Origin: a bacterium | Lineage (GTDB): Bacteria > Patescibacteriota > Patescibacteriia > UBA1558 > GWA2-36-10 | Assembly (NCBI GenBank): GCA_018653315.1 | Contig: JABIAL010000016.1 | Location: 3,433 to 67,432, forward strand | Direction: 5' to 3' | Length of the DNA stretch: 64,000 nt | In this document: piece after piece, positions 1 to 64,000 of the stretch | How the letters are laid out: each line of letters opens with the position of its first letter | How positions within the stretch are numbered: the first letter of the stretch is position 1 | Program-made: the position numbers and the translations under genes | The notes under the pieces: generated by a model | Seen by the model: the letters and a program-made list of their open reading frames with translations, nothing else | The model's database searches: none | Told to the model about the DNA's origin: nothing

Positions 1-618
1 GCTGTTAATCAGCTGGATAATTATAAATTTGGTACCGTTGGTAAGGCTTTGGACTGCAATAAGGTAAAAATAGCAGAGAATAAAGAGATTATTGTTAGCG
101 GAGACAATGTAATGATGGGTTATTATGATAATCCAGAAGCAACAAAAGAGGTGATTAAAGATGGTTGGTTTTATACTGGTGATTTGGGCTTTATTGATGA
201 GGATGGTTTTTTGACTATTATTGGTAGAGCTAAAGATATCATTGTCTTATCGACAGGTAAGAATATATTTCCTGAGCCGATAGAAAATGCATTAAATGAA
301 AGCAAATATATTAATCAAAGTTTTGTTTATGGCGATAATGATAAGAATCTTTCAGTTTTAATAGTTCCTGATTTTGAAGAGTTAGCTATTTGGTCTCGTA
401 AAAATGATGTAGATTTTTCTTTACCAGATGCTTTAAAGAATAGCAAGGTTTTGATTCTGTATAAAAAGAAAATAGATAAGTGGTTGAAGGGTTTTTCTGA
501 GATTGAAAAAGTACAAAATTTTATTTTAGTTAGTGAGGAATTTAGTCAGGAGAATGGCTTATTGACTCCAACTTTAAAGTTGAGAAGAAAAATGATTAAA
601 GGTAAGTTTGATTTATGA
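1..618 (+). CDS. AMP-dependent synthetase/ligase (acyl-CoA synthetase-like), C-terminal part; 5' end lies outside the window
   Basis: Frame 1 is open from base 1. The translation contains the C-terminal AMP-binding motifs (GEI.V.G..VM.GY...PE.T......DGWFYTGDLG..DEDG.L.I.GR.KD.I...G.NI.P..IE) typical of acyl-CoA ligases. Confidence 0.75.
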   Translation, partial: AVNQLDNYKFGTVGKALDCNKVKIAENKEIIVSGDNVMMGYYDNPEATKEVIKDGWFYTGDLGFIDEDGFLTIIGRAKDIIVLSTGKNIFPEPIENALNESKYINQSFVYGDNDKNLSVLIVPDFEELAIWSRKNDVDFSLPDALKNSKVLILYKKKIDKWLKGFSEIEKVQNFILVSEEFSQENGLLTPTLKLRRKMIKGKFDL

Positions 619-639
619 TGATTTAATTAATTTTTAAAT

Positions 640-1332
640 ATGGGCATACAAAATATAAGTATTCTTATTATCAGTTCTCTTACCATATTGTTAGGATTTT
701 TGGTATTAAGAAAAAAATATAAAAATCCTGGTAATACATGGTATTTTTTAATGTGCCTTTTCGGTGGTGGTTGGGGAGTTATGAAAGCGATAGAGCTTTC
801 TTCAACGAGCGTCTATTGGCATGATTTTGTGTTTAAATTTGTTATGTTTTTTGGTATAATGGCACCATTGGCATATTTTATGTTAGCGTATAATTTTATT
901 TATAAAGTCAAAAATTTACCTAAAATATTATTATATTTCATATCTTCTGTTACTATAGTATTAGCTATTTTAAGTTTCGCGGGAGTATTAAAGTATGTTG
1001 ATGCTGCTATCATAGACGGTGTATTGTATAGAAATATTATTTTTTGGGATTATTTAATTTTTGTAGTTTACTTTTTTGTTTATGTATTCTTAGGACTTAT
1101 TATTTTGTTTAAAAAATATACCACAGCAGAAGGCACACATAAGAATCAATTTAGGTATTTAATAATCGGTACTGCTTTAACATTTTTGGTAACAGGCGTT
1201 GTAAGTGTAATTTTTTTATTGTTTAATAATTTTACATATGATTGGCTTGGCGCGATATTTTTGTCAATTCATTTATTGATTATTAGTCATTTTTTGTTTA
1301 TTAAACCAAAGATAGTCGCAAGTAGGGAGTGA
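640..1332 (+). CDS. polytopic membrane protein, standalone paralog of the N-terminal 7TM sensor domain of the downstream histidine kinase
   Basis: 230 aa with 6-7 hydrophobic helices. Blocks LGFLVLRKK, APLAYFMLAYNFIYK and LGLIILFKKYT...FRYLIIGTALTFL align with FGFFVLLKR, APLFLFFVFYFIYK and LGFILLIKKYT...IKYILIGTVISSL in the 2734..5547 protein. Confidence 0.6.
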   Translation: MGIQNISILIISSLTILLGFLVLRKKYKNPGNTWYFLMCLFGGGWGVMKAIELSSTSVYWHDFVFKFVMFFGIMAPLAYFMLAYNFIYKVKNLPKILLYFISSVTIVLAILSFAGVLKYVDAAIIDGVLYRNIIFWDYLIFVVYFFVYVFLGLIILFKKYTTAEGTHKNQFRYLIIGTALTFLVTGVVSVIFLLFNNFTYDWLGAIFLSIHLLIISHFLFIKPKIVASRE

Positions 1333-1338
1333 TATTTT

Positions 1339-2064
1339 ATGAAATATGAGTTAGAAGAAAAATTTTGGTTAAAGTATTTTAATGTTTATGATGCATTAGT
1401 TAATTTGATTCCTTACCAAAATGTTTTAGAAGACATTATATCTCTTTTGCCTAGTAAGAATTTAAAAATTTTAGAAACAGGATGTGGAACTGGTAATTTA
1501 ATTTTTTACATAGCTGATAATGTAAAGTATAAAAGATTAGTAGGAGTAGATTATTCTCTTGCGGCATTGACATTGGCTAATAAAAAAATAGAAAATAGAA
1601 AAAATATCATATTTAAATATGCTGACATAAGACAACATTTTGTATTTAAGGATGAAGAATTTGAAGTAATAGTTATGAATAATGTTTTGTATACATTGCC
1701 CGTTTCTAAGAGACAGGATTTAATACATGAAGTTTATAGGATGCTTAAACCAGGAGGTATTTTTATATTATCAAATATTAATATTCATTTTAAACCAATG
1801 TTGATATATAAAACACATATTTTAAAATCTATAAAAAAGAAAGGTTTCATTGTTACTATTACGCAGGTTTTTCAATTGATATATCCGACTGTAATGATTT
1901 TTTATTATAATTTTTTAATAAAAAAATCTAATAAGGGAGGTTTATATGATTTTATCAAACAAGGTGAACAGGCGGATTTATTGAGAAATAGTAAATTTAA
2001 AATAAATATTAATGATAAGCTAACTTATGCAGGAAGTGCATTTTTATCTAAAGGAACAAAATGA
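1339..2064 (+). CDS. class I SAM-dependent methyltransferase
   Basis: Motif I LETGCGTGNL, followed by a post-I acidic residue (VDYS) and motif II/III (LKPGGIFILS). The 241-aa length fits the family. Confidence 0.7.
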   Translation: MKYELEEKFWLKYFNVYDALVNLIPYQNVLEDIISLLPSKNLKILETGCGTGNLIFYIADNVKYKRLVGVDYSLAALTLANKKIENRKNIIFKYADIRQHFVFKDEEFEVIVMNNVLYTLPVSKRQDLIHEVYRMLKPGGIFILSNINIHFKPMLIYKTHILKSIKKKGFIVTITQVFQLIYPTVMIFYYNFLIKKSNKGGLYDFIKQGEQADLLRNSKFKININDKLTYAGSAFLSKGTK

Positions 2065-2747
2065 TTGTATTAAAAAAGTATAATGTTAATTGTCTTGGTA
2101 TAACAGACAATCTCTTAGTCTTTATTCCTAATACTTATATTGAAAAACAAAAAATGTATAAATTTCGATATAACGTTTATTTAAAAAAACATTATATTAC
2201 ACCAAACTTAGATATGTTGGATATAGATATTTATGACAAAGAAAATGGTGTAATATATATAAACGTATTTAGTGTTAAATTGAAAAAGATATTAGGTTCG
2301 GTAAGGATAATAACTAGACAAAATTTACCAATATTAAAAGATTGTTTTAATTTTAAAGAACCGCTTAGTATTAAATTATTTGCTAAACATAATATTGCTG
2401 AGTTGAGCCGCTTAATTATAATGCCATATACGAAAAATAAATTTTTACCTAGGCATTTAATATTAATCATTATGATAAAGGAGGTTTTACAGATACTTAA
2501 AGATAAAAAAATATTTTTTGTATATGCATTTATTAAAAGTAAATTATACTTTAAATTTAAAAAAATAAAATTGCCATTTTACAGCATCAAAAATTATAAT
2601 ATGAAATATAATGATGGTGTATTGAAAGAATATTTTAATCAAAAAAATGATCCGGTTTTACCTGTGTACTTTAATTATTTTTTTGTTAAATTATTTTTAG
2701 TACTTACATACGTAAAAATAAAAAAATATATAAATGTTATTGATTAA
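2061..2747 (+). CDS. GNAT-fold acyltransferase resembling autoinducer-synthase/FeeM-type N-acyl amino acid synthases (PF13444-like)
   Basis: The pattern F(R/K)YNVY...D.LD.D.YD......I.V......G.VRI.......LP.......F.......AELSRLII.PY matches the LuxI-like N-acyltransferase fold signature. The gene is translationally coupled to the MTase (ATGA overlap) and to the HK. Confidence 0.45.
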   Translation: MIVLKKYNVNCLGITDNLLVFIPNTYIEKQKMYKFRYNVYLKKHYITPNLDMLDIDIYDKENGVIYINVFSVKLKKILGSVRIITRQNLPILKDCFNFKEPLSIKLFAKHNIAELSRLIIMPYTKNKFLPRHLILIIMIKEVLQILKDKKIFFVYAFIKSKLYFKFKKIKLPFYSIKNYNMKYNDGVLKEYFNQKNDPVLPVYFNYFFVKLFLVLTYVKIKKYINVID

Positions 2748-5547
2748 TTTTTTATTACTAATTTCTTTTTTGATTAATCTTTTTTTTGGATTTTTTGTAT
2801 TATTAAAGAGAAAATCAGTAGATTATACCAGGTTAATTCTAGGCTTAATTTCAGTTGTAGTAGCCTTTTGGTGCCTTTCTTTATATCTTTATAGATTGAA
2901 TAGCGATGTTTTTCATATTGAATTGTGGGGTAAGATAGCACATATATTTGGTGCACTATTAGCACCATTGTTTTTATTTTTTGTATTTTATTTTATATAC
3001 AAGAATGTTATTAAGCGTATATTATTTAAAATAGTATTACCATCAATTTTATTTATTATAGTTGCTATATTATTATTGTTTACAGATTGGATCATAGGTG
3101 GTGGCTATGTGGTGAATAACGTTAATAATGTAGAATTATTTTTTGGATATTATATTTATATATTTTATTTGGTCATTCATTTTAATTTAGGTTTTATATT
3201 GTTAATAAAAAAATATACACATAGTAACGCATTAGAAAAAGAACAAATAAAATATATTTTAATAGGTACTGTTATTTCTTCATTGGGTGCTATAATTTTT
3301 GATTTAGTATATCCAATTTTTGTTGATTTTTCATTAAATTGGGTGGGTCCAGTTGTTACTATAACCATGGTAGTATCCATGGCATATGCTATCATTAGAT
3401 ATCGTTTAATGAATATTAAATTAATATTGGCACGTAGTATTCTTTATACCATTTTAGTTGGTACTGTGGCTAGTTTTTTTGCTTTTTTGCTTTTTTATAT
3501 TGGTCCGATATTATTTGGAGACACTAACAAAGGGCGTGTTATTAGCACTATTATTAGTTCTATTTTGATTGTTTTACTTTTGGATCCAATCAAGCGAGTT
3601 TGGGCAAAAATAACGGATAGTATTTTTTATAAAGATAAAATTAATTATCAACAAGTATTGCGTCATACTAGTGGTGTTATAGCCCGTGAGATTGATTTAG
3701 ATGATTTATTAGCTAATTTGACTAAGTTATTAGCTACAGAATTGAAGTTGAAACAAACCTTGGTGTTAATGCCAAGAGATAATAATTTCACTTTGATAGC
3801 GAGTTCAGCAGGAGTTAAATCACAGGTACAAATTACTAAACAGACCACTCAATATTTTGTTGATAACCATGGTTTTTTGATTACAGAAGAATTAATAAAA
3901 TTGCATGATGATTTTCATGATCAGAAAAAACAGCAGGAGTTAAATCATGTTATTCAGGAATTAGAACAAATTAAAGCAGAGATGGTGATTCCAATTGTTG
4001 AAGCAGATAAAACAGTAGCTTTGCTTGTTTTGGATCGTAAACTTTCTGGGGATATTTATGATAGTGCAGATATTGATTTTTTCAAGATTTTAGCTCCACA
4101 GATCGCTACGGCTATTGAGAAGTCTAAATTATATGAAGAAGTACAGGAATTAAACCGTGACTTACAAGCCAAGGTGGATGAGCGCACCAAGAGCTTAGAA
4201 CAGGCTAATGCAGATTTAGAATCGCGTAATCGTTATTTGACTACTATGCAGGTAATTCTAAATATGATTAGTCGTAGCTTAGATCTAAAAAAAGTTACCC
4301 AGATGATCGCCGATAGCATTGCTTCTGAGCTTGGCTATATTGGCGGTGTTTTAAGTTTTGTCAACGGCGATGGTAAATTACGAGTGAAGGCAGTAACACA
4401 GAATCATAAGGCCAAAACAGCTATAGATCTTTTGCCAGAAGATATATTTAAGTATAAAGCAGATTTAAAACATGGCTATAATCTAGGGGTGGATACTGTT
4501 TTGTCTGCTAAGATTAATTTTTCTCCCAAAATGACTGATTTTTTCTCACCGCCAGTTGATGAGGGAGTTATCGATAAAATTCAAGAACACCTTGGTGTAA
4601 AAACGATTATTGGCATTCCTATTTTTTCAGAAGATAAAATTATCGGTATTGTTCATTTTTTAGTCGCTGTAGAGAGAGAAAAAATTTCTTCTTTGGATAT
4701 TGAAATGATGACATCTTTGACCAATCAGGTAGGAATAGTTTCTCGTAATTTAGAGCTATACGAAAATTTACAAAAAGTAAATAAAGATTTACATGAAGCT
4801 AATACTCATCTAAAAGTTTTGGATAAAGCAAAGTCAGAATTTTTATCTATTGCCTCTCATCAATTACGTACGCCAATTTCCGCTATTAAAGGCTATCTAT
4901 CTATGATGATTGATGGTGATTTTGGTAAGATTCCAAATAATATCAGCAAATTAATTAGTGATTTATTTGAAAGTGCTTCTCGTTTAGCTAGAACTATTAA
5001 TGTCTTTTTAAATGTTTCTCGTATTGAAGCTGGACGTTTAAAATTAGATAAACATGCTGTGCAAATCGATACTATGGTTACTAGCGTTATCACTGAATTA
5101 CAAAATGCAGCTATTAATAAAGGCATTAAATTGAGTTATATAAAATCAAAGCAAGAAGTTCCCTTGATTTATGCAGATAATGATAAATTGCGAGAAGTAG
5201 TTTTGAATTTAATAGACAATGCTATTAAATATACTCCAAAAGGGTCAATAGAAGTTTTTTTAGAATTTAATGAGCAAGTTTTGACTTTTATTTCTCGTGA
5301 TACAGGCATTGGTATTCACACAGAAGAAGCACGGACTTTGTTTAGAAAATTTGTGCGTGGTGACGGAGTAGCTCAAATTCATACTGGCGGTTCTGGTTTA
5401 GGTTTATTTATTGCTCAGAAGATAGTCAAAGAGCATGATGGTCGTATTTGGGTAGAAAGCGAAGGCAAAGGTAAGGGTAGTGTTTTTAAATTTGAAGTAC
5501 CAATAGCAACTGAAAAGCAAATAGCTGACGCATCAGCCGAAGAATAA
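2734..5547 (+). CDS. sensor histidine kinase: N-terminal 7TM sensor domain, GAF domains, HisKA and HATPase_c
   Basis: Multi-TM N-terminus; H-box SHQLRTPISAIKGY; N-box LIDNAIKYT; G1 DTGIGI; G2 GGSGLGL. No response regulator gene lies adjacent. Confidence 0.85.
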   Translation: MLLINFLLLISFLINLFFGFFVLLKRKSVDYTRLILGLISVVVAFWCLSLYLYRLNSDVFHIELWGKIAHIFGALLAPLFLFFVFYFIYKNVIKRILFKIVLPSILFIIVAILLLFTDWIIGGGYVVNNVNNVELFFGYYIYIFYLVIHFNLGFILLIKKYTHSNALEKEQIKYILIGTVISSLGAIIFDLVYPIFVDFSLNWVGPVVTITMVVSMAYAIIRYRLMNIKLILARSILYTILVGTVASFFAFLLFYIGPILFGDTNKGRVISTIISSILIVLLLDPIKRVWAKITDSIFYKDKINYQQVLRHTSGVIAREIDLDDLLANLTKLLATELKLKQTLVLMPRDNNFTLIASSAGVKSQVQITKQTTQYFVDNHGFLITEELIKLHDDFHDQKKQQELNHVIQELEQIKAEMVIPIVEADKTVALLVLDRKLSGDIYDSADIDFFKILAPQIATAIEKSKLYEEVQELNRDLQAKVDERTKSLEQANADLESRNRYLTTMQVILNMISRSLDLKKVTQMIADSIASELGYIGGVLSFVNGDGKLRVKAVTQNHKAKTAIDLLPEDIFKYKADLKHGYNLGVDTVLSAKINFSPKMTDFFSPPVDEGVIDKIQEHLGVKTIIGIPIFSEDKIIGIVHFLVAVEREKISSLDIEMMTSLTNQVGIVSRNLELYENLQKVNKDLHEANTHLKVLDKAKSEFLSIASHQLRTPISAIKGYLSMMIDGDFGKIPNNISKLISDLFESASRLARTINVFLNVSRIEAGRLKLDKHAVQIDTMVTSVITELQNAAINKGIKLSYIKSKQEVPLIYADNDKLREVVLNLIDNAIKYTPKGSIEVFLEFNEQVLTFISRDTGIGIHTEEARTLFRKFVRGDGVAQIHTGGSGLGLFIAQKIVKEHDGRIWVESEGKGKGSVFKFEVPIATEKQIADASAEE

Positions 5548-5561
5548 TAGTTTTAAAATAA

Positions 5562-5607
5562 AAACCACGTAGTCTTATTTGATAAGATTTACGTGGTTTT
5601 TTGTTAT
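5562..5607 (+). terminator. intrinsic terminator after the histidine kinase gene
   Basis: Stem aaaccacgta / tacgtggttt with an inner tctta/taaga stem, followed by tttttgtt. Confidence 0.6.
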
Positions 5608-5627
5608 TATTTATGCACAATTTATCT

Positions 5628-5656
5628 TTGTTTTTGGGCGTTAGTTATGTTATAAT
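5628..5656 (+). promoter_or_regulatory. sigma70-like promoter with extended -10 (TGtTATAAT) for the 5683 gene / pgk-eno-gpm operon
   Basis: -35-like ttgttt at 5628-5633, a 17-nt spacer, and tg-t-tataat at 5648-5656. Confidence 0.45.
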
Positions 5657-5682
5657 AGCATTAATAATTATATAAATTTTTT

Positions 5683-6057
5683 ATGAAAACTAGCAATTCA
5701 ATTTGGCTGTTTCTTTTGATTTTTGTCTTTGTTATTGGTCTTTTTTTATTTTTAAATAAATCTACTGTCCAAGATAAAACACAGCTAACGCTAGCTGATG
5801 TATCTGAGTGTCAATCAGAGAAGATTGAAATATCTGTTTGGCAATTACCTGCTAATACGATTTTACTTAATACTTTTATTAGTTTTAAAAGTTTTCCTTT
5901 GGCTGAAGAATTAAAAGATAAGATAACTAATTGGGGGATCGCCTTAGATGAAAATTCTTTAATTTTTGATTATCTATGGGCCAGTATTCCAGTTGAACAT
6001 TTATGTGATTTAGTAGAATTAGATGAAGTTACTTCTGTTTTTACTTTAAATAAATAA
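5683..6057 (+). CDS. hypothetical membrane-anchored/secreted small protein
   Basis: 124-aa ORF with an N-terminal hydrophobic segment (IWLFLLIFVFVIGLFLFL). It sits directly upstream of pgk. Confidence 0.5.
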   Translation: MKTSNSIWLFLLIFVFVIGLFLFLNKSTVQDKTQLTLADVSECQSEKIEISVWQLPANTILLNTFISFKSFPLAEELKDKITNWGIALDENSLIFDYLWASIPVEHLCDLVELDEVTSVFTLNK

Positions 6058-6058
6058 G

Positions 6059-7222
6059 ATGAAACTAAAAAGTATCAAACAAATCAAAAATCTTAAAGCT
6101 AAGCGAATTTTATTACGCTTGGATTTAAATGTGCCGATTAAAAAAGGAAAGATCAGACAAGCAGACACTTGGCGTTTAGAGCAAGCTGTCTCGACTATAA
6201 ATTATTTGGCTAATAAGGGGGCTAAGGTTATTATTTTGGCTCACTTGGGTCGTCCAAATGGAAAGAAAATTAGAGCACTTTCTCTGCGTCCAGTGGCAGA
6301 ATATTTATCCAAATTAACTGGCCGGGCAATTAATTTATGGACAGAAGATTTAACAAATTATCAGACGGCTAGTCAAGAATTAGCAGTTGGTCAAGTCGTG
6401 ATGTTGGAAAATATTCGTTTTCATCCACGGGAAAAGAAAAATTGTAAACGTTTGGCTAAGACGCTTAGTAAATTAGCAGATATTTATGTTAACGATGCTT
6501 TTGGTAATGTACATCGTCAAGATACTTCAATGCTTGCTATTACTGAATTTTTACCTAGTTACGCTGGTTTGAGATTAATAGAAGAGATTAAGCAGTTGAC
6601 TAATATTTTACAAACTAAAAAAGGTTTAATTCTTTTATTGGGTGGTGCTAAAGTAGCTACTAAAATTGAATTATTAAAAAAATTTATTAGGAAAGCAGAC
6701 CATGTTTTGTTAGGCGGTATGCTGGCAAATACTTTTTTAGTAGCTCGAGGATATGATTTAGGGCATTCTTTATTAAACAAAGAAGAGCTAATAGTAGCTA
6801 AAAAGTTGACCAGTAAGAAATTAGTTTTACCTTTAGATGCAACTATGGCCAATAGCTTGCAAGCTAAGAAGTGTTTTATAGCTGATATTGATCAGATACC
6901 TGCTAAAATGATGGCTGTAGACATTGGTCCTAAAACATTACTTGAGTATAGTAAGATTTTAGCTAAGGCTAAAGTAGTGGTTTGGAACGGTCCTTTGGGT
7001 TATTTTGAAAATGATAAAGTTATAGATAATTCTGTAAAATTAGCCAAAAAATTAAGTAAGATAAAAGCCAAAACTATTGTTGGTGGCGGAGAGACAGTAG
7101 CCATGATTAGTCGTTTTGGTTTACGTCAAAAATTTGATTTTGTCTCTACTGGTGGTGGATCAATGATAGCTTTTTTAGAGGGACACAAATTACCGGTGTT
7201 AGAAAAATTAAAAATTAAATAA
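6059..7222 (+). CDS. pgk: phosphoglycerate kinase
   Basis: RLDLNVP N-terminal motif, a glycine-rich C-terminal domain (GGGETVA...GGGS), and a 387-aa length. Confidence 0.9.
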   Translation: MKLKSIKQIKNLKAKRILLRLDLNVPIKKGKIRQADTWRLEQAVSTINYLANKGAKVIILAHLGRPNGKKIRALSLRPVAEYLSKLTGRAINLWTEDLTNYQTASQELAVGQVVMLENIRFHPREKKNCKRLAKTLSKLADIYVNDAFGNVHRQDTSMLAITEFLPSYAGLRLIEEIKQLTNILQTKKGLILLLGGAKVATKIELLKKFIRKADHVLLGGMLANTFLVARGYDLGHSLLNKEELIVAKKLTSKKLVLPLDATMANSLQAKKCFIADIDQIPAKMMAVDIGPKTLLEYSKILAKAKVVVWNGPLGYFENDKVIDNSVKLAKKLSKIKAKTIVGGGETVAMISRFGLRQKFDFVSTGGGSMIAFLEGHKLPVLEKLKIK

Positions 7223-7236
7223 CATTTTTAGTGTGT

Positions 7237-8508
7237 ATGCCAGATAAAATAAAAAAAATAACGGCTTTAGAAATATTAGATTCACGTGGTGAACCAACTT
7301 TGCAAGTAGAAGTAGAATTATCCAATGGAACAATTGGACAGGCTTCCGTGCCATCTGGTGCTTCAACCGGACGTTTTGAGGCCTACGAATTAAGAGATGA
7401 CGATGCTTTTCGTTATGGTGGAAAAGGCGTTTTGAAGGCTGTGGATAATGTAAATAAAATTTTAAATAAAGAGCTCAATGGCTTACGAGTGGTAGAACAA
7501 AAACAAATTGATGACTTAATGCTTAGTATAGACGGCACTAAAAATAAGAGTAAATTAGGAGCAAATGCTATTTTAGGTGTTTCTCTAGCAGTAGCTCATA
7601 CTGCTGCTAAGTCAACTGGACAACCGTTATATAAATATTTACGTCAGCTTTATAAGCCAGAATTAAAAACATATAATTTACCAACGCCGGTTGTTAATGT
7701 TATTAATGGTGGTAAACATGCTAGTACTAATATTGATTTGCAAGAATTTTGGATCGTACCTCATAAAGCAACTAAGTTTAAAGATAAATTACAGCAGGCT
7801 AGTAATATTTTTCATGCTTTAGGTGAATTATTACATTCAGTTGGCTATGATACTGATTTAGGCAATGAAGGTGGTTATGCACCAAATGTAAAATCACATC
7901 GCGAGATTTTTGATATGATTATGCAGGCAATAAATTCAGCGGGGCTTGAACCGGACAAGGATATTATTCTAGGAATTGACGCTGGTGCTTCAGTATTTTA
8001 TAACGCAGAAACAAAAACTTACGATCTTAATTTAGATAAATTAAGCATGAGCAGTGAAGAGATGGTTGATTATTATTTGGATCTAATAACAGAATATCCA
8101 TTAAGACTTTTGGAAGATCCATTTGAGGAAGAAGATTGGGCTACTTGGACTTTATTGAATAAAAATTCATTGATTAAGGATTATAAAATTAAAGTGATTG
8201 GTGATGATTTATTTGTTACGAATGTAAAACGTTTACAAAAAGGTTTGGAATTACAAGCAGCTAATTCTATTTTGATTAAACCAAACCAAATTGGTACATT
8301 ATCTGAGACTTTTGATGCTATTCGTTTGGCCCAGGATAATGATTACCAGATAATTATTTCTCATCGTAGTGGCGAGACAACTGATACGACTATTGCTGAT
8401 TTAGCTGTAGCAGTTGATGCTCAGTTTATTAAAACAGGTTCTACAGCTAGAGGTGAGAGGATCGCCAAATACAATCGTTTATTAAAAATTGAAGAAGATT
8501 TAAAATAA
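7237..8508 (+). CDS. eno: enolase (phosphopyruvate hydratase)
   Basis: MPDKIKKITALEILDSRGEPTLQVEV N-terminus and the SHRSGETTDTTIADLAV motif. The ATG at 7237 is preferred over the GTG at 7231. Confidence 0.93.
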   Translation: MPDKIKKITALEILDSRGEPTLQVEVELSNGTIGQASVPSGASTGRFEAYELRDDDAFRYGGKGVLKAVDNVNKILNKELNGLRVVEQKQIDDLMLSIDGTKNKSKLGANAILGVSLAVAHTAAKSTGQPLYKYLRQLYKPELKTYNLPTPVVNVINGGKHASTNIDLQEFWIVPHKATKFKDKLQQASNIFHALGELLHSVGYDTDLGNEGGYAPNVKSHREIFDMIMQAINSAGLEPDKDIILGIDAGASVFYNAETKTYDLNLDKLSMSSEEMVDYYLDLITEYPLRLLEDPFEEEDWATWTLLNKNSLIKDYKIKVIGDDLFVTNVKRLQKGLELQAANSILIKPNQIGTLSETFDAIRLAQDNDYQIIISHRSGETTDTTIADLAVAVDAQFIKTGSTARGERIAKYNRLLKIEEDLK

Positions 8509-8509
8509 C

Positions 8510-10087
8510 ATGCCTAAAAATATAAAAAATAAAACAACAAATACACCATTAGTTTTGGTTATTTTGGATGGTTGGGGTTTATGGAAAGAAACAGAAGGCA
8601 ATGCCATTGCTCAAGCCAAGACGCCGGTAATGGATGGCTTGTATAAGCAATATCCTCATACAAAAATAAATGCTTCAGAAAAAGAAGTTGGTTTATCTAA
8701 GAACCAGCCAGGAAATTCAGAAGCAGGACATATGAACATTGGTGCGGGAAGAGTAGTTGAACAAGATTCTATTAGTATTTCTAAGAGCATCAATAATGGT
8801 ACTTTTTTTAAGAATCCAGCTTTTTTGCAAGCAGCTACTCAGGTTACTAAAAATAAATCAGATATTCATCTAATTGGCTTACTATCTGATAAGTCTAGTC
8901 CACATGCTGATAATGATCATATTTTGTCCTTGTTAAGTTTTTTTGTAAATAAAACAGATCGTAATATTTATTTGCATTTGTTTACTGATGGTCGTGATAG
9001 TCCGCAATTTGCAGCTGCTCGTATTTTGGAAAAATATAAAATTATTTTTGATCGCAAACGAATAAAGATAGCTACTATTATGGGTCGTTTTTACGCCATG
9101 GATCGTAAAAAGACTTGGGATCGAACTGAGACTGCCTATAAGGCTATGGTTTTAGGTCAAGGCATAGAAGTGGAAAGTGCATCAGAAGCTGTTAATCAAG
9201 CCTATAATAGAGGAGAGAGCGATGAGTTTATTCAGCCAACTGTTATTGTTAAAAATAAAAAACCAATAGCCACTATAAAAGATAAAGACGCAGTAATATT
9301 CTTTAATTTGCGTTCAGATCGAGCACGACAATTAGCCAAGGTATTTGCTCAAACTAATTTTGAAAAGAAAAATAAAGGAGCTTTTAAACCCAAGAAAAAA
9401 TTTAAGAATTTATTATTTGTAGCTTTGACTGATTTTGGTCCTGATTTGGATAATATCTTAACTGCTTTCCCGGGTATTGATATACCAGAGACATTGCCAT
9501 TTACCTTGCGTGATTTACGTCAATTATATATTGCTGAAACAGAAAAATATGCCCATGTTACTTATTTTTTTAACGGTGGTTATGACCATGTGATAGCCGG
9601 TGAGGACAGAGTAGAAATTCCATCAAAGGATGTTGATTCTTATTCTACAGTGCCCGCTATGAGCACCAAGGAGGTTAATATACATGTTAGGAAAGTCATT
9701 AAGGAAGATAAATATGATTTTATTTGTGTAAATTTTGCTAGCCCAGATATGGTTGCTCATACAGGTGATTTGGTAGCTGGTATAAAAGCAGTGGAAGTAG
9801 TTGATACAGAATTAGGCAAGTTGGTAAATACTGTTTTGAAGAAAAATGGCACTATTATTGTTACGGCTGATCATGGCAATATTGAAGAGATGATAAATTT
9901 AGAAACTAAAGAAATCGATACTAAGCATTCTATTAATCCGGTGCCTTTGATTGTAATAAATCATATAAAATATAAATTAAGAAAAAATGGTAAATTAGCA
10001 GATATTGCACCTACCATTTTAGATATTTTAGACTTGCCAAAACCAAAATTGATGCAAGCAAAATCTTTAATAAAATCGAGAGTATGA
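8510..10087 (+). CDS. gpmI: 2,3-bisphosphoglycerate-independent phosphoglycerate mutase (copy 1)
   Basis: LVILDGWG, catalytic-serine motif PGNSEAGHMNIGAGR, FTDGRDSP and TADHGN. Confidence 0.9.
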   Translation: MPKNIKNKTTNTPLVLVILDGWGLWKETEGNAIAQAKTPVMDGLYKQYPHTKINASEKEVGLSKNQPGNSEAGHMNIGAGRVVEQDSISISKSINNGTFFKNPAFLQAATQVTKNKSDIHLIGLLSDKSSPHADNDHILSLLSFFVNKTDRNIYLHLFTDGRDSPQFAAARILEKYKIIFDRKRIKIATIMGRFYAMDRKKTWDRTETAYKAMVLGQGIEVESASEAVNQAYNRGESDEFIQPTVIVKNKKPIATIKDKDAVIFFNLRSDRARQLAKVFAQTNFEKKNKGAFKPKKKFKNLLFVALTDFGPDLDNILTAFPGIDIPETLPFTLRDLRQLYIAETEKYAHVTYFFNGGYDHVIAGEDRVEIPSKDVDSYSTVPAMSTKEVNIHVRKVIKEDKYDFICVNFASPDMVAHTGDLVAGIKAVEVVDTELGKLVNTVLKKNGTIIVTADHGNIEEMINLETKEIDTKHSINPVPLIVINHIKYKLRKNGKLADIAPTILDILDLPKPKLMQAKSLIKSRV

Positions 10088-11661
10088 ACAGACCACGTCC
10101 AGTTGTTTTAATAGTGTTAGATGGTTTTGGTTTGGCTCCACCGTCACGAGCCAATGCTATTTCTTTGGCTAAAACACCCAATTTTGATAAGTATATGAGT
10201 AATTATCCGGTCATGCCAGTATCTGCTGCTGGAGGAGCGGTTGGTTTAAATTGGGGTGAAATTGGTAATTCAGAAGTGGGTCATTTATCTTTGGGTTCTG
10301 GTACTATTTGTTACCAGAATTTGCCACGGATCACAAAGTCTATTTCCGAGGGTGATTTTTTTTCTAATGAAGCTTTTATTTCTGCTTGCAAACATGTTAA
10401 AGAAAAAGGGTCTAGTTTGCATTTGATGGGTCTGATGTCTTCAGGTGGTGTGCATAGTTTTAATGAGCATCTGTATGCTTTAGTAGAATTAGCTAAGAAA
10501 GAGAAAGTAGAGCGAGTTTATATTCATGCATTTTTGGATGGTCGTGATGTTCCTTATAGTAGCGGTCTAAATTTTATTGCTAAATTGCAGGAAAAATTAA
10601 AAATAATTGGCTTAGGTGCAATAGCTTCAATTAGTGGTCGTTTTTATGCTATGGATCGTGATAATAATTGGGATCGAATAGAGAAAGCATATCGGGCTAT
10701 TGTTGACGGCAAGAATGAAATAAAATATGAAGATCCAGTAGAGGCTATCAAAGCGTCTTATAATCAAGGTATCTATGATGAAGAATTTGTACCAACTGCT
10801 ATCGTTGACGACAGACAGCAGGCTAAAGGTAAGATTCAAGACGGTGATGGTATTATTTTTTTCAATTTTCGTTCAGATCGAGCACGACAATTAACCAAAG
10901 CCTTGGTTTTACCAGGGTTTGAAAAATTTAAATGTCAATATTTTCAAAACTTATTTATGGTTACTATGACAGAATATGAAAAAGATTTACCAGTAACCAT
11001 TGCTTTTCCGCCAATAGTAATAAAAACTCCATTAGCTAAGGTTATTGCTGATGCTGGTTTAAAGCAATTACATACAGCGGAGACAGAGAAATTCGCTCAT
11101 GTTACTTATTTCTTTAATGGTGGTAGTGACATAATTTTTGATAATGAAGACAGAGAATTAATACCATCTCCTCATGTGCCTTCTTATGATCAGAAACCAG
11201 CCATGTCGGCTAGAGAAATTACCAATAAATTAGTGCAGAAAATAAAAGAGGGGAATTATGATTTTATAGTAGTTAATTATGCCAATGCGGACATGGTCGG
11301 ACATACTGGTAATTTGAATGCTACAATTGAAGCAGTAGAGATTCTAGATAAATTAATAGGAGAATTAGTAGATACTATTTTATCTTATAATGGCGTGGCA
11401 TTAATCACAGCTGATCATGGCAATGCAGAAGTTATGTATGATTTACAAACAGGTGAAATCAGCAAAGAACATTCTAATAATCCGGTGCCGTTATTTGTTA
11501 TTGGACAGCAATTTGCTGGTAAGAGTGTCTTGCCTGGTTTGTCGGGTAGAGATCTAAGTCAAATAACGCCAGTAGGTGTATTGGCAGATATAGCGCCAAC
11601 TGTTTTGAAAATCATGGGATTGAAAAAACCAGCCAAAATGACTGGTAGTTCGTTAGTTTAA
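10084..11661 (+). CDS. gpmI: 2,3-bisphosphoglycerate-independent phosphoglycerate mutase (copy 2, tandem paralog)
   Basis: VLDGFG, IGNSEVGHLSLGSGT, FLDGRDVP and TADHGN. It overlaps copy 1 by 4 nt (ATGA) and is 525 aa, the same length as copy 1. Confidence 0.9.
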   Translation: MNRPRPVVLIVLDGFGLAPPSRANAISLAKTPNFDKYMSNYPVMPVSAAGGAVGLNWGEIGNSEVGHLSLGSGTICYQNLPRITKSISEGDFFSNEAFISACKHVKEKGSSLHLMGLMSSGGVHSFNEHLYALVELAKKEKVERVYIHAFLDGRDVPYSSGLNFIAKLQEKLKIIGLGAIASISGRFYAMDRDNNWDRIEKAYRAIVDGKNEIKYEDPVEAIKASYNQGIYDEEFVPTAIVDDRQQAKGKIQDGDGIIFFNFRSDRARQLTKALVLPGFEKFKCQYFQNLFMVTMTEYEKDLPVTIAFPPIVIKTPLAKVIADAGLKQLHTAETEKFAHVTYFFNGGSDIIFDNEDRELIPSPHVPSYDQKPAMSAREITNKLVQKIKEGNYDFIVVNYANADMVGHTGNLNATIEAVEILDKLIGELVDTILSYNGVALITADHGNAEVMYDLQTGEISKEHSNNPVPLFVIGQQFAGKSVLPGLSGRDLSQITPVGVLADIAPTVLKIMGLKKPAKMTGSSLV

Positions 11662-11675
11662 TAAATTTTTAAAGA

Positions 11676-12113
11676 CTAGGGCCAAATATTAATTAGCCAA
11701 TAGCTCAGTATAATACCTACGATAATACCCGCTATTACTTCGACGGTTTTATGGCCAAATTTTTCTCCTAAGACAGGAAATTTGTATTCTTGTTCATCTG
11801 GCAGTTCTTTGACTAAATTATTTATCACTTTACCTTGTTGGCCAATAGCCTGACGGAAACCAAATGCATCTCTAATGATGATTAGGGCTAGTATAAGAGT
11901 GATTGCAAATGTGGATGATTGTAAACCATCATAATAACCAGTGATCACTGCTAAAGAGGTTACCATAGCAGCATGAGAAGAAGGCATGCCACCGTAAGTA
12001 TTGATTCTGCTTAATCTTTTCCAAGTCCACCCATCTTTAGTGTGAGTAAAAATTTTTAACACTTGAACGATAAACATTACGGCTAGGGGAATTAAAAATA
12101 ACTGATAATTCAT
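11676..12113 (-). CDS. divergent PAP2-family (DUF212-like) membrane protein
   Basis: 145 aa with 4 TM segments and the GGMPSSHAAMVTSLA motif characteristic of the acid-phosphatase/vanadium-haloperoxidase-related divergent PAP2 family. Confidence 0.45.
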   Translation of the reverse strand: MNYQLFLIPLAVMFIVQVLKIFTHTKDGWTWKRLSRINTYGGMPSSHAAMVTSLAVITGYYDGLQSSTFAITLILALIIIRDAFGFRQAIGQQGKVINNLVKELPDEQEYKFPVLGEKFGHKTVEVIAGIIVGIILSYWLINIWP

Positions 12114-12175
12114 AAATTTATTTTAATTATATTCACATTCGTGTATAGTATATCAAAATTAATCAAAATTAGAAA

Positions 12176-12934
12176 ATGGATATTTGGCAAACAATGATTT
12201 TAGGGACAGTACAAGGAATCGCAGAATGGCTCCCTATTTCTTCTAGTGGGCATTTAGTTTTGTTTGAACATTGGCTTGGTATCAAAGAAGCAGTAATAGA
12301 ATTTGATATTTTTTTACATTTAGCTAGTTTTTTTGTAGTTATTATATTTTTTCGGAAGCAGTTACGACAGGTTATTCAAGATTTTTTTGCGCCTAAAAAG
12401 TTTTTTCACCGATCAAGGCGTCTTTGGGGTTGGTATATTATAATCAGCACGATTGTTACTGGTGTTCTAGGTTGGATGTTTTATCAGCAGATAGAGTTAT
12501 TTAGAACCCCTGAATCAGTAGCTGGTTGGCTAATGGTAACTACCTTGTTGTTGCTAGCTACTATTTTTAGGAAAGAGAAAGGACATTTTGGTTTTTCGCA
12601 CGCTATTATTTTAGGATTAATGCAAGGACTAGCGGTGTTACCAGGACTTTCTCGTAGCGGAGCAGTGATTGCAATGGCGCTTATTTTGGGTCTTAAGAAA
12701 AAAGATGCTTTTGATTATGCTTTTTTGTTAGCAATTCCTGCTATTGGCGGTTCATTTTTGCTATCTCTAAATAATTTTAGCTGGCAGTGGATTTATTTGT
12801 CAGGATTTATAGTAGCCTTTGCTGTTGGTTATGCTTCTTTGATTTTATTGAAAAAAATAATTGATAGTAATTATTTTCATTGGTTTTTTGTTTACACTTT
12901 GTTATTATCTTTATTAGTTTTTAGCTTATCTTAA
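12176..12934 (+). CDS. uppP: undecaprenyl-diphosphate phosphatase
   Basis: The N-terminal GIAEWLPISSSGHLVLF motif and the later GLSRSGAVIAMALILG motif are diagnostic of UppP/BacA. Confidence 0.85.
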   Translation: MDIWQTMILGTVQGIAEWLPISSSGHLVLFEHWLGIKEAVIEFDIFLHLASFFVVIIFFRKQLRQVIQDFFAPKKFFHRSRRLWGWYIIISTIVTGVLGWMFYQQIELFRTPESVAGWLMVTTLLLLATIFRKEKGHFGFSHAIILGLMQGLAVLPGLSRSGAVIAMALILGLKKKDAFDYAFLLAIPAIGGSFLLSLNNFSWQWIYLSGFIVAFAVGYASLILLKKIIDSNYFHWFFVYTLLLSLLVFSLS

Positions 12935-14025
12935 TGTTATATCCAATTATCTTAGCCGGAGGTAGTGGTCAAAGATTATGGCCATTATCCACCATTAATA
13001 ATCCAAAACAAGTTAACGCTTTATTAGGTGAGGAAAGTTTATTGCAGGCTACTTATCAACGTTTGTTGTCTGGTTTTAAAGTTGAAGATATTTTTGTTGT
13101 AACTACAGGCGATTTAGTGTCGATGCTTCAAAAGCAGGTAGATTTTGATGAGGTGCATATGATCGCAGAGCCAGCTCGACGAGATACAGCTATGGCTATT
13201 GGTTTAGCGGCGGTGCATTTGTTTCATCATGACACAGAAGCTATTATGGTTACTGTGAATAGTGATGCTTTTATTAAAGAAACAGAGGAGTATCTTAAAA
13301 TTTTGAAATCAGCCGGACAAATAGTTCAAAATAATCCGGATAAATTTTTGTTAGTAGGGATTAAGCCAGAATACCCAGAAACGGGCTATGGTTATATAGA
13401 AATGTTTAAAGATAAAATAGACACTATTGATGGTCGTGATGTTTATCAGGTGAAGACTTTTAAAGAAAAACCAGATCTAGCCACGGCTGAAAAATATGTA
13501 GCTCAGCCAAATTTTTTGTGGAATCCTGCTATGTTTGTTTTTAAAGTTAGTAGTTTATTTGAGTGGTATAAAAAGTTTTTACCGGATATCTATCAGGGCT
13601 TAATGGAAATAAAACTTGCCTTAGAGAGCGGAGATAATAAGCAATATCAAGATGTTTTAGCTGATGTTTATGATAAAGTTGAGCCAGTATCAATTGATTA
13701 TGGCTTATTAGAAAAAATGACCGATATGTTGGTAATGCCAGTTAATTTGACTTGGGCAGACATTGGTCATTGGCGGGCTTTGCGTGATGTACAATTATCT
13801 GCTACTGATTTAGCTAATGTTAGCAATAGTCAGCATATTGATCTTGATAGTAAAGATAACTTGTTATATTCTTCTAGTGGTAAGTTAATTGCTACTTTGG
13901 GAGTAAAAGATATGGTCCTGGTAGAGACTAAAGACGTAATCTTTTTATGCTCAGCCAAACGGGCGCAAGATATTAAACATTTATTAAAAAAGTTTTCAGA
14001 TAAAGATTTGAAGAAATATTTATGA
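12934..14025 (+). CDS. mannose-1-phosphate guanylyltransferase-like nucleotidyltransferase
   Basis: ILAGGSGQRLWPLS N-terminal nucleotide-binding motif and a 363-aa length (no PMI domain). Confidence 0.75.
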   Translation: MLYPIILAGGSGQRLWPLSTINNPKQVNALLGEESLLQATYQRLLSGFKVEDIFVVTTGDLVSMLQKQVDFDEVHMIAEPARRDTAMAIGLAAVHLFHHDTEAIMVTVNSDAFIKETEEYLKILKSAGQIVQNNPDKFLLVGIKPEYPETGYGYIEMFKDKIDTIDGRDVYQVKTFKEKPDLATAEKYVAQPNFLWNPAMFVFKVSSLFEWYKKFLPDIYQGLMEIKLALESGDNKQYQDVLADVYDKVEPVSIDYGLLEKMTDMLVMPVNLTWADIGHWRALRDVQLSATDLANVSNSQHIDLDSKDNLLYSSSGKLIATLGVKDMVLVETKDVIFLCSAKRAQDIKHLLKKFSDKDLKKYL

Positions 14026-15017
14026 TAAAGATAATCAAATTTATTATATTAATTGCCATTATTATAGCAGCTTGGTTTTTTTTGGTATTAAATAGAGGGA
14101 ATGATATAGAGCAAAAATCTTTTATTATAAAATCTGGACAAGGTGTTAATGAAATTAGTGGTAATTTAAAAGATGCTGATTTGATCAAGAATAAATTAGT
14201 TTTTGAAACTTGGCTTTGGCTTAATAAAGTAGAGGATGATGTTAAAGCTGGTATTTATGTAATGCCGGCAGATATTTCTATTCGTCGTTTAGCTAATCTG
14301 ATTTTAAATATACCAGCTAATCAGCAACAGACATTTACCATTATTGAGGGTTGGCATCGCCGTTGGCCACAATTAAAAGATTTATTAGTAGAACATAATT
14401 TTACCCATGATAATTTTTTGTCTTTGACTGACAGCAAGCAGGATTGGCAAGATGAGTATGATTTTTTAATTGATGCAACTAGTAACGCTACCTTAGAGGG
14501 TTATTTATATCCAGATACATATTTCATTGATGCTAATACTAGTTTGGAGAGTTTAATCCGTAAATCTTTGAATAATTTTGATAAGAAATTAACAGCAGAT
14601 TTACGAGCAGAAATTGCCCACCAAAACAAAAGTATTTTTGAAATTTTAACCCTAGCCTCTATCGTAGAAAGGGAAGTGTCAGGACTAGCTGATAAAAAAA
14701 TGGTAGCAGATATTTTTTGGAAAAGAATTAAGGCTGGAATCGGTTTGCAGTCAGATGCTACAGTTAATTTTGTGACCGGTAAGGGTTTGGCTCAGCCAAC
14801 TTTTGCTGATTTAGAGATTGATTCCCTATATAATACCTATAAGTACCGTGGATTGCCACCAGGGCCTATTTCTAGCCCTAGCATTGAAACTATTGAAGCA
14901 GTGATCTATCCAACAGCCAATGAATATTATTATTTTTTAACTACTCCGGAAGGGGAGGCAATTTATAGTAAAACTTATGATGAGCATTTGCAAAATAAAT
15001 ATAAATATTTAGATTAA
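14022..15017 (+). CDS. mltG: endolytic murein transglycosylase MltG (YceG-like)
   Basis: N-terminal TM segment and the YceG-like motifs (...ASIVEREV..., YNTYKYRGLPPGPISSPS). Confidence 0.8.
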   Translation: MIKIIKFIILIAIIIAAWFFLVLNRGNDIEQKSFIIKSGQGVNEISGNLKDADLIKNKLVFETWLWLNKVEDDVKAGIYVMPADISIRRLANLILNIPANQQQTFTIIEGWHRRWPQLKDLLVEHNFTHDNFLSLTDSKQDWQDEYDFLIDATSNATLEGYLYPDTYFIDANTSLESLIRKSLNNFDKKLTADLRAEIAHQNKSIFEILTLASIVEREVSGLADKKMVADIFWKRIKAGIGLQSDATVNFVTGKGLAQPTFADLEIDSLYNTYKYRGLPPGPISSPSIETIEAVIYPTANEYYYFLTTPEGEAIYSKTYDEHLQNKYKYLD

Positions 15018-15035
15018 GAGTTTGTCAAGATATAT

Positions 15036-15064
15036 TTGACATATTTAGATAATTACTATATAAT
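15036..15064 (+). promoter_or_regulatory. consensus sigma70 promoter (TTGACA-17-TATAAT) for rplJ-rplL
   Basis: ttgaca at 15036-15041, an exact 17-nt spacer, and tataat at 15059-15064. Confidence 0.6.
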
Positions 15065-15207
15065 ATTGATACAAATTAAATAAATTTACCAAAGATAGTG
15101 GGTTTTTTAGCTAATATTAGCTAGAATATAAATCCTGCCGAGGTGAGAATATTAGTCATTTTTCATTGTCTGCGGTAAATTCGCAGATTTTTTTAATAAA
15201 AAAATAT
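15065..15207 (+). promoter_or_regulatory. rplJ leader with a perfect 16-nt palindrome (tagctaatattagcta, 15110-15125) and an attenuator-like hairpin plus T-run (tctgcg-gtaaat-tcgcaga, 15169-15195)
   Basis: Structured 143-nt leader between the promoter and the rplJ start. L10(L12)4 autoregulatory leaders are established for rplJL operons. The structure itself is read from the sequence. Confidence 0.35.
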
Positions 15208-15735
15208 ATGCCAAAAACTAAAGAACAAAAGAAAGAAGCATTAAAAAGCATTCAAGATAAGTTGAATGACAGTAAATCAGTGGTTTTTTCCTCAGACAAT
15301 GGTTTGGGTGTGAAAACAGCTGAAGATTTACGAAAAGAATTAAAAAAGGTCGGAGGAGAATACTTAGTAGTCAAAAAGACTTTGTTAAAAAAAGTATTAG
15401 CTGAAATGGAAGGCTCAGATCAAATCAATGATTTGTCTGGCTCAGTAGCTTTATCTTTTTCTTATGACGATGAGGTTGCGGCTGCTAGTGTTTTAAATAA
15501 ATTTTCTAAAGGAAACGAAACCTTAAGTATTGGTGGAGGAATTTTGGAAAATAAATTGATTTTACCGGAAATGGTAAAACGATTGGCTACTTTACCATCT
15601 AAAGAAGAATTATTATCCAAAGTTGTTGGCAGCTTGCAAGCTCCAATTTCTGGTATGGTAAATGTATTACATGGTAATTTACGTAATTTAGTTGGCGTTC
15701 TAAGCGCTATTAAAGATAATAAACCTACAGAATAA
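15208..15735 (+). CDS. rplJ: 50S ribosomal protein L10
   Basis: MPKTKEQKKEALKSIQDKL... aligns with L10 from its start. The TTG at 15166 lies inside the leader hairpin. The start has no SD and an A-rich upstream region. Confidence 0.8.
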   Translation: MPKTKEQKKEALKSIQDKLNDSKSVVFSSDNGLGVKTAEDLRKELKKVGGEYLVVKKTLLKKVLAEMEGSDQINDLSGSVALSFSYDDEVAAASVLNKFSKGNETLSIGGGILENKLILPEMVKRLATLPSKEELLSKVVGSLQAPISGMVNVLHGNLRNLVGVLSAIKDNKPTE

Positions 15736-15764
15736 TTTTAATTTATTAATAAATCAATAATATT

Positions 15765-16172
15765 ATGTCAGAAGAAGTAAAAAAAGAAGTAGAGGTACCT
15801 GCAAAATTTAAAGGTATTATCGAAGAAATCGAAAAAATGTCAGTGCTTGATTTATCTGAATTGGTAACAATTTTAGAAGATAAATTTGGTGTTTCAGCCG
15901 CTGCTCCAGTTGCTGTTGCTGCCGCTGGTGCTCCAGCTGGCGAAGAAGCTGCTGAAGAAAAATCAGCATTTAATGTTGAATTAACCGCCGCTGGTGACAA
16001 AAAAATCAGTGTTATCAAAGCAGTTAGAGAAATTACTCAACTAGGCTTAAAAGAAGCTAAAGATATGGTTGATGGTGCTCCAGTAGTTATCAAAGAAGGT
16101 GTTAAAAAAGAAGAAGCTGAAGAAATGAAAGCTAAAATCACCGAAGCTGGTGGTACTGTAACTTTGAAATAA
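15765..16172 (+). CDS. rplL: 50S ribosomal protein L7/L12
   Basis: Ala-rich hinge ([13 protein letters not shown]) and C-terminal domain ([22 protein letters not shown]...EAGG.V.LK). Confidence 0.95.
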
Positions 16173-16191
16173 GAATTTTCAAAAATAAAAA

Positions 16192-16220
16192 ACAAGCTCG
16201 TAAATGAGCTTGTTTTTTTG
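16192..16220. terminator. bidirectional intrinsic terminator between rplL and the convergent 16229..18340 gene
   Basis: acaagctc-gtaaat-gagcttgt followed by ttttttt, with an A-run on the other side. Confidence 0.75.
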
Positions 16221-16228
16221 TACTTTAA

Positions 16229-18340
16229 TTATTCATTAATAGCTAATAGATATAGATGATTACCATTGAGTAAATAAATAGCTTTTTCTTCTTGGTCTAT
16301 TGCTAGATCAACTAGATTATCAAATTTAAGTGAAGTGTATTGATCTTTGATGTTGCCTTCTTTGTCCAAAATAGCTACTCGTTGGTTATCTGGATCAATA
16401 ATATATAGATAATCAGAATCTGTGAATGTTTTGAGAATTGCTTTGGAGCCTAATTTTGGATGTGGTTGATGATAATTAAAAATATCCCGAGAGCCTTTGC
16501 GAAGTTTTAGTATTTGTCCGCTGTTAAACATGACGTACATATCGCCATCTAAAGTAAAACTATTAGCATCACTTAGATCAATATCATCTTGCAGCCAGTT
16601 AACGCCATTACTGAATGATTGACCACGTTCCGGGTATTTGAATATTTGGCTAGCTATAGTGTCTAACACGTATAGATTGTTGCTATAAATAGACATGTCT
16701 TGCACGCTAGTATTGCCGACACTTTGAGTAAAGCTAAATGAGTCTATTTGCTGATCATCTAAGTTAAAAATAACATATTCTTGATCGCCACTTATAATAA
16801 GTTGATTTTTATTTGGCCAATCAGCTAGTGTTTTTCCATTAGGATAACTAGTTAAAACACGTGGTGATTGTTCCTCGAGAATATATAAATTTTCTTGATC
16901 TAAAATATAAAATTGTCCGTCTTTTTGGACGATTTGTTTTGATTGATTAAGTTCACTAAGATCAAATAATTCCAAAGGAGAATCGACATAATTAATATGA
17001 CGAACTTTATTAAGCATGCGGACAGCTTGTTCTTTGGCGGTGTTTAGTTCTTCTTCTTGACTTGGTGAGCTAGACTCTAAGCTGTCTAGCATATCTTGAA
17101 TGTTTAGTAATAATTCTTCTGCTCTTTTTTCATCATCATAAATCAAACTAGCTTCTACTTCATTAAGACTATTATTGATTGCCTGAATTGATTTGTCATA
17201 GGCATCTTCTTGTTTGTTGATGGCTTGTTTTTGGGTTAAAAATACTAAACTTTGTAAAAATATCAATAACACAGCAATTACACTAATTAGTAACACTTTT
17301 TTTTGCCAGCTTAAATTACTAAACCAATTGACACGTTTGTTAATTGATTTTTGACTTGTTTGTAAGATGTTGCTTTCTCTGTCTTGTCGATATTGGCTAG
17401 AAAAGATAAATAGCCAAGCATTTTTGATATAGTGTCCAGTAGTAGTAAATATTTTAGCTACAAAATTAAAATATATTTTAGCAAATTGCCATATTTGAAC
17501 GAATATTTGAAAGATTTTGATATTTTTTAGACCATCTTTATCAAAAACAAGTTTAGTACGGGTTGATTTGCGATGTTTTGTTTTATGATCTTTTGTTTGA
17601 ATTGTACTCTGTGCTTCAATAATACCATCATTATCGTTATCATCGTCAGATTGTACGCTGATTTGTGTTTGTTCATTTGGTATATCTAAATCATGTCCAC
17701 TAGGGCGTTTGATTACTAATGAATTGAAAGTAACAAAATCAGGAACGGTGTCTAGTAGTTGTTTAAATTGGACAACTGCCGCTTGAGGGGTGTATTTTTT
17801 GATGATTCTTTTAATTTTTTCTTCGGAAATGTAATCAAATAAAGCGTTAGTAGATATAATTAAAGCATCTCCAGTGTCTAATTGACCAGAAACTATATCT
17901 GTAAAAATTTTGCTAGGATCAAAATCTGTATTTGCCTCTAGAATTTGAGTGGTCTGGTTACTGTGGATTAATAAACCGCCGACATTTCCAATGCTGGCTA
18001 AATAAACACTGTCTTGATGTATGATGCCAACAACAATATCTAGTGTTTGTAGCCAATTTTTAATTTTATGGGTATTTAATTCTGGTAAAATTTGGTTAAG
18101 TTCTTGTAAAATTTCTTCTAATAATAATTCTGGATCATCTTGAGGACTAGAAATAAAATGATGCGTTAAAGCCTCAATGATTTGGTCGATCATTGGTTGT
18201 TGATTGATTTTATTTTTAGGAGTTTCCAAGATTAAAAATAGTTGTCCACGCTCACTAGCATCACTAAAATAAACCTCGGATAATTCACGAGCATTTATGT
18301 GGTCATGTACAAAAAGTTTGTTATATTCTAAGTGAGACAT
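16229..18340 (-). CDS. membrane signalling protein: N-terminal degenerate PP2C-like domain, one TM helix, coiled-coil, C-terminal beta-propeller-like repeats
   Basis: 703 aa. The N-terminal domain has HQDSVYLASIGNVGG and GDALIISTNALFDYISEEKIKRI, which resemble PPM motifs (GDSRaYL..., GD.lllcSDGL...). TM segment VLLISVIAVLLIFLQSLVFL. The C-terminal half carries repeated YILD/YVLD/YIID/YLL blade-like units. Confidence 0.55.
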   Translation of the reverse strand: MSHLEYNKLFVHDHINARELSEVYFSDASERGQLFLILETPKNKINQQPMIDQIIEALTHHFISSPQDDPELLLEEILQELNQILPELNTHKIKNWLQTLDIVVGIIHQDSVYLASIGNVGGLLIHSNQTTQILEANTDFDPSKIFTDIVSGQLDTGDALIISTNALFDYISEEKIKRIIKKYTPQAAVVQFKQLLDTVPDFVTFNSLVIKRPSGHDLDIPNEQTQISVQSDDDNDNDGIIEAQSTIQTKDHKTKHRKSTRTKLVFDKDGLKNIKIFQIFVQIWQFAKIYFNFVAKIFTTTGHYIKNAWLFIFSSQYRQDRESNILQTSQKSINKRVNWFSNLSWQKKVLLISVIAVLLIFLQSLVFLTQKQAINKQEDAYDKSIQAINNSLNEVEASLIYDDEKRAEELLLNIQDMLDSLESSSPSQEEELNTAKEQAVRMLNKVRHINYVDSPLELFDLSELNQSKQIVQKDGQFYILDQENLYILEEQSPRVLTSYPNGKTLADWPNKNQLIISGDQEYVIFNLDDQQIDSFSFTQSVGNTSVQDMSIYSNNLYVLDTIASQIFKYPERGQSFSNGVNWLQDDIDLSDANSFTLDGDMYVMFNSGQILKLRKGSRDIFNYHQPHPKLGSKAILKTFTDSDYLYIIDPDNQRVAILDKEGNIKDQYTSLKFDNLVDLAIDQEEKAIYLLNGNHLYLLAINE

Positions 18341-18399
18341 TTTACATTTCTTTCAAATAATATTATACTATATTTAGTCTATTTAGTAAATAAATCAAT

Positions 18400-19005
18400 A
18401 TGCTTGAACAAATACTTGGTTCAACTATTCGTACAAAAATTATTAATTATTTTTGCTTGCATTTGGATGAGCAAATTTTTGTGCGTGAATTAACTAAGAA
18501 TTTAGGTGGCCAACTTAACTCTGTAAGACGAGAACTTGATAATTTGGTCAAATTTGGCTTGCTGAAATCCGAGATTAAGAAAGGTAAAAAGTCTTATTTT
18601 GCTAATAAAGACTTCGCTTTATTAAGTGAGTTGAAAAATCTAGTTTTTAAGGCAATTACCTTAGAAGAGATGCATATTGCTGATAAAATGTCTAAATTAT
18701 CTGGTCTTAGTTTGTTAATTTTTACTGGAAATTTGTCTAATATACCGACTAAGACCGATGTGTTGATCGTAGGTAAAGTAAAAAAGGCAGATTTCTATAA
18801 ATTTTTAGAGAAAATTGCTGAAGGGATGATAGAGAATTTACGCTATACCTTTATGTCTAAAAGTGATTATATCTATAGAGTGGAAATAACTGATAAGTTT
18901 ATTTATGATATTTTATCTCAAGAACATATTGTGATAGTTGATAAAATATCTAAAAATCTTAAGAAAAAACAATTAGATGAATTTGATTTTAAACATTTTA
19001 GATAA
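18400..19005 (+). CDS. winged-helix DNA-binding protein (putative transcriptional regulator)
   Basis: N-terminal wHTH-like segment (FVRELTKNLGGQLNSVRRELDNLVKFGLL). It is divergently arranged from the 16229..18340 gene. Confidence 0.45.
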   Translation: MLEQILGSTIRTKIINYFCLHLDEQIFVRELTKNLGGQLNSVRRELDNLVKFGLLKSEIKKGKKSYFANKDFALLSELKNLVFKAITLEEMHIADKMSKLSGLSLLIFTGNLSNIPTKTDVLIVGKVKKADFYKFLEKIAEGMIENLRYTFMSKSDYIYRVEITDKFIYDILSQEHIVIVDKISKNLKKKQLDEFDFKHFR

Positions 19006-19393
19006 TAATAGCGCTGAATGGATTTTGGTAGATGAGATAGAGAAAAAGCATCGATTTGCCATGCAGCAAGGCCAAGAAAATATTCTAGCTGAGCTAGATG
19101 TTTTTTTGGGTAAAGAAAAAGTAAAGTTAGGCGATATAGATGGTTTAGGTCTAGCTATAAAGCAAGCTAGCTTAACACAAGTTAAAGTACAGGTGACTAT
19201 TATCAATACCTTGGGTTGGCAATTAAACATATCCACAGTAGCTGATTTTTATTATAAAGATGACTTAAAGATAGAGGGTCTTGTAACTCAAATAAAGAAA
19301 CAAAAGCATTTTCAAGCAATTAAACCAGAATATCAGCGAGAAGCTGAAATAACGATAAGTAAAAAAACACCAAAATTTACTATAAGTAAATAA
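18977..19393 (+). CDS. short TsaB/YeaZ-like protein (Kae1/TsaD-fold N-terminal domain only)
   Basis: MNLILNILDNNSAEWILVD...ILAELDVFLGKEKVKLGDIDGLGLAIKQASLTQVKVQVTIINTLGWQLNI parallels the YeaZ N-terminus (M.ILAIDT....VALL....IL.......L....IDA.A...GPGSFTGVRIG...A.GLA..LN.). It is 138 aa and overlaps the previous ORF by 29 nt. Confidence 0.35.
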   Translation: MNLILNILDNNSAEWILVDEIEKKHRFAMQQGQENILAELDVFLGKEKVKLGDIDGLGLAIKQASLTQVKVQVTIINTLGWQLNISTVADFYYKDDLKIEGLVTQIKKQKHFQAIKPEYQREAEITISKKTPKFTISK

Positions 19394-19413
19394 ATTTAAT
19401 AAACATTATTTAG

Positions 19414-19440
19414 AAAACAGCTAAAGAGGCTGTTTTTTTA
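19414..19440 (+). terminator. intrinsic terminator
   Basis: aaacagc-taaagag-gctgttt followed by ttttt. Confidence 0.65.
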
Positions 19441-19459
19441 GTTTTCCACAGCATCTTGA

Positions 19460-19489
19460 TTGACACTGTGTATTATGGTGGAGTATAAT
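19460..19489 (+). promoter_or_regulatory. sigma70 promoter of the dcw cluster (TTGACA-18-TATAAT)
   Basis: ttgaca at 19460-19465 and tataat at 19484-19489. Confidence 0.55.
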
Positions 19490-19504
19490 GGTATTAATAA
19501 CCTA

Positions 19505-19525
19505 AAAAGTGGGGAAAAGTGGGGG
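19505..19525 (+). promoter_or_regulatory. candidate MraZ operator: tandem AAAAGTGGGG decamers (GTGGG repeats with 10-bp phase) between the promoter and mraZ
   Basis: aaaagtgggg-aaaagtggggg occurs directly downstream of the -10. Established MraZ operators are GTGGG-type direct repeats at 10-bp spacing. A third, degenerate gtgga lies at 19542. Confidence 0.45.
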
Positions 19526-19551
19526 ATTAATAATGGTAGCTGTGGATAAGT

Positions 19552-19983
19552 ATGTTTATTGGAGAGTACAACTACAATTTAGATGATAAAAATCGTTTAG
19601 CGGTACCGACCAAGTTTCGTAAATTTTTTAATGATGGGGCAATTATTACCAAAGGTTTAGATAATTGTCTATTTATTTATACTAAAAAAGAGTGGGATAA
19701 ATTAGTAAAACGTTTAGCTGATCTACCAATTAGCCAAGCTAAGTCTCGAGCATTTTCTCGTTTGATGTTAGCTGGAGCAATGGATGTTAATGTAGATAAA
19801 CAAGGACGAATGATAATGCCTGATTATCTCAAAAAGTTTGCTGGTTTAAATAAAAAGATAATTTTAGCTGGTTTGTATAATCGTTTAGAAGTTTGGGACG
19901 AGAAAGTTTGGAATAAGTATCAATCTGTTACAGATAAAGATAGTGGTGATATTGCCGAAGGCTTGGTTGATTTGGGTATTTAA
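19552..19983 (+). CDS. mraZ: transcriptional regulator MraZ
   Basis: NLDDKNRLAVPTKFRK plus a second DxxxR-type half (VNVDKQGRMIMP), and a 143-aa length. Confidence 0.9.
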   Translation: MFIGEYNYNLDDKNRLAVPTKFRKFFNDGAIITKGLDNCLFIYTKKEWDKLVKRLADLPISQAKSRAFSRLMLAGAMDVNVDKQGRMIMPDYLKKFAGLNKKIILAGLYNRLEVWDEKVWNKYQSVTDKDSGDIAEGLVDLGI

Positions 19984-19985
19984 TT

Positions 19986-20951
19986 ATGAATTCAGATTAT
20001 CAGCATCAGAGCGTGCTATTGGAGGAGGTAGTGCAGTTTTTACAGCCACAGAGCGGACAGCACTTTATTGATGGCACTTTGGGTGGTGGAGGACATACAG
20101 AAGCCTTATTAAAAAAGAATGGGCCAGAGGGCAAAGTTTTAGCTTTCGAACTTGATCAGCGAGCAATTAAGGCTTCAGAAAAAAGATTAAAAGATTATCA
20201 AGATAGATTGTTCATTATAAATAAAAGTTACGTTAATTTAAAAATAGAATTAGAAAAACTACATACAGAGCTACCGGTAATTCAGGGAATAATTTTTGAT
20301 CTTGGTCTATCATCAGATCAACTAGATAAAGCAGATAGAGGTTTTTCTTTTAAAGACGACGGACCATTGGATATGCGTTTTGATGATCAGAATCAAACTT
20401 TGACTGCAGCTGATATTGTCCTAACTTGGTCTGAAGATGATTTAATCAAAATCTTCCGAGAGTATGGCGAAGAACCAAAAGCCCGACGCCTGGCAACAGG
20501 CATCATTAAATATAGAAGTTCGTGGATAAAACAAAAACAAAAATTTACAACTTCCATGTTCGTCTCCGTCATACTCGGGATTTTGCATATAAAGAACACG
20601 GCACGCTTTAAAACTCATCCGGCTACACGTATATTCCAAGCATTGCGTATTGCTGTTAATGAAGAATTGACCAATGTAAAAGAGGTTTTACCGCAAGCCA
20701 TTGAAATATTACCAGTTGGTGGACGCTTGGTAGTTATTAGCTTCCATTCTTTAGAAGACCGGATAGTAAAGAGATATTTCAAAGAACAGGCAGCAACCTG
20801 TATTTGTCCAATAGACGCTCCAGTTTGTATCTGTGATAAAGAAGCAAAAGTAAAACGTATTACTAAAAAAGGTATTAAGCCAACAGAAGTAGAGGTTAAA
20901 AAGAATTGGCGTAGTCGTAGTGCAATATTAAGAGTAATAGAAAAAATTTAA
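19986..20951 (+). CDS. rsmH: 16S rRNA (cytosine1402-N4)-methyltransferase
   Basis: HQSVLLEEV, FIDGTLGGGGHTEALL and FDLGLSSDQLD motifs. Confidence 0.9.
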   Translation: MNSDYQHQSVLLEEVVQFLQPQSGQHFIDGTLGGGGHTEALLKKNGPEGKVLAFELDQRAIKASEKRLKDYQDRLFIINKSYVNLKIELEKLHTELPVIQGIIFDLGLSSDQLDKADRGFSFKDDGPLDMRFDDQNQTLTAADIVLTWSEDDLIKIFREYGEEPKARRLATGIIKYRSSWIKQKQKFTTSMFVSVILGILHIKNTARFKTHPATRIFQALRIAVNEELTNVKEVLPQAIEILPVGGRLVVISFHSLEDRIVKRYFKEQAATCICPIDAPVCICDKEAKVKRITKKGIKPTEVEVKKNWRSRSAILRVIEKI

Positions 20952-20971
20952 AATAAAAAACAAAAACAAAA

Positions 20972-21283
20972 ATGAAATTTATCAAATTACAAACAATCTT
21001 TCCATTTATGCATAAGATAAAAAAATTATCGTTAGTAGGTTTAGTTTGTTTGTGGCTAGTTTACATGGTATCTATTAATCATGCTGCTAATCAAAGTTTT
21101 GAAGTGGATAGTTTTAAACAAGAAATTAAAGGATTAGAACATAATATTTTGGTATTAAACGTAGAGGCAACTAGCCTGCAAACTATTGAAAGAATTGAAG
21201 ATATGAGTAAAGGTTTAAGTTTTGTACAGACAGAAGATATTTATTATTTGACCGACAGCAAAGAGGCAATGGCTCTAAGATAA
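20972..21283 (+). CDS. ftsL: FtsL-like cell-division membrane protein
   Basis: 103-aa single-TM protein with a coiled-coil tail at the canonical position between rsmH and ftsI. Sequence support is weak. Confidence 0.45.
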   Translation: MKFIKLQTIFPFMHKIKKLSLVGLVCLWLVYMVSINHAANQSFEVDSFKQEIKGLEHNILVLNVEATSLQTIERIEDMSKGLSFVQTEDIYYLTDSKEAMALR

Positions 21284-21293
21284 TTTATTTATA

Positions 21294-23132
21294 ATGTATT
21301 TTACCAGACGAAATAATAACCGGTATTTAATTAGTAATTTTCGTATTAATATCCTACAGTGGGTTATTTTTTTGTTAGTTATGTCCATTATTGGGCGTCT
21401 TTTTTATTTACAAATTTTACAACACGATAAATATACGCAAATAGCAGCTAGACAACATCAGGCCATAGAGAATATTTTACCAGAAAGAGGAGAGATTTTT
21501 GCCTTAACTAATAATAAGCAAGATAGCGGATATTATCCTTTGGCAATTAATCAGATTACTTATGAGGTTTATGCCAATCCAACAGAAATAATCCGACCAC
21601 AAAATATTACAGATATTTTGGTAGAGGTTTTAGAGCTTGATTCTGTCTTCGACTCCGAGGTCGCTCAGACTCGAGGAGAACTTATTTTAGATAAATTAAA
21701 AAAAGGCAATGACAAATATGAAGGAATAAAAAAGAATGTTACGGAAAGTCAGGTTAAAAATTTGGAAGAAAAATTAGCTGTACTTATTGATGATATTAAT
21801 ATTAATAAATTAGAAAAAGATAAAGTTTATACAGCTGGCATTCATTGGAACAAAGAAATATTGCGATATTATCCAGACAAAGAAATTGGTGCACATATTT
21901 TGGGATTTTTAGGTTATGATCAAGATGGTGTTAATAGAGTTGGTAAATATGGCGTAGAAGGATTTTGGCAGGAAGAATTAGCAGGCACTGGTAGCCAAAT
22001 GATCGCCGATCGAGCTGGCGGAGGTCGTTTGTTGCCATTTTCTAGTTTACAAGCATATGCCAAAGATGGTGCGGATTTGGTTTTAACCATTGATCGCACT
22101 GTTCAATACCAGGCCTGTAAGTCATTGGAAAAAGCAGTGGCTTTGTATGATGCAGAAGGTGGTAGTGTGCTCATCATGGAAACTGACACCGGAGCTATTC
22201 GAGCGATGTGCACTTTCCCTAGTTTTGATCCTAATCAATATAATCAGGTAGAAACGGTTGATGTATATAATAATCAAGCAGTCTATCATGCTTATGAACC
22301 GGGATCAGTGATGAAAGCTGTAGCTATGGCTATTGCTATTGATACTGGTAAAGTAACAGCAGATACTATTTATGAAGATAAGGGTGAAATAAAATTTGCC
22401 GGTGGTTTTACTGTTAGAAATTCAGACCGCAAGGCTCATGGTATGGTCGATATGACAGAAGTATTAGCTGCCTCTTTGAATACGGGTGTTATTTTTGCTA
22501 CTCAAGATATTAAAAATAAAATATACGAAAATTATATGGAGAAATTTGGTTTTGGCCAAATAACTGGTTTATCAATTTCTCAAGAAAGCAAAGGAGATAT
22601 TTTCTCTTTGTCTAAACGAGGTGATACATATAAAGCCACTGCTTCTTATGGTCAAGGTATTACAGCTACACCTTTGCAAATGTTAAATTCTTTCAATGCT
22701 TTAGCTAATCGTGGTAATTTAGTGCAACCGTATTTAGTTGAGCAAGTAAAATTTAGTAATGGTAAAATCGATGGTGTTGAGCCAAAAATTATTCGCAAGG
22801 TAGTAAGTGAAAGTACGGCAGCTACCTTAGCAGCTATGTTGGTACAAGTGGTAGATAGTGGCCATGCTGGTAAGGCAGCTGTGCCTGGATATTATGTGGC
22901 TGGTAAAACAGGAACTGCTCAAGTAGCCGATCCAGAAACAAAAGGATATTCAATAGATAAGACTATTCATAATTTTATTGGTTTTGCACCAGTGGAGAAT
23001 CCAAAATTTACTATGATCACCAAGTTAGATTTTCCAACAGCAGCTAGATTTTCAGCTGATACAGCTGCGCCATTATTTGGCGAAATTGCTAAATTTCTGC
23101 TAGAATATTACCAGATTCCACCAAATCGTTAG
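21294..23132 (+). CDS. ftsI: penicillin-binding protein (FtsI/PBP2-type D,D-transpeptidase)
   Basis: N-terminal TM segment, then SxxK (SVMK), SxN (SLNTG) and KTG (KTGTA) motifs. Confidence 0.85.
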   Translation: MYFTRRNNNRYLISNFRINILQWVIFLLVMSIIGRLFYLQILQHDKYTQIAARQHQAIENILPERGEIFALTNNKQDSGYYPLAINQITYEVYANPTEIIRPQNITDILVEVLELDSVFDSEVAQTRGELILDKLKKGNDKYEGIKKNVTESQVKNLEEKLAVLIDDININKLEKDKVYTAGIHWNKEILRYYPDKEIGAHILGFLGYDQDGVNRVGKYGVEGFWQEELAGTGSQMIADRAGGGRLLPFSSLQAYAKDGADLVLTIDRTVQYQACKSLEKAVALYDAEGGSVLIMETDTGAIRAMCTFPSFDPNQYNQVETVDVYNNQAVYHAYEPGSVMKAVAMAIAIDTGKVTADTIYEDKGEIKFAGGFTVRNSDRKAHGMVDMTEVLAASLNTGVIFATQDIKNKIYENYMEKFGFGQITGLSISQESKGDIFSLSKRGDTYKATASYGQGITATPLQMLNSFNALANRGNLVQPYLVEQVKFSNGKIDGVEPKIIRKVVSESTAATLAAMLVQVVDSGHAGKAAVPGYYVAGKTGTAQVADPETKGYSIDKTIHNFIGFAPVENPKFTMITKLDFPTAARFSADTAAPLFGEIAKFLLEYYQIPPNR

Positions 23133-23135
23133 ATT

Positions 23136-24395
23136 ATGAAGAAAATACTATATTTTACCCTAAAATTGCTAAGTATAGCGGTAATTAAGAAATATCAGCC
23201 CAAAATCATTGGGATTACTGGTAGCGTCGGAAAAACCTCTTCAAAAGAGGCGATTTTTTCTGTTATAAAGAAAAATTGGCGAGTTCGACGTAGTATCAAA
23301 AACTATAATAACGAGATTGGTGTGCCATTAACTATTTTAAATCAAGACACTGGTGGTAAGAGTATTGTAGCTTGGATTAAGATTGTGATTGCTGGCTTGA
23401 AGCTATTAGTGTTTAAAAATAAAAAATATCCTCAGATTTTAGTATTAGAAATGGGAGCAGATAAGCCAGGTGATATAAAATATCTCACATCAATTGCTCC
23501 GCCAGATATTTCAGTTCTAATAGCTATTGGGCGTAGTCATTTACAGAATTTTGGTAAAATTGAAGAAACAGCAAAAGAAAAGGCTAGCATTTTAACACCT
23601 TTAACAAAAAAAGGCTTTGCTATTTTAAATAATGATGATAAAAGAGTAGCTGCTTTAGCTGAACAAACAAAAGGAAATGTTTTGACTTATGGCAAGTCAG
23701 AAGATAGTGATATTCAAATTGACAATATTAAAATTATTAAACAAAAACATATTTACGGTACATCTTTTGATTTAAATTTTGAAGGAGGTACTTGGCCAGT
23801 ATTTTTACCACAAGTATTAGGCAAGCAACATGCCTTAGCTATCGCGTCAGCTTGTACTGTTGGGTTAGCTTTAGGCATGGATCCAGAAAGTATTATTAAG
23901 AACTTGGCTCATTATCAGGCGGCACGTGGTCGGACAAATGTGTTACTTGGAATAAAAAATAGTTTAGTAATTGATGATTCTTATAATTCATCGCCGATGT
24001 CTTCTAAAATGGTAATAGATACTTTAGCTGAAATGAAAACAGAGGGCAGTAAGATAATAGTTTTTGGCGATATGCTAGAATTAGGAGCTTCTACTGAAGA
24101 ACAACATCAAAAGATTGGTAAATATATAGCAGATACAGATGTTGATTATTTATTTGTAGTTGGTGAAAGAGCTAGAGATGTTCGTCGAGGTGCTATCAAG
24201 GCTGGTATGAGTGAGGATAAGATTTATCATTTTCCTTCTACTACACAGGCTGGTTTATTTTTGCAAGATCGCATCAAAGAAGGAGATGTGATTTTGGTCA
24301 AAGGCTCACGAGGCATGAAGATGGAGCAGGTCGTTTATGAGATCATGGCCAGACCTTGGGAGGCTGATGATTTTTTGGTTGGCCCAGTAAGATAG
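23136..24395 (+). CDS. murF: UDP-N-acetylmuramoyl-tripeptide--D-alanyl-D-alanine ligase
   Basis: GITGSVGKTSSKE P-loop, the Mur-ligase central/C-terminal pattern (DDSYNSSP, GDMLELG), and its position in the dcw cluster. Confidence 0.8.
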   Translation: MKKILYFTLKLLSIAVIKKYQPKIIGITGSVGKTSSKEAIFSVIKKNWRVRRSIKNYNNEIGVPLTILNQDTGGKSIVAWIKIVIAGLKLLVFKNKKYPQILVLEMGADKPGDIKYLTSIAPPDISVLIAIGRSHLQNFGKIEETAKEKASILTPLTKKGFAILNNDDKRVAALAEQTKGNVLTYGKSEDSDIQIDNIKIIKQKHIYGTSFDLNFEGGTWPVFLPQVLGKQHALAIASACTVGLALGMDPESIIKNLAHYQAARGRTNVLLGIKNSLVIDDSYNSSPMSSKMVIDTLAEMKTEGSKIIVFGDMLELGASTEEQHQKIGKYIADTDVDYLFVVGERARDVRRGAIKAGMSEDKIYHFPSTTQAGLFLQDRIKEGDVILVKGSRGMKMEQVVYEIMARPWEADDFLVGPVR

Positions 24396-24495
24396 TTGAC
24401 TTTTAGTAGTTTTTTTGTTAAAAATATTCACTCAAGGTCCCTCCGCCTTCGCTAAGGCTTCGGCGAGATAGGGCACTTAGTATGATTTAAATTTA

Positions 24496-24570
24496 GGTCC
24501 CATCGTCTAGTGGCTAGGACGCCAGGTTCTCATCCTGGTAACCGGAGTTCGATTCTCCGTGGGATCACCA
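24496..24570 (+). tRNA. tRNA-Glu (anticodon CUC), CCA encoded
   Basis: Manual cloverleaf: acceptor ggtccca/tgggatc; D-stem gtct; anticodon stem ccagg/cctgg with loop ttCTCat; T-loop ttcgatt. Confidence 0.85.
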
Positions 24571-24640
24571 CTCGACTTCGCTCGTGGTCTTCGACCATAA
24601 AAATTTAGTGTCCTGAGCGAGTGAAACGAGTCGAAGGGCA
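24571..24640 (+). repeat. GC-rich tRNA 3'-trailer element: ctcgacttcgctcg ... gtcctgagcgagtgaaacgagtcgaagggc
   Basis: A member of a recurring motif pair (CTTCGACT.CGCTCAG and inverted GTCCTGAGCG..AGTCGAAGGGC) found immediately 3' of five tRNAs in this window. Confidence 0.6.
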
Positions 24641-24665
24641 AACAGCTATTGTAACTGTTTTTTAA
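24639..24665 (+). terminator. intrinsic terminator after tRNA-Glu
   Basis: aaacag-ctattgtaa-ctgttt followed by ttt. Confidence 0.5.
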
Positions 24666-24937
24666 ATTGACAATGCAGTATCTTTATGGTTTTCTTAATA
24701 TATTATTTGTTATAAAAATATCTTACGAAATTTAAATATTTTATGAAAATGGAAAGAATGTCTTTGGAGAATAATATAGACAATTTAGATCAGGAGGAGG
24801 TTATTGCTTCTGAAGAGGAGGTCGTTGTTGATCAAGCAGAAGTAGAAGTAAAAAAAGAAGAGTTAGAATTGAATCCGGAGAAATTGATAGCAGAAGAAAA
24901 GACATTGTTAGATGTATTTAGAGGAAGGTCTGCTGGT

Positions 24938-26365
24938 ATGGCAAAAGTGCTAACTTTAACTACAGCTTTAATACTTGGTTCAAAATTTGCTCAAGATGCT
25001 CATGCGGAAACACCAGAGACACAAGTCACAGAACAAACAGATGAACAAAAAGAGAAACAAGAGTTTTATAGTTTAGAATTTCGAGATGACGTTGAAAACC
25101 AATTAGATGTCATAGATAAGATAAAATTAATTCGTTTTGTAGTTGTCCATGATAATGAAACAGAGTCTATTATTTTTTCACCAGAAGAATTGCAAAATAA
25201 TCCAACTTTGAGTGTTGAAGGTTATGTTGCTAATGTAATGGTTCTTGGTGACGATGGAATAGAGGTTAGCTTGAATGGTCAAGGTAGTAAAAAAATTGAT
25301 AGAGATCACGATGAAGATTATTTGATACTAGGAGGAACATGTGTACATCCTGAAGAATTGCAGACAGATGAATACTCAGAGGATTTTTTTCATGATCTTA
25401 TAACCAAATCAGAACTTACAGCAGATGAACATGGGAGCACCTATTTGTCTGGAGGACATTATTTTGGACTAGCTACATCAATGGGTTATCTTGGGGAACC
25501 AGTAAACGATGATCAAAATAATATTCTTAAATTTAAAACAAATGATGGGACTTATTCATTTCCAATTAATCAGCATGTTTTTCAAGAATTTGAGCCAGAT
25601 AATATTGAAGACAGTGGAAGAGGTGGTGATTTAGTTTTTGAGTATTTGGGCAATCGTCCAGATCGTATCTCTAATGATGAAGGTGTAGATGAACACATAC
25701 AAGCAATAACTAATGCAATTACCAGAGTTGAGTCGATTTCAGGTTCAAATTTAATAGATAGGGTACGTTTTATAGATTATAATGCGGACAATGCTTTTGC
25801 TGCTCATTATGAAAAAGAGATGACATTTACAATGGATCATTTGGAAGGGAATGATGTTGAAGAAAGCGCAGCAACAGCTGAACATGAGATATTACATAAA
25901 TATGTTGATCAAAAGAAATTTACAGATGATCCAGAAATTAGAACTTTATTTGCAGATTTAAAGGGGTATACTAGTAATAAGAAAACAAGGATAATAAATA
26001 ATGGATGGATTCCTTTTGATGGATTTAATGAAGATTATGATAATAAAATCTTTTTTGATTTCATTGATGAAAAGAGTTTTCTTGGTAGAGGAGGAGGTCA
26101 TTCCAAAGATAATGTCTGGGAGTTTTGCACTTCTTTTATTCATTCCTTAATGTATTTAGATCGCTTAGATGATAATCTACAGGAAATTGGTGATGAAGAA
26201 GAACGTATGAGTGTTTTAGATAATTATATACATACTACTCAGGTTGTGTTAGACAATGTTAGAAATTTACCAGTGATTGGTAAACTTTATGACAACAGAG
26301 AAGAAAAGTTTTTAAAAGATAAATTAGAGCAGATGAAACAACTTAGAGGTAAATTAAATAAATAA
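24938..26365 (+). CDS. secreted hypothetical protein with a HExxH motif (candidate zinc metallopeptidase)
   Basis: Classical signal peptide MAKVLTLTTALILGSKFAQDAHA|ET with an RBS (gaggaagg, 9 nt upstream). HEILH sits in the mature part. The same frame stays open upstream to 24743, where an acidic 65-aa extension gives an alternative start. Confidence 0.5.
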   Translation: MAKVLTLTTALILGSKFAQDAHAETPETQVTEQTDEQKEKQEFYSLEFRDDVENQLDVIDKIKLIRFVVVHDNETESIIFSPEELQNNPTLSVEGYVANVMVLGDDGIEVSLNGQGSKKIDRDHDEDYLILGGTCVHPEELQTDEYSEDFFHDLITKSELTADEHGSTYLSGGHYFGLATSMGYLGEPVNDDQNNILKFKTNDGTYSFPINQHVFQEFEPDNIEDSGRGGDLVFEYLGNRPDRISNDEGVDEHIQAITNAITRVESISGSNLIDRVRFIDYNADNAFAAHYEKEMTFTMDHLEGNDVEESAATAEHEILHKYVDQKKFTDDPEIRTLFADLKGYTSNKKTRIINNGWIPFDGFNEDYDNKIFFDFIDEKSFLGRGGGHSKDNVWEFCTSFIHSLMYLDRLDDNLQEIGDEEERMSVLDNYIHTTQVVLDNVRNLPVIGKLYDNREEKFLKDKLEQMKQLRGKLNK

Positions 26366-26366
26366 T

Positions 26367-26636
26367 ATGGATTTTAACATTATTAAAATTAAAGCGTTGA
26401 TTTTGAAATCAGGTCTTAGTGAAGAAGATCAGCAAAGTCTCTTAAGTTTGTTTGCTCAGGCAAAAGATGGAGATTTAAAAGAAGCTGTGAAATTATTTGA
26501 AAATGACCTGGAAAATGTTAAAATAATGGATGACGTATATAAAGCCAAGCTAAAGGTTTTTGAAAATAAAGATAAAAAAGGATGGAGAGAAATTTTAGAA
26601 GAAGAGCGTAGGAGCTTAGAAGAGATGGAAGAATAG
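26367..26636 (+). CDS. hypothetical small charged protein
   Basis: 89-aa ORF immediately after the previous stop (coupled). Confidence 0.4.
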   Translation: MDFNIIKIKALILKSGLSEEDQQSLLSLFAQAKDGDLKEAVKLFENDLENVKIMDDVYKAKLKVFENKDKKGWREILEEERRSLEEMEE

Positions 26637-26704
26637 ATTTATTGGGTTAATTTAAAAAAGAACTCAGATATTTACCTGAGTTCAAAGTCATAAAGAGGAG
26701 TGTA

Positions 26705-26875
26705 TTAAATAGTAACACTTCGTTGCCAATCTTCTTGCGTTGGATTTTGTGCATCATCCAAAGCTTTTAGTCGTTTTTTTAGACGAGGCATTGCAAGTTT
26801 TAGGCGTAGACTCGCAGCTTCTATTTCTTCAGGAGAAAGAAGTTGTTTTTTTAGTTTTTCTTTATTTTTAGGCAT
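26705..26875 (-). CDS. small Lys/Leu-rich protein (57 aa) not in the ORF track
   Basis: ATG preceded by AAGGAG (taaaaggagtagctcATG). Translation: MPKNKEKLKKQLLSPEEIEAASLRLKLAMPRLKKRLKALDDAQNPTQEDWQRSVTI. It is followed on its own strand by a hairpin (gaactcag/ctgagttc, 26659-26682) plus a T-run. Confidence 0.4.
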   Translation of the reverse strand: MPKNKEKLKKQLLSPEEIEAASLRLKLAMPRLKKRLKALDDAQNPTQEDWQRSVTI

Positions 26876-26930
26876 GAGCTACTCCTTTTAATGTACAGAT
26901 TTAGTTTAATTATACATAATATTAATAACA

Positions 26931-26959
26931 TTGACAAAACAAGCTTTCTTAACTATAAT
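26931..26959 (+). promoter_or_regulatory. consensus sigma70 promoter (TTGACA-17-TATAAT) of the suf operon
   Basis: ttgaca at 26931-26936 and tataat at 26954-26959. Confidence 0.6.
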
Positions 26960-26979
26960 CAAGTCGCTTATAGTTAAGA
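26947..26979 (+). promoter_or_regulatory. perfect 10-bp inverted repeat (cttaactata-N13-tatagttaag) overlapping the -10; candidate Rrf2/IscR operator
   Basis: Seen directly. Rrf2 regulators typically autoregulate via palindromes that overlap their promoters. Confidence 0.45.
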
Positions 26980-26989
26980 AACAGTTAAT

Positions 26990-27391
26990 ATGTTTAATAT
27001 CTCAGCAAAAGCCGATTATGGCTTAATAATCATGCTAGAATTGGCCAAAAATCATGGTCAGGGTTATTTAGCTATGTCTGATATTTCTAGCACCAAAAAA
27101 TTATCTAGTCATTATTTAACTCAAATCACCAAACCTTTGCGTCAGGCTAAATTATTAGCCAGTAAAGAGGGTAAGACTGGTGGCTATACTTTGAGTAAAA
27201 ACCCAGATCAAATCACCGTGTTAGAGATAATAGAGGCCTTGGAGGGTAAGATAAAACTTAATCGTCATGATTGTTCTAGTATCTGTGTTGCTTTTGCTAA
27301 TTGTGAAGCTAAAACCATCTGGCCAACTATTATGATAGATATTAAAAAATTATTACAAGCTAAGACCTTAGCTGATTTGTTAAAAAAATAA
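26990..27391 (+). CDS. Rrf2-family transcriptional regulator (IscR/SufR-like, 3 Cys)
   Basis: Rrf2 wHTH N-terminus (DYGLIIMLELAKNHGQGYLAMSDIS) and a Cys cluster (CSSICVAFANC). Confidence 0.8.
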   Translation: MFNISAKADYGLIIMLELAKNHGQGYLAMSDISSTKKLSSHYLTQITKPLRQAKLLASKEGKTGGYTLSKNPDQITVLEIIEALEGKIKLNRHDCSSICVAFANCEAKTIWPTIMIDIKKLLQAKTLADLLKK

Positions 27392-27399
27392 TCTAACTT

Positions 27400-28158
27400 A
27401 TGAAATTATTATTACAAATTAAAAATTTACATATTGCCGTTGATGATCGAGAGATAATCAAGGGCTTAGATTTAGAAATTAAATCTGGAGAAATACATAT
27501 TATCATGGGACCAAATGGAGCTGGCAAGTCTACTTTGTCAAATGCTTTGTTAGGAGATCCAAGTCTTGATCTTAAACAAGGAAAGATTGTTTTTGTTGAT
27601 AAAAATATTAGTGATTTCAAGACAGAAGATAGAGCCAAACTTGGATTGTTTATGTCTTGGCAACATCCGCCAGAAATTACCGGAGTTAGTTTGGATCAGT
27701 TTTTGTTTTTAGCTTATAAAAATATTATGTTAGCTCAAGATAAAAAATGGCAGGCACCTAGTATTTTTGAGTTTAAACAAAAATTAGAGCAAGAAGCAGC
27801 TAAATTAGAAATTCCAATTAAGTTTTTACAACGCAGTTTAAACGTTGGATTTTCTGGTGGTGAAAAAAAGAAAATTGAAATGTTACAATTAGCTATTTTA
27901 GAACCCAAGCTAGCCATTTTAGATGAAACGGATTCAGGTTTAGATGTTGATGCTATTAAACTTTTACATCAAGCGATTAAGGAATTTAAAGTTAAAGATC
28001 GAGCAGTTCTATTAATCACTCATCATCCAAATATTTTGGATTATATTAAACCAGACTATGTCCATATTATGATTGATGGTCAGATTGTTAAATCTGGTAG
28101 TCAAGATTTAATTAAGGAAGTGCAAAAAGCAGGTTTTAAATCATATGTCCAAAGCTAA
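27400..28158 (+). CDS. sufC: Fe-S cluster assembly ATPase SufC
   Basis: Walker A GPNGAGKST, ABC signature FSGGEKKK, Walker B ILDETDSGLD. Confidence 0.9.
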   Translation: MKLLLQIKNLHIAVDDREIIKGLDLEIKSGEIHIIMGPNGAGKSTLSNALLGDPSLDLKQGKIVFVDKNISDFKTEDRAKLGLFMSWQHPPEITGVSLDQFLFLAYKNIMLAQDKKWQAPSIFEFKQKLEQEAAKLEIPIKFLQRSLNVGFSGGEKKKIEMLQLAILEPKLAILDETDSGLDVDAIKLLHQAIKEFKVKDRAVLLITHHPNILDYIKPDYVHIMIDGQIVKSGSQDLIKEVQKAGFKSYVQS

Positions 28159-29539
28159 AGATACCAAAGAAAAGTTATGGGGCAATGCTAATCCAGCGCC
28201 TTATATGCAAGCTACTAGCCGTGGTTTGACTAAAAAAATTGTTAAACAAATATCGGCTAGTAAACATGAACCAAATTGGATGCTACAACATCGTTTGGAT
28301 AGTTTGGAGTTGTTTAAAAATATGCCAATGCCAAATTGGGGACCTGATTTATCTAAATTAGATTTGGATAAAATTACTTATTTTGCCCAAGCTCATGATC
28401 AGCAAGCTACGGATTGGAAAGATGTGCCGAAAGATATTAAAAATACTTTTGATAAACTAGGCATTCCTCAAGCAGAGCAAAAAGCTTTGGCTGGTGTAGG
28501 TGCTCAATATGAATCAACTGTGATTTATCATAATCTAAAACAACAATGGCAAGACCAGGGCGTTATTTTTGAGGACATGGATGTAGCTTTACAAAAATAC
28601 CCAGAGTTAATGTCTGAATATTTTATGAAAGCAGTACCGTCTCACTTGCATAAGTTTACCGCTTTACACGGCGCTGTTTGGTCTGGTGGTACATTTTTAT
28701 ATGTGCCAAAAGGGGTAAATATTGATTTGCCTTTGCAAGCTTACTTTAGAATGAATGCTAAGGGCATGGGCCAGTTTGAACATACTTTAATTATCGTAGA
28801 GGAGGATGCTCAAGCTCATTATATTGAAGGTTGTAGTGCACCACGATACGGAGTAGATTCTTTGCATGCTGGTTGTGTAGAAATTTATGTAAAAAAGAAT
28901 GCCCGTTTTCGTTACAGTAGTGTTGAAAGTTGGAGTAAAGATGCTTACAATTTAAATACTAAACGAGCGATTGTAGAGGAAAATGCCCGAATAGAATGGG
29001 TTGGAGGTAATTTTGGTAGTAATGTGACCATGCTTTATCCTTGTTCTGTTTTGAAGGGTCTTGGTGCTTCTGCTGATCATCTTGGTTTGGCTTTTGCAAA
29101 TTCAGGACAAATTCAAGATGCTGGAGCTAAAGTTATTCATTTAGCATCACAGACAAGTTCAAATATTGTAATGAAAAGTATTTCTAAAGGCGGGGGCGTG
29201 TCTTTATATCGTGGCTTGGTAGACATTAGTGCTAAGGCAGACAATGTTTCGATTAGCGTCAATTGTGATGCTTTATTACTTGATGATAATTCCCATTCGG
29301 ATACTATACCAGTGATGAAAATAAATAATGCTACAGCTACAGTGGTTCACGAAGCCAGAGCTGGTAAGATTTCAGCCAAGGATTTATTTTATTTACAATC
29401 TCGTGGTTTGAGCGAGGAAGAAGCTATTAATATGATCGTTAATGGTTTTATTGAGCCAATTACACGTGAGTTACCTCTGGAATATGCAGTAGAAATGAAT
29501 AGAATGATAGAGTTAGAAATAGAAGGAGGGATAGGATAG
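28145..29539 (+). CDS. sufB: Fe-S cluster assembly protein SufB
   Basis: 464 aa of SufB/SufD family beta-helix with a conserved C-terminal region. Its position follows sufC. Confidence 0.88.
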   Translation: MSKAKDTKEKLWGNANPAPYMQATSRGLTKKIVKQISASKHEPNWMLQHRLDSLELFKNMPMPNWGPDLSKLDLDKITYFAQAHDQQATDWKDVPKDIKNTFDKLGIPQAEQKALAGVGAQYESTVIYHNLKQQWQDQGVIFEDMDVALQKYPELMSEYFMKAVPSHLHKFTALHGAVWSGGTFLYVPKGVNIDLPLQAYFRMNAKGMGQFEHTLIIVEEDAQAHYIEGCSAPRYGVDSLHAGCVEIYVKKNARFRYSSVESWSKDAYNLNTKRAIVEENARIEWVGGNFGSNVTMLYPCSVLKGLGASADHLGLAFANSGQIQDAGAKVIHLASQTSSNIVMKSISKGGGVSLYRGLVDISAKADNVSISVNCDALLLDDNSHSDTIPVMKINNATATVVHEARAGKISAKDLFYLQSRGLSEEEAINMIVNGFIEPITRELPLEYAVEMNRMIELEIEGGIG

Positions 29540-29540
29540 T

Positions 29541-30317
29541 ATGATAGCTAATAAAAAAATAATCTATATTGAACCACTTAAAAATAAAAAAAGAAACATT
29601 GTAGTAGATGAAGATAGTGTGGTGATAGAAGTGATAGATGAAGATAGTAAAGATTTTGATAAATTCAAAACTAATATTAGCATTGCTGATAACATCAATG
29701 TTGAATATGTTTATTTGTTTAACAAAAATATAACTAGTCCAATTATAGAAGATAGAGAAATTAAATTGGGTATTAATACTCGGTTAAAAAATTATTATTG
29801 TTATTTAGGAAGCAATTTTACTGTTACTTTAAAACAACAATTAGATAGTCATTCAGAGCTTGATCATAATGTAGTATTTTTAGCTGATCAGAAGAATAAT
29901 TTAAATATTCAAGCCAAAAATAATTTTCTTTACCCGAAGGCTAAGGGTGTCTTCACAATTCAAGGCATTGTCAAAGATCAGGCCAGGGCTGGTTATTACA
30001 GTAGTATTATTATTGACCAGATAGCAAAAGATGCAAATGCTAAATTAGAAATGTCGGCTATTAATTTAAGTAAAGAGGCAAAAATTAGTTTAGTTCCCGC
30101 TTTGAAAGTAGCTACTAACCAAGTAAATGCTTCGCACTCTGCTCGAATTAGTAATTTAAGTAAAAAGCAATTATTTTATTTGAATAGTCGGGGAATAGAT
30201 AAGATTCAAGCACAAGAATTATTAATTCAAAGTGTTTTTCAATCTTTCTTAGATAAACTACCAAATGAAGAAATTAAAAATAAAATTGAGGCTTTATTAA
30301 AAAATAAATTATCATGA
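29541..30317 (+). CDS. sufD: SufD-like protein (short SufBD-family member)
   Basis: 258 aa, located between sufB and sufS. The C-terminal region carries a SufBD-like repeat pattern. It is divergent and shorter than canonical SufD. Confidence 0.5.
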   Translation: MIANKKIIYIEPLKNKKRNIVVDEDSVVIEVIDEDSKDFDKFKTNISIADNINVEYVYLFNKNITSPIIEDREIKLGINTRLKNYYCYLGSNFTVTLKQQLDSHSELDHNVVFLADQKNNLNIQAKNNFLYPKAKGVFTIQGIVKDQARAGYYSSIIIDQIAKDANAKLEMSAINLSKEAKISLVPALKVATNQVNASHSARISNLSKKQLFYLNSRGIDKIQAQELLIQSVFQSFLDKLPNEEIKNKIEALLKNKLS

Positions 30318-31531
30318 AAAATATCAGAGCACAATTTCCTATTTTAAAACAAAAGATTAATGGTCAAGATTTAATCTATTTTGATAACGCAGCTACTTCT
30401 CAAAAACCGCAAGTAGTAATAAATGCTGTTAGTGAATTTTATAGTAAATATAATTCTAATATTCATCGTGGTCTGAATCCTTTGGTAGATCAGGCTACTC
30501 AGATGTATGAAGAGGCGAGAATTTCGGTGGCTAAATTTATTAATGCTCAATCTGCTGCAGAGATTATTTTTACTCGTAATACTACGGAAAGCATAAATTT
30601 AGTTGCTCAGAGTTTTGGCCGTAAGTTTTTAAAAGCAGGCGATACAGTTGTTTTATCTATTTGTGAACATCACTCAAACATTGTGCCGTGGCTACAGCTA
30701 AAAGAAGAGTTAAATATAAATTTAGAATTTATAGACTTAAATAAATCTGGTGAGTTAGATTTATCAGAAGCAGAAAAGTTATTAAATAACAAAAAAGTGA
30801 AATTACTAAGTATTCAAAGTGCTTCAAATACTTTGGGTTTAACGCATGATATAGATAAATTACTAGATTTAGCTAAGAAAAATAACGTCGTCAGCTTAGT
30901 TGACGCGGCTCAAAGTATTAGCCATCAACAAATAGACGTACAAAAATTAAATTGTGATTTTTTAGTTTTTTCTGGGCATAAAATGTTTGGCCCAACTGGC
31001 ATTGGTGTTTTATATGGCAAAAAAGATTTATTAAATAAAATGCCAGCTTGGCAAGGCGGAGGAGATATGATTGGCGAAGTATTCTTGGATCATTTTACAG
31101 TAAATGACTTGCCACATAAGTTTGAAGCTGGTACACCAAATATTGTCGGGGCTATTGGCTTAAAAGCAGCTATTGATTTTATTCAAGATATTAGCTGGAA
31201 AGAAATTAAAGCTCAGGAAGTAGATTTAACTAAATATTTATTAACTAAATTGTCGAAACTTGATTTTATAAAGATTTATGGTAGTACAAATTTAGTTAAT
31301 CATTTACCAGTGTTAGCTTTTAATATCAAAGGTGTACATGCTCATGATGTGGCAGATATTTTAGGTGAAAAAGGGATTATGATTAGAGCTGGCCAACATT
31401 GCACCCAGCCTTTACATGATTATTTACAAATTCCAGCTACAGCTAGAGTTAGTTTATCTATTTATAATACCAAACAGGAAGTAGATAAATTAGTAGAAGA
31501 ATTACAAAAAATTTATATTAAATTTAAATAA
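30314..31531 (+). CDS. sufS: cysteine desulfurase SufS (class II aminotransferase)
   Basis: PLP-Lys motif SGHKMFGPTGIGVLYG and the catalytic Cys region RAGQHCTQP. Confidence 0.9.
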   Translation: MKNIRAQFPILKQKINGQDLIYFDNAATSQKPQVVINAVSEFYSKYNSNIHRGLNPLVDQATQMYEEARISVAKFINAQSAAEIIFTRNTTESINLVAQSFGRKFLKAGDTVVLSICEHHSNIVPWLQLKEELNINLEFIDLNKSGELDLSEAEKLLNNKKVKLLSIQSASNTLGLTHDIDKLLDLAKKNNVVSLVDAAQSISHQQIDVQKLNCDFLVFSGHKMFGPTGIGVLYGKKDLLNKMPAWQGGGDMIGEVFLDHFTVNDLPHKFEAGTPNIVGAIGLKAAIDFIQDISWKEIKAQEVDLTKYLLTKLSKLDFIKIYGSTNLVNHLPVLAFNIKGVHAHDVADILGEKGIMIRAGQHCTQPLHDYLQIPATARVSLSIYNTKQEVDKLVEELQKIYIKFK

Positions 31532-31532
31532 G

Positions 31533-31931
31533 ATGGATATATATGCACAAAATGTAATGGATCACTATAAGTGTCCTCGTAATCAAGGAGAAATAGATAA
31601 TCCTAGTATGTCTGGCAAGCAGGTTAATCGTTCTTGTGGAGATACTTTAGTTGTTGATTTAAAAGTAAAAGATGATAAAATTATTGATCTTAAATTTCAA
31701 GGACAAGGCTGTGCTATTTCTCAGGCTGCTATGTCGATATTAAGTGAATCGATAATTGATCAAACTATTGAGCAAGTTTTAATTTTAAAACATAAGGATG
31801 TTTTAAAATTGTTAGGCGTAGAAGTAGGACAACGCAGATTTAAGTGTGTGCTTTTAGGTTTGTTAACTGTACAAAATATTATTTTACGTAAACAAAAAAA
31901 GCCAGAGCGAGTCTGGAATGATTTTGTTTAA
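31533..31931 (+). CDS. sufU: SufU/IscU-like sulfur-transfer / scaffold protein
   Basis: NifU-N-like fold with three Cys (SCGDT, GQGCAIS, KCVLLG). Confidence 0.8.
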   Translation: MDIYAQNVMDHYKCPRNQGEIDNPSMSGKQVNRSCGDTLVVDLKVKDDKIIDLKFQGQGCAISQAAMSILSESIIDQTIEQVLILKHKDVLKLLGVEVGQRRFKCVLLGLLTVQNIILRKQKKPERVWNDFV

Positions 31932-31939
31932 ATAAAAAA

Positions 31940-31979
31940 CCTCGACACTCAACAACTGATGTTGTGTATTGTGTCGAGG
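31940..31979 (-). terminator. intrinsic terminator for the minus-strand lipoprotein gene (also ends the suf operon region)
   Basis: 9-bp stem cctcgacac/gtgtcgagg with an inner hairpin. It is followed by a U-run on the minus strand (aaaaaataaa on plus). Confidence 0.55.
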
Positions 31980-31991
31980 TCCAGCAGGGTA

Positions 31992-32414
31992 TTATCGTCT
32001 GATTAAGTGTAGATTTCGTCGAGAGACTACGCTGCTATCAGATCTTAAGATTGACTCAATTCGATAGAAGCCGCCGTCTAATCCGGCTTGATAGCGAACA
32101 TCTGCTAGTCGTGTAGCAGAGTAATCATTATTTAAGATTTGATGTCGGACATACTGCCAATTTCCTTCATTTGGGTCTACGTAATACTTGTAGATCCGTA
32201 GAAATTTGAGTGGCGGATGCGGGTTATAGATCGAGCAAGTATCTCGAAATGTTTCAGCTGGAAACCACAGGCTATCTGCACTGTATTCAATCAATGAATT
32301 GTTGCCATCTGTTTTGAGTTGAAAATCAAGATCGCCAAGCTTGGCATTAGTTTCGCACCCTAGAATAAGGGTAAAAAGTAGCATGCTCATAAGAATTGTT
32401 TTGAAAAACGTCAT
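31992..32414 (-). CDS. lipoprotein, hypothetical (GC-richer than surroundings)
   Basis: Start MTFFKTILMSMLLFTLILGC (lipobox LILGC) preceded by AGGAG. The ORF track's longer form starts in the signal-less upstream region. Local GC is clearly above genome background. Confidence 0.5.
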   Translation of the reverse strand: MTFFKTILMSMLLFTLILGCETNAKLGDLDFQLKTDGNNSLIEYSADSLWFPAETFRDTCSIYNPHPPLKFLRIYKYYVDPNEGNWQYVRHQILNNDYSATRLADVRYQAGLDGGFYRIESILRSDSSVVSRRNLHLIRR

Positions 32415-32580
32415 GTCTTTCTCCTGCTTTGTGTTGTCAATTGTGCTATTCTTCGGTATTATATCATATTTTATATATATTGTCAATAGCAAGAAAAAAG
32501 GGGATAAAACAGTTGACAATAAGCTTATTTTTTGTTAATCTATGGATACTTTTTTGTAAAAATATTATAAATAGAAAATT

Positions 32581-32898
32581 ATGTTAGCTGTTATTAAAAC
32601 TGGTGGAAAACAATATCAAGTAAAACAAGGTGATGTTTTGAGCATCGAAAAATTACCAGATAATCAAGATGGAGACAAAGTAGTTTTTGATCAAGTTTTA
32701 TTATTGATTGATGATAAGGATAATGTCACTATGGGTGATCCAATAGTAAAATCTGCTAAAGTAGAAGCTAAATTAATCCGTAACTACAAAGATAAAAAAG
32801 TTACCGTGATTAAATACAAAGCTAAAACTCGTTATAAAAAAACAGTTGGTCATCGTCAACACCAAGCTGAGATCAAGATTGAAAAGATTGTAGCTTAA
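32581..32898 (+). CDS. rplU: 50S ribosomal protein L21
   Basis: The MLAVIKTGGKQYQVKQGDVL N-terminus is diagnostic of L21. Confidence 0.9.
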   Translation: MLAVIKTGGKQYQVKQGDVLSIEKLPDNQDGDKVVFDQVLLLIDDKDNVTMGDPIVKSAKVEAKLIRNYKDKKVTVIKYKAKTRYKKTVGHRQHQAEIKIEKIVA

Positions 32899-32922
32899 AT
32901 TAAATTTACTTATATTAAAAAA

Positions 32923-32947
32923 CACCTCAATTGACTGAGGTGTTTTT
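32923..32947. terminator. bidirectional terminator shared by rplU and convergent recR
   Basis: cacctca-attgac-tgaggtg flanked by an A-run and a T-run. Confidence 0.7.
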
Positions 32948-33539
32948 ATATTTTCTTACGATTTTCTAAAGCTGATGATAAAGTAATTTCATCAGTGTAT
33001 TCTATATTGGCACCCATCGGAATGCCACGTGCTAATTGGCTTGTTGTGATATCATATTTTTTTAATAGCTTAGCTAGATAAATAGCCGTAGCTTCACCTT
33101 CCATGCTTTGATCTAAAACTAAAATTATTTCCTTAACTTGTTTATCTACTATTCTTTGTTCTAGTTCACTTATTTTTAGTTTATCGGGTGTGATGCCATC
33201 TAAAGGATTTATTACACCATTAAGTAAATGATAAGTGCCAGTAAATTGTCCGGTTTTTTCTACTGCCTCTACATCTTGGTTATGAGCCACAACACAAACT
33301 ACGGTTTGGTCACGATTTGGATTACCACAGATATTACATAAATCATTATCAGATAGGTTAAAACACTGCGGACAAAGATGAATCTGTCCATGCGCATCGT
33401 TAAGAGCATCGGCAAAAGATTTAATGTCTTCTTTACGATGTAGTAAATCAAAAACTAAGCGGGAGGCAGTTTTTGGTCCAATTCCCGGTAGTTTATCGAA
33501 TTCAGCTATTAGCCTTTGGATGAAATCTGGTAGATGCAC
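32946..33539 (-). CDS. recR: recombination protein RecR
   Basis: HhH N-terminus (KLPGIGPKTASRLVF), C4 zinc finger (CPQC...CNIC) and Toprim domain. Confidence 0.9.
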   Translation of the reverse strand: MHLPDFIQRLIAEFDKLPGIGPKTASRLVFDLLHRKEDIKSFADALNDAHGQIHLCPQCFNLSDNDLCNICGNPNRDQTVVCVVAHNQDVEAVEKTGQFTGTYHLLNGVINPLDGITPDKLKISELEQRIVDKQVKEIILVLDQSMEGEATAIYLAKLLKKYDITTSQLARGIPMGANIEYTDEITLSSALENRKKI

Positions 33540-33606
33540 TATGGTGGATTAAATTAATATTTTAATTTATACTAAATTTTTTGTCATCCCGAACGTAGTT
33601 GAGGGA

Positions 33607-33900
33607 TTATTTCATTCCAGGAAAGTTAAAATCTCCTGATTGTTGCATTTTCATTGCCATTTTTCTTTGTACTTTTTTGATGCATTCAGCTACAGCATCT
33701 TTAATACCTTTTTCTAAGTCAGATTTATTATTAGCAGATAACATTTCTGGTTTGATATCCAAAGTTTTAATTTCTTGGTTACCATCCATGATAATTTTTA
33801 CAGCTTTGTTTTCTACTTCAACGCTTTCTTTAGCCATCATGCTTTTTAAGTCATTGGCTTGTTTTCTTAAATCGTTGAATTGTTTTAGTTTGTTGAACAT
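33607..33900 (-). CDS. ybaB: nucleoid-associated protein YbaB/EbfC
   Basis: 97-aa protein matching the YbaB pattern (MFNKLKQF..LRKQA......E...VEV...AVKI.M.GN.E...L.I.PE). Confidence 0.85.
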   Translation of the reverse strand: MFNKLKQFNDLRKQANDLKSMMAKESVEVENKAVKIIMDGNQEIKTLDIKPEMLSANNKSDLEKGIKDAVAECIKKVQRKMAMKMQQSGDFNFPGMK

Positions 33901-33934
33901 ATTTTTGTTTATTAATAATTTTTAAATTATTTTA

Positions 33935-35377
33935 TTATGTATTAGGTTTTGCATTGTCCTCATTCATATTTTGCCAGCCACCAACTTGTTGAATAGGTGG
34001 TGGCTCATTTTCGACTGGAGGCGGAGTATTAGCATTGATGTGTTGTTTTTCCATGCTACGGAAAGTCACTTTAGTATCATCAAAAAATAAATTGATGATG
34101 CCAGTTGGACCATTACGATGTTTTTCTATGTGTAATTCAACTAAGTTTTTTTCATCTTCAGGACAATCACGAGATTTATCTCTAGATTTACGATAAATAA
34201 ACATAACAATGTCTGCATCTTGTTCAATAGAACCTGATTCACGTAGATCGGCTAATTTTGGAATAGCTGGTGACCTGTTTTCTACTGCTCGAGATAATTG
34301 AGATAATGCTAGTACAGGTATATCTAATTCTTTGGCTAATTGTTTTAAAGCACGGGATATTTCAGAAATTTCTTGGACACGATTTTCATTACTACGTCCT
34401 TCCATTAATTGTAAATAGTCGATAACTAAAAATCCTACGCCATGTTCCATTTTTAAACGACGAGCTTTAGTACGTAATTCCATGATATTAGCTCCAGCTG
34501 AATCGTCGATAAAAATTGGCGCTTCAGATAATACACCCATGGCACGACCAATACGAGGGAAATCATCATCATCTTCTTTGTCGGATAGTTTACCAGTACG
34601 CATGCGCCAAAGATCAACCCCAGCTTCAGTGGCTAATAGTTTATCTACTAATTGTTCCTTAGACATTTCTAAAGAAAAGATGCCAACTGGAATTTTAGAT
34701 TTTACAGCAATAGTACGTAAAATATCTAAAGCTAAAGTAGTTTTACCAACTGAAGGACGAGCCGCTAGGATAATAAGATCAGAGTTTTGGAAACCAGATA
34801 ATAGCTTATCTAAATCATTATAGCCAGTAGGAATACCACGTACACCATTGCCACCGGATTTATGTAGTTCATCAATACGATTAAAGGTATCTTGCAAGAT
34901 ATTTTTGACAGGAATGAAATTTTGCCTTAGTGAGTGTTGGGAAATAGCAAAAAGTTTTTGTTCAGCCTTGTCTAATGTTTTTTCTACATCTTCTTCTTCA
35001 GAAAAAGAAAATTCAGATATTTCTGCGGCTGCTGTCTCTAATTGACGTAAAATAGATTTTTTACGAATAATATTAGCATAAGATTTAACATGAGAGGCGC
35101 TAGGTACAGCGGCTGTTAGTTCTGCTAGATATGCTTTACCACCAATTTGTTCTAGTTGTTTTTTTTCACCTAAACGATTACCAACAGAAAGAATATCTAT
35201 TGGCTCGTGTTTATCTAATAAATCCAAAATAGATTCAAAGATCATGCCGTGCTTATTATTATAAAAGTCATGCGGAGTAATTCCGTCAGCAACTTTAATA
35301 ATAGCTTCTTTGTCTATTAGGATAGCACCTAATAAGGAAGCCTCAGCTTCTAGATTTTGTGGGGGCAATTTACTCAT
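33935..35377 (-). CDS. dnaB: replicative DNA helicase DnaB
   Basis: N-terminal PPQNLEAEASLLGAIL, Walker A GARPSVGKTTLAL and the RecA-like C-terminal domain. Confidence 0.9.
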   Translation of the reverse strand: MSKLPPQNLEAEASLLGAILIDKEAIIKVADGITPHDFYNNKHGMIFESILDLLDKHEPIDILSVGNRLGEKKQLEQIGGKAYLAELTAAVPSASHVKSYANIIRKKSILRQLETAAAEISEFSFSEEEDVEKTLDKAEQKLFAISQHSLRQNFIPVKNILQDTFNRIDELHKSGGNGVRGIPTGYNDLDKLLSGFQNSDLIILAARPSVGKTTLALDILRTIAVKSKIPVGIFSLEMSKEQLVDKLLATEAGVDLWRMRTGKLSDKEDDDDFPRIGRAMGVLSEAPIFIDDSAGANIMELRTKARRLKMEHGVGFLVIDYLQLMEGRSNENRVQEISEISRALKQLAKELDIPVLALSQLSRAVENRSPAIPKLADLRESGSIEQDADIVMFIYRKSRDKSRDCPEDEKNLVELHIEKHRNGPTGIINLFFDDTKVTFRSMEKQHINANTPPPVENEPPPIQQVGGWQNMNEDNAKPNT

Positions 35378-35447
35378 AGTAGACTTAGCTTACTCTATTT
35401 TATTTGATTTTTCAAGGTGTTTTTTATCGACAGTTTATACCCATTTT

Positions 35448-35485
35448 ATCCAAAAAAATAAACCCGTCTACAATAGCAGACGGGT
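35448..35485 (-). terminator. minus-strand intrinsic terminator upstream of dnaB
   Basis: acccgtct-gctattgt-agacgggt, then tttatttttttgg on the minus strand. Confidence 0.6.
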
Positions 35486-35592
35486 GTCTTAAACGTGTTA
35501 TGCAATGCTTTATCAGATTGTTATAGGCTGTTGATCAGCTTAGTTACTGATCAAATCTGATTTTTGCCGGCATTACTGCGGCGCTCGTGTGT

Positions 35593-35658
35593 TTATTTGG
35601 CTTTGTTTGTCGTGGCGTCGAAACGCTGGGTGTTGATCGAAGGGCTAAACACAATCAT
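35593..35658 (-). other. 21-codon ORF with a perfect SD (AAGGAGG-6-ATG) inside a GC-rich repeat-containing region; possible leader peptide or spurious
   Basis: MIVFSPSINTQRFDATTNKAK. It overlaps a copy of the ..cgaaacg..tcgaagggc.aaaca repeat. Confidence 0.2.
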
Positions 35659-35769
35659 AAGCAGCCTCCTTAGAGTTAGCTTCCATTTGCCATTAGACAG
35701 GGCCGGACAGATGTCCGCCGAAAGTACGTTTATGTTCATATCTTAATATATATTTATTATTTTGTAAAT

Positions 35770-35799
35770 AGAAAATAAAAAACAAGGCTTTAACCTTGT
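35770..35799 (-). terminator. terminator of the tRNA-Lys transcription unit
   Basis: The minus strand reads acaagg-ttaaag-ccttgt followed by ttttttatttt. Confidence 0.5.
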
Positions 35800-35913
35800 G
35801 TGTAGATGATGTGTGTCCTTCGATTCCTTCTCGTTATTCTCCGAAGTCACTCAGGACAAGTTTCTCCAAGCTGAAGCGGCTCGACTGAGCTCGCCGTAGT
35901 CCTTGTCGAAGCT

Positions 35914-35989
35914 TGGTGCGCCCAGTAGGATTTGAACCTACGACCATCAGCTTAAAAGGCTGCTGCTCTACCAACTGAGCTATAGGCGC
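35914..35989 (-). tRNA. tRNA-Lys (anticodon UUU), CCA encoded
   Basis: Reverse-complement cloverleaf: acceptor gcgccta/tgggcgc; anticodon loop ctTTTaa; T-loop ttcaaat; discriminator a; CCA. Confidence 0.85.
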
Positions 35990-36009
35990 ATGTGTAAAAT
36001 ACGAGCTTT

Positions 36010-36038
36010 ATTATAGGGTATTTTAGCTTAATTGTCAA
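36010..36038 (-). promoter_or_regulatory. consensus sigma70 promoter (TTGACA-17-TATAAT) driving tRNA-Lys
   Basis: Minus-strand ttgaca (plus 36033-36038) and tataat (plus 36010-36015) with a 17-nt spacer. Confidence 0.6.
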
Positions 36039-36082
36039 AGGGGGTTCAAGGGGGATGTGCCCCCTTGGAACAAAAAATAAAA

Positions 36083-37903
36083 TTACATCACCTCCGGAGC
36101 TTCTATTCCTAATAATTTTAGTCCTTTAGCTAGAATTTTTTTAGTTTGTAGACATAATTGTAAACGAAGATGTTTAGTATTCTCATCATCGGCCTGCAAG
36201 ACAGAATGTTGTTGGTAAAAGTGGTTAAATATTTTAGCGAGTTCAAATAAATATTGAGTTAGAGTAGCAGGATTATAGCTAATAGTAGCTTGAGTAATAG
36301 TTTCAGGGAAGTTTAAAAGTAATTTGAGTAAGATTTTTTCTTCATCATTAAGCTTTAGTTTTTTATCTAAATCTTCTAGCACAGGAATATTAGCTGCTTT
36401 TTTAAGAATATTATTGATCCTAGCATGAGTATATTGAATAAACGGGCCAGTATAACCATCAAAAGAGATTGAAGCTTGCGGATCAAAAGTCATGTCTTTT
36501 TGGGGGTTGGTGCTAAGCATGAAAAATTTTAAAGCACCAAGACCAACCATTTCAGCTGTTTGCTGATCTTGTTTGGCTGTAGTTTTAATCTGTTTTTGGG
36601 CTTTAGCCATGATATCCGTTGCCTTAGTTTTCATCTCTTTGATCATGTCGTCAGCATCAACTACATTGCCTTCTCGAGATTTCATTTTGCCGTCAGGTAG
36701 ATTAACCATACCATAGGCTAGATGATGTAAATTATCTGCCCAATTATATCCTAATTTTTTGAGAATTAAAAATAAGATTTTAAAATGATAATTTTGTTCA
36801 TTGGCAACTACATAGATCATGTTATCTAATTCAAATTCATCATAACGATCTTTAGCTGTACCTAAATCTTGAGTGATATAAACTGATGTTCCGTCACCAC
36901 GTAAAACTAATTTATCATCTAGGTTTTCAGCAGATAGATCAGCCCAAACAGAATTATCCTCTTTTTTATAGAAAACATTTTGTTTTAATCCAGCTTCAAC
37001 CATGTCTTTACCTAAAAGATAAGTGTCACTTTCATAATATACTTTATCAAAAGTAATACCTAGATTTGTATAAGTTTCCTCAAATCCCTGGTAAACCCAG
37101 TCATTCATGGTCTGCCACAGCTGACGAACTTCTTTATTGTTATCTTCCCATTGTTTAAGTATTATTTGTGCCTCTTGCATTAAAGGAGATTGAGCTAAAA
37201 ATTCTTCTTCTGTTTTTCTTTTGTCTAAATCTGAAAGCTTGTCTAAGTTTATTGTATTTTCTATATAATATTGTTCTTTTTCTTTTTTTAGTTCTTGATT
37301 AAATCTAACATAATAAATACCAACAAAATGATCACCTTTAGTTTTAGTAGATTCTGGCGTTTCATTGTTGCCCCATTTTTGGTAGGACAACATACTTTTA
37401 ACAATATGAATGCCACGATCGTTAATAATATTGACTGGAATTACTGAAAAACCACAAGCACGGTGTAGATTTACTAAAGTTTGACCTAAGACATCATTTC
37501 TTACATGACCTAAGTGTTGTGGTTTATTAGTATTTGGTCCAGAAAATTCAATCATTATTTTTTTGTCTTGACCAAAAATATTTTGGCCAAAGTTTTTATC
37601 ATTTAGATCAGCTAAAGATAATTGAGCAAATAGGTTGTTATCTATGGTGATATTTAAATATGGGCCAGCTGCTTTAGCTGAAACTATTAAATCATCTAAT
37701 TTATATTTATCAGCTAGAGTTTTAGCTACTTCATTTGGACTTTGTTTGCTTAGTTTAGCGATATCAAAACAAGCCAGAGCATAATCCCCTAAATCTTTAT
37801 TTGGTGGAAAGTTTAATTCTATTTGTTTTAGTTCAAGACCAATTTTAAAAATATCCGCAATGTTTGTTTGGATATTTGATTTAATAGTATCTAAGACAGT
37901 CAT
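36083..37903 (-). CDS. argS: arginine--tRNA ligase
   Basis: HIGH motif region PNTNKPQHLGHVRN, an ArgRS N-terminal add-1 domain, and a C-terminal DALK-type anticodon-binding domain ending in ...M. Confidence 0.9.
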   Translation of the reverse strand: MTVLDTIKSNIQTNIADIFKIGLELKQIELNFPPNKDLGDYALACFDIAKLSKQSPNEVAKTLADKYKLDDLIVSAKAAGPYLNITIDNNLFAQLSLADLNDKNFGQNIFGQDKKIMIEFSGPNTNKPQHLGHVRNDVLGQTLVNLHRACGFSVIPVNIINDRGIHIVKSMLSYQKWGNNETPESTKTKGDHFVGIYYVRFNQELKKEKEQYYIENTINLDKLSDLDKRKTEEEFLAQSPLMQEAQIILKQWEDNNKEVRQLWQTMNDWVYQGFEETYTNLGITFDKVYYESDTYLLGKDMVEAGLKQNVFYKKEDNSVWADLSAENLDDKLVLRGDGTSVYITQDLGTAKDRYDEFELDNMIYVVANEQNYHFKILFLILKKLGYNWADNLHHLAYGMVNLPDGKMKSREGNVVDADDMIKEMKTKATDIMAKAQKQIKTTAKQDQQTAEMVGLGALKFFMLSTNPQKDMTFDPQASISFDGYTGPFIQYTHARINNILKKAANIPVLEDLDKKLKLNDEEKILLKLLLNFPETITQATISYNPATLTQYLFELAKIFNHFYQQHSVLQADDENTKHLRLQLCLQTKKILAKGLKLLGIEAPEVM

Positions 37904-38000
37904 AATTTTATTGTTAGTTTAGCTTAATCTTACTGATTTTTGAAGAAAAAATCAATCCCGCAGCTTTATCTGCCAAGTTGATTTATTTTTTAGTAAATTA

Positions 38001-38009
38001 TGGTATAAT
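38001..38009 (+). promoter_or_regulatory. extended -10 (TGgTATAAT) six nt upstream of the ATPase ATG; possible leaderless mRNA
   Basis: tggtataat at 38001-38009 and ATG at 38016. Confidence 0.35.
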
Positions 38010-38015
38010 ATTAAC

Positions 38016-40700
38016 ATGAGCAAAACAAAAATTGTTTGGCATAGTTTGGATATCAGTAAAATACTCCAAACTTTAAATACTAAGAAAACTGGCCTGTCGT
38101 CTAAAGAGGCTAGCCAGAGAAATGAAAAATATGGATTAAATATTTTAGCCCAAGCTAAGAAGTTTTCAGCTTGGCGTTTATTTTTTTCTCAGTTTAAAAG
38201 TGCTTTAGTTTATGTACTGTTAATAGCTGGCTTGGTTAGTTTTATTTTTGGTGAGTTTGTTGATGCCTATGTTATTTTTGCAGCTGTTGGTCTAAATGTG
38301 GCTATTGGTTTTTGGCAAGAAAAAAAGGCTAATAGATCTTTAGAGCAATTAAGTAAAGTTGTTAAAAAAGAAGCAATTGTTTTGCGAGATGGTCATGAGA
38401 TAAAAGTAGAAGCTAGGTATTTAGTAGCTGGAGATATTATTTTATTACAAGCTGGTGATCGAGTGCCAGCAGACGGAAGATTGTTGTCTATAAACAACCT
38501 TAAGGTAAATGAAGCAACTTTGACTGGTGAATCTTGGCCAATAGAAAAAGAACTTAAACCATTAGATAAAGGAACTGTTTTAGCGGAAAGGGATAATTCA
38601 GTTTTCATGGGTACTTTGGCAGTAGAAGGCAGAGGATTAGCCGTAATTACCCACATTGGCGTTGATACTGAAATTGGTAAAATCACTACCATGCTCAAAG
38701 AAACAGATGACGAGCAGACACCTTTGCAGAAAAATTTAGATAGTTTTGCTAAAAATATTACGAAAATTATAGTTTTAATTGCCATGACTGTTTTCTTTTT
38801 GGGGTTAATAGAAGGTCAGTCAATGTTAGAAATGTTTACTGTAGCGATAGCTTTAGCGGTATCTGCTATTCCAGAAGGTTTGGTGATCGGTGTAACAATG
38901 ATTTTGACTATGGGCATGCGGCGTATTTTGCAGAACAATGGCTTGGTGCGTAAATTAGTATCTGCTGAGACACTTGGTTCCACTACTCTAATATGTACAG
39001 ATAAAACCGGCACCTTGACTGAAGGTGAAATGCGAGTAACAAAAATTGCTACTAATAAGCATTTAATAGATTTGGCTACTAACTCTCTAAAAGATGAGGC
39101 AAAGGATAAAGAAATTGAAAAGTTATTAGAGATTGCTACTTTATGTAATGATTCTAGTGTTCAAAATATTGATGATGGTTTTGAAGATTGGGTAGTCTTA
39201 GGCAGTCCAACTGAAAAAGCTTTATTGTTATTTAGTGGCTCACAACATAATTTAGATGATTTGCAACGTCGTTATCGTCGGAAAGACGAAATTCCTTTTG
39301 ATTCTCGTTATAAGTACATGGTGACACGACATAGTTATGATAACCGTCATGATATTATTTTTATCAAAGGAGCCCCAGAAAAGATATTAGAATTTTCTTC
39401 TTCTTATCTAAACAATAATAAGAAAAGTAATTTAACAGAGGCTAAGGCAGAGGCTTTTAATAAGACGCTAGAAGATTTTAGTAAAGACGGTTTACGTGTT
39501 TTAGCCGGTGCATATAAATTAATTCCAAAAAAATACCCAGATATAAAATCATGTGAAGACGATCCTTTTGATCTGACTTTTGTTGGTTTATGGGGTTTGT
39601 CTGATCCTTTACGTCCAGAAACCAAAGAAACATTAGACGCAGCCTTGAAAGCGGGCATCCGCACTATTATTATTACTGGGGATAATAAATTTACTGCTAA
39701 AAAAATTGCTTCTGATTTAGGTTTAAAGGTACAGGCAGCTAATATTTTGAGTGGAGATGATTTATTAAAGATTAGTGATGAAGAGCTAGATAAAAGAATC
39801 AAAAACATCCAAGTTTATGCTCGAGTTACTTCAGCCGATAAATTACGAATTATAAAAGCTTGGCAAAAGCGAGGAGAGATAGTTTCGATGACTGGCGATG
39901 GAGTTAATGATGCTCCAGCTTTGAAGGCAGCTGACATTGGTGTGGTAGTTTCTTCTGGATCTGATGTAGCCAAAGAGGTAGCTGATTTGGTTTTGTTGGA
40001 TAATAATTTTAAAACTATAGTGACCGCTATTAAACAAGGGCGGGTTATTTTCGATAACGTACGTAAAGTTATGTTGTATTTGTTATCAGATAGTTTTTCA
40101 GAAATTATTATTATTGTGGTGGCGATGCTTTTAGGTTGGCCTTTACCAATTATTACTGCTCAGATTTTGTGGATAAATTTAGTTAGTGATGGTTTACCGA
40201 ATTTAGCCTTGACCATGGAACCAGAAGATGAAGAGGTGATGAAAGATAGACGGGGAGCCAAGTTTAAGTCTTTGCTTAATTTTGAGGGTAAATTTTTAAT
40301 TGGGGCAATTAGTATTATTACTGCTATGGCTAGCCTAGCTCTCTTCTGGTTTTTATGGAACAGAACTGGTGATCTTGATTTAGCTAGAACAGTAGTCTTT
40401 ACAGCCTTAGGATTAGATACATTATTTTATGTATTTAGCATCCGTAATTTAAAACACAGTATTTTTACTTCACATCCTTTTCAGAATAAATATTTAAATA
40501 TGGCCGTGTTATTTGGCATAGCTTTACAAGTATCAGCTATTTATTTGCCATTTTTAAACAGAGCCCTACATACTGTTCCACTTGGTTGGACTGAATGGGA
40601 GATTATATTATTATTTTTAGTTTTGGTTATTTTAACCATTGAAATTACTAAAGCTTTATTTATACTTTATTATAAGAAACATAAAAAAAAATATGCTTAA
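38016..40700 (+). CDS. P2-type cation-transporting ATPase (Ca2+-ATPase-like)
   Basis: DKTGTLT, TM4 IPEGL, TGDN and GDGVNDAPAL motifs. N-terminal cation_ATPase_N pattern. Confidence 0.85.
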   Translation: MSKTKIVWHSLDISKILQTLNTKKTGLSSKEASQRNEKYGLNILAQAKKFSAWRLFFSQFKSALVYVLLIAGLVSFIFGEFVDAYVIFAAVGLNVAIGFWQEKKANRSLEQLSKVVKKEAIVLRDGHEIKVEARYLVAGDIILLQAGDRVPADGRLLSINNLKVNEATLTGESWPIEKELKPLDKGTVLAERDNSVFMGTLAVEGRGLAVITHIGVDTEIGKITTMLKETDDEQTPLQKNLDSFAKNITKIIVLIAMTVFFLGLIEGQSMLEMFTVAIALAVSAIPEGLVIGVTMILTMGMRRILQNNGLVRKLVSAETLGSTTLICTDKTGTLTEGEMRVTKIATNKHLIDLATNSLKDEAKDKEIEKLLEIATLCNDSSVQNIDDGFEDWVVLGSPTEKALLLFSGSQHNLDDLQRRYRRKDEIPFDSRYKYMVTRHSYDNRHDIIFIKGAPEKILEFSSSYLNNNKKSNLTEAKAEAFNKTLEDFSKDGLRVLAGAYKLIPKKYPDIKSCEDDPFDLTFVGLWGLSDPLRPETKETLDAALKAGIRTIIITGDNKFTAKKIASDLGLKVQAANILSGDDLLKISDEELDKRIKNIQVYARVTSADKLRIIKAWQKRGEIVSMTGDGVNDAPALKAADIGVVVSSGSDVAKEVADLVLLDNNFKTIVTAIKQGRVIFDNVRKVMLYLLSDSFSEIIIIVVAMLLGWPLPIITAQILWINLVSDGLPNLALTMEPEDEEVMKDRRGAKFKSLLNFEGKFLIGAISIITAMASLALFWFLWNRTGDLDLARTVVFTALGLDTLFYVFSIRNLKHSIFTSHPFQNKYLNMAVLFGIALQVSAIYLPFLNRALHTVPLGWTEWEIILLFLVLVILTIEITKALFILYYKKHKKKYA

Positions 40701-41394
40701 AAACAAAACAGTTTTAATTACTGGTGCCGCTAGAGGGATTGGCTGGGCAACGGCTCAGTGGTTAGCTGAGCAAGGTTTTAATTTAATTTTAATAGATAAG
40801 ACTAAAGGCGTTTGGCAAAAACAAGCAGATAAGCTAGCCAAAGATAAACAAGTTCGGGTTTTGACTTATATAATTGATTTAACCAAAGTCAGTGCTATTA
40901 AAAGATTAGCTAGTAAATTAAAGAATGTTAAAGTTGATGTTCTAGTTAACAATGCTGGTGTAGTGGTGGTCGGAGAGTTAGTGGATTATGCGGATAAGAT
41001 GATTGAATTGACTTTGGATGTAAATTTGAAAGCAATGATTTTTATAACAAAGTATCTATTGCCTAATTTGGAAAAAAATAAAGGCTTAGTTATAAATATT
41101 TCTTCGGGAGCGGGATTGGTAGGTAAAAAAGAATTTTCAGTTTATTGTGCTTCTAAGTTTGGTGTAATTGGTTTTAGTCAGGCTTTAGCTAAAGACCTAA
41201 AGAAAGTAAAAGTTTTAAGTCTTACCCCAGGAGCTACTAATACTAATTTATTTAAAAAGGCATTTAAAAAAGGCCGTAAAGCTTTGTATCAGCCAGCAGA
41301 TATCGCTTGTATTATTGGAGAGACAATTATGCATCATAAAAGATATAAAACAGGGGAGATAGTTGATCGTTGTGAACACTTAGAAAGAAAATAA
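40693..41394 (+). CDS. SDR-family oxidoreductase
   Basis: TGAARGIGW Rossmann motif, NNAG, catalytic S...Y..SK (YCASK). The start is placed at the ATG at 40693 rather than the overlapping 40639. Confidence 0.8.
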   Translation: MLKNKTVLITGAARGIGWATAQWLAEQGFNLILIDKTKGVWQKQADKLAKDKQVRVLTYIIDLTKVSAIKRLASKLKNVKVDVLVNNAGVVVVGELVDYADKMIELTLDVNLKAMIFITKYLLPNLEKNKGLVINISSGAGLVGKKEFSVYCASKFGVIGFSQALAKDLKKVKVLSLTPGATNTNLFKKAFKKGRKALYQPADIACIIGETIMHHKRYKTGEIVDRCEHLERK

Positions 41395-41410
41395 AAAAGA
41401 ATAAAATAGA

Positions 41411-41436
41411 AAACCGTGTTAGTACGCGGTTTTTAG
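41411..41436 (+). terminator. intrinsic terminator
   Basis: aaaccgtgt-tagt-acgcggttt with g.u pairs, followed by tttag. Confidence 0.55.
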
Positions 41437-41538
41437 TTTGGGTTGACATATTTTAAAAAATATGTTTTAATCATATATTAGCTCTATACAACTTGATCAC
41501 TCAATAACAACACAGAAGAATAACGGAAAGGCAAGACA

Positions 41539-42375
41539 ATGAAGAACTTGATTTTTTGGCTTTGGATTTTGGTGCTTTCTTTTTCAATTGTGCAAGCAGC
41601 TGAAATAAATGCATCGACTTCACTTGATGTTTATGGCTTTGCCAGTTTGAACGCTGAGACGAATCAGGAATTTGATTATAATTGGCGCTGGGCTCGTATT
41701 GGTTTCAAAGCTCATCCTTACAGTGAGACGCTATCGGATGATTTCATGGTCAGATTTGAGTACGATCTCAGCGCTTCGGCTATGAAGTATGCCTATGCGC
41801 AGTTCGATCGTGATTGGCGTGGCGGCAAAGCTTCACTATTAGCTGGACAATACCTCAATCCAATACAGTACTTCTATCCTGGACCAGCTGGTCTACCTTT
41901 GACGCGTTGGCCAGATGCTGAAGGAAATTTTTCGGTTTACTGTCCGGGAGCAGCGCTGTGGTATGACTTTAGTCTTTTTAACTTCAAGGCAGCTACCTTT
42001 GGTCAGGGTCAATTTGCCACTACTATGAGCTTTGGCTCTTTGGCAATGGGCTGGGAAGAAAGCGTTGGACACACCGTTGTTTTGGCTGGTGATTATCTGG
42101 GCAAGTACCTGGAAAATCTTTTTATCGGTTGGGCACATTTTGATGATGATGACTTAGGTCACGCTTTCTTTGTGCAACATCACTGGAAAATCTGGCATCC
42201 ATCATTGCAGTTGTATGCTCAGTATGATTTCGGTGATCAATTACCAGAGGCCTGGTTGACCGGTTTGTCCTGGTCCTACAGCAAGAATTCGTTTGCCAAG
42301 CTATTTTACGATGCTAAGGCAGGCGATTTGGAAGGAGGTGAACTGAAAGCAGAGATTACCTTTGCCTTCGAATAG
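41539..42375 (+). CDS. secreted aromatic-rich hypothetical protein (beta-barrel/porin-like composition), in a GC-rich island
   Basis: Signal peptide ...SIVQA|AE, alternating aromatic/Gly-rich strands, about 45% GC versus about 30% background. Confidence 0.5.
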   Translation: MKNLIFWLWILVLSFSIVQAAEINASTSLDVYGFASLNAETNQEFDYNWRWARIGFKAHPYSETLSDDFMVRFEYDLSASAMKYAYAQFDRDWRGGKASLLAGQYLNPIQYFYPGPAGLPLTRWPDAEGNFSVYCPGAALWYDFSLFNFKAATFGQGQFATTMSFGSLAMGWEESVGHTVVLAGDYLGKYLENLFIGWAHFDDDDLGHAFFVQHHWKIWHPSLQLYAQYDFGDQLPEAWLTGLSWSYSKNSFAKLFYDAKAGDLEGGELKAEITFAFE

Positions 42376-42395
42376 GTGAATTGTTAATTCAATGT

Positions 42396-42430
42396 CCCCG
42401 TAGCGTGCGTACGCTACGGGGGATTTTTTT
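42396..42430 (+). terminator. strong intrinsic terminator
   Basis: ccccgtagcg-tgcgta-cgctacgggg followed by attttttta. A second hairpin plus T-run on the minus strand (42441-42470) serves the convergent gene. Confidence 0.7.
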
Positions 42431-42492
42431 ATCTAAAAAAAACCGGCAAGTTGTATGACTCACCGGAGAGGCTATTTATTAGCCAGAGTTCT

Positions 42493-42971
42493 TTAGCCAG
42501 GGAAAGAGAAGGGGAATCCACTGCCAAGGCCGATTGCGATGACTTCAACGTGGTGTCCTTTTTTACTCTCCTTGCAACCAACGAGTTGCCAGTTTTCTCG
42601 GATAGCAGTGCTGTCTAAATCAGACATTTGCTCAAAGGTCTGGTATTGAATTGAGGCCCACATAGCATCATTTAGATACCCAGTGATCAAGTCGTTCATC
42701 CGAATGGATGTCAATAGGGTGTCATGACGCTGTTTATGTTCGCTTTTTTTGTCGTCGGCAGGGGCGTCCTCATTGTGAAATTCCCGATGGGTCGTCCTCA
42801 GCTCCTCTGCTTCATGAGCATAGTGATTACGTAGGAACAACAAGCGACGTTGTTCATCATTTCTCCTAGTAACACTTCATCATCTTCAATCTTGTTAGTC
42901 ACCGGACATTGTTCCAGATCGGTCGTGGATAATTTAGCCAATTCTTCGTTGATGCGCTTTCTGAAGCTCAT
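42493..42971 (-). pseudogene. possible frameshifted gene (two overlapping ORFs 42798..42971 and 42493..42843) in a GC-rich island
   Basis: The upstream ORF has a strong RBS (AGGAGG-4-ATG) but ends after 58 aa. A second ORF continues in another frame with no ATG of its own (TTG only). His-rich segments (HYAHEAEEL..H.EFH) occur. Confidence 0.3.
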
Positions 42972-43095
42972 GCTTCCTCCTGTAATTTGTTGATTTGAGA
43001 TTATTAAATGCATGATCCTTACATGCAAAAGAACATTGATTTAGTATTTTAATACATCTATCTAGTATTGTCAATAGTAAGGGCTTGTTTAGGCT

Positions 43096-43118
43096 GTATA
43101 GTATAGACTATTCTATAC
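43096..43118. promoter_or_regulatory. 23-bp near-perfect palindrome gtatagtatag-a-ctattctatac in a divergent intergenic region
   Basis: Seen directly. Candidate regulator binding site. Confidence 0.3.
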
Positions 43119-43264
43119 CTTTTTATTAAAAATTAATGTTTTTATCCAATATTAAATCTATTAAAATCTGGAAATATTTAACTATTATAGTTGGTTTAAA
43201 AGTGATTGTTTTAATTAAGTTGAAGTTAAATATCGAGCTCAAATAATTATATAAAAGACATCTC

Positions 43265-43293
43265 TTGACAAGGTTTGATTTTTGAGGTATAGT
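43265..43293 (+). promoter_or_regulatory. sigma70 promoter (TTGACA-17-TATAGT) upstream of the first repeat-protein gene; a second weaker TTGACA box lies at 43334
   Basis: The duplicated atctcttgaca motif at 43260 and 43329 gives tandem promoters. Confidence 0.5.
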
Positions 43294-43416
43294 TATATAT
43301 TAACATTTTGCCATGAAATCTAGTTTTTATCTCTTGACAATCATGGCATTTAGTGTAAGTTTATGCTATATTTACTCATTAAATAAATACATTAAAATAA
43401 ATTTAAAACCTTCATT

Positions 43417-45393
43417 ATGGAAGAACAAAAAAACACTCAATCAAACATGGACATAAAAACTCCAAATGATAGTGCGTCTATCAACACTAACGCAATAAAC
43501 AATGAACAACCTGAAGAAAGTTCTCCTAAGAAAAAGAAGTTTTTCTTTTGGTTTATAATTGCTTTAGGTCTTTTTGCTTTAATCCAAAGTATTTTGGTAT
43601 TTGGTAAAGATGATAATAAAGACGAAGTAGTAGTTGATGAACCACAGCAAACAATTATTGATGAATTAGTTATTGATGATGAAGAAGAAGAACCTGAAGA
43701 TCAATTAACTTATAACACTTATATTCCTCCAGCCCCTCTGGTGCCTGTAGAGGAAGAGATTGATTTAGTAGAATTAACAATAGATGATTGTATTGAAGCA
43801 GATATTGTTATGGCTGGTATTAATCCAGATGATATTAACGATGCTGTAGTAGAACAGTGTTTAATTCTTTGGGAGGACTTACAAGCTTTATTAGAAGATA
43901 TTGAAGATGAAGAAGTAGCTACTACTACACCTACCACCACACCAAGAAGAGGCGGTGGTTCAAGTGGGGGTGGATCTGTTACATTATCTGATGATGCTAG
44001 TTTAAATTTATTTAAGGTAGATGTCATAGATGCTTTAGTGCTTCCTGATTTAGAAGTAGAAAGTTTTGATGACGCAGGAGCTAAATTATTTGTAGATAAT
44101 CACCTCTGTTCAGATATCGAACTTAGTGCTAATCCTTGTGTTGATCAACTTAAACAGTTAGTAGGGATTTTCTTACAACCAACCGATGAAGATATTACTT
44201 ATATTAAAGTCGAGATTGAAAGACTTAGTCCATTGCCAGTAGAATTAGTTTGGGAAAATGAAGAGATTCTTCAATTGCATGAAAAAAATATTTTAGTTGG
44301 TGATATTATCATGGTAACAGTTATCGCTGAAGATGCTACTAGTCAAAATTTATATAAGCTAAGTATTTTAGGTGATGTTGTAAATGACGCTAGCTTAAGT
44401 CTATTTAATGTTGATTTCATTGATGTTTTACCTTTGGCAGGGTTACAGGTAAATAATTTCAGTGAAGAGGGAGCTAATCTGATTTTGTCAGATTATCAGT
44501 GTGAACGCTCAAGTTTTTCAAATGTCAGATGTATAAGTGAAAAAGATAATTTAACAGGTATTTTTATTGAGCCACGTGATCCAGACTTTAGTTATATTAA
44601 AGTAGAGATCAAAAGACTTAGTTTAATGCCGGTAGAGTTAGTTTGGGAAAACGAAGAGATTCTTCAATTACACACAGAAGATATTTTATTAGGTGATGTA
44701 ATTAGAGTGACTGTAGTTTCTGAAGATGGTAAGACTACAAGTTTATATAAAGTTAACATTAGCGATGAATCATTCATTGATACTTCTCTGAATAAATTTG
44801 CTATTGATAAATATGATATTCTGTCTCTAGAAAATTTAGAAATTAAAGATAAATCTGGCGCTGTATTATATATTAATGATGCAGAAGATTGTCCAGATTG
44901 GTCTGATCATGTTTGCACTACAACTAAATTGAAAGGTTTAATTGTCTCAGCTACTCAATCTGACGTGAGCTATATAGGCGTTTCGCTATTACGTGATAAA
45001 GTTTGGAAACTTTGGGAGAATGACGAAATTCATTTATTAGCCCAAGAGGAATTCTTTATTGATGACGTAGTCTTGGTAAGAGTTGTTTCCAAAAATGCTT
45101 GGCACGAAGCAATGTATAAAGTTACTATCAAAGCAGCTCCAACTGAAATAGAAGAAGTTGTAATCACACCAACTGAGCTCAAGCTTGTAAAAATCAAGCC
45201 TAGATTAGTTGGCGGTGGAGGATCTGCTCCAGCAAAGATAGAAAAAGAGCCAATTAATATTGAGCCAATTCAAATTACACCGGTAGAAAAGATTAAGAAA
45301 GTTCAGGAAAAACCAGTTATAGAAGTAAAAGAAGTGACTAGCATTGATCCAGTGATTGAAGTCAAGAAAACCGAACCAGCTATTATTGAATAA
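43417..45393 (+). CDS. large acidic membrane-anchored repeat protein (surface/adhesin-like), paralog A
   Basis: 658 aa. N-terminal TM anchor (FFFWFIIALGLFALIQSILVF), conserved LTIDDCIEADIVMAGINPDDINDA..QCLILWEDLQ block, Thr/Pro/Gly linker TTTPTTTPRRGGGSSGGGS, four modules of about 120 aa (...F.VD.ID.LP..GL.V..F...GA.L.......C......C...L.GIF..P.D.D.SYIKVEI.R.S..PVELVWENEEI.QLH.....GD.I.VTV.AEDG....LYK..I), and a K/E/P-rich C-terminus. Confidence 0.7.
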   Translation: MEEQKNTQSNMDIKTPNDSASINTNAINNEQPEESSPKKKKFFFWFIIALGLFALIQSILVFGKDDNKDEVVVDEPQQTIIDELVIDDEEEEPEDQLTYNTYIPPAPLVPVEEEIDLVELTIDDCIEADIVMAGINPDDINDAVVEQCLILWEDLQALLEDIEDEEVATTTPTTTPRRGGGSSGGGSVTLSDDASLNLFKVDVIDALVLPDLEVESFDDAGAKLFVDNHLCSDIELSANPCVDQLKQLVGIFLQPTDEDITYIKVEIERLSPLPVELVWENEEILQLHEKNILVGDIIMVTVIAEDATSQNLYKLSILGDVVNDASLSLFNVDFIDVLPLAGLQVNNFSEEGANLILSDYQCERSSFSNVRCISEKDNLTGIFIEPRDPDFSYIKVEIKRLSLMPVELVWENEEILQLHTEDILLGDVIRVTVVSEDGKTTSLYKVNISDESFIDTSLNKFAIDKYDILSLENLEIKDKSGAVLYINDAEDCPDWSDHVCTTTKLKGLIVSATQSDVSYIGVSLLRDKVWKLWENDEIHLLAQEEFFIDDVVLVRVVSKNAWHEAMYKVTIKAAPTEIEEVVITPTELKLVKIKPRLVGGGGSAPAKIEKEPINIEPIQITPVEKIKKVQEKPVIEVKEVTSIDPVIEVKKTEPAIIE

Positions 45394-45404
45394 ACATTTT
45401 TTAT

Positions 45405-45448
45405 AAAACCCCGCCCTGAGCATAGTCGAAGGGCGGGGTTTTTATTTT
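45405..45448 (+). terminator. intrinsic terminator whose loop carries the GTCCTGAGC..AGTCGAAGGGC repeat core
   Basis: aaaaccccgccct-gagcatagtcga-agggcggggtttt followed by tatttt. Confidence 0.7.
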
Positions 45449-45509
45449 GCTATTGTCAAGATGCTATTAAATATAGTATAATTACATCGTTAAAATTTAG
45501 ATTTTTATT

Positions 45510-48314
45510 ATGTCCAATGAACAATTTGCTGGCCAAAACGTCGGCTTTAAACAAAAGTTCACTAAGCGTCGAGTTGTAGTCACAATGTTATTTATGCTTG
45601 GTGCTTATGCAGCTATCCAAAGTGTAGTTAGTTTTGGTAAAACTGAAGACACAGTAGTTGAGCCATCTGATAAAGTGGTAAAACAAGTTGAGGTTAAGAA
45701 AGACATGCTTCATGTTGTTCCTCCAGCTCCAACAAAATTAAAAACTGACAATGAAGGTGATATTGATGTGGAATCTTACGGTTTATTTGGTTACGTGCCA
45801 AATGATAATGTTCCACTGGTCCCAGTTCCAGTAGTTGAAGTTGAAGAAGAGGAATTAGATTTAACAGACTTGACTGTTGATGACTGCATAGAAGCTGATA
45901 TTGTCATGGCTAGTATAAATCCTGAAGACATCAATGATGCTATGGTAGCGCAATGTTTGATTTTATGGGAAGATTTGCAAGATTTATTAGATGAAGTTGA
46001 TGAAGAAGTAGCTACAACAACTCCTACTACTACACCGAGAAGAGGCGGTGGTGGAGGCGGGGGTGGAACTGATAATCCTCCTGAAGAAGATCCGCTATCT
46101 ACTAATTCCGATTTAGGTATTTTCGATGTAGACAAAATAAACATTTTGCCATTTGATGGTTTGCGAGTAGCAGATTTTGATGAAGACGGCGCAACTTTGT
46201 TAGTAGACGATTATTTTTGTAAAGAAACTGAATTAACTGCTTGGCCTTGTTTTCATCCGGGTAAGCCTCTGATGGGTGTTTTTCTGGCTGCTGCTGATGA
46301 AAAGAGTAGTTATGCTAGAGTTGAGATCGAACGTAATAATCCTTTATTGTTAGAATATAGCCCAGCTAGAGTGTGGGAAAATGATGAAATCTCTAAGTTA
46401 GCAAAGGAGGAAATTTTGCCAGGCGACATCATTCGAGTGACTGCCATTGCCGAAGATGGTGTTAGTCAGAGCTTATTTAAATTAAACGTCGATGCCTTAG
46501 CCAGTGATGCTAATTTGAATATTTTTGATGTTGATTTTGTTGATGTGCTACCATTTGATGGTTTGCAAGTTAAAAAATTTGATGATCCAGGTGCCATCTT
46601 AAACATGTATAATTATCTCTGCGATCCATCTGTAGTTGGTCCAGAGCCTTGCGTGGGTGGTATTGGCGAGAGAATTACCTTGAGCGGCCTAATGCTACAA
46701 GCTAGAGATAGAAATATTAGCCATAGTAAGGTTGAAATTGAACGTAGAAGTCCATTTTCTTTTTGGGACACACCAATAAAAATCTGGGAAGGCAAAGAGA
46801 TCGACCAATTAAGAGATATGCAGATTTGGCCAGACGATATCATTAGAGTAACAATTGTTGCTGAAAATGGTCGGGCAGAAAATTTATTTAAATTGAGCGT
46901 TGTCAATCAAACAGATAATGCTGATTTAAGCCAATTTAATATTGGTACCTCTCCAGTTCTAGAGTGGCCAAATATTGAAGTGAAAGATATTAATAGTTTA
47001 GGTGCTATAGCTAATATTTGTCCAGAAAATATAAATGGTGAAGCAAGTCCTTATTTTACTTGTATTACTACTTTGGATGGAGTGTTTATCACACCAGAAG
47101 ATGAAGATGTTAGAAATATTACAGTTTCTATTTATCATGAAAATCTAATCAGTAAAGCTATATTTGTACCAGAAAAGTTTGACTTCTTTGAAGGTGAAGA
47201 AGAAATAAAACAATTAGAAAAATATCAACTTGTGCAAGACGATATGATTTTTGTGCAAGTTACAGCTGAAGATGGAGCCACAATCAAAAATTATAAAATT
47301 CAAGTTATTGAAGGTGATTATACGGAGAATGTAAGTTTGGCAGCATTTACCGTAGGTGGTATTAATGCTTTAGCCTTACCAAATGTAGAAATAGCTGGTT
47401 GGTATGACCAAGGAGCAGTAATTGAACTTTGTAATCCAACTCGTGCTACAGCTGATTGCATAGAAAGTTTAGAAGGCATTATCGTAAAAACAGAAGAAGA
47501 TACAATGTATCGCGGTGTTTATATTGAAAGAGATGGAGATGCAAATTCATTAATTTGGGTCAATGATCAAATAGATGGACTTGTAAACTTTGAAGTTTTA
47601 CCAAACGATATTATTCGTGTAGTGGTTGTAGCTAGCAATGGTAAGGCATTGGGCTTTTATAAGGTATCTGTTATATATCAAACTAGAAATGATATATTAT
47701 TATCTGAATTTACAATAGATACACATAATGCTTTGTTATTACCAGATGTAAAGATAGATAATCTTTCTGATGCTGGCGCTACATTGTTTGTACCAACAGA
47801 AGAAGTTATCCCTTGTTCATCTAATAGAGCCGAAGGTTGCACCACCATTGATCTCACTGGTATTTATGCTGCGCAGGCACTCAAAGATGTGGATATTACA
47901 GTTTATACTTTTCATGATTATTGGTCTACTTGGGTAGGTGAAGAGGGCATAGGTCAATTAGTGGATCATGAATTAGCCATTGGTGATATGGTTGCTGTGC
48001 TACTAAAGGAAGAGAATGGTTTACAGCAAACTTTATATAAAGTTACCATTGCAGAAAAGTCAGTAGAGCCTCTAGTGATCAAGAAATTCTATCCTAGCAA
48101 ATTTATTGGCGGTGGCGGATCAGTAGCACCTGTAAAGAAAAAGCCTTTAGAAGAAACAGATTTTTCTAATATTCAAGATCAGGAATTGAAAAAAGAAGAG
48201 GTTGTTAATGAGATAGAAGTGGAAAAAACTCCAGAACCACAACCTGATACTGATGATGTTAAAATAATCAAAGAGCCTATTGTTGTGAAAGAAACAGAGG
48301 AAACAGAGGAATAA
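45510..48314 (+). CDS. large acidic membrane-anchored repeat protein, paralog B
   Basis: 934 aa with the same architecture as paralog A: TM anchor, LTVDDCIEADIVMASINPEDINDA block, TTTPTTTPRRGGGGGGGGT linker, at least six modules, and an IGGGGS...KKKP C-terminal tail. Confidence 0.7.
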   Translation: MSNEQFAGQNVGFKQKFTKRRVVVTMLFMLGAYAAIQSVVSFGKTEDTVVEPSDKVVKQVEVKKDMLHVVPPAPTKLKTDNEGDIDVESYGLFGYVPNDNVPLVPVPVVEVEEEELDLTDLTVDDCIEADIVMASINPEDINDAMVAQCLILWEDLQDLLDEVDEEVATTTPTTTPRRGGGGGGGGTDNPPEEDPLSTNSDLGIFDVDKINILPFDGLRVADFDEDGATLLVDDYFCKETELTAWPCFHPGKPLMGVFLAAADEKSSYARVEIERNNPLLLEYSPARVWENDEISKLAKEEILPGDIIRVTAIAEDGVSQSLFKLNVDALASDANLNIFDVDFVDVLPFDGLQVKKFDDPGAILNMYNYLCDPSVVGPEPCVGGIGERITLSGLMLQARDRNISHSKVEIERRSPFSFWDTPIKIWEGKEIDQLRDMQIWPDDIIRVTIVAENGRAENLFKLSVVNQTDNADLSQFNIGTSPVLEWPNIEVKDINSLGAIANICPENINGEASPYFTCITTLDGVFITPEDEDVRNITVSIYHENLISKAIFVPEKFDFFEGEEEIKQLEKYQLVQDDMIFVQVTAEDGATIKNYKIQVIEGDYTENVSLAAFTVGGINALALPNVEIAGWYDQGAVIELCNPTRATADCIESLEGIIVKTEEDTMYRGVYIERDGDANSLIWVNDQIDGLVNFEVLPNDIIRVVVVASNGKALGFYKVSVIYQTRNDILLSEFTIDTHNALLLPDVKIDNLSDAGATLFVPTEEVIPCSSNRAEGCTTIDLTGIYAAQALKDVDITVYTFHDYWSTWVGEEGIGQLVDHELAIGDMVAVLLKEENGLQQTLYKVTIAEKSVEPLVIKKFYPSKFIGGGGSVAPVKKKPLEETDFSNIQDQELKKEEVVNEIEVEKTPEPQPDTDDVKIIKEPIVVKETEETEE

Positions 48315-48325
48315 ATTATATTTAG

Positions 48326-48360
48326 AGCCGGCTCCCGCAATGCGGGAGCCGGTCTTTTGT
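48326..48360 (+). terminator. strong GC hairpin terminator
   Basis: gagccggctcccgc-aat-gcgggagccggtc followed by ttttgtttg. Confidence 0.75.
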
Positions 48361-48395
48361 TTGACTCTTCGACTACGCTCAGAGTCTGCGCTAGC

Positions 48396-48425
48396 TTGAC
48401 AAAATTTAGCATTCCTGTTTATATA
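48396..48425 (+). promoter_or_regulatory. sigma70 promoter (TTGACA-18-TATATA) for the structured leader/sRNA and tRNA-Asn
   Basis: ttgaca at 48396-48401 and tatata at 48420-48425. Confidence 0.5.
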
Positions 48426-48431
48426 TAGATA

Positions 48432-48548
48432 TGACTTACCAAAAATACAATAATTCTAATAATAATGATAATAACCGATTGATAGACCGGTAATTTTTGG
48501 TATTTAATTTAAATTGCTAAGCCGGTCTTAAAATGATCGGTTTTTTTG
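48432..48548 (+). ncRNA. candidate structured leader or small RNA immediately upstream of tRNA-Asn
   Basis: A 9-bp long-range stem (accaaaaat / atttttggt) encloses an AT-rich loop. It is followed by the hairpin ccggtc-ttaaaat-gatcgg plus ttttttt, which ends 8 nt before the tRNA. Confidence 0.3.
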
Positions 48549-48555
48549 TATTTAT

Positions 48556-48630
48556 TGCCAGGTAGTTCAATGGTAGAACGCTGCACTGTTAATGCAGATG
48601 TTACAGGTTCGAGTCCTGTCCTGGCAGCCA
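48556..48630 (+). tRNA. tRNA-Asn (anticodon GUU), CCA encoded
   Basis: Acceptor tgccagg/cctggca; anticodon stem ctgca/tgcag with loop ctGTTaa; T-loop ttcgagt; discriminator g. Confidence 0.85.
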
Positions 48631-48713
48631 TCCTTCGACTCCGCTCAGGATGACAAAATTCCTTGTATTTTTCTCTGATTTTAGGTATTATTTAATAAAT
48701 TATTATAAAAATT

Positions 48714-50003
48714 ATGGAACAAGTTTCAATCAAAGATTTGTCACAGTTTGTTGATCAAGAAGTAGAAATTAAAGCTTGGGTATCCAACTTTCGTTCATCT
48801 GGAAAGATTGCCTTTTGGCAATTAAGAGACGGGGCTGGTTTTGCTCAGGCTATTTTAAATTCAACAGATTTAGATGAAGTAAAATGGCAGGAAGCACAAA
48901 AAGTCACTTTAGAGACTTCTGTTAAAATTATTGGTAAAGTTTCTAAACATCCCAAAAAAGAAGAATATGAAATTCAAGTTACAGATTTTGAATTTTATCA
49001 GATAGCAGAGGAGTATCCTATTGCTAAAAAAGACCATGGTGTAGATTTTCTTTTAGATAATAGACATTTATGGTTACGTTCTTCCAAGCAATGGGCAATT
49101 CAAAGAGTACGTAATACTTTGATTTCAGCTACTTATGATTTTTTTAGAGAAAATGATTTTATTAAAATTGATTCTCCAATTTTGACGCCAAATGCTTGTG
49201 AAGGCACAACTGAATTATTTGAGTTAGATTATTTTGATAATACTGCTTATTTATCTCAAAGTGGTCAGCTTTATTTAGAAGCTGCAATTTTTGCTCACAA
49301 GAATGTTTTTGATTTCGGTCCAGTGTTTAGAGCAGAAAAATCTAAGACTCGTCGTCATTTGACTGAGTTTTGGATGATGGATGCAGAAATGGCTTTTATT
49401 GATTTAGCAGAAAACTTGCAAGTGCAAGAAGATTTAGTTCGCTTTATGGTGACGGCTGTTTTAGAGAAGAATAAAGCTGAACTTGAAATTTTAGAAAGAG
49501 ATATTAAACCTTTAGAAAATATTATTAAGCCTTTTTATAAAATAACATACACTGAAGCGGTAAATAAATTACAAGAATTAGGTTCAGATATTAAAGATGG
49601 AGCTGACCTGGGAGCTGATGATGAAACAAAATTAACCCAAGAATATGATAACCCAATTTTTATTACTCATTATCCCGCAGCTATTAAGTCTTTTTATATG
49701 AAAAGAGACGAGCAAGATGAAACAAAGGCTTTGTGTGCCGATTTATTAGCTCCTGAAGGTTATGGAGAGATTAGCGGTGGTTCACAAAGAGAAGATGATT
49801 ATAATGTTTTATTGAAGCGCATTAAAGAACATAAATTATCCGTTGAAGATTTTCAATGGTATTTAGATTTACGTAAATATGGTTCTGTGCCACATGGAGG
49901 ATTTGGCTTTGGTTTAGAGCGTATTGTTACTTGGGTTTGTGGTATTCAACATGTTAGAGAAACCATTCCATTTCCAAGAACAATTTATAGAATTAAACCT
50001 TAG
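48714..50003 (+). CDS. asnS: asparagine--tRNA ligase
   Basis: Class IIb aaRS with OB fold. Motif 2 FRAEKSKTRRHLTEFWMMDAEMAF is AsnRS-type. Motif 3 GGFGFGLERIV. 429 aa. It lies directly after tRNA-Asn. Confidence 0.85.
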   Translation: MEQVSIKDLSQFVDQEVEIKAWVSNFRSSGKIAFWQLRDGAGFAQAILNSTDLDEVKWQEAQKVTLETSVKIIGKVSKHPKKEEYEIQVTDFEFYQIAEEYPIAKKDHGVDFLLDNRHLWLRSSKQWAIQRVRNTLISATYDFFRENDFIKIDSPILTPNACEGTTELFELDYFDNTAYLSQSGQLYLEAAIFAHKNVFDFGPVFRAEKSKTRRHLTEFWMMDAEMAFIDLAENLQVQEDLVRFMVTAVLEKNKAELEILERDIKPLENIIKPFYKITYTEAVNKLQELGSDIKDGADLGADDETKLTQEYDNPIFITHYPAAIKSFYMKRDEQDETKALCADLLAPEGYGEISGGSQREDDYNVLLKRIKEHKLSVEDFQWYLDLRKYGSVPHGGFGFGLERIVTWVCGIQHVRETIPFPRTIYRIKP

Positions 50004-50126
50004 GATAACTCGCTTCGGCGAGTTGACGCCGAGATAGCTCCTGCCTACGCTACCGTGCTTCGCCATAGCGGCTACGCGACGGCAAGAAGCTTAGGCAAGG
50101 CAGGCAGTTGGCGGGGGATAATTTTT

Positions 50127-50203
50127 GCCGATGTAGCTCAGCTGGCTAGAGCAATTCTCTCGTAAAGAATAGGTCACCAGTTCGATTCTGGTCATCGGCT
50201 CCA
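50127..50203 (+). tRNA. tRNA-Thr (anticodon CGU), CCA encoded
   Basis: Acceptor gccgatg/catcggc; anticodon stem attct/agaat with loop ctCGTaa; T-loop ttcgatt. Confidence 0.85.
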
Positions 50204-50233
50204 TTAAATTTAGAAGATTTAGAATAAAATATT

Positions 50234-51646
50234 ATGAAAAATTACATTAAAGAAACAGTAGATTTAAAAGCAGGCGCTGAAGTCAATTTAAAAGGCTGGG
50301 TGCATGTTTACCGTCGGATGGGTAAAATGGGTTTTATAGAACTGAGAGATTCTACTGGAATCATCCAGGTTGTTTGTGTGCCAGGTGAAATGACAGTTGG
50401 TGCAGATATTTTGGATGATGTTCGTCCAGAGTTTGTCGTCAGCATCAAAGGCGTGATCCAAGAACGCGGGGCAAAACAACAACGCGAAGATCAATTAACT
50501 GGTAAGATAGAAATTTTAGCTAAAGAATTATCAGTTATTTCTGAATCTGAAACGCCACCATTTGAAATCGTCAATGAAGATAGACAAGCCAATGAAGAGC
50601 TTAGATTGAAACATAGATATTTAGATTTACGTCATGAAAGAATGGCTAATAATATCAAGATGAGACACAAAGTCATTCATTTTTTTAGAAATTATTTGAC
50701 AGATAATGGTTTCACAGAAGTTCAAACTCCTATTTTGTCCAAGTCTACACCAGAGGGCGCTAGAGATTATTTAGTACCATCTCGTTTACATAAAGGTAGT
50801 TTTTTTGCTTTACCACAAGCTCCGCAGCAATACAAGCAGCTTTTGATGATCGCTGGCTTAGAAAAATATTTTCAAGTTGCTCCATGTTTTAGAGATGAAG
50901 ATGCAAGGGCAGATAGAAGTCCGGGTGAGTTTTATCAATTAGATATGGAAATGTCTTTCATGACCCAGGAAGAAATAATGGATTTAACTGAAGACATGTT
51001 TACTACTATGGTAGAAAAATTATTTCCAGAAAAGAAAATAACGCAAAAACCTTGGCCTAGATTAGATTATGATGATGTGATGAAGGAGTATAGTACTGAT
51101 AAGCCTGATTTGAGAAAAGATAAAAATGATCCAAATGAATTAGCCTTTGCTTGGACTATAAATTTTCCATTATTTGTAAAACAAACCGATGAAGATAAAT
51201 TTATCGGTGCTGGAGATACTTGGGGACCATCTCATAATATGTTTACTGCTCCAAAAGAAGAGGATGTAAAATTATTAGATAAAAGTCCTGAAAAAGTAAA
51301 ATCCTATCAACATGATTTAGTTTTAAACGGATTTGAGGTTGGTGGAGGAGCTGTTCGTATTCATGATATCAAATTGCAAGAAAAGATTTGGGATTTAATT
51401 GGTTTCTCAGAAGAGCAAAAAAAACAATTTCAACATTATCTGGAAGCTTTTAAATATGGTGTGCCACCACACGGCGGCATTGCTCCCGGTATAGATAGAT
51501 TGTTAATGGTTTTATTGGCTGAGAAAAATCTTAAAGAAGTAACCGCCTTTCCTTTGACTTCTGATGGACATGATCCTTTGATGGATTCACCAAGTGAAGT
51601 TTCTAAAGAACAGCTAGATGAATTAGGTTTAAGTTTGAAGAAATAA
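50234..51646 (+). CDS. aspS: aspartate--tRNA ligase (short form lacking the bacterial GAD insertion)
   Basis: Motif 2 CFRDEDARADRSPGEFYQLDMEMSF is AspRS-type. Motif 3 GGIAPGIDRLLM. 470 aa. Confidence 0.85.
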   Translation: MKNYIKETVDLKAGAEVNLKGWVHVYRRMGKMGFIELRDSTGIIQVVCVPGEMTVGADILDDVRPEFVVSIKGVIQERGAKQQREDQLTGKIEILAKELSVISESETPPFEIVNEDRQANEELRLKHRYLDLRHERMANNIKMRHKVIHFFRNYLTDNGFTEVQTPILSKSTPEGARDYLVPSRLHKGSFFALPQAPQQYKQLLMIAGLEKYFQVAPCFRDEDARADRSPGEFYQLDMEMSFMTQEEIMDLTEDMFTTMVEKLFPEKKITQKPWPRLDYDDVMKEYSTDKPDLRKDKNDPNELAFAWTINFPLFVKQTDEDKFIGAGDTWGPSHNMFTAPKEEDVKLLDKSPEKVKSYQHDLVLNGFEVGGGAVRIHDIKLQEKIWDLIGFSEEQKKQFQHYLEAFKYGVPPHGGIAPGIDRLLMVLLAEKNLKEVTAFPLTSDGHDPLMDSPSEVSKEQLDELGLSLKK

Positions 51647-51654
51647 AATAAATA

Positions 51655-52371
51655 ATGCATAAAATTTCTTTAGAGCAATTTGAAGGTCCCTTGGATCTTC
51701 TCTTGCAACTAATCGAAAAACAAAAATTACAAATCACCGAAATTTCTTTAGCCAAGATTACTGATCAGTACTTGGACTATATAGATAACAGTGAGGATAT
51801 TGCCAGCGAAGAAGTGGCAGATTTTTTGTTAATTGCCTCCAAGCTTATTTATTTGAAATCAAAACATTTATTACCGAATTTAGAATTAGAAGCTGACGAA
51901 GATGTTCAGAATTTAGAAAAACAATTGAAGATTTATCGTCAGTACTATGATGCTAGTAAATATATTCAGAAAATGTGGAATACAGATAAGAGAACTTTTG
52001 TTCGTATTACGCCCTACAAGTTACCGAAAGAAGAAGGTTTTGCACCACCGACAAACATAGAAACTAATATCATGGCGGAAGTTTTCCAGATTGTTTTGAA
52101 TAGAATTCAGAGAATAGTGAATTTACCAAAAGTAATAATGGCTAAGGCTATTTCTATTGGAGAGAAAATTTTACATATCAAAGATTTGATTAAAAATAGT
52201 TCTAAACTTACATTTACTCAGCTGATCAATGGCAAAAAAGATAAGACAGAAGCTGTAGTTAGTTTTTTAGCAATGTTAGAATTAGTAAAACAAAGAGAAA
52301 TCGAAGTCAGTCAAGATTCACTTTTTGCTGAAGTAAATATTTCTCACAATGGCGACGGAATTAAATTTTAG
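51655..52371 (+). CDS. scpA: segregation and condensation protein A
   Basis: The N-terminal FEGPLDLLLQLIEKQKLQITEISLAKITDQYLDYI is the ScpA signature. Confidence 0.8.
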   Translation: MHKISLEQFEGPLDLLLQLIEKQKLQITEISLAKITDQYLDYIDNSEDIASEEVADFLLIASKLIYLKSKHLLPNLELEADEDVQNLEKQLKIYRQYYDASKYIQKMWNTDKRTFVRITPYKLPKEEGFAPPTNIETNIMAEVFQIVLNRIQRIVNLPKVIMAKAISIGEKILHIKDLIKNSSKLTFTQLINGKKDKTEAVVSFLAMLELVKQREIEVSQDSLFAEVNISHNGDGIKF

Positions 52372-52378
52372 ATAACAT

Positions 52379-52897
52379 ATGTCAGAAAACAAAAAAATAT
52401 GCATAACATTTGCAGGTGCAGTTGGTAGTTCAAAAACACCAATAGCTAATTATTTAAGCACGAAATTATCGTTACCTGTTTTTAATAATGATGCTATACG
52501 TTCTGAAATAATAGAGGATTTAGGTGTTTTTAATGATAATGAACATGCCAAAAGACGTAACGCCAGATTAGGGGAAATTATCAAAAATGGGCATTTTTTT
52601 ATTTGTGATGCAAGTATTGATAGAGAATGGACAGATTTTAAGGAGCAATTAATTTCGCATGGTTATGATTTTTTTATTATTAGCATCGACTTAAGTAAAA
52701 ATTTATTAACAAAATTTTACAAGGCTAAAAAATATCTTGAGTCTTTAGAACGTATTGATGAATTAATTCAAGATCATGATAATTTCTTAAGTCAGTATTC
52801 AGATGATATTAATATACATATTACAGATAAAAATTTCATAAATAGAATGCAAATTGCTTACGATGAAGTTAGTAAATACTTAGAATCAAAAGATTAA
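52379..52897 (+). CDS. P-loop NTPase, small-kinase-like (AAA_33/zeta-toxin-like fold); hypothetical
   Basis: Walker A GAVGSSKT at residues 13-20; 172 aa. Inserted between scpA and scpB. Confidence 0.5.
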   Translation: MSENKKICITFAGAVGSSKTPIANYLSTKLSLPVFNNDAIRSEIIEDLGVFNDNEHAKRRNARLGEIIKNGHFFICDASIDREWTDFKEQLISHGYDFFIISIDLSKNLLTKFYKAKKYLESLERIDELIQDHDNFLSQYSDDINIHITDKNFINRMQIAYDEVSKYLESKD

Positions 52898-52934
52898 ATT
52901 TTAAATAAAACATAATCCAATAATCAATAAAATT

Positions 52935-53429
52935 ATGAAAAAAACAATTTTAATTTTAGCGGTCATTATTATTCTAGGCGGTGTCTGGTGGTGGCAACAA
53001 CAATCCCCAGTAACAGAAACACAAGATGAGGTTGCTAAAGCAACAGATAGTTGGTTAACTTACGAGCGCAATGAGGAAAATTTTAGAAATTACCAAATAA
53101 AGTATCCTGATACATGGACATTGGTTAAGAGTGATGAAGTACATTTCGAAATTGAAGATGCTCAAGGGTCTACATTGAGTATCAATGTTCCACCACTTGG
53201 ATTTGGTTTTTTAGCAGAATCCTCAGATGGAATAATAATTGATGGTAATAATGCTAGCATGGTTTATTCGTCTTATGGAAAAAATTCAGGGCACGATGGA
53301 ATAAGTGTACAATTTGAAGATGAGAAATTTAATGATATTCAAATCTATTATGATTTTGATGAAAATGAAGTAGATAAATATACAGCTTTACTAGAAGAAA
53401 TGCTGGCTACTTTTAAATTCGTAGAATAA
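52935..53429 (+). CDS. hypothetical secreted/membrane-anchored protein
   Basis: 164 aa with N-terminal anchor ILILAVIIILGGVWWW. Confidence 0.5.
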   Translation: MKKTILILAVIIILGGVWWWQQQSPVTETQDEVAKATDSWLTYERNEENFRNYQIKYPDTWTLVKSDEVHFEIEDAQGSTLSINVPPLGFGFLAESSDGIIIDGNNASMVYSSYGKNSGHDGISVQFEDEKFNDIQIYYDFDENEVDKYTALLEEMLATFKFVE

Positions 53430-53441
53430 TTTTTATAAAAT

Positions 53442-54014
53442 ATGTCAGAAAACAAAAATTTATCAGTTGTAGAAAGTTTATTGCTCGCTGCGGGCAAGCC
53501 TTTGAGTTTCAAAGAAATTGCTAGCGTGGCAGATGTTGATGTGAATAAAGTCTCGGATTTAGCAGAAAGTTTGCAAGAGAAATACAATAAAGATGAAAGT
53601 GGAATTCATGTAACTGTTAATAATAATAAAATTCAGTTTGTAACTAACACTGTTAATACTGATGCTTTGCAATCTTATCTCAAAGATGAAACAACTGGTG
53701 AGTTGAGCAAGCCTTCTTTGGAGACACTGACTATTGTCGCATATCGACAACCAATTTCTAAAGAAGAATTAGAACAAATTCGTGGCGTAAATTGTAGCGT
53801 AATTTTACGTAATTTATTAATCCGCGGTTTAGTAGAAGCTCGAGAGAATAAAGATGATCTAGTGCCCATGTATTCAGTAACAATAGATTTCTTGCGTCAT
53901 TTAGGAATTGATTCAGTAGAACAATTGCCAGATTTTGCCAAATTAAACAGCGATGAAAATTTACAAGCTTTAATAGAAGGAACTAAGTCAGAAGATAAAC
54001 CAGAAGAAGAATGA
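53442..54014 (+). CDS. scpB: segregation and condensation protein B
   Basis: The wHTH tandem (VESLLLAAGKPLSFKEIA...; ...LETLTIVAYRQPISKEELEQIRGV) is typical of ScpB. Confidence 0.8.
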   Translation: MSENKNLSVVESLLLAAGKPLSFKEIASVADVDVNKVSDLAESLQEKYNKDESGIHVTVNNNKIQFVTNTVNTDALQSYLKDETTGELSKPSLETLTIVAYRQPISKEELEQIRGVNCSVILRNLLIRGLVEARENKDDLVPMYSVTIDFLRHLGIDSVEQLPDFAKLNSDENLQALIEGTKSEDKPEEE

Positions 54015-54688
54015 CTGAACGCTTAGCAAAATTTTTGGCAAATCATGGAATTGCTTCTCGTCGTAAAGCTGAGGAATTAATTTTGGCAGGTCAAATAAAA
54101 GTAAATAACAAAATAATTACTGAAGTTGCTACTAAAGTAAGCGCAGAAGACGAAATAAAATTTGATAACAAAATAGTTGGTGATGTTGAAAAAGTTTATT
54201 ATTTATTAAACAAACCAGTTGACTATATTTGTTCAGTCAGTGATCCATATAATGATCAAAATGTTTTAGCGCTTGTGCCAAAAACTCCAGCAGTTTATCC
54301 AGTTGGGCGACTAGATAAAAACAGCCAAGGTTTATTGTTATTAACTAACGACGGAGATTTAACTTATCAATTAACTCATCCCAAGTTTAAGGTTGCTAAA
54401 AAATATTTAGTACGCGTTGATAAAGTTTTAGATAATAATATAATAAAAAAATTAAAAACCGGCATAAAATTAGAAGAAGGATTAGCAAAAGCTGATCAGG
54501 CAAAAATTAAAAACAAATTTGAATTAGAAATCACTTTACATCAAGGTTGGAAAAGACAAATTCGTCGAATGCTAGCAGAACTTAATCTAAAAGTCATTCA
54601 GCTAACTAGACTAAGTGAAGGTAAATTAAGTATAGAAGATTTGCCTCTAGGAAAATATAAAAAAATTAATAAGTCAGATATTATCTAA
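54011..54688 (+). CDS. RsuA/RluB-family pseudouridine synthase
   Basis: S4 domain (RLAKFLANHGIASRRKAEELI), catalytic GRLD motif (YPVGRLDKNSQGLLLLTNDG). Confidence 0.8.
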   Translation: MTERLAKFLANHGIASRRKAEELILAGQIKVNNKIITEVATKVSAEDEIKFDNKIVGDVEKVYYLLNKPVDYICSVSDPYNDQNVLALVPKTPAVYPVGRLDKNSQGLLLLTNDGDLTYQLTHPKFKVAKKYLVRVDKVLDNNIIKKLKTGIKLEEGLAKADQAKIKNKFELEITLHQGWKRQIRRMLAELNLKVIQLTRLSEGKLSIEDLPLGKYKKINKSDII

Positions 54689-55605
54689 TGTGGGAGTTAA
54701 TCGCTAAAGTTTTATTTGGTCTCAATTTATTGACCGTGCCTATCCAGCATGTGCCAAGTTTTAATTTGGAAAATATTGACGATAATTTAAACATTTCAGT
54801 AACGCAACAAAAATTTGAAGGAGAACAAGTTTTACCTCACAAAATAAACCCAGATTCTTTGGGAGTAAAAATTACCTCTCAATATTCTGCAATCATGGAC
54901 AAAGATAGCGGGGCTATTTTATGGCAACATAATGCTGATGAAGTTCGTTCTTTAGCTAGTATTACTAAGTTAATGACTGCCTTGGTTTTTTTGGATCATA
55001 ATCCTGGTTGGCAAACAATCATGACTATGGAGCAAAAAGATGAGATCAATGGCGGTGTGCCACATATAAAAAGAGACGAAAGAGCAAAAGTTAGAGATTT
55101 GTTTTATACTACTTTAATTGCTTCAGATAATACAGCAGCTCGTGCTTTGGTACGTAGTACAGGGATGGATAATGAGCAATTTGTTAAAAAAATGAATGAT
55201 AAAGCTACAGCCTTGGGTCTAAGTAGCACATATTTTGTAGATGTAACAGGTTTAAGCGTAGATAATAAATCGACAGCTTTAGATGTATTAAAGTTAGCTA
55301 AAGAAGCTTTGTCGCAAGAAGATATAAAAGCAGTGACCAGTAAACGAGTGTATAGTTTTACAACGGTTAGTGGACAGGCTCATCGTATTTTTTCAACTAA
55401 TAAATTATTGGACAGCTATCTTGATGTAGTGGCTGGTAAAACAGGTTTTATTACAGCATCAGGATATTGTTTGGTTGCAGAGATTACTGGTGCAGATGGA
55501 CATAATGTCATTGGGGTAGTTTTAGGCTCAGCTACACATGATGATCGTTTTCAAGATTTAAAAATTTTATCAGCTTGGGTGCTAGATAATTTTAGCTGGT
55601 CTTAA
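54688..55605 (+). CDS. D-alanyl-D-alanine carboxypeptidase (peptidase S11, low-molecular-weight PBP)
   Basis: SxxK (SITK), SxN (SDN) and KTG (KTGFI) motifs. Confidence 0.8.
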   Translation: MWELIAKVLFGLNLLTVPIQHVPSFNLENIDDNLNISVTQQKFEGEQVLPHKINPDSLGVKITSQYSAIMDKDSGAILWQHNADEVRSLASITKLMTALVFLDHNPGWQTIMTMEQKDEINGGVPHIKRDERAKVRDLFYTTLIASDNTAARALVRSTGMDNEQFVKKMNDKATALGLSSTYFVDVTGLSVDNKSTALDVLKLAKEALSQEDIKAVTSKRVYSFTTVSGQAHRIFSTNKLLDSYLDVVAGKTGFITASGYCLVAEITGADGHNVIGVVLGSATHDDRFQDLKILSAWVLDNFSWS

Positions 55606-55635
55606 AAGCCTTTTTGTTTTATAATAAATGGTATT

Positions 55636-56118
55636 ATGGATGCATTTTTAAATTTACCACCACAAATAGTTACTTTAATTTTGGCTATGTTGCCGGTGAC
55701 TGAGTTACGTCTTTCTATACCATTTGCTTTAGAGATATTACATTTACCAGTATGGGAGGCTTTTTTTTGGTCTATTATTGGTGATATGGTTTCAGCGGTT
55801 ATCATTGTTTATACCATGCAACCTATTACCAGATGGTTGCGGCGACATTGGCCATGGGCAGATCGAATGCTTGCGCGTGTTTTTATAAAAACTCGTGGTA
55901 GATTTGATAGTAGGTATTCTAAATTAGGTAAAGTGGCTTTGATAGTTTTTGTAGCTATTCCTTTGCCTGGTACTGGAGCCTGGTCTGGTTCAATGGCTGC
56001 TTGGTTATTTGGTATAGAAAAGAAAGAATCAATTGTTTATATATTTTTAGGGGTTATTTTATCTGGTATTTTAGTGACTCTTATTTCTTTAGGCTTTGTT
56101 CAATTGTTTAATTTATAA
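55636..56118 (+). CDS. small polytopic membrane protein (COG2426 / putative small multidrug-export-like family)
   Basis: 160 aa with 4 TM segments; motif PLPGTGAWSGSMAAWLFG. Confidence 0.4.
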   Translation: MDAFLNLPPQIVTLILAMLPVTELRLSIPFALEILHLPVWEAFFWSIIGDMVSAVIIVYTMQPITRWLRRHWPWADRMLARVFIKTRGRFDSRYSKLGKVALIVFVAIPLPGTGAWSGSMAAWLFGIEKKESIVYIFLGVILSGILVTLISLGFVQLFNL

Positions 56119-56123
56119 AAGCT

Positions 56124-56885
56124 ATGTCAAAAAAATTTCTTATTGCTAATTGGAAAATGAAGCTTAACGCCGAAGAATCTATTCAGTTAGCCAAGGATTT
56201 AAAAACTGAAATTAGTAAAGCTAAATTTGGTGCAGACAAAGAAATTGCTGTTGCTCCAGATTTTTTAAGCTGGCAGGCAGTAGCAAAAATATTAAAAAGT
56301 AGTAAAGTTAACATGGCTTGTCAGAATGCTTGGTATGAAGACAAAGGATCTTTTACTGGTGAGATTTCTTTGGCAATGTTAAAAGATTTAGGATGCCAGT
56401 ATGCTATTTTAGGTCATTCAGAAAGAAGAGCATTTTCTGGAGAAACAGATGAGTTGGTAAATAAAAAAGTAGCCACTGCTTTAAAACATGATATGACTCC
56501 AGTTGTTTGTGTTGGTGAGACATTTGAGCAACGTAAAGAAGGCAGAAAAGATGTGGTTATCATGAGGCAAGTACAAGAAGCCTTGCGAGAGATAGATATA
56601 AAACCAGAACAGACTTTGATTGTAGCTTATGAGCCGGTTTGGGCAATCGGTTCTGGTCAAGCAATGAATCCAGCTGAAGCAGAGCATACGGCTATGATTA
56701 TAAAACAAAGTTTAATCGATGTATTAGAGCATCAGGATTTACCTTTAGTAAAAATTGTTTATGGTGGTTCAGTTGACTCCAAAAACGTAGCTTCGTTTAC
56801 TAATATTGATGTTATTGACGGAGCTTTAATTGGCGGGGCAAGTTTAGATGCTAAAGAGTTTATTAATCTAATTAAAAAAGCTTAA
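56124..56885 (+). CDS. tpiA: triosephosphate isomerase
   Basis: ANWKMKLN, catalytic His region (ILGHSERR), AYEPVWAIGSG and GGS. Confidence 0.92.
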   Translation: MSKKFLIANWKMKLNAEESIQLAKDLKTEISKAKFGADKEIAVAPDFLSWQAVAKILKSSKVNMACQNAWYEDKGSFTGEISLAMLKDLGCQYAILGHSERRAFSGETDELVNKKVATALKHDMTPVVCVGETFEQRKEGRKDVVIMRQVQEALREIDIKPEQTLIVAYEPVWAIGSGQAMNPAEAEHTAMIIKQSLIDVLEHQDLPLVKIVYGGSVDSKNVASFTNIDVIDGALIGGASLDAKEFINLIKKA

Positions 56886-56889
56886 AAAT

Positions 56890-57759
56890 ATGATTGTACC
56901 AATTAGTAAAATTCTCACCAAAGCCAAACGACAGGGTTATGCTGTTGGCGCTTTTAATACTTCTAATTTAGAAATTACCTTAGCCATTGTCAGAGCAGCG
57001 GTAGCTCAAAAGTCGCCAGTTATTATTCAGACTTCACAGTCAGCTATTAAGTACTCTAATATTGAGACCTTATTTGGCATCATGACTAATTTGGCTAATA
57101 CTGTTGGCAAGAAAGTGCCAATCGCTATTCATTTGGATCACGGAAAAGATTTTTCTATTATCAAGGATTGTATTAGAGTAGGATATAATTCTGTTCATAT
57201 TGATGCTAGTTTAGAAAAATTTGCTACCAATGTTCGTTTGAGTAAGCAGATAATTAAATTAGCTCATCGTAAAAAATTGTGGGTACAGGCAGAATTGGGG
57301 GCTATTTTAGGCAAGGAAGGCTTAGTAAAATTAAAAACCGGTGAGATAAACATGGAGGAAATGATGACTGATCCAGTTGAAGCAGCTGATTTTGTGGCTC
57401 AAACTAAAGTTGACACCTTAGCCATCGCTGTCGGCACTATTCATGGACATTTTAAAGGCATTGAAAAAGTTGATCAAGTACGCTTGAAAAAAATTGCTAA
57501 TTTAGTTAAAGTACCTCTTATACTGCATGGTGGTAGTGGTTTATCTGCTCCAGTCTTTAAAAAGGCTATAAAAAATGGTGTTTCTGCTATTAATATTGAT
57601 ACTAACTTAAGGATAGCCTTTAGAAATGCCTTAAAAAAGAATATTAATACCAAGACTGATATGATTGATCCGCGTAAGATTTTGGCTCCATCTACAGATG
57701 CTATGCAGGCAGAAGTAGAAAAAACAATCAAGATTTTTGGCAGTAATAATAAAGCTTAA
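56890..57759 (+). CDS. fba: class II fructose/tagatose-bisphosphate aldolase
   Basis: GAFN, HLDHG and LHGGSG metal-binding motifs; 289 aa. Confidence 0.85.
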   Translation: MIVPISKILTKAKRQGYAVGAFNTSNLEITLAIVRAAVAQKSPVIIQTSQSAIKYSNIETLFGIMTNLANTVGKKVPIAIHLDHGKDFSIIKDCIRVGYNSVHIDASLEKFATNVRLSKQIIKLAHRKKLWVQAELGAILGKEGLVKLKTGEINMEEMMTDPVEAADFVAQTKVDTLAIAVGTIHGHFKGIEKVDQVRLKKIANLVKVPLILHGGSGLSAPVFKKAIKNGVSAINIDTNLRIAFRNALKKNINTKTDMIDPRKILAPSTDAMQAEVEKTIKIFGSNNKA

Positions 57760-57767
57760 GATTATTT

Positions 57768-58655
57768 ATGTTTAATATTGTATTTACAATTTTAATCATT
57801 GCCTCGCTTATATTTATTATTTGGTTAATAATTCAAAAATTACCAAAATTAATAAATATCAATGTAGCTAATTTGCCACATTTTCAAGTGAAGCAAAAAA
57901 AAGAAGATATTCTAAAGACTCGTATTAAAAGAGATTTAGTAAAGGTGTTTTCTAGTTGGCGACATATTTCATTACCGGCTCGTGATAGAGTTTTTGATTG
58001 GTTCAAAAATAATTATAGTAAACTAAAAGAATTAGAAAAAGATTTACGTCGTCGTAGTTTGCAACAATTTAGTTCAAGCCTTGATAAATCACAGACAGTT
58101 GATGAATTGTTATTAGAGGCAAAAAACGCTATTAATAACGAAGAGTACGATAAGGCAGAAAATTTATTATTAGAAGTTTTGGCAATTGACCAATACAGTA
58201 TAGAATCTTATAAAATATTAGCAGAGGTTTATCGAGATAAAAAAGAATACGAGCAAGCTAAAGAAACTTTGCAATATTTATTAAAGTTAACCCACAATGA
58301 AGATGCAGGAGTTTTTACTTCTCTAGCAGAGCTAGCACATACTCGTGGTAATCTAAAGCAGGCTGAAGATGAATATTTGCGTTCTATATCTTTGGCTGAG
58401 GATAATTATCTTAATTTTTTATCATTAGCAGAAGTATATATAGAGTTAGATGATCAAGAAAGTGCTTTAGAATCAGCTCAAAGAGCATTGTCGTTAGCTC
58501 CAAATAACCCTAAGGTTCTTGACTTTTTGATAAATATCAGTATAATTATTCAAGATAAAGAACTAGCCAAGAAGTATTTAGGTAGATTGAAAGAGGTAAA
58601 TCCAGAGAATCAGAAGATAGCTCATTTTATAGAGAATATTGATAAATTACATTAA
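57768..58655 (+). CDS. TPR-repeat protein with N-terminal TM anchor
   Basis: TM helix IVFTILIIASLIFIIWLI followed by several 34-aa TPR-like repeats (A...Y....G....A...Y). Confidence 0.6.
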   Translation: MFNIVFTILIIASLIFIIWLIIQKLPKLININVANLPHFQVKQKKEDILKTRIKRDLVKVFSSWRHISLPARDRVFDWFKNNYSKLKELEKDLRRRSLQQFSSSLDKSQTVDELLLEAKNAINNEEYDKAENLLLEVLAIDQYSIESYKILAEVYRDKKEYEQAKETLQYLLKLTHNEDAGVFTSLAELAHTRGNLKQAEDEYLRSISLAEDNYLNFLSLAEVYIELDDQESALESAQRALSLAPNNPKVLDFLINISIIIQDKELAKKYLGRLKEVNPENQKIAHFIENIDKLH

Positions 58656-58676
58656 TCATAATACAATTATATTGTG

Positions 58677-58712
58677 AGTTGGCTAGTGTTTTAGTCAACT
58701 TTTATTTTTTAC
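58677..58712 (+). terminator. intrinsic terminator
   Basis: gagttggct-agtgttt-agtcaactt (with g.u pairs) followed by ttatttttt. Confidence 0.5.
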
Positions 58713-58713
58713 A

Positions 58714-58819
58714 TGGGTCTGGTATCCTTCGGCGTTGCTCAGGATTACCGGACAATAATTTTTATATGGGTCTGGTATCCTTCGGCGTTGCTCAGGATTA
58801 CCGGACAATAATTTTTATA
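58714..58819 (+). repeat. two tandem 53-nt direct repeats whose 5' ends mimic the tRNA-Tyr 5' end (pseudo-tRNA fragments plus duplicated leader/promoter)
   Basis: tgggtctggtatccttcggcgttgctcaggattaccggacaataatttttata occurs at 58714 and 58767. A third phase begins at 58820 with the genuine tRNA-Tyr (gggtcggtaccgaagcgg). Confidence 0.7.
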
Positions 58820-58820
58820 T

Positions 58821-58906
58821 GGGTCGGTACCGAAGCGGTCAAACGGGGCAGACTGTAAATCTGCTGGCTTTCGCCTTCGGGGGTTCGAATCCCTCCCGGC
58901 CCACCA
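58821..58906 (+). tRNA. tRNA-Tyr (anticodon GUA), type II with long variable arm, CCA encoded
   Basis: Close to canonical bacterial tRNA-Tyr: ...ccgaagcggtcaaacggggcagacTGTAaatctgc..., long variable arm, T-loop ttcgaat, acceptor gggtcgg/ccggccc. Confidence 0.85.
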
Positions 58907-59049
58907 CTCGATTCGCTTTTTGCTTCGCAAAAGCTCACTCGTGGTCGCCGGTGCTTGATAGCACCTTTGACCTTTCTTTTTAAAGAATCGAGTGTCCCGA
59001 GCGAACGAAGAGAGTCGAGGGACATTCAAATAGGATAAAAAGAAAAGCA

Positions 59050-59301
59050 ATGAAGAAATACTATATTTATCTAGCTAGATGTAATGATCAAACCCTCTAT
59101 ACGGGATACACAAGTAATTTAATACAAAGAGAGGCTAAGCACAATGCAGGAGAAGGTGCGAAATACACCAGGGCTAGACGTCCAATACGAATTATTTATT
59201 CTGAGAAATTTAATACAATAAGCGAGGCCATGATAAGAGAATGCCAAATAAAGAGCTGGACAAAATTGAAGAAAGAAAAATTAATTAAGAAACAACCATA
59301 A
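59050..59301 (+). CDS. GIY-YIG nuclease-family protein (UPF0213-like, 83 aa)
   Basis: YYIYLARCNDQTLYTGYTSNLIQREAKHN contains the GIY...YIG motifs and the catalytic Arg/Glu pattern. Confidence 0.8.
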   Translation: MKKYYIYLARCNDQTLYTGYTSNLIQREAKHNAGEGAKYTRARRPIRIIYSEKFNTISEAMIRECQIKSWTKLKKEKLIKKQP

Positions 59302-59306
59302 TCTGT

Positions 59307-59381
<75 letters not shown>

Positions 59382-59487
59382 TTCGACTGCGTTTTACTCC
59401 ATAAAACTCCGCTCATGGCCGTTGGCCACTTACTATAACATTTTATATATATCAAAGTCGAATGTCCTGAGCGTAGCCGAAGGGCGT
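59382..59487 (+). repeat. tRNA 3'-trailer element: ttcgactgcg...ctccgctcatgg ... agtcgaatgtcctgagcgtagccgaagggcg
   Basis: Same motif pair as after tRNA-Glu, tRNA-Tyr, tRNA-Asn and tRNA-Lys. Confidence 0.6.
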
Positions 59488-59496
59488 TACAATAAC

Positions 59497-59517
59497 CAGC
59501 CGAAAGGCTGTTTTTTT
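59497..59517 (+). terminator. intrinsic terminator (GNRA-loop hairpin)
   Basis: cagcc-gaaa-ggctg followed by ttttttt. Confidence 0.7.
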
Positions 59518-59543
59518 ATACCTAAACATGCTATTTTGATGAT

Positions 59544-60401
59544 ATGCCAGAATTACCAGAAGTAGAAACAATTAGGCAAGATCTTAGTCAAAAGATTATT
59601 AATAAAAAGATTAAGTTAGTTGAAGTTCATAAAACTAACATGATTAAAGATGTTAAATCTAAGTTTATTAATAATTTAAAAAATAATCAGATAATCAGAG
59701 CTGATCGAATCGGCAAGTTGTTGATTTTTGATTTGGCTTCTGGAAATCATTTATTAGTTCATTTGAGAATGACTGGACAGCTTATCTATGTCTTAAAAAA
59801 TGATGTTACAGCTGGAGGACATGATTGGCCACAAGTAGATAGTCTACCAAATAAATATTCACATATTATTTTTCATTTTAGTGATAATTCTAAACTATTT
59901 TTCAATGATTTACGGCAGTTTGGTTATATGCAAATAGTAAATAGCCAAACTAAAGATGAAATTAAAAAGAAATTTGGTATTGAGCCATTACAAAGTGATT
60001 TTACTTGGAATAATTTTAAAAAATTATTAGCTAAGAAAAAAAGCATTTTAAAACTATTTTTATTAAATCAGCAAATGATTTCTGGTATTGGTAATATCTA
60101 TGCCGATGAAATTTGTTTTCGAGCTGGTGTGTTGCCAGACAGAAGATTGAATACCTTAACTGAGACTGAAAAGAAAAAAATATTTCAAACTTGCCAGTAT
60201 ATTATTAAAAAAGCGATAGAAAAAAGAGGAACAACTTTTAGTAATTACGTAGATAGCGATGCTAAAAGTGGAAACTTTTCAGATCAGCTCAAAGTTTATG
60301 GCAGAGGAGGAGAAAGATGTTTAAGTTGTCGACAAGAAATTATAAAAAAGGTAAGATTAGGAGGTAGGGGAACAACTTTTTGTCCTAATTGTCAAAAATA
60401 A
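59544..60401 (+). CDS. mutM: formamidopyrimidine-DNA glycosylase
   Basis: MPELPEVETIRQDL N-terminus (catalytic Pro2/Glu3), H2TH domain, C4 zinc finger CLSC...CPNC. Confidence 0.9.
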   Translation: MPELPEVETIRQDLSQKIINKKIKLVEVHKTNMIKDVKSKFINNLKNNQIIRADRIGKLLIFDLASGNHLLVHLRMTGQLIYVLKNDVTAGGHDWPQVDSLPNKYSHIIFHFSDNSKLFFNDLRQFGYMQIVNSQTKDEIKKKFGIEPLQSDFTWNNFKKLLAKKKSILKLFLLNQQMISGIGNIYADEICFRAGVLPDRRLNTLTETEKKKIFQTCQYIIKKAIEKRGTTFSNYVDSDAKSGNFSDQLKVYGRGGERCLSCRQEIIKKVRLGGRGTTFCPNCQK

Positions 60402-60416
60402 ATTAAAATAAATATT

Positions 60417-61064
60417 ATGAAAGCTAAACATTGGAATTATTTATCATGGCTAGTGATTTTGATCACTATTTTTGCTTCTGCTTATTTTTATGACAAATTA
60501 CCAGATCAAGTAGTCACTCATTGGAATGCGGCTGGTGAGCCAGATGGCTGGGGTAGTAAAAACTTCGTCACATTTTTTATACCAGGTTTATTGATAGGAA
60601 TGTATTTATTATTTCAATGGTTACCAAAACTTGATCCCAAAAAAGCAAATTATGCTAAATTTTTTAATATTTATAAAATATTTCAGTTTGTCATAATTGC
60701 ATTTTTAAGTTTTATGTATTTTATTACCACTCTATACAACATAGGTTGGAAAATTGACATTGGCGCTACCATTAGTATCGTTGTTGGTTTGATGATGGTC
60801 ATCTTTGGCTCTAACATGAAAAAGATCAAAACAAATTGGTTTATTGGTATTCGTACACCCTGGACATTATCTAGTGAAGTTGTTTGGAAAAAAACTCATG
60901 AATTTGCTGCCAAAATCTTTGTTTTTGGTGGCTTATTATTTATTATCATTAGTTTTTTACCAGCAGAGTGGTTTATGTGGTTATTGATATTAATTATTTT
61001 AGTATTGTTAAGTCCAGCTGTGTATTCTTATTTTATTTTTCGTGATATTAAAGAAAAGAGCTAA
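60417..61064 (+). CDS. DUF1648/SdpI-like membrane protein
   Basis: N-terminal VTHWNAAGEPDGWGSK motif typical of DUF1648, followed by SdpI-like TM helices. Confidence 0.5.
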   Translation: MKAKHWNYLSWLVILITIFASAYFYDKLPDQVVTHWNAAGEPDGWGSKNFVTFFIPGLLIGMYLLFQWLPKLDPKKANYAKFFNIYKIFQFVIIAFLSFMYFITTLYNIGWKIDIGATISIVVGLMMVIFGSNMKKIKTNWFIGIRTPWTLSSEVVWKKTHEFAAKIFVFGGLLFIIISFLPAEWFMWLLILIILVLLSPAVYSYFIFRDIKEKS

Positions 61065-61087
61065 TTTTAGCTAAAATGTCAATAAAA

Positions 61088-61118
61088 ACAATAGATAAAA
61101 GTCTATTGTTTTGTGTTT
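61088..61118 (+). terminator. intrinsic terminator
   Basis: caataga-taaaag-tctattg followed by ttttgtgttt. Confidence 0.5.
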
Positions 61119-61121
61119 AGG

Positions 61122-61150
61122 TTGACAAAAACGTAAATATATGCTATGAT
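61122..61150 (+). promoter_or_regulatory. sigma70 promoter (TTGACA-17-TATGAT)
   Basis: ttgaca at 61122-61127 and tatgat at 61145-61150. Confidence 0.55.
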
Positions 61151-61248
61151 TATATATCATTCAGAGAATTGCATATATCGTATTTTCTGAGATGTGCACC
61201 TTAAAAAAAGAACAAGAACAAGAAAATAAAGAAAGAAGGAGAAAGAAA

Positions 61249-62667
61249 ATGGAAACCTTACAGAGTTTTCTCATGAATTTGGGCTGGGGTCAGTCCATTA
61301 GTCACGGTATCGCTTGGGTTATGATTTGGATCGGCGTAGCGGCTGTTATTGCTTTGGTGCTATACAAAGTTTTGGCAGAACTTTTGACGTCAATGGATCT
61401 GTCAAAGAAGAAGAATAAACAAATTCTAGCACGTCTAAACGCCGCCTTTAGTGTTGCTTGGTTACTGTATTTTGTCATCCTACTTTGGATGCATAAGACT
61501 GGTAACTCAGTAGATGCAATTGTGCCAGAAATTGGAACGCCAAAATTTTCAATTCCTTGGTGGAAACTATTGTTTTCATCAATAGTTGTATTATCTGTTA
61601 TGCCGTTGTGGATTAAAACCCTTAGATCAAGTTTCTTTATTGACTTAAGGAACATCATCCAAGGTCAAGATCCTAAGTCAACTAACCCACCAAAACCGCA
61701 CTGGTTATCACTAGCTTCTGTCGTGTTATTAGTCTTAGGTCTGCTTTCTATTTTTTGGTTAGGCAAGGCGAGTATATATGTCTTACCATTAAGTTTGGCA
61801 GTTTCTTATTGGCTTGGTGGTATCATCATGGTGCCAATCAAGGAATACTACTTGCCTGTCTGGACTGAACAACCAATGTCTCTTATGGGCGATCTTGTTT
61901 CCAAGAAAGGTAAAGATCGTTATCATATCTTTAAGAGTGGTTTTCATTGGTTCTGGATTCCTACATGGTTTCCATGGTTCAAGATTTTCATGCTAAGACA
62001 TGAATCTGTGGAGCGTGTAGGTATCACTGCACAGGTGCCTACAGCACAGGCTGACGCTGGTGAGAGTGAGGATGATGCTGTTGATGCTAATATCATCGGT
62101 GCAACTATTGCTACTACCTTTCGTCTGACTTTAATGATTGGTCATGTGCCTAGTGTATTTTTGGACATGTCAAACGAGGAACAGGCTAGTATTTTGTTGG
62201 TGGCGATTCGTATCACCGAGGGTTGGTTAGCGAAGAATTATCGGGTTAAAAATATCCAAGAGATTATCTCTTGGGATCCGATGAAGCCTGAGTCTCCAGA
62301 AGACACTGCAGTCTTAGAAGATCTGAAGAATCTTTTATTACAGCGTATTGGTTGCAAGTTTGTTGGCATCCAGTTTATGGATCACAATCCAGCAGCAGAA
62401 CTGGAAGATGCATCTAATAAGTTGGCTGCAGTTCGAGCAGAAAAGCAACGAGAGGGCATTCTCGGTGAAGCTGCTGGTTTGCATCTTAATCAGGAGATTA
62501 AGCAGGTACTTAGTTTAATTGCAGTTGACCCTGAGCACCCTACTGCTGAAGAAAAAAGCTCTGCAATGAGATACATCATTGAGCGTGACGAGGCTTCTCG
62601 TTCAGCACATATTATGCCACGTGGTAGTGGTGGCGCTGGTGTGATGGTCAATCACCCTGGACAGTAA
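61249..62667 (+). CDS. polytopic membrane protein with C-terminal SPFH/band-7-like domain; GC-richer than background
   Basis: Start METLQSF preceded by AAGGAG-8-ATG (the ORF-track start at 61192 has no RBS). Four or more TM helices, then an SPFH-like core (...VERVGITAQVP....DAVDANIIGATIATTFRL....NEEQASILLVAIRITEGWL...) and a coiled-coil. Confidence 0.45.
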   Translation: METLQSFLMNLGWGQSISHGIAWVMIWIGVAAVIALVLYKVLAELLTSMDLSKKKNKQILARLNAAFSVAWLLYFVILLWMHKTGNSVDAIVPEIGTPKFSIPWWKLLFSSIVVLSVMPLWIKTLRSSFFIDLRNIIQGQDPKSTNPPKPHWLSLASVVLLVLGLLSIFWLGKASIYVLPLSLAVSYWLGGIIMVPIKEYYLPVWTEQPMSLMGDLVSKKGKDRYHIFKSGFHWFWIPTWFPWFKIFMLRHESVERVGITAQVPTAQADAGESEDDAVDANIIGATIATTFRLTLMIGHVPSVFLDMSNEEQASILLVAIRITEGWLAKNYRVKNIQEIISWDPMKPESPEDTAVLEDLKNLLLQRIGCKFVGIQFMDHNPAAELEDASNKLAAVRAEKQREGILGEAAGLHLNQEIKQVLSLIAVDPEHPTAEEKSSAMRYIIERDEASRSAHIMPRGSGGAGVMVNHPGQ

Positions 62668-62686
62668 ATATTTTTTGTTCTTAACC

Positions 62687-62722
62687 ACACCCCAGATTAG
62701 AGGATCTGGGGTGTTTTTTTAT
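62687..62722 (+). terminator. intrinsic terminator
   Basis: acaccccagat-tagagg-atctggggtgt followed by ttttttt. Confidence 0.75.
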
Positions 62723-62766
62723 CCAGCACTCACTTTTATTTTTTAGAAAAAAGTGAGCGCTGGATT
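62723..62766. repeat. 17-bp-arm inverted repeat (tccagcactcactttt..aaaagtgagcgctgga) directly after the terminator
   Basis: Seen directly; one mismatch in the arms. Confidence 0.5.
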
Positions 62767-62834
62767 TATTTTGCCAATATTAAGATTTATGGTATAGTTA
62801 ATTCAATAATATTTTAATAATTTAAAGTAAAATT

Positions 62835-63152
62835 ATGCCTCAACAACAAGAATTTGATATCTTAAAAGAACTTGGTTTAGACGATTTGCCAGAAGAAAAA
62901 AAGCAAGCTTTACGAGAACAAATTGTAGATGTAATCGAATCTCGATTTAATAGAGCTTTGCTAAATGCTATGTCTGAAGAAGACAAGAAAGGATTTGATA
63001 AAGTTTTGGAAAAAGGTGAAGGAGTAGATGAATTTATCCAAGCTAAAGTTCCAAATTTTGTGGAATTACATCAAGAAATTATAGCTGACCTTAAACAAGA
63101 AATGTTAAAAATGAACGAAGAAGTTTTTAATAATCCTCCAAAGGCGGAGTAA
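62835..63152 (+). CDS. hypothetical small acidic protein
   Basis: 105-aa ORF with coiled-coil character. Confidence 0.4.
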   Translation: MPQQQEFDILKELGLDDLPEEKKQALREQIVDVIESRFNRALLNAMSEEDKKGFDKVLEKGEGVDEFIQAKVPNFVELHQEIIADLKQEMLKMNEEVFNNPPKAE

Positions 63153-63164
63153 ACAAAAGATTAA

Positions 63165-63332
63165 ATGACTGATCAAGAAAGAATCAAAAAAATAGAAGAG
63201 ATTTACCAGATTTTTTTGACTGAATTAAGAGAATTAAAAGATAAAGCCGGTGCTAATACACAGGCTAAGATTAAATCTATTGAAAAAAAAGAAATAGATA
63301 AGATTTTAAATAAAATTCATAACCAATTATAA
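63165..63332 (+). CDS. hypothetical small protein (55 aa), not in the ORF track
   Basis: ATG...TAA ORF giving MTDQERIKKIEEIYQIFLTELRELKDKAGANTQAKIKSIEKKEIDKILNKIHNQL, in a compact array with its neighbours. Confidence 0.3.
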   Translation: MTDQERIKKIEEIYQIFLTELRELKDKAGANTQAKIKSIEKKEIDKILNKIHNQL

Positions 63333-63334
63333 TT

Positions 63335-64000
63335 ATGCGACAAGAAAAAGATGATCCAAGGCAAATAGCGACCGCTGAGGAATTAAAAAATTATAACTTA
63401 GAAGATAGAGATGGTAATGAACGCGGAGAAAACACTCTTGAAGATTTTAGTGAAGAAACATTGGTAAATATTAACAGTGAGGCAAGTGATACTAGAGCAG
63501 CATTACCAAAAGAAACTGTTGTTATTGACGGAATAGAGAATAAAGCCGTAGATGGAGTACATAATGTGTTAAGTGATAAAGAACAGAGAGATCAAGAAAT
63601 GAATTCAGCTTGGAACGACAAGGCTGAAGAAGGAAAAACAAAAGAGAAAAAAAAGGAAAAACAAAAGAGAAAGCAAGAAAATAAAGCTTGGAATATTAAG
63701 AAAAAGGAAGAGGCTCTAACTGAGGAGCAGAAGAAGAAAGACACAGAAAGGGCTTATGAATTCAATGAACATGAAAAAGCAGAAGAAAAGGAAAAATTAA
63801 GTGAATTACTGGGAGATGATGCAGAGGTAGATTTTAGTCCAAAGCATTCAACGGAGACCGTTAAAGATAGCGGCGAAGTCCCTATTGAAACAGGCAGTGA
63901 ATTAGCACCTGATTCTGAGTTAGGTTCTACTGAAATAGATAGTACTGGCAATGAATCAGTAGATAATCAAGAAACAATAACGGAGTTACGAGAATTAGAA
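63335..64000 (+). CDS. hypothetical highly charged low-complexity protein, 3' end beyond the window
   Basis: Open frame from the ATG at 63335 to the window end (222 codons, no stop). K/E-rich (KEKKKEKQKRKQENK). Confidence 0.4.
   Translation, partial: MRQEKDDPRQIATAEELKNYNLEDRDGNERGENTLEDFSEETLVNINSEASDTRAALPKETVVIDGIENKAVDGVHNVLSDKEQRDQEMNSAWNDKAEEGKTKEKKKEKQKRKQENKAWNIKKKEEALTEEQKKKDTERAYEFNEHEKAEEKEKLSELLGDDAEVDFSPKHSTETVKDSGEVPIETGSELAPDSELGSTEIDSTGNESVDNQETITELRELE

Follow-up and report, generated by a model that had tools for sequence, protein, structure and literature searches.

Two genes between scpA and scpB and a copied scpB start region in a patescibacterial lineage

Gene order and direct repeats in the window

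The analysed window comprised 64 kb of bacterial DNA (64,000 nucleotides), and all features described here lay on its plus strand. The gene for the kleisin subunit of the SMC-ScpAB condensin, scpA (51655..52371), encoded 238 amino acids and was identified by Pfam SMC_ScpA with an E value of 9.7e-23 (81.8 bits against a cutoff of 24.6). The gene scpB (53442..54014), encoding 190 amino acids, matched Pfam SMC_ScpB with an E value of 1.5e-40 (138.8 bits against a cutoff of 27.4). Both were clear members of their families. The pair did not stand in immediate succession but was separated by 1070 nt holding two ORFs. The first ORF (52379..52897) encoded a P-loop kinase-like protein of 172 aa with the motif GAVGSSKT, and the second (52935..53429) a protein of 164 aa with an N-terminal hydrophobic anchor. 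Downstream of scpB followed rluB and then the D-Ala-D-Ala carboxypeptidase gene dacA. This four-gene layout had been described with its coordinates in the original prediction, and all of it was confirmed on the window sequence. The inserts were only slightly more AT-rich, and Rfam matches in the window were limited to tRNAs. The same arrangement, with both copies of the 19-nt repeat described below and their spacing of 1063 nt, was present on 10 contigs that belong to the same species and stem from different samples or assemblies, and is therefore not an assembly artefact. The genes scpA and scpB are classically tightly coupled or overlapping, for example as ypuG-ypuH in Bacillus subtilis. A literature search found no report of an interruption of the pair.

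The sequence ATATGTCAGAAAACAAAAA occurred exactly twice, at 52377..52395 and 53440..53458, with one copy at each of the start codons of the P-loop gene and scpB. No other site was found in the 64 kb with up to three mismatches allowed. At scpB, the 19-mer comprised the last two spacer nucleotides, codons 1–5 and two bases of codon 6, corresponding to positions −2 to +17. The 19-bp direct repeat that gives both genes an MSENK start was thus present as predicted. Similarity around the copies extended to 34 nt at 85%. From third-order Markov simulations, the window was expected to contain 0.18 exact direct repeats with a length of 19 nt or more, and it contained four. The expectation for such a pair within 2 kb was 0.02, placing the 19-mer pair far beyond chance. 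A-rich starts without a Shine-Dalgarno motif were general in the window genome. Among the 45 ORFs with 150 aa or more, an MSE start was limited to the P-loop gene and scpB, so the match is not a generic initiation sequence, which the original prediction had named as an alternative.

A second, older direct repeat, ATTAAATTTTA[G/A]ATAA, had two exact matches in the 64 kb against 0.24 expected. Copy 1 (52360..52375) represented the genuine scpA 3′ end with its stop codon. Copy 2 (52893..52908, ATTAAATTTTAAATAA) supplied the stop codon of the P-loop gene.

Comparison genomes and the history of the junction

The block AsnRS-AspRS-ScpA-ScpB-RluB-DacA-(Sm_multidrug_ex)-TIM-FBA was conserved in related Patescibacteria. 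In 20 more distant relatives with the AsnRS-AspRS-ScpA-ScpB-RluB-DacA block, scpA and scpB were adjacent and mostly tightly coupled or overlapping. Among 18 relatives with ScpB identities of 57–67%, the gap between the two genes ranged from −11 to +6 nt in 13, and the other five had intergenic regions of 27–501 nt, with GC-rich hairpins in several. Two relatives with an ScpB identity of 70% showed TAA, 7 nt and then ATGGCAGAAAAT (MAENKN). Adjacency of scpA and scpB is thus ancestral, and the window junction holds a true insertion that is confined to one small clade. In contrast to the 20 relatives, the window species and two sister species had the pair split by one or two unrelated genes. The claim of an insertion was upheld by this synteny comparison, and a four-gene arrangement common to all relatives was not found.

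The block was also present in three closer species. The closest relative of the window species was represented by L063–L069, with identities to the window of 96% for ScpB, 89% for ScpA and 89% for the P-loop protein. It carried only the P-loop gene between scpA and scpB, starting with MDNKKICITF, and in L063 the P-loop stop ran directly into the scpB start. L056–L058 and a 168-kb JGI contig (ScpB 79%, P-loop protein 81–82%) also held the P-loop gene only, starting with MNDKKICITF. In L059–L062 (ScpB 84–86%), no gene was present between scpA and scpB, and a 102-nt spacer with two strong hairpins was found instead. The 164-aa gene was absent in all three species. Since L059 lacks the P-loop gene, the history has to include a loss, unless the tree is a different one. 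AspRS identity was 68% between the window and L063 and 93% between L063 and L059. Judging from these identities, the region is a mosaic, and tree-based arguments are weakened. In one further contig, L091, the P-loop gene began with MSENK and no 164-aa gene was present. On the left of a 36-nt interval its sequence was that of the window, and on the right that of L063, each at 100% identity. The contig may be an assembly chimera or have recombined very recently and was given no weight.

All ScpB orthologues of the clade, including P0121, P0122 and P0123, began with MSENKNLSV. The identical 19 nt preceded or began scpB in L059 and L063, and L056 differed at two positions. A second copy of the 19-mer was absent in the L063, L056 and L059 species. 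P-loop homologues elsewhere began with M[NDK][ND]KK, with MNNKK or MKNKK in unrelated contexts. At the position of window copy 1, the relatives read ATGT-ATG-GAT-AAT (L063) and ATGT-ATG-AAT-GAT (L056), and their P-loop gene starts had AAATGTATGRATRATAAAAAAATATGT in common. Because L063, L056 and the unrelated homologues keep native-type starts, the MSENKK start of the window P-loop gene is derived. From these alignments, MSENK is native to ScpB and was copied from scpB to the P-loop gene in the window lineage, copy 2 at the native scpB translation start being the source. The original prediction had regarded the repeat as a copy of the scpB initiation region, which agrees with the comparison, and also as the footprint of an insertion, which does not, because in L063 and L056 the site is already occupied by the P-loop gene and the 19-mer pair is absent. 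On this comparative evidence, the 19-mer at the P-loop gene arose secondarily, when the scpB start was copied there in the window lineage.

The older repeat, 14–16 nt of duplicated scpA stop region, was seen in two species, those of the window and L063. In L063, it occurred as ATTAAATTTTAAAT at 5456 and 5983 and bracketed the P-loop gene. The downstream copy continued there straight into the spacer and the scpB start, reproducing the ancestral scpA-scpB junction. These positions suggest that the original P-loop insertion left the older repeat as its footprint, with window copy 2 as the putative right edge. DNA identity between the window and L063 was 89.7% for the P-loop gene, 88% for scpA, 86% for scpB and 87.5% for rluB. 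With an identity like that of its neighbours, the P-loop genes of the window and L063 are orthologues, and the gene was not re-imported. Where L063 reads TAAATTTTAAATAA|ATATGTCAG, the window had about 530 nt (52911..53439) carrying the 164-aa gene. As far as the genomes compared indicate, this gene is confined to the window species and was added after the P-loop gene. The view of the two inserted genes as one unit was consequently abandoned, as the P-loop gene stands by itself in L063 and L056 and close homologues of the 164-aa gene are limited to the window species.

The junction is probably the product of three successive local events, leading from ancestral adjacency through P-loop insertion to a second insert and a start copy in the window lineage. 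In the ancestor, scpA and scpB would have been adjacent, typically with 1–7 nt from stop to start. Before the window species, L063 and L056 separated, a P-loop kinase gene of about 0.5 kb, from a family that occurs in many unrelated genomic contexts, would have landed at the scpA stop codon and duplicated about 14–16 nt of the scpA 3′ end (ATTAAATTTTAAAT). In the window lineage only, a piece of about 530 nt with the anchored PsbP/Mog1-fold gene would then have entered the spacer that separates the P-loop stop from the scpB start, and the scpB start would have been copied onto the P-loop 5′ end, changing MDNKK to MSENKK. Compared with L063, GT-ATG-GAT-AAT was replaced by ATAAC-AT-ATG-TCA-GAA-AAC. 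The left limit of the replaced stretch was the duplicated scpA-end repeat, and its right limit an A-run of the form AAAAAAA (P-loop gene) or AAAAA (scpB). These end-points suggest short-patch ectopic recombination, or equivalently duplication followed by deletion, as the most likely route of the start copy. A secure intermediate of this route was not seen. The donor would have been the junction of P-loop end, spacer and scpB start, anchored on the left at the duplicated scpA-end repeat and resolved on the right in the A-run common to both genes. The equivalent route would be an unequal crossover at the A-runs and then a deletion between the two scpA-end repeats.

A transposon or IS insertion was rejected, as the inserts held two ORFs only, neither of them a transposase or integrase, and no inverted repeats at their ends. 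The inserts resemble products of illegitimate or microhomology-mediated insertion and of short-patch ectopic conversion in being bounded by short direct repeats of host sequence (14–16 and 19 nt). That the 19-mer ends on the right in a shared A-run and that no recombinase gene is present likewise fit illegitimate or homology-facilitated recombination. Typical transposon target duplications are shorter than the window repeats. The locus differs from a simple illegitimate insertion in that its second repeat arose after the first insertion and not with it.

An alternative origin is loss of the P-loop gene and its re-acquisition by homology-facilitated illegitimate recombination. The gene would have been lost via the scpA-end repeats, and DNA with the P-loop gene, the 164-aa gene and scpB would have been taken up from a close relative. 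A homologous right crossover inside scpB and an illegitimate left join at the A-run would have kept the recipient's scpB start upstream, yielding exactly the structure seen. The class of mechanism is documented for naturally competent bacteria and for E. coli conjugation (PMC3240628). The region shows recombination between related populations, and L059 represents a site without the P-loop gene within the clade. However, more events are required than in the favoured stepwise explanation, together with a donor of the P-loop gene, the 164-aa gene and scpB, none of which was observed. As the P-loop gene diverges from L063 like its flanks, any donor must have been of nearly the same lineage. Re-acquisition is for these reasons considered unlikely.

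Integration of both genes as one cassette into the scpB 5′ end, with the 19-bp repeat as target duplication, accounts for a repeat that brackets both genes exactly. It also agrees with the left junction (scpA stop, 7 nt and ATGTCAGAAAAC), which matches the ancestral scpA-scpB junction geometry of the outgroups. The sister species argue against a single event: in L063 and L056 the P-loop gene, with a family-typical N-terminus, occupies this site, and both the 164-aa gene and the repeat are missing. The P-loop divergence equal to that of the flanking genes, the lack of any other genome with the 164-aa gene beside the P-loop gene and the missing transposase, integrase and terminal inverted repeats make such a cassette highly improbable. 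Independent evolution of the same A-rich start in both genes, in a genome without Shine-Dalgarno sites, would draw on the general A-richness of starts and the depletion of the Shine-Dalgarno motif, but is hardly conceivable given 19 nt of exact in-register identity, the absence of a similar site in the window or a further MSE start among its long ORFs and the different P-loop start of the sister species.

The stepwise history favoured here describes ordinary micro-evolution in unusual detail, and the locus is not a new kind of system. With several comparison genomes, it shows at nucleotide resolution how genes may enter a tightly coupled operon in the reduced genomes of Patescibacteria without mobile-element machinery, and how a start region may be copied from one gene to another.

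The P-loop protein family and expression of the locus

More than 160 homologues of the P-loop protein were detected with identities of 50–82%, nearly all of them in Patescibacteria MAGs. The gene adjoined scpA or scpB in none of 40 other genomes sampled, and no neighbour recurred across about 40 loci. Neighbouring genes encoded NUDIX, a DNA-alkylation repair protein, Dus, an RRM protein, CYTH, GrpB, an ABC ATPase, DnaJ, Tex, desulfoferrodoxin and others. A link to UvrA at nine loci was rejected, as single-linkage clustering had merged ABC ATPases and tblastn with UvrA left two independent contexts. The P-loop protein had no matching model in Pfam, NCBIfam or PADLOC and no PDB sequence match at threshold, and a profile search of PDB sequences did not reach CthPnk and T4 Pnk. 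A literature search on the family found nothing. Below the cutoffs, Cytidylate_kin2 matched 30 of 40 family members and AAA_33 (PF13671) matched six, with a best E value of 1e-4. Zeta_toxin (PF06414) matched one of the 40 below its cutoff (E 0.005), and the window protein not at all.

The AF2 model of the protein was confident (pLDDT 95). Its modelled fold is nearest to PSTK and polynucleotide kinases, and the family is unclassified. The closest structural relatives were not zeta or PezT. Of the P-loop kinase fold proposed in the original prediction, the kinase-like fold stood, but the zeta likeness did not, and AAA_33 was matched by family members only below the cutoff. The zeta and PezT toxins are UNAG kinases that act with the antitoxins epsilon and PezA. 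The protein resembles them in its overall P-loop kinase fold and in having an Asp as base. In the Walker A consensus GAVGSSKT of the family, Lys19 and Thr20 were kept and an invariant Ser18 replaced the Gly of GxxxxGK[ST]. D38 was invariant and R41 was conserved in at least 90% of members. Both lay directly after strand 2 as D38-x-x-R41, with the strand at 34–36 and a helix at 37–48 in the AF2 model. The polynucleotide kinase motif consists of an essential general-base Asp and an orienting Arg three residues later (PMC3902929). By topology, D38 and R41 appear to take the place of this base and arginine, which suggests that the residues are equivalent. The lid-equivalent region (107–124) had conserved K117, Y114 and Y119 and no conserved Arg; the conserved R59, R60, R63, R82 and R156 lay outside it.

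Most likely, the protein would act as a phosphotransferase of the PNK/PSTK/AAA_33 type. Lys19 and Thr20 would hold NTP-Mg, and Asp38, oriented by Arg41, would activate a hydroxyl of the substrate, which is probably a nucleotide or a nucleic-acid end. The protein differs from T4 Pnk, the Clostridium thermocellum Pnkp kinase, archaeal PSTK and AAA_33 in having no sequence match to them at threshold, a GxxGSSKT Walker A and no obvious arginine-rich lid. A phosphatase, ligase or Hen1 partner was also not present. The family, which consists of small P-loop kinases, is well conserved and placed by no library. Its deviant Walker A, PNK-like catalytic dyad and confident structural model make it a reasonable target for biochemistry.

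No terminator was found between scpA and dacA, and promoter-like sites occurred at chance frequency. A promoter or terminator belonging to the inserts was rejected on these grounds. Upstream of the long ORFs, a Shine-Dalgarno-like motif was present in only three of 45 cases, and codons 2–7 contained 49% A. Folding energies of the start regions were −4.9 kcal/mol for the chimeric P-loop start and −2.9 kcal/mol for the scpB start, both unstructured. The native P-loop start of L063 reached −7.8 kcal/mol, and folding was no better than that of shuffled sequence. Since no terminator separates the genes and their starts are A-rich and unstructured instead of Shine-Dalgarno sites, the four genes probably share a transcript, with translation from such starts. 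It is conceivable, though very unlikely, that the P-loop kinase was recruited as an accessory of SMC-ScpAB and that the copy of the scpB start was selected for equal initiation strength. It might then act, for example, as a PNK-like enzyme on DNA ends or nucleotides and be made from the same mRNA as ScpB. If true, the locus would represent natural tuning of expression via a transplanted initiation region in bacteria without Shine-Dalgarno sites.

The 164-aa protein

A word-index search with the 164-aa protein returned only a 99%-identical match from the same species. An exhaustive HMMER search detected about 20 remote homologues with identities of 26–39% and E values down to 3e-15, some of them longer and with repeated domains. 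Among these, P0246 alone matched PsbP_2 (PF18933) above the cutoff and three others below it. The 164-aa protein itself had no Pfam match, PsbP_2 included. It showed the alpha-beta-alpha sandwich fold of PsbP-like proteins and is predicted as a real, N-terminally anchored extracytoplasmic PsbP/Mog1-fold domain. It differs from the known PsbP/Mog1-fold proteins (Pfam PsbP_2, BT_1490, LpqN) in being at most 39% identical to any homologue outside the species.

The P-loop and 164-aa proteins had been proposed as a toxin/antitoxin or envelope-modifying pair of the zeta/UNAG-kinase type. The kinase fold, the single sub-threshold Zeta_toxin match in the family and the T6SS immunity proteins TplEi and Tsi3 among the PsbP/Mog1-fold proteins are compatible with this function. 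Against it, the pairing occurred in one species only, the P-loop gene had different neighbours in about 40 other genomes, and the PADLOC search was without a match. The 164-aa protein is also predicted outside the cytoplasm, and the kinase has no signal peptide. With no Zeta_toxin match in the window protein and no conserved partner, the proposal was not supported, and a functional pair of this type is exceedingly improbable. A role in defence was likewise rejected for want of a PADLOC match and a recurring neighbour.

Tandem duplication of the P-loop unit, with later divergence, was rejected as the origin of the 164-aa unit. No local DNA similarity was found, the score lying below the shuffle mean, and no protein similarity was present. 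The global DNA score of the two units was only about 2.6 sd above the shuffle mean. The units were of nearly equal length (531 and 534 nt), and the repeat spacing of 1063 nt was twice that length, which was treated as a coincidence.

Mosaic flanks of the scpA-scpB region

Judged from sequence identities, the region around AspRS and DacA is a mosaic across the window and the relatives' loci L063, L059 and L056. AspRS (50234-51646) of the window was only 68% identical to that of L063, although L063 represents the closest relative. The AspRS of L063 and L059 shared 93% identity. For DacA, L059 and L056 were 86% identical and the other pairs about 72%. An additional GDPD gene was located between AspRS and scpA in L063. 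Together with the identity mosaic, this gene suggests that related populations often recombine or have genes replaced.

The contig L091 (ENA ERZ27237606, k141_295896), which carries the MSENK start of the P-loop gene, combined both sequence types. Left of a breakpoint interval at positions 1257-1293 it was 100% window-type and right of it 100% L063-type, with a short patch of L063-type sequence at 314-440. The contig represents either a natural recombinant of two co-occurring populations or a metagenome assembly chimera.

Insertions between scpA and scpB

GC-rich hairpin elements were inserted repeatedly in the scpA-scpB spacers of relatives, namely L059, L073, L075 and L082. The L059 spacer (4976-5077) contained a first stem of ATTCCCGU/ACGGGAAU and a second of AUUCCGCAU/GUGCGGAAU, and its hairpins had a folding z-score of -4.2. 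The element in the L073 spacer was TATCCCGCCGACGGCGGGATA. In L082, an insert of 501 nt was found between the two genes. Insertions seem to have landed at this junction recurrently.

Walker A motif and interrupted homologues of the P-loop protein

The Walker A motif of the P-loop protein comprises residues 13-20 (52415-52438) and has the form GxxGSSKT throughout the family. A serine was invariant at the position preceding the lysine (alignment A1), which is unusual, as glycine is canonical there in P-loop kinases. In four loci, L023, L026, L034 and L035, translation with table 11 gave homologues interrupted by one in-frame stop. These may belong to a lineage in which UGA is translated rather than read as a stop (code 25).

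Translation starts and repeats in the window

Shine-Dalgarno sites appear to be depleted in the genome. Of the 45 long ORFs in the window, 3 had an SD-like 4-mer upstream, compared with a background of 14%, and codons 2-7 were strongly A-rich (49% A versus 34% genome-wide). Two 525-aa ORFs in tandem (8510-10087 and 10084-11661) shared an exact 24-nt repeat at 9311 and 10870, and are probably tandem paralogues. Upstream of tRNA-Tyr (58821-58906), a relatively GC-rich 53-nt unit, ATGGGTCTGGTATCCTTCGGCGTTGCTCAGGATTACCGGACAATAATTTTTAT, occurred in two tandem copies (58713-58818). The pair could be an integration remnant at the tRNA gene or a duplicated leader; the 5' end of the neighbouring tRNA-Tyr (ATGGGTCGGTACC) was similar to the beginning of the unit.

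What the first reader, a model, noticed from the sequence alone, without database searches (positions are those of the whole stretch)
58714..58906. Two 53-nt tandem repeats of a pseudo-5'-tRNA-Tyr plus leader immediately upstream of the real tRNA-Tyr
The unit tgggtctggtatccttcggcgttgctcaggattaccggacaataatttttata occurs twice (58714 and 58767). The genuine tRNA-Tyr begins in the third phase (58820, gggtcggtaccgaagcgg). The repeats therefore start with a decayed copy of the tRNA's first 18 nt, followed by a segment containing ttgctc...tttttatat (promoter-like). Interpretation: the 5' part of the tRNA gene plus its promoter were serially duplicated, giving tandem promoters or decoy 5' fragments. 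Alternatively, this is the scar of an integrative element that used tRNA-Tyr as its attachment site, although attachment normally involves the 3' end.
Basis: seen in the sequence. Interest (0 to 1): 0.5.

Follow-up and report, generated by a model that had tools for sequence, protein, structure and literature searches.

The report
Duplicated hairpin scar before tRNA-Tyr
Just upstream of the tRNA-Tyr gene of an uncultured Patescibacteria bacterium sits a 53-base module, present here in two exact tandem copies, made of a copy of the gene's leader/5' junction plus a GC-rich hairpin; it looks like the gene-less form of an insertion hotspot that in related genomes holds small GIY-YIG nuclease genes, not a set of extra promoters.

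Summary
The repeat is real. Two exact 53-nt units (58714-58766, 58767-58819) are followed by tRNA-Tyr (58821-58906). Only the AT-rich leader plus tRNA nt 1-9/11 are shared with the real gene, not 18 nt. Each unit is a 12-bp GC-rich hairpin plus a 14-nt spacer.

Near-identical contigs carry one or two copies. A sister species (genes ~80% identical) has one copy with a 39/39 identical hairpin. Several relatives have an empty site, with the same upstream terminator-like hairpin and leader running straight into the tRNA. Others have, at that junction, the same variant fragment GGGTCTG, then other GC-rich hairpins and an 80-aa GIY-YIG gene, bounded by 14-22 nt direct repeats of the local leader plus tRNA 5' end.

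No promoter-like or terminator-like site lies in the unit. A conserved TTGACT-N16-TATAAT inside the upstream TPR gene is the likely tRNA promoter.

Best reading: an ORF-less remnant or miniature of a cassette at the tRNA 5' junction, amplified by recombination or slippage between the junction repeats, and transcribed as disposable leader.

Unexplained: the hairpin's 20-nt core occurs exactly in at least 120 unrelated metagenome contigs.

The parts
58519..58546 (+). Promoter-like TTGACT-N16-TATAAT inside the 3' end of the TPR gene; likely promoter of the tRNA-Tyr/tRNA-Thr transcript
   Evidence: 11 of 12 consensus match. It lies at -137 from the TPR stop in 14 of 15 relatives, with invariant hexamers and a variable spacer.
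58676..58711 (+). Terminator-like hairpin 'hp0' plus T-run after the TPR gene. It is shared by filled and empty sites in relatives.
   Evidence: Terminator scan. The same hairpin is in L007, L087, L224 and the empty site L226.
58703..58719 (+). Junction repeat copy 1 (TATTTTTTACATGGGTC): leader plus first 5 nt of the tRNA-like fragment
   Evidence: family D2. The left junction TTTTTTACATGGGTCTG is identical to that of the cassette in L224.
58714..58766 (+). Unit 1 (53 nt): pseudo-5' fragment GGGTCTGGTA, hairpin, AT-rich spacer
58717..58753 (+). Hairpin of unit 1: 12-bp stem with a 1-nt bulge plus a small apical stem
   Evidence: MFE -17.8 kcal/mol, z = -3.6. The 39-nt core 58715-58753 that contains it has 59% GC, in a 33% GC genome.
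58725..58744 (+). 20-nt core TCCTTCGGCGTTGCTCAGGA, a member of the CCTGAGC..CGAAGG motif family read on the opposite strand
   Evidence: (I2/I3). It occurs exactly in at least 120 metagenome contigs.
58754..58767 (+). Spacer AATAATTTTTATAT (duplicated leader)
58767..58819 (+). Unit 2, identical to unit 1; absent from L003, L004 and L005
58778..58797 (+). Second copy of the 20-nt core
58821..58906 (+). Genuine tRNA-Tyr (GTA)
   Evidence: ARAGORN; Rfam tRNA 56.5 bits
58907..59049 (+). Expanded tRNA-Tyr trailer. It contains a long-range stem (58905-58914 with 58985-58994) and a forward copy of the motif family (about 58992-59025). L226 and L089 have only 17-29 nt here.
   Evidence: (I15)
59050..59301 (+). 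Resident 83-aa GIY-YIG gene between tRNA-Tyr and tRNA-Thr
   Evidence: Pfam PF01541, E = 5.9e-18. Syntenic in L087, L089 and L226; 67-75% aa identity to the L087 and L089 copies.
59307..59381 (+). tRNA-Thr (GGT)
59382..59496 (+). About 110-nt insertion between tRNA-Thr and its terminator, carrying a forward motif copy (about 59461-59488). It is absent in L087, L089 and L226.

Best explanation
The 53-nt unit is non-coding filler lodged at the leader/5'-end junction of tRNA-Tyr. It consists of a duplicated copy of that junction (AT-rich leader plus GGGTC(T)GGTA) and a GC-rich hairpin belonging to a family of short insertion elements that populate tRNA flanks in this AT-rich Patescibacteria genome. 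It is the ORF-less form, either remnant or miniature, of an insertion hotspot. In related genomes that hotspot holds the same variant fragment followed by other GC-rich hairpins and an 80-aa GIY-YIG nuclease gene, all bounded by direct repeats of the local leader plus tRNA 5' end.

Because the module is bounded by 15-17 nt direct repeats, unequal recombination or replication slippage between them can add or remove whole units. Copy numbers of 0, 1 and 2 are all observed in the clade, and the two identical copies here are a recent expansion.

The units probably lie in the 5' leader of the pre-tRNA, transcribed from the conserved promoter inside the TPR gene, and would be discarded when RNase P cuts at 58821. 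They would therefore be tolerated rather than needed.

Shown: the repeat, its copy-number variation, the filled and empty sites, the homologous left junction, and the absence of a promoter or terminator match.

Inferred: the way the cassette inserts, the transcription and processing, and the neutrality.
For: Repeat and hairpin.

Copy number: 1 or 2 copies in contigs at least 99.9% identical. There is one copy in the sister species L007/L093.

Empty sites: L226 and L089 keep a terminator-like hairpin and T-rich leader before the tRNA (L226 has the same hp0 and leader TTTTTTACAT|GGGTCGGTACC); in L009, L095-L100 and L223 the tRNA follows the TPR stop almost directly.

Filled sites with cargo:
- L224/L225 and L091 have TTTTTTACAT|GGGTC-T-[double hairpin]-GGTACC..GIY-YIG..leader|GGGTCGG, with exact direct repeats of 15 and 14 nt.
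- L087/L088 have a pseudo-5' half (nt 1-9, a TCC..GGA hairpin at the same position as in the window, then nt 16-35) plus a GIY-YIG gene, with a 22-nt direct repeat.

Shared derived characters of the pseudo-fragments, read by eye from the sequences: window GGGTCTGGTATCCTT, L224 without its double hairpin GGGTCTGGTACCTT, real tRNA GGGTCGGTACCGA.

The sequence after the window hairpin, TTAC-CGGACAA, aligns with L087's TTACACGGTCAA (p = 0.024).

Family membership of the hairpin: 8 motif hits in 64 kb against 0.8 in shuffles, most of them beside tRNAs, and 19 of 24 identity to the tRNA-Asn trailer element.

The same architecture occurs at tRNA-Thr in L091 and L094: a pseudo-5' fragment with an inserted palindrome, a spacer, then the real tRNA.

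Promoter and terminator: no match in the unit; conserved promoter inside TPR.
Against: - No GIY-YIG ORF or recognisable ORF remnant lies inside the window's unit, so descent from a cassette rests on the shared junction and short similarities (p about 0.02).
- The hairpin core is 39/39 identical between two species whose genes are about 80% identical. That could mean purifying selection, hence a function, rather than neutrality or recent transfer.
- One-copy contigs could be collapsed assemblies of a two-copy locus.
- No mechanism is known by which an 80-aa GIY-YIG domain protein would generate 14-22 nt target duplications.
- Transcription and RNase P processing are untested.
- No other copy of this exact hairpin exists in the 64-kb window.
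Confidence: 0.55

Rival explanations
1. The hairpin is a functional element of the pre-tRNA-Tyr leader RNA, for example a processing or stability signal, an RNase P decoy or entry site, or an attenuator. Its duplication changes dosage.
For: It has a strong, well-defined fold (-17.8 kcal/mol, z = -3.6). Its 12-bp stem is the length of an acceptor/T-stem stack (established knowledge of RNase P minihelix substrates). The core is 39/39 conserved while neighbouring intergenic DNA is 67% identical. It lies downstream of the conserved promoter. By my inspection, its 3' arm can also pair with the tRNA's first 11 nt.
Against: It is absent from most relatives with the same tRNA and locus and is replaced by unrelated hairpins plus a gene in others. 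Copy number differs between near-identical genomes. No sequence variants are available, so no covariation can be shown. There is no Rfam match.
Confidence: 0.2
2. Tandem promoters: each unit carries a promoter (TTGCTC ... TTTTTATAT) that fires.
For: The unit has an AT-rich TATAT-like stretch directly upstream of the tRNA and a TTG-containing hexamer. A weak TTGCTC-15-TAATTT arrangement would place a start near tRNA +1 (my inspection).
Against: No site passes the consensus scan. TTGCTC matches the -35 consensus at 3 of 6 positions (read by eye). Spacings to the AT-rich hexamers are 13, 15, 20 or 22 nt (my inspection). Relatives with an empty site have only about 10-15 nt between the TPR stop and the tRNA. 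A much better conserved promoter lies upstream.
Confidence: 0.04
3. attL/attR-type scar of an integrase-driven integrative element that used tRNA-Tyr as its attachment site.
For: A partial tRNA copy beside an intact tRNA is the classical signature of such elements (established knowledge).
Against: The duplicated part is the 5' end plus leader, not the 3' part. No integrase or recombinase gene lies in the neighbourhood; the neighbours are peptidase S11, TIM, FBA, TPR, GIY-YIG, Fpg and SdpI. The repeat-bounded segments are 39 nt to about 0.35 kb. The direct repeats match each genome's own leader.
Confidence: 0.05
4. The second copy, or the one-copy variant, is an assembly artefact rather than a biological polymorphism.
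For: Short tandem repeats are often collapsed or expanded by short-read assemblers. Many contigs of this clade break at this locus (L002, L006, L088, L090, L092, L094, L098-L100). L003 has about 3.5x coverage according to its contig name.
Against: Two copies appear in the window, L001 and L006, and one copy in L003, L004 and L005, from different samples and assemblers. The whole array (124 nt) is shorter than the k = 141 of the megahit contigs L004-L006. Two assemblies of the sister species both show one copy.
Confidence: 0.12
5. The unit is an internally deleted second tRNA-Tyr gene: 5' acceptor strand joined to the variable-arm, T-arm and 3' acceptor region.
For: There is an ungapped 19 of 33 match between the unit interior and the last 33 nt of tRNA-Tyr, including CCTTCGG and CCGG at the same spacing (p < 0.0002 for that register; about 0.01 after correction for about 54 registers).
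Against: The interior contains a 20-mer that is exactly identical to sequences in at least 120 unrelated contigs. It is 19 of 24 identical to the tRNA-Asn trailer element, which explains it better. CCGG is forced by stem complementarity. Gapped alignment to the tRNA is not significant (p = 0.17). ARAGORN and the Rfam tRNA model do not detect it.
Confidence: 0.08

Closest known systems
Free-standing GIY-YIG homing endonuclease genes in tRNA gene clusters (phage T4 SegB; PMC2330249)
   Same: A small GIY-YIG gene is lodged between or beside tRNA genes. It is present or absent among close relatives. For SegB the tRNA sequence itself is the recognised target.
   Different: SegB recognises the T-psi-C stem-loop and spreads by gene conversion without leaving partial tRNA duplications. 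Here the junction is the tRNA 5' end plus leader, the cargo is bounded by 14-22 nt direct repeats, the proteins are about 80-aa catalytic domains with no DNA-binding domain, and the window's unit has no ORF at all. Endonuclease activity is untested.
Partial tRNA gene copies at the ends of integrase-driven genomic islands and prophages (established knowledge)
   Same: An intact tRNA lies next to a fragment of the same tRNA, marking an insertion site.
   Different: Those duplicate the 3' part, need an integrase and span kilobases. This one duplicates the 5' end plus leader, has no integrase, and spans 53 nt to about 0.35 kb.
Mobile GC-rich hairpin elements of AT-rich organelle genomes: GC-rich palindromes flanking tRNA genes in Neurospora mitochondria (Yin et al. 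1981, cited in PMC4478555 and PMC2800124), yeast mitochondrial GC clusters (PMC4478555), Allomyces double-hairpin elements (Paquin et al. 2000, cited there), sponge RHEs (PMC2800124)
   Same: GC-rich hairpins in an AT-rich, compact genome. They concentrate beside tRNA genes, occur as single elements and tandem arrays, vary in presence at orthologous sites, and appear in both orientations.
   Different: This is a free-living-type bacterial genome (Patescibacteria), not an organelle. Sequence motifs are unrelated as far as tested. This hairpin is embedded in a duplicated tRNA 5' junction. The 20-nt core is shared with many unrelated environmental bacteria.
E. coli tyrT locus: tandem 178-bp repeats downstream of tRNA-Tyr, each carrying the last about 19 nt of the tRNA (recalled from the literature, not retrieved here)
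   Same: Tandem repeats next to a tRNA-Tyr gene that each contain a short terminal piece of the tRNA, thought to arise by unequal recombination.
   Different: That array is on the 3' side, has longer units and no GC-rich hairpin module. This one is on the 5' side, has 53-nt units, and shows no evidence of coding.

Membership tests
Tandem direct repeat generated by slippage or unequal recombination | Head-to-tail identical units | tested here: met
   Two 53-nt units are 100% identical and a partial third is present.
Tandem direct repeat generated by slippage or unequal recombination | Copy-number variation between otherwise identical genomes | tested here: met
   1 or 2 copies occur in contigs at least 99.9% identical. 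Assembly collapse is not formally excluded.
Sigma-70 type promoter | -35 and -10 hexamers (at least 4 of 6 each) with a 16-18 nt spacer | tested here: not met
   No site inside 58703-58820 appears in the scan.
Intrinsic terminator | GC-rich stem followed within 0-2 nt by a T-run | tested here: not met
   The unit is not reported by the scan, and the T-run starts 6 nt after the stem. The upstream hp0 (58676-58701) does meet the definition.
tRNA gene or tRNA-like pseudogene | Cloverleaf detectable by ARAGORN or the Rfam tRNA model | tested here: not met
   Only 58821-58906 is called, even at E up to 10.
Integrase-type integrative element att site | Integrase or recombinase gene adjacent to the site | tested here: not met
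   Neighbouring genes are peptidase S11, TIM, FBA, TPR, GIY-YIG, Fpg and SdpI.
Integrase-type integrative element att site | Identity block covering the 3' part of the tRNA | tested here: not met
   The duplicated block is the leader plus tRNA nt 1-9.
Free-standing GIY-YIG homing-endonuclease cassette | GIY-YIG ORF inside the inserted segment | tested here: not met
   There is no ORF in the window's unit. The feature is met in relatives L091, L224 and L087 at the same junction.
Free-standing GIY-YIG homing-endonuclease cassette | Filled and empty alleles among close relatives | tested here: met
   Empty: L226, L089, L098, L095, L223, L009. Filled: window, L007, L087, L091, L224.
Free-standing GIY-YIG homing-endonuclease cassette | Site-specific cleavage of the empty allele | not testable with these tools
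   This needs a biochemical assay.
Mobile GC-rich hairpin elements (mitochondrial GC-cluster, DHE or RHE-like; REP or MITE-like) | GC-rich palindrome in an AT-rich genome | tested here: met
   The hairpin is 59% GC and the window 33%.
Mobile GC-rich hairpin elements (mitochondrial GC-cluster, DHE or RHE-like; REP or MITE-like) | Several dispersed copies in the genome | tested here: inconclusive
   The motif family has 8 hits in 64 kb against 0.8 expected, but this exact hairpin occurs only at this locus in the window.
Mobile GC-rich hairpin elements (mitochondrial GC-cluster, DHE or RHE-like; REP or MITE-like) | Presence or absence at orthologous sites | tested here: met
   The unit is present or absent upstream of tRNA-Tyr. 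Motif-bearing trailers after tRNA-Tyr and tRNA-Thr are absent in L089 and L226.
Mobile GC-rich hairpin elements (mitochondrial GC-cluster, DHE or RHE-like; REP or MITE-like) | Defined short target-site duplication | tested here: inconclusive
   The flanking direct repeats are 14-22 nt and include tRNA sequence. That is too long for a typical TSD and could reflect recombination.
Any Rfam RNA family | Covariance-model match | tested here: not met
   Only tRNAs reach threshold. Nothing covers the unit at E up to 10, or the 20-mer in 20 metagenome loci at E up to 1.

The most novel reading that the evidence does not exclude
Small GIY-YIG genes together with GC-rich hairpins form a so far undescribed kind of cassette in Patescibacteria. 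It inserts, without an integrase, at the 5' boundary of tRNA genes, duplicating the leader plus the first 5-22 nt of the tRNA. The 53-mer is its miniature, non-autonomous derivative, which can still amplify. Its 20-nt core, shared exactly with at least 120 unrelated environmental contigs, would be a widely conserved recognition or structural motif of unknown function.
Probability: 0.3. Interest if true: 0.6.

Novelty: new variant of a known kind. Interest (0 to 1): 0.4.

Why it matters
The tandem copies themselves are probably harmless leader DNA. They do, however, mark a recurrent insertion hotspot at the 5' junction of tRNA-Tyr (and tRNA-Thr) in a clade of ultra-small Patescibacteria, where GC-rich hairpins and tiny GIY-YIG nuclease genes come and go between close relatives.

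Mobile DNA that uses tRNA genes is classically described at the 3' end and with integrases. A 5'-end, integrase-free version would widen that picture. It would also give a concrete test substrate for the unknown activity of stand-alone 80-aa GIY-YIG proteins: an empty allele (L226 type) against a filled one (L224 type).

The locus also breaks many metagenome assemblies, which matters for binning and for tRNA annotation in this group.

Tried and rejected
- Promoter and terminator scans of the unit: no hit.
- Rfam at E up to 10 around the locus, at gathering threshold on the whole window, and at E up to 1 on 20 metagenome loci carrying the 20-mer: only tRNAs.
- tRNA 5' end against its own upstream region for 18 tRNAs: the window's tRNA-Tyr is not significant on tRNA sequence alone. 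L091 and L094 tRNA-Thr are highly significant, the window's tRNA-Thr(CGT) is borderline (p = 0.017), and tRNA-Glu is not significant.
- Exact matches of at least 10 nt between the first 30 nt of each of 66 tRNAs and its upstream flank: only L087 Tyr and L091 Thr, so this is a feature of this locus and clade, not of tRNAs generally.
- Internally deleted tRNA hypothesis: an ungapped 19 of 33 match, but a gapped test is not significant and the cosmopolitan 20-mer explains the interior better.
- Association of the 20-mer with tRNAs (3 of 123 within 400 nt) and with GIY-YIG ORFs (1 of 121 loci, 1.3 kb away): both rejected.
- 'Variable stem enclosing a conserved loop' for the 20-mer: flank complementarity is no better than shuffled controls.
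- Viral contigs: one hit for the 20-mer and none for the cassette GIY-YIG protein.
- Plasmid collection: chance-level hits only.
- Literature by sequence words: nothing relevant.
- The paper on group I introns in Patescibacteria tRNA genes (PMC13011429) mentions neither GIY-YIG genes nor tRNA fragments of this kind. The cassettes are not introns, because a complete tRNA follows them.
- Folding of the whole leader plus tRNA: nested pairing between units versus separate hairpins could not be resolved.

Full report
**Observation**

The sequence at 58714-58906 is as described.
- The 39-nt core GGGTCTGGTATCCTTCGGCGTTGCTCAGGATTACCGGAC occurs exactly twice (58715-58753, 58768-58806), with none in 100 shuffles.
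- Tandem Repeats Finder gives period 53, 2.4 copies and 97% matches over 58706-58829.
- ARAGORN and the Rfam tRNA model place tRNA-Tyr(GTA) at 58821-58906.
- The partial third copy is the junction TAATTTTTATATGGGTC, one of three copies of a 17-nt junction repeat (58703, 58756, 58809).

The unit shares with the tRNA only GGGTC-GGTA-CC (nt 1-11, with two single-base insertions). By my position-by-position reading, nt 12-18 match at 2 of 7 positions. The tRNA-body similarity alone is not significant (p about 0.15). 'First 18 nt' is therefore an overstatement. What is repeated is the leader/5'-end junction.

**Anatomy**

Each unit folds into a hairpin with a 12-bp stem, one bulge and a small apical stem (-17.8 kcal/mol, z = -3.6). 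The hairpin core is 59% GC in a 33% GC genome. A 14-nt AT-rich spacer, AATAATTTTTATAT, follows it.

Upstream lies the TPR gene (57768-58655) with its own terminator-like hairpin and T-run (58676-58711). Downstream come tRNA-Tyr, a 143-nt trailer, an 83-aa GIY-YIG gene (59050-59301; Pfam E = 5.9e-18), tRNA-Thr, a second long trailer, a terminator and fpg.

**Who it belongs to, and copy number**

The closest relatives by FBA similarity are deposited mostly as Patescibacteria-group or simply uncultured-bacterium MAGs.

Contigs that encode the identical TPR protein fall into two classes.
- Two units: the window, L001 (NCBI GCA_018657795.1, 100% identical over 7148 nt) and L006 (contig ends inside unit 2).
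- One unit: L003, L004 and L005, which are otherwise at least 99.9% identical.

These come from different samples and assemblers. The 124-nt array is shorter than the k = 141 of three of them, so real polymorphism is likely, but assembly collapse is not excluded. Many contigs of the clade end at this locus, as expected for a repeated and variable region.

**Comparative evidence**

Relatives were fetched through homologues of the TPR protein.

| State of the site | Loci | What is there |
|---|---|---|
| Hairpin only, one unit | L007, L093 (sister species) | Hairpin core 39/39 identical. FBA and TPR genes are 79-80% identical at nucleotide level and the adjacent intergenic DNA 67%. |
| Empty | L226, L089, L095-L097, L098-L100, L223, L009 | L226 has the same terminator-like hairpin and leader running into the tRNA: ..GGTCAACTTTTAATTTTTTACAT\|GGGTCGGTACC. 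|
| Filled, with cargo | L224/L225, L091 | TTTTTTACAT\|GGGTC-T-GCGCCAAAGGCGC-A-CTCGCCTCTGGCGAG-GGTACC.., an 80-aa GIY-YIG gene, then leader\|GGGTCGGTACC (the real tRNA). Exact direct repeats of 15 nt (L224) and 14 nt (L091). |
| Filled, with cargo | L087/L088 | A pseudo-5' half of tRNA-Tyr (nt 1-9, a TCC..GGA hairpin, nt 16-35), a GIY-YIG gene, a 22-nt direct repeat. The whole cassette is apparently present twice across an N-gap. |

The window's left junction TTTTTTACATGGGTCTG is identical to that of L224. With L224's double hairpin removed by eye, its fragment reads GGGTCTGGTACCTT. The window reads GGGTCTGGTATCCTT and the tRNA GGGTCGGTACCGA. The pseudo-fragments therefore share derived characters.

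The window's hairpin starts after GGTA with TCC and ends with GGA, as in L087. The following TTAC-CGGACAA aligns with L087's TTACACGGTCAA, which is the tRNA D-loop (p = 0.024).

The same architecture occurs at tRNA-Thr in L091 (20 nt exact) and L094: a pseudo-5' fragment carrying a GC-rich palindrome, a short spacer, then the real tRNA. Among 66 tRNAs in all fetched loci, exact matches of at least 10 nt between a tRNA's 5' part and its upstream flank were found only in this clade.

Filled and empty sites are interleaved along the gradient of TPR identity. This speaks for repeated gain or loss.

**The hairpin's relatives**

Read on the opposite strand, the loop belongs to a family with the form CCTGAGC..(N)..CGAAGG. 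The family has 8 hits in the window against 0.8 in shuffles.
- Five hits lie in the trailers after tRNA-Glu, -Lys, -Asn, -Tyr and -Thr.
- One forms the loop of a gene terminator at 45416.
- The other two are the repeat units themselves.

The unit is 19 of 24 identical to the element directly after tRNA-Asn. The motif-bearing trailers after tRNA-Tyr and tRNA-Thr are missing at the orthologous positions in L089 and L226, so these GC-rich segments are themselves insertions.

This resembles the GC-rich palindromes flanking tRNA genes in Neurospora mitochondria, yeast mitochondrial GC clusters, Allomyces double-hairpin elements and sponge hairpin elements (PMC4478555 and PMC2800124, and references cited there).

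**Promoter question**

No promoter-like or terminator-like site is found inside the unit. In the empty-site relatives L009, L095, L098 and L223 the tRNA begins about 10-15 nt after the TPR stop codon.

A TTGACT-N16-TATAAT element (58519-58546; 11 of 12) lies at -137 from the TPR stop. It keeps both hexamers in 14 of 15 relatives while its spacer varies.

The tRNA operon is therefore most likely transcribed from inside the TPR gene. The units would then be part of a 5' leader of about 270 nt that RNase P removes. This is an inference; RNase P RNA is not in the window.

**Mechanism proposed**

The unit is filler at a tRNA 5'-junction hotspot, bounded by 15-17 nt direct repeats. Unequal recombination or slippage between these repeats adds or deletes whole units. 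The 100% identity of the two copies indicates a recent event.

The link to GIY-YIG cassettes rests on the shared junction and fragment. How such cassettes insert is unknown, and the 14-22 nt repeats match each genome's own leader. T4 SegB, a GIY-YIG homing endonuclease in a tRNA cluster that recognises a tRNA motif (PMC2330249), is the nearest characterised analogue. It leaves no partial tRNA duplications.

The perfect conservation of the hairpin between species fits either recent horizontal spread or selection. A leader-RNA function therefore remains the main rival.

**Unexplained**

There are 102 distinct flanks, and contig GC ranges from 37 to 68%. By my estimate about one hit would be expected by chance.

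These copies are not associated with tRNAs, GIY-YIG ORFs, any Rfam family, plasmids or any paper found by sequence words.

**Verdict**

The promoter interpretation is not supported. The 'scar of something that uses the tRNA' idea is partly right, but at the 5' end and without an integrase. The repeat itself is of modest interest. The hotspot and the cosmopolitan 20-mer are more interesting.

Noticed in passing
The right flank prefers CAGGC. It is not linked to tRNAs, GIY-YIG ORFs, Rfam families or plasmids.
   Followed up: partly
window 24613-24637, 35817-35854 (-), 45416-45432, 48632-48648 (-), 58997-59021, 59467-59483: A GC-rich motif family CCTGAGC..CGAAGG, usually closed by complementary flanks, lies in the trailers of five of the six tRNAs. 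One copy forms the loop of a canonical terminator after a protein gene (45400-45450). There are 8 hits against 0.8 expected, counting the two repeat units.
   Followed up: partly
window 58519-58546: A near-consensus promoter TTGACT-N16-TATAAT is embedded in the 3' end of the TPR coding sequence. Its hexamers are invariant in 14 of 15 relatives while the spacer varies. It is probably the tRNA-Tyr/Thr promoter.
   Followed up: yes
L091 3875-3939; L094 3443-3494: Pseudo-5' fragments of tRNA-Thr, each interrupted by a GC-rich palindrome (CCTGCCTGCCGGCAGGCAGG in L091; TCCGCCAGCCGGCGGA in L094), lie directly upstream of the real tRNA-Thr. This is the same architecture as the window's 53-mer.
   Followed up: yes
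L087 3447-4043: A pseudo-5' half of tRNA-Tyr (to the anticodon) plus a GIY-YIG ORF appears to be present twice in tandem across a run of N. The two pseudo-copies differ by one base. This could be a scaffolding artefact.
   Followed up: no
window 58907-59049 and 59382-59496: The tRNA-Tyr and tRNA-Thr trailers are expanded by about 110 nt each relative to L226 and L089. The two trailers are paralogous: (C/T)TCGA(T/C)T.., an AT hairpin, CTC..CTC(A/G)TGG(C/T)C, and a stem back to the CCA end.
   Followed up: partly
window 50027-50039: GCCGAGATAGCTC, 100 nt upstream of tRNA-Thr(CGT), matches the tRNA's first 13 nt at 11 positions and is followed by GC-rich palindromic sequence. Significance is borderline (p = 0.017). 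A 7-nt match (AGGTCCC) upstream of tRNA-Glu at about 24436 is not significant.
   Followed up: partly
window 59050-59301; L091 3521-3763; L224 1623-1865; L087 3775-4026: There are two classes of about 80-aa GIY-YIG proteins. One is a syntenic class after tRNA-Tyr (GEGAKYT motif; the window, L087 and L089 copies are 67-75% identical to one another; also present in L226). The other is a cassette class before tRNA-Tyr (KSGQGRKYL C-terminus; L091 and L224 are 70% identical). The two classes are about 40-44% identical to each other.
   Followed up: partly
L002, L006, L088, L090, L092, L094, L098-L100, L222: Many independent metagenome contigs of this clade end within about 150 nt after the TPR gene, so this locus systematically breaks assemblies.
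   Followed up: no
L222 2890-2931: The double-hairpin module of the L224/L091 cassette (CGCCAAAGGCG and CTCGCCTCTGGCGAG) occurs in inverted orientation directly after the TPR stop codon in another relative; the contig then ends.
   Followed up: no
window 61192-62667: A 491-aa ORF has only a weak, sub-threshold Pfam hit to Bac_rhodopsin (E = 8e-4, 19 bits against a cut-off of 24.6).
   Followed up: no
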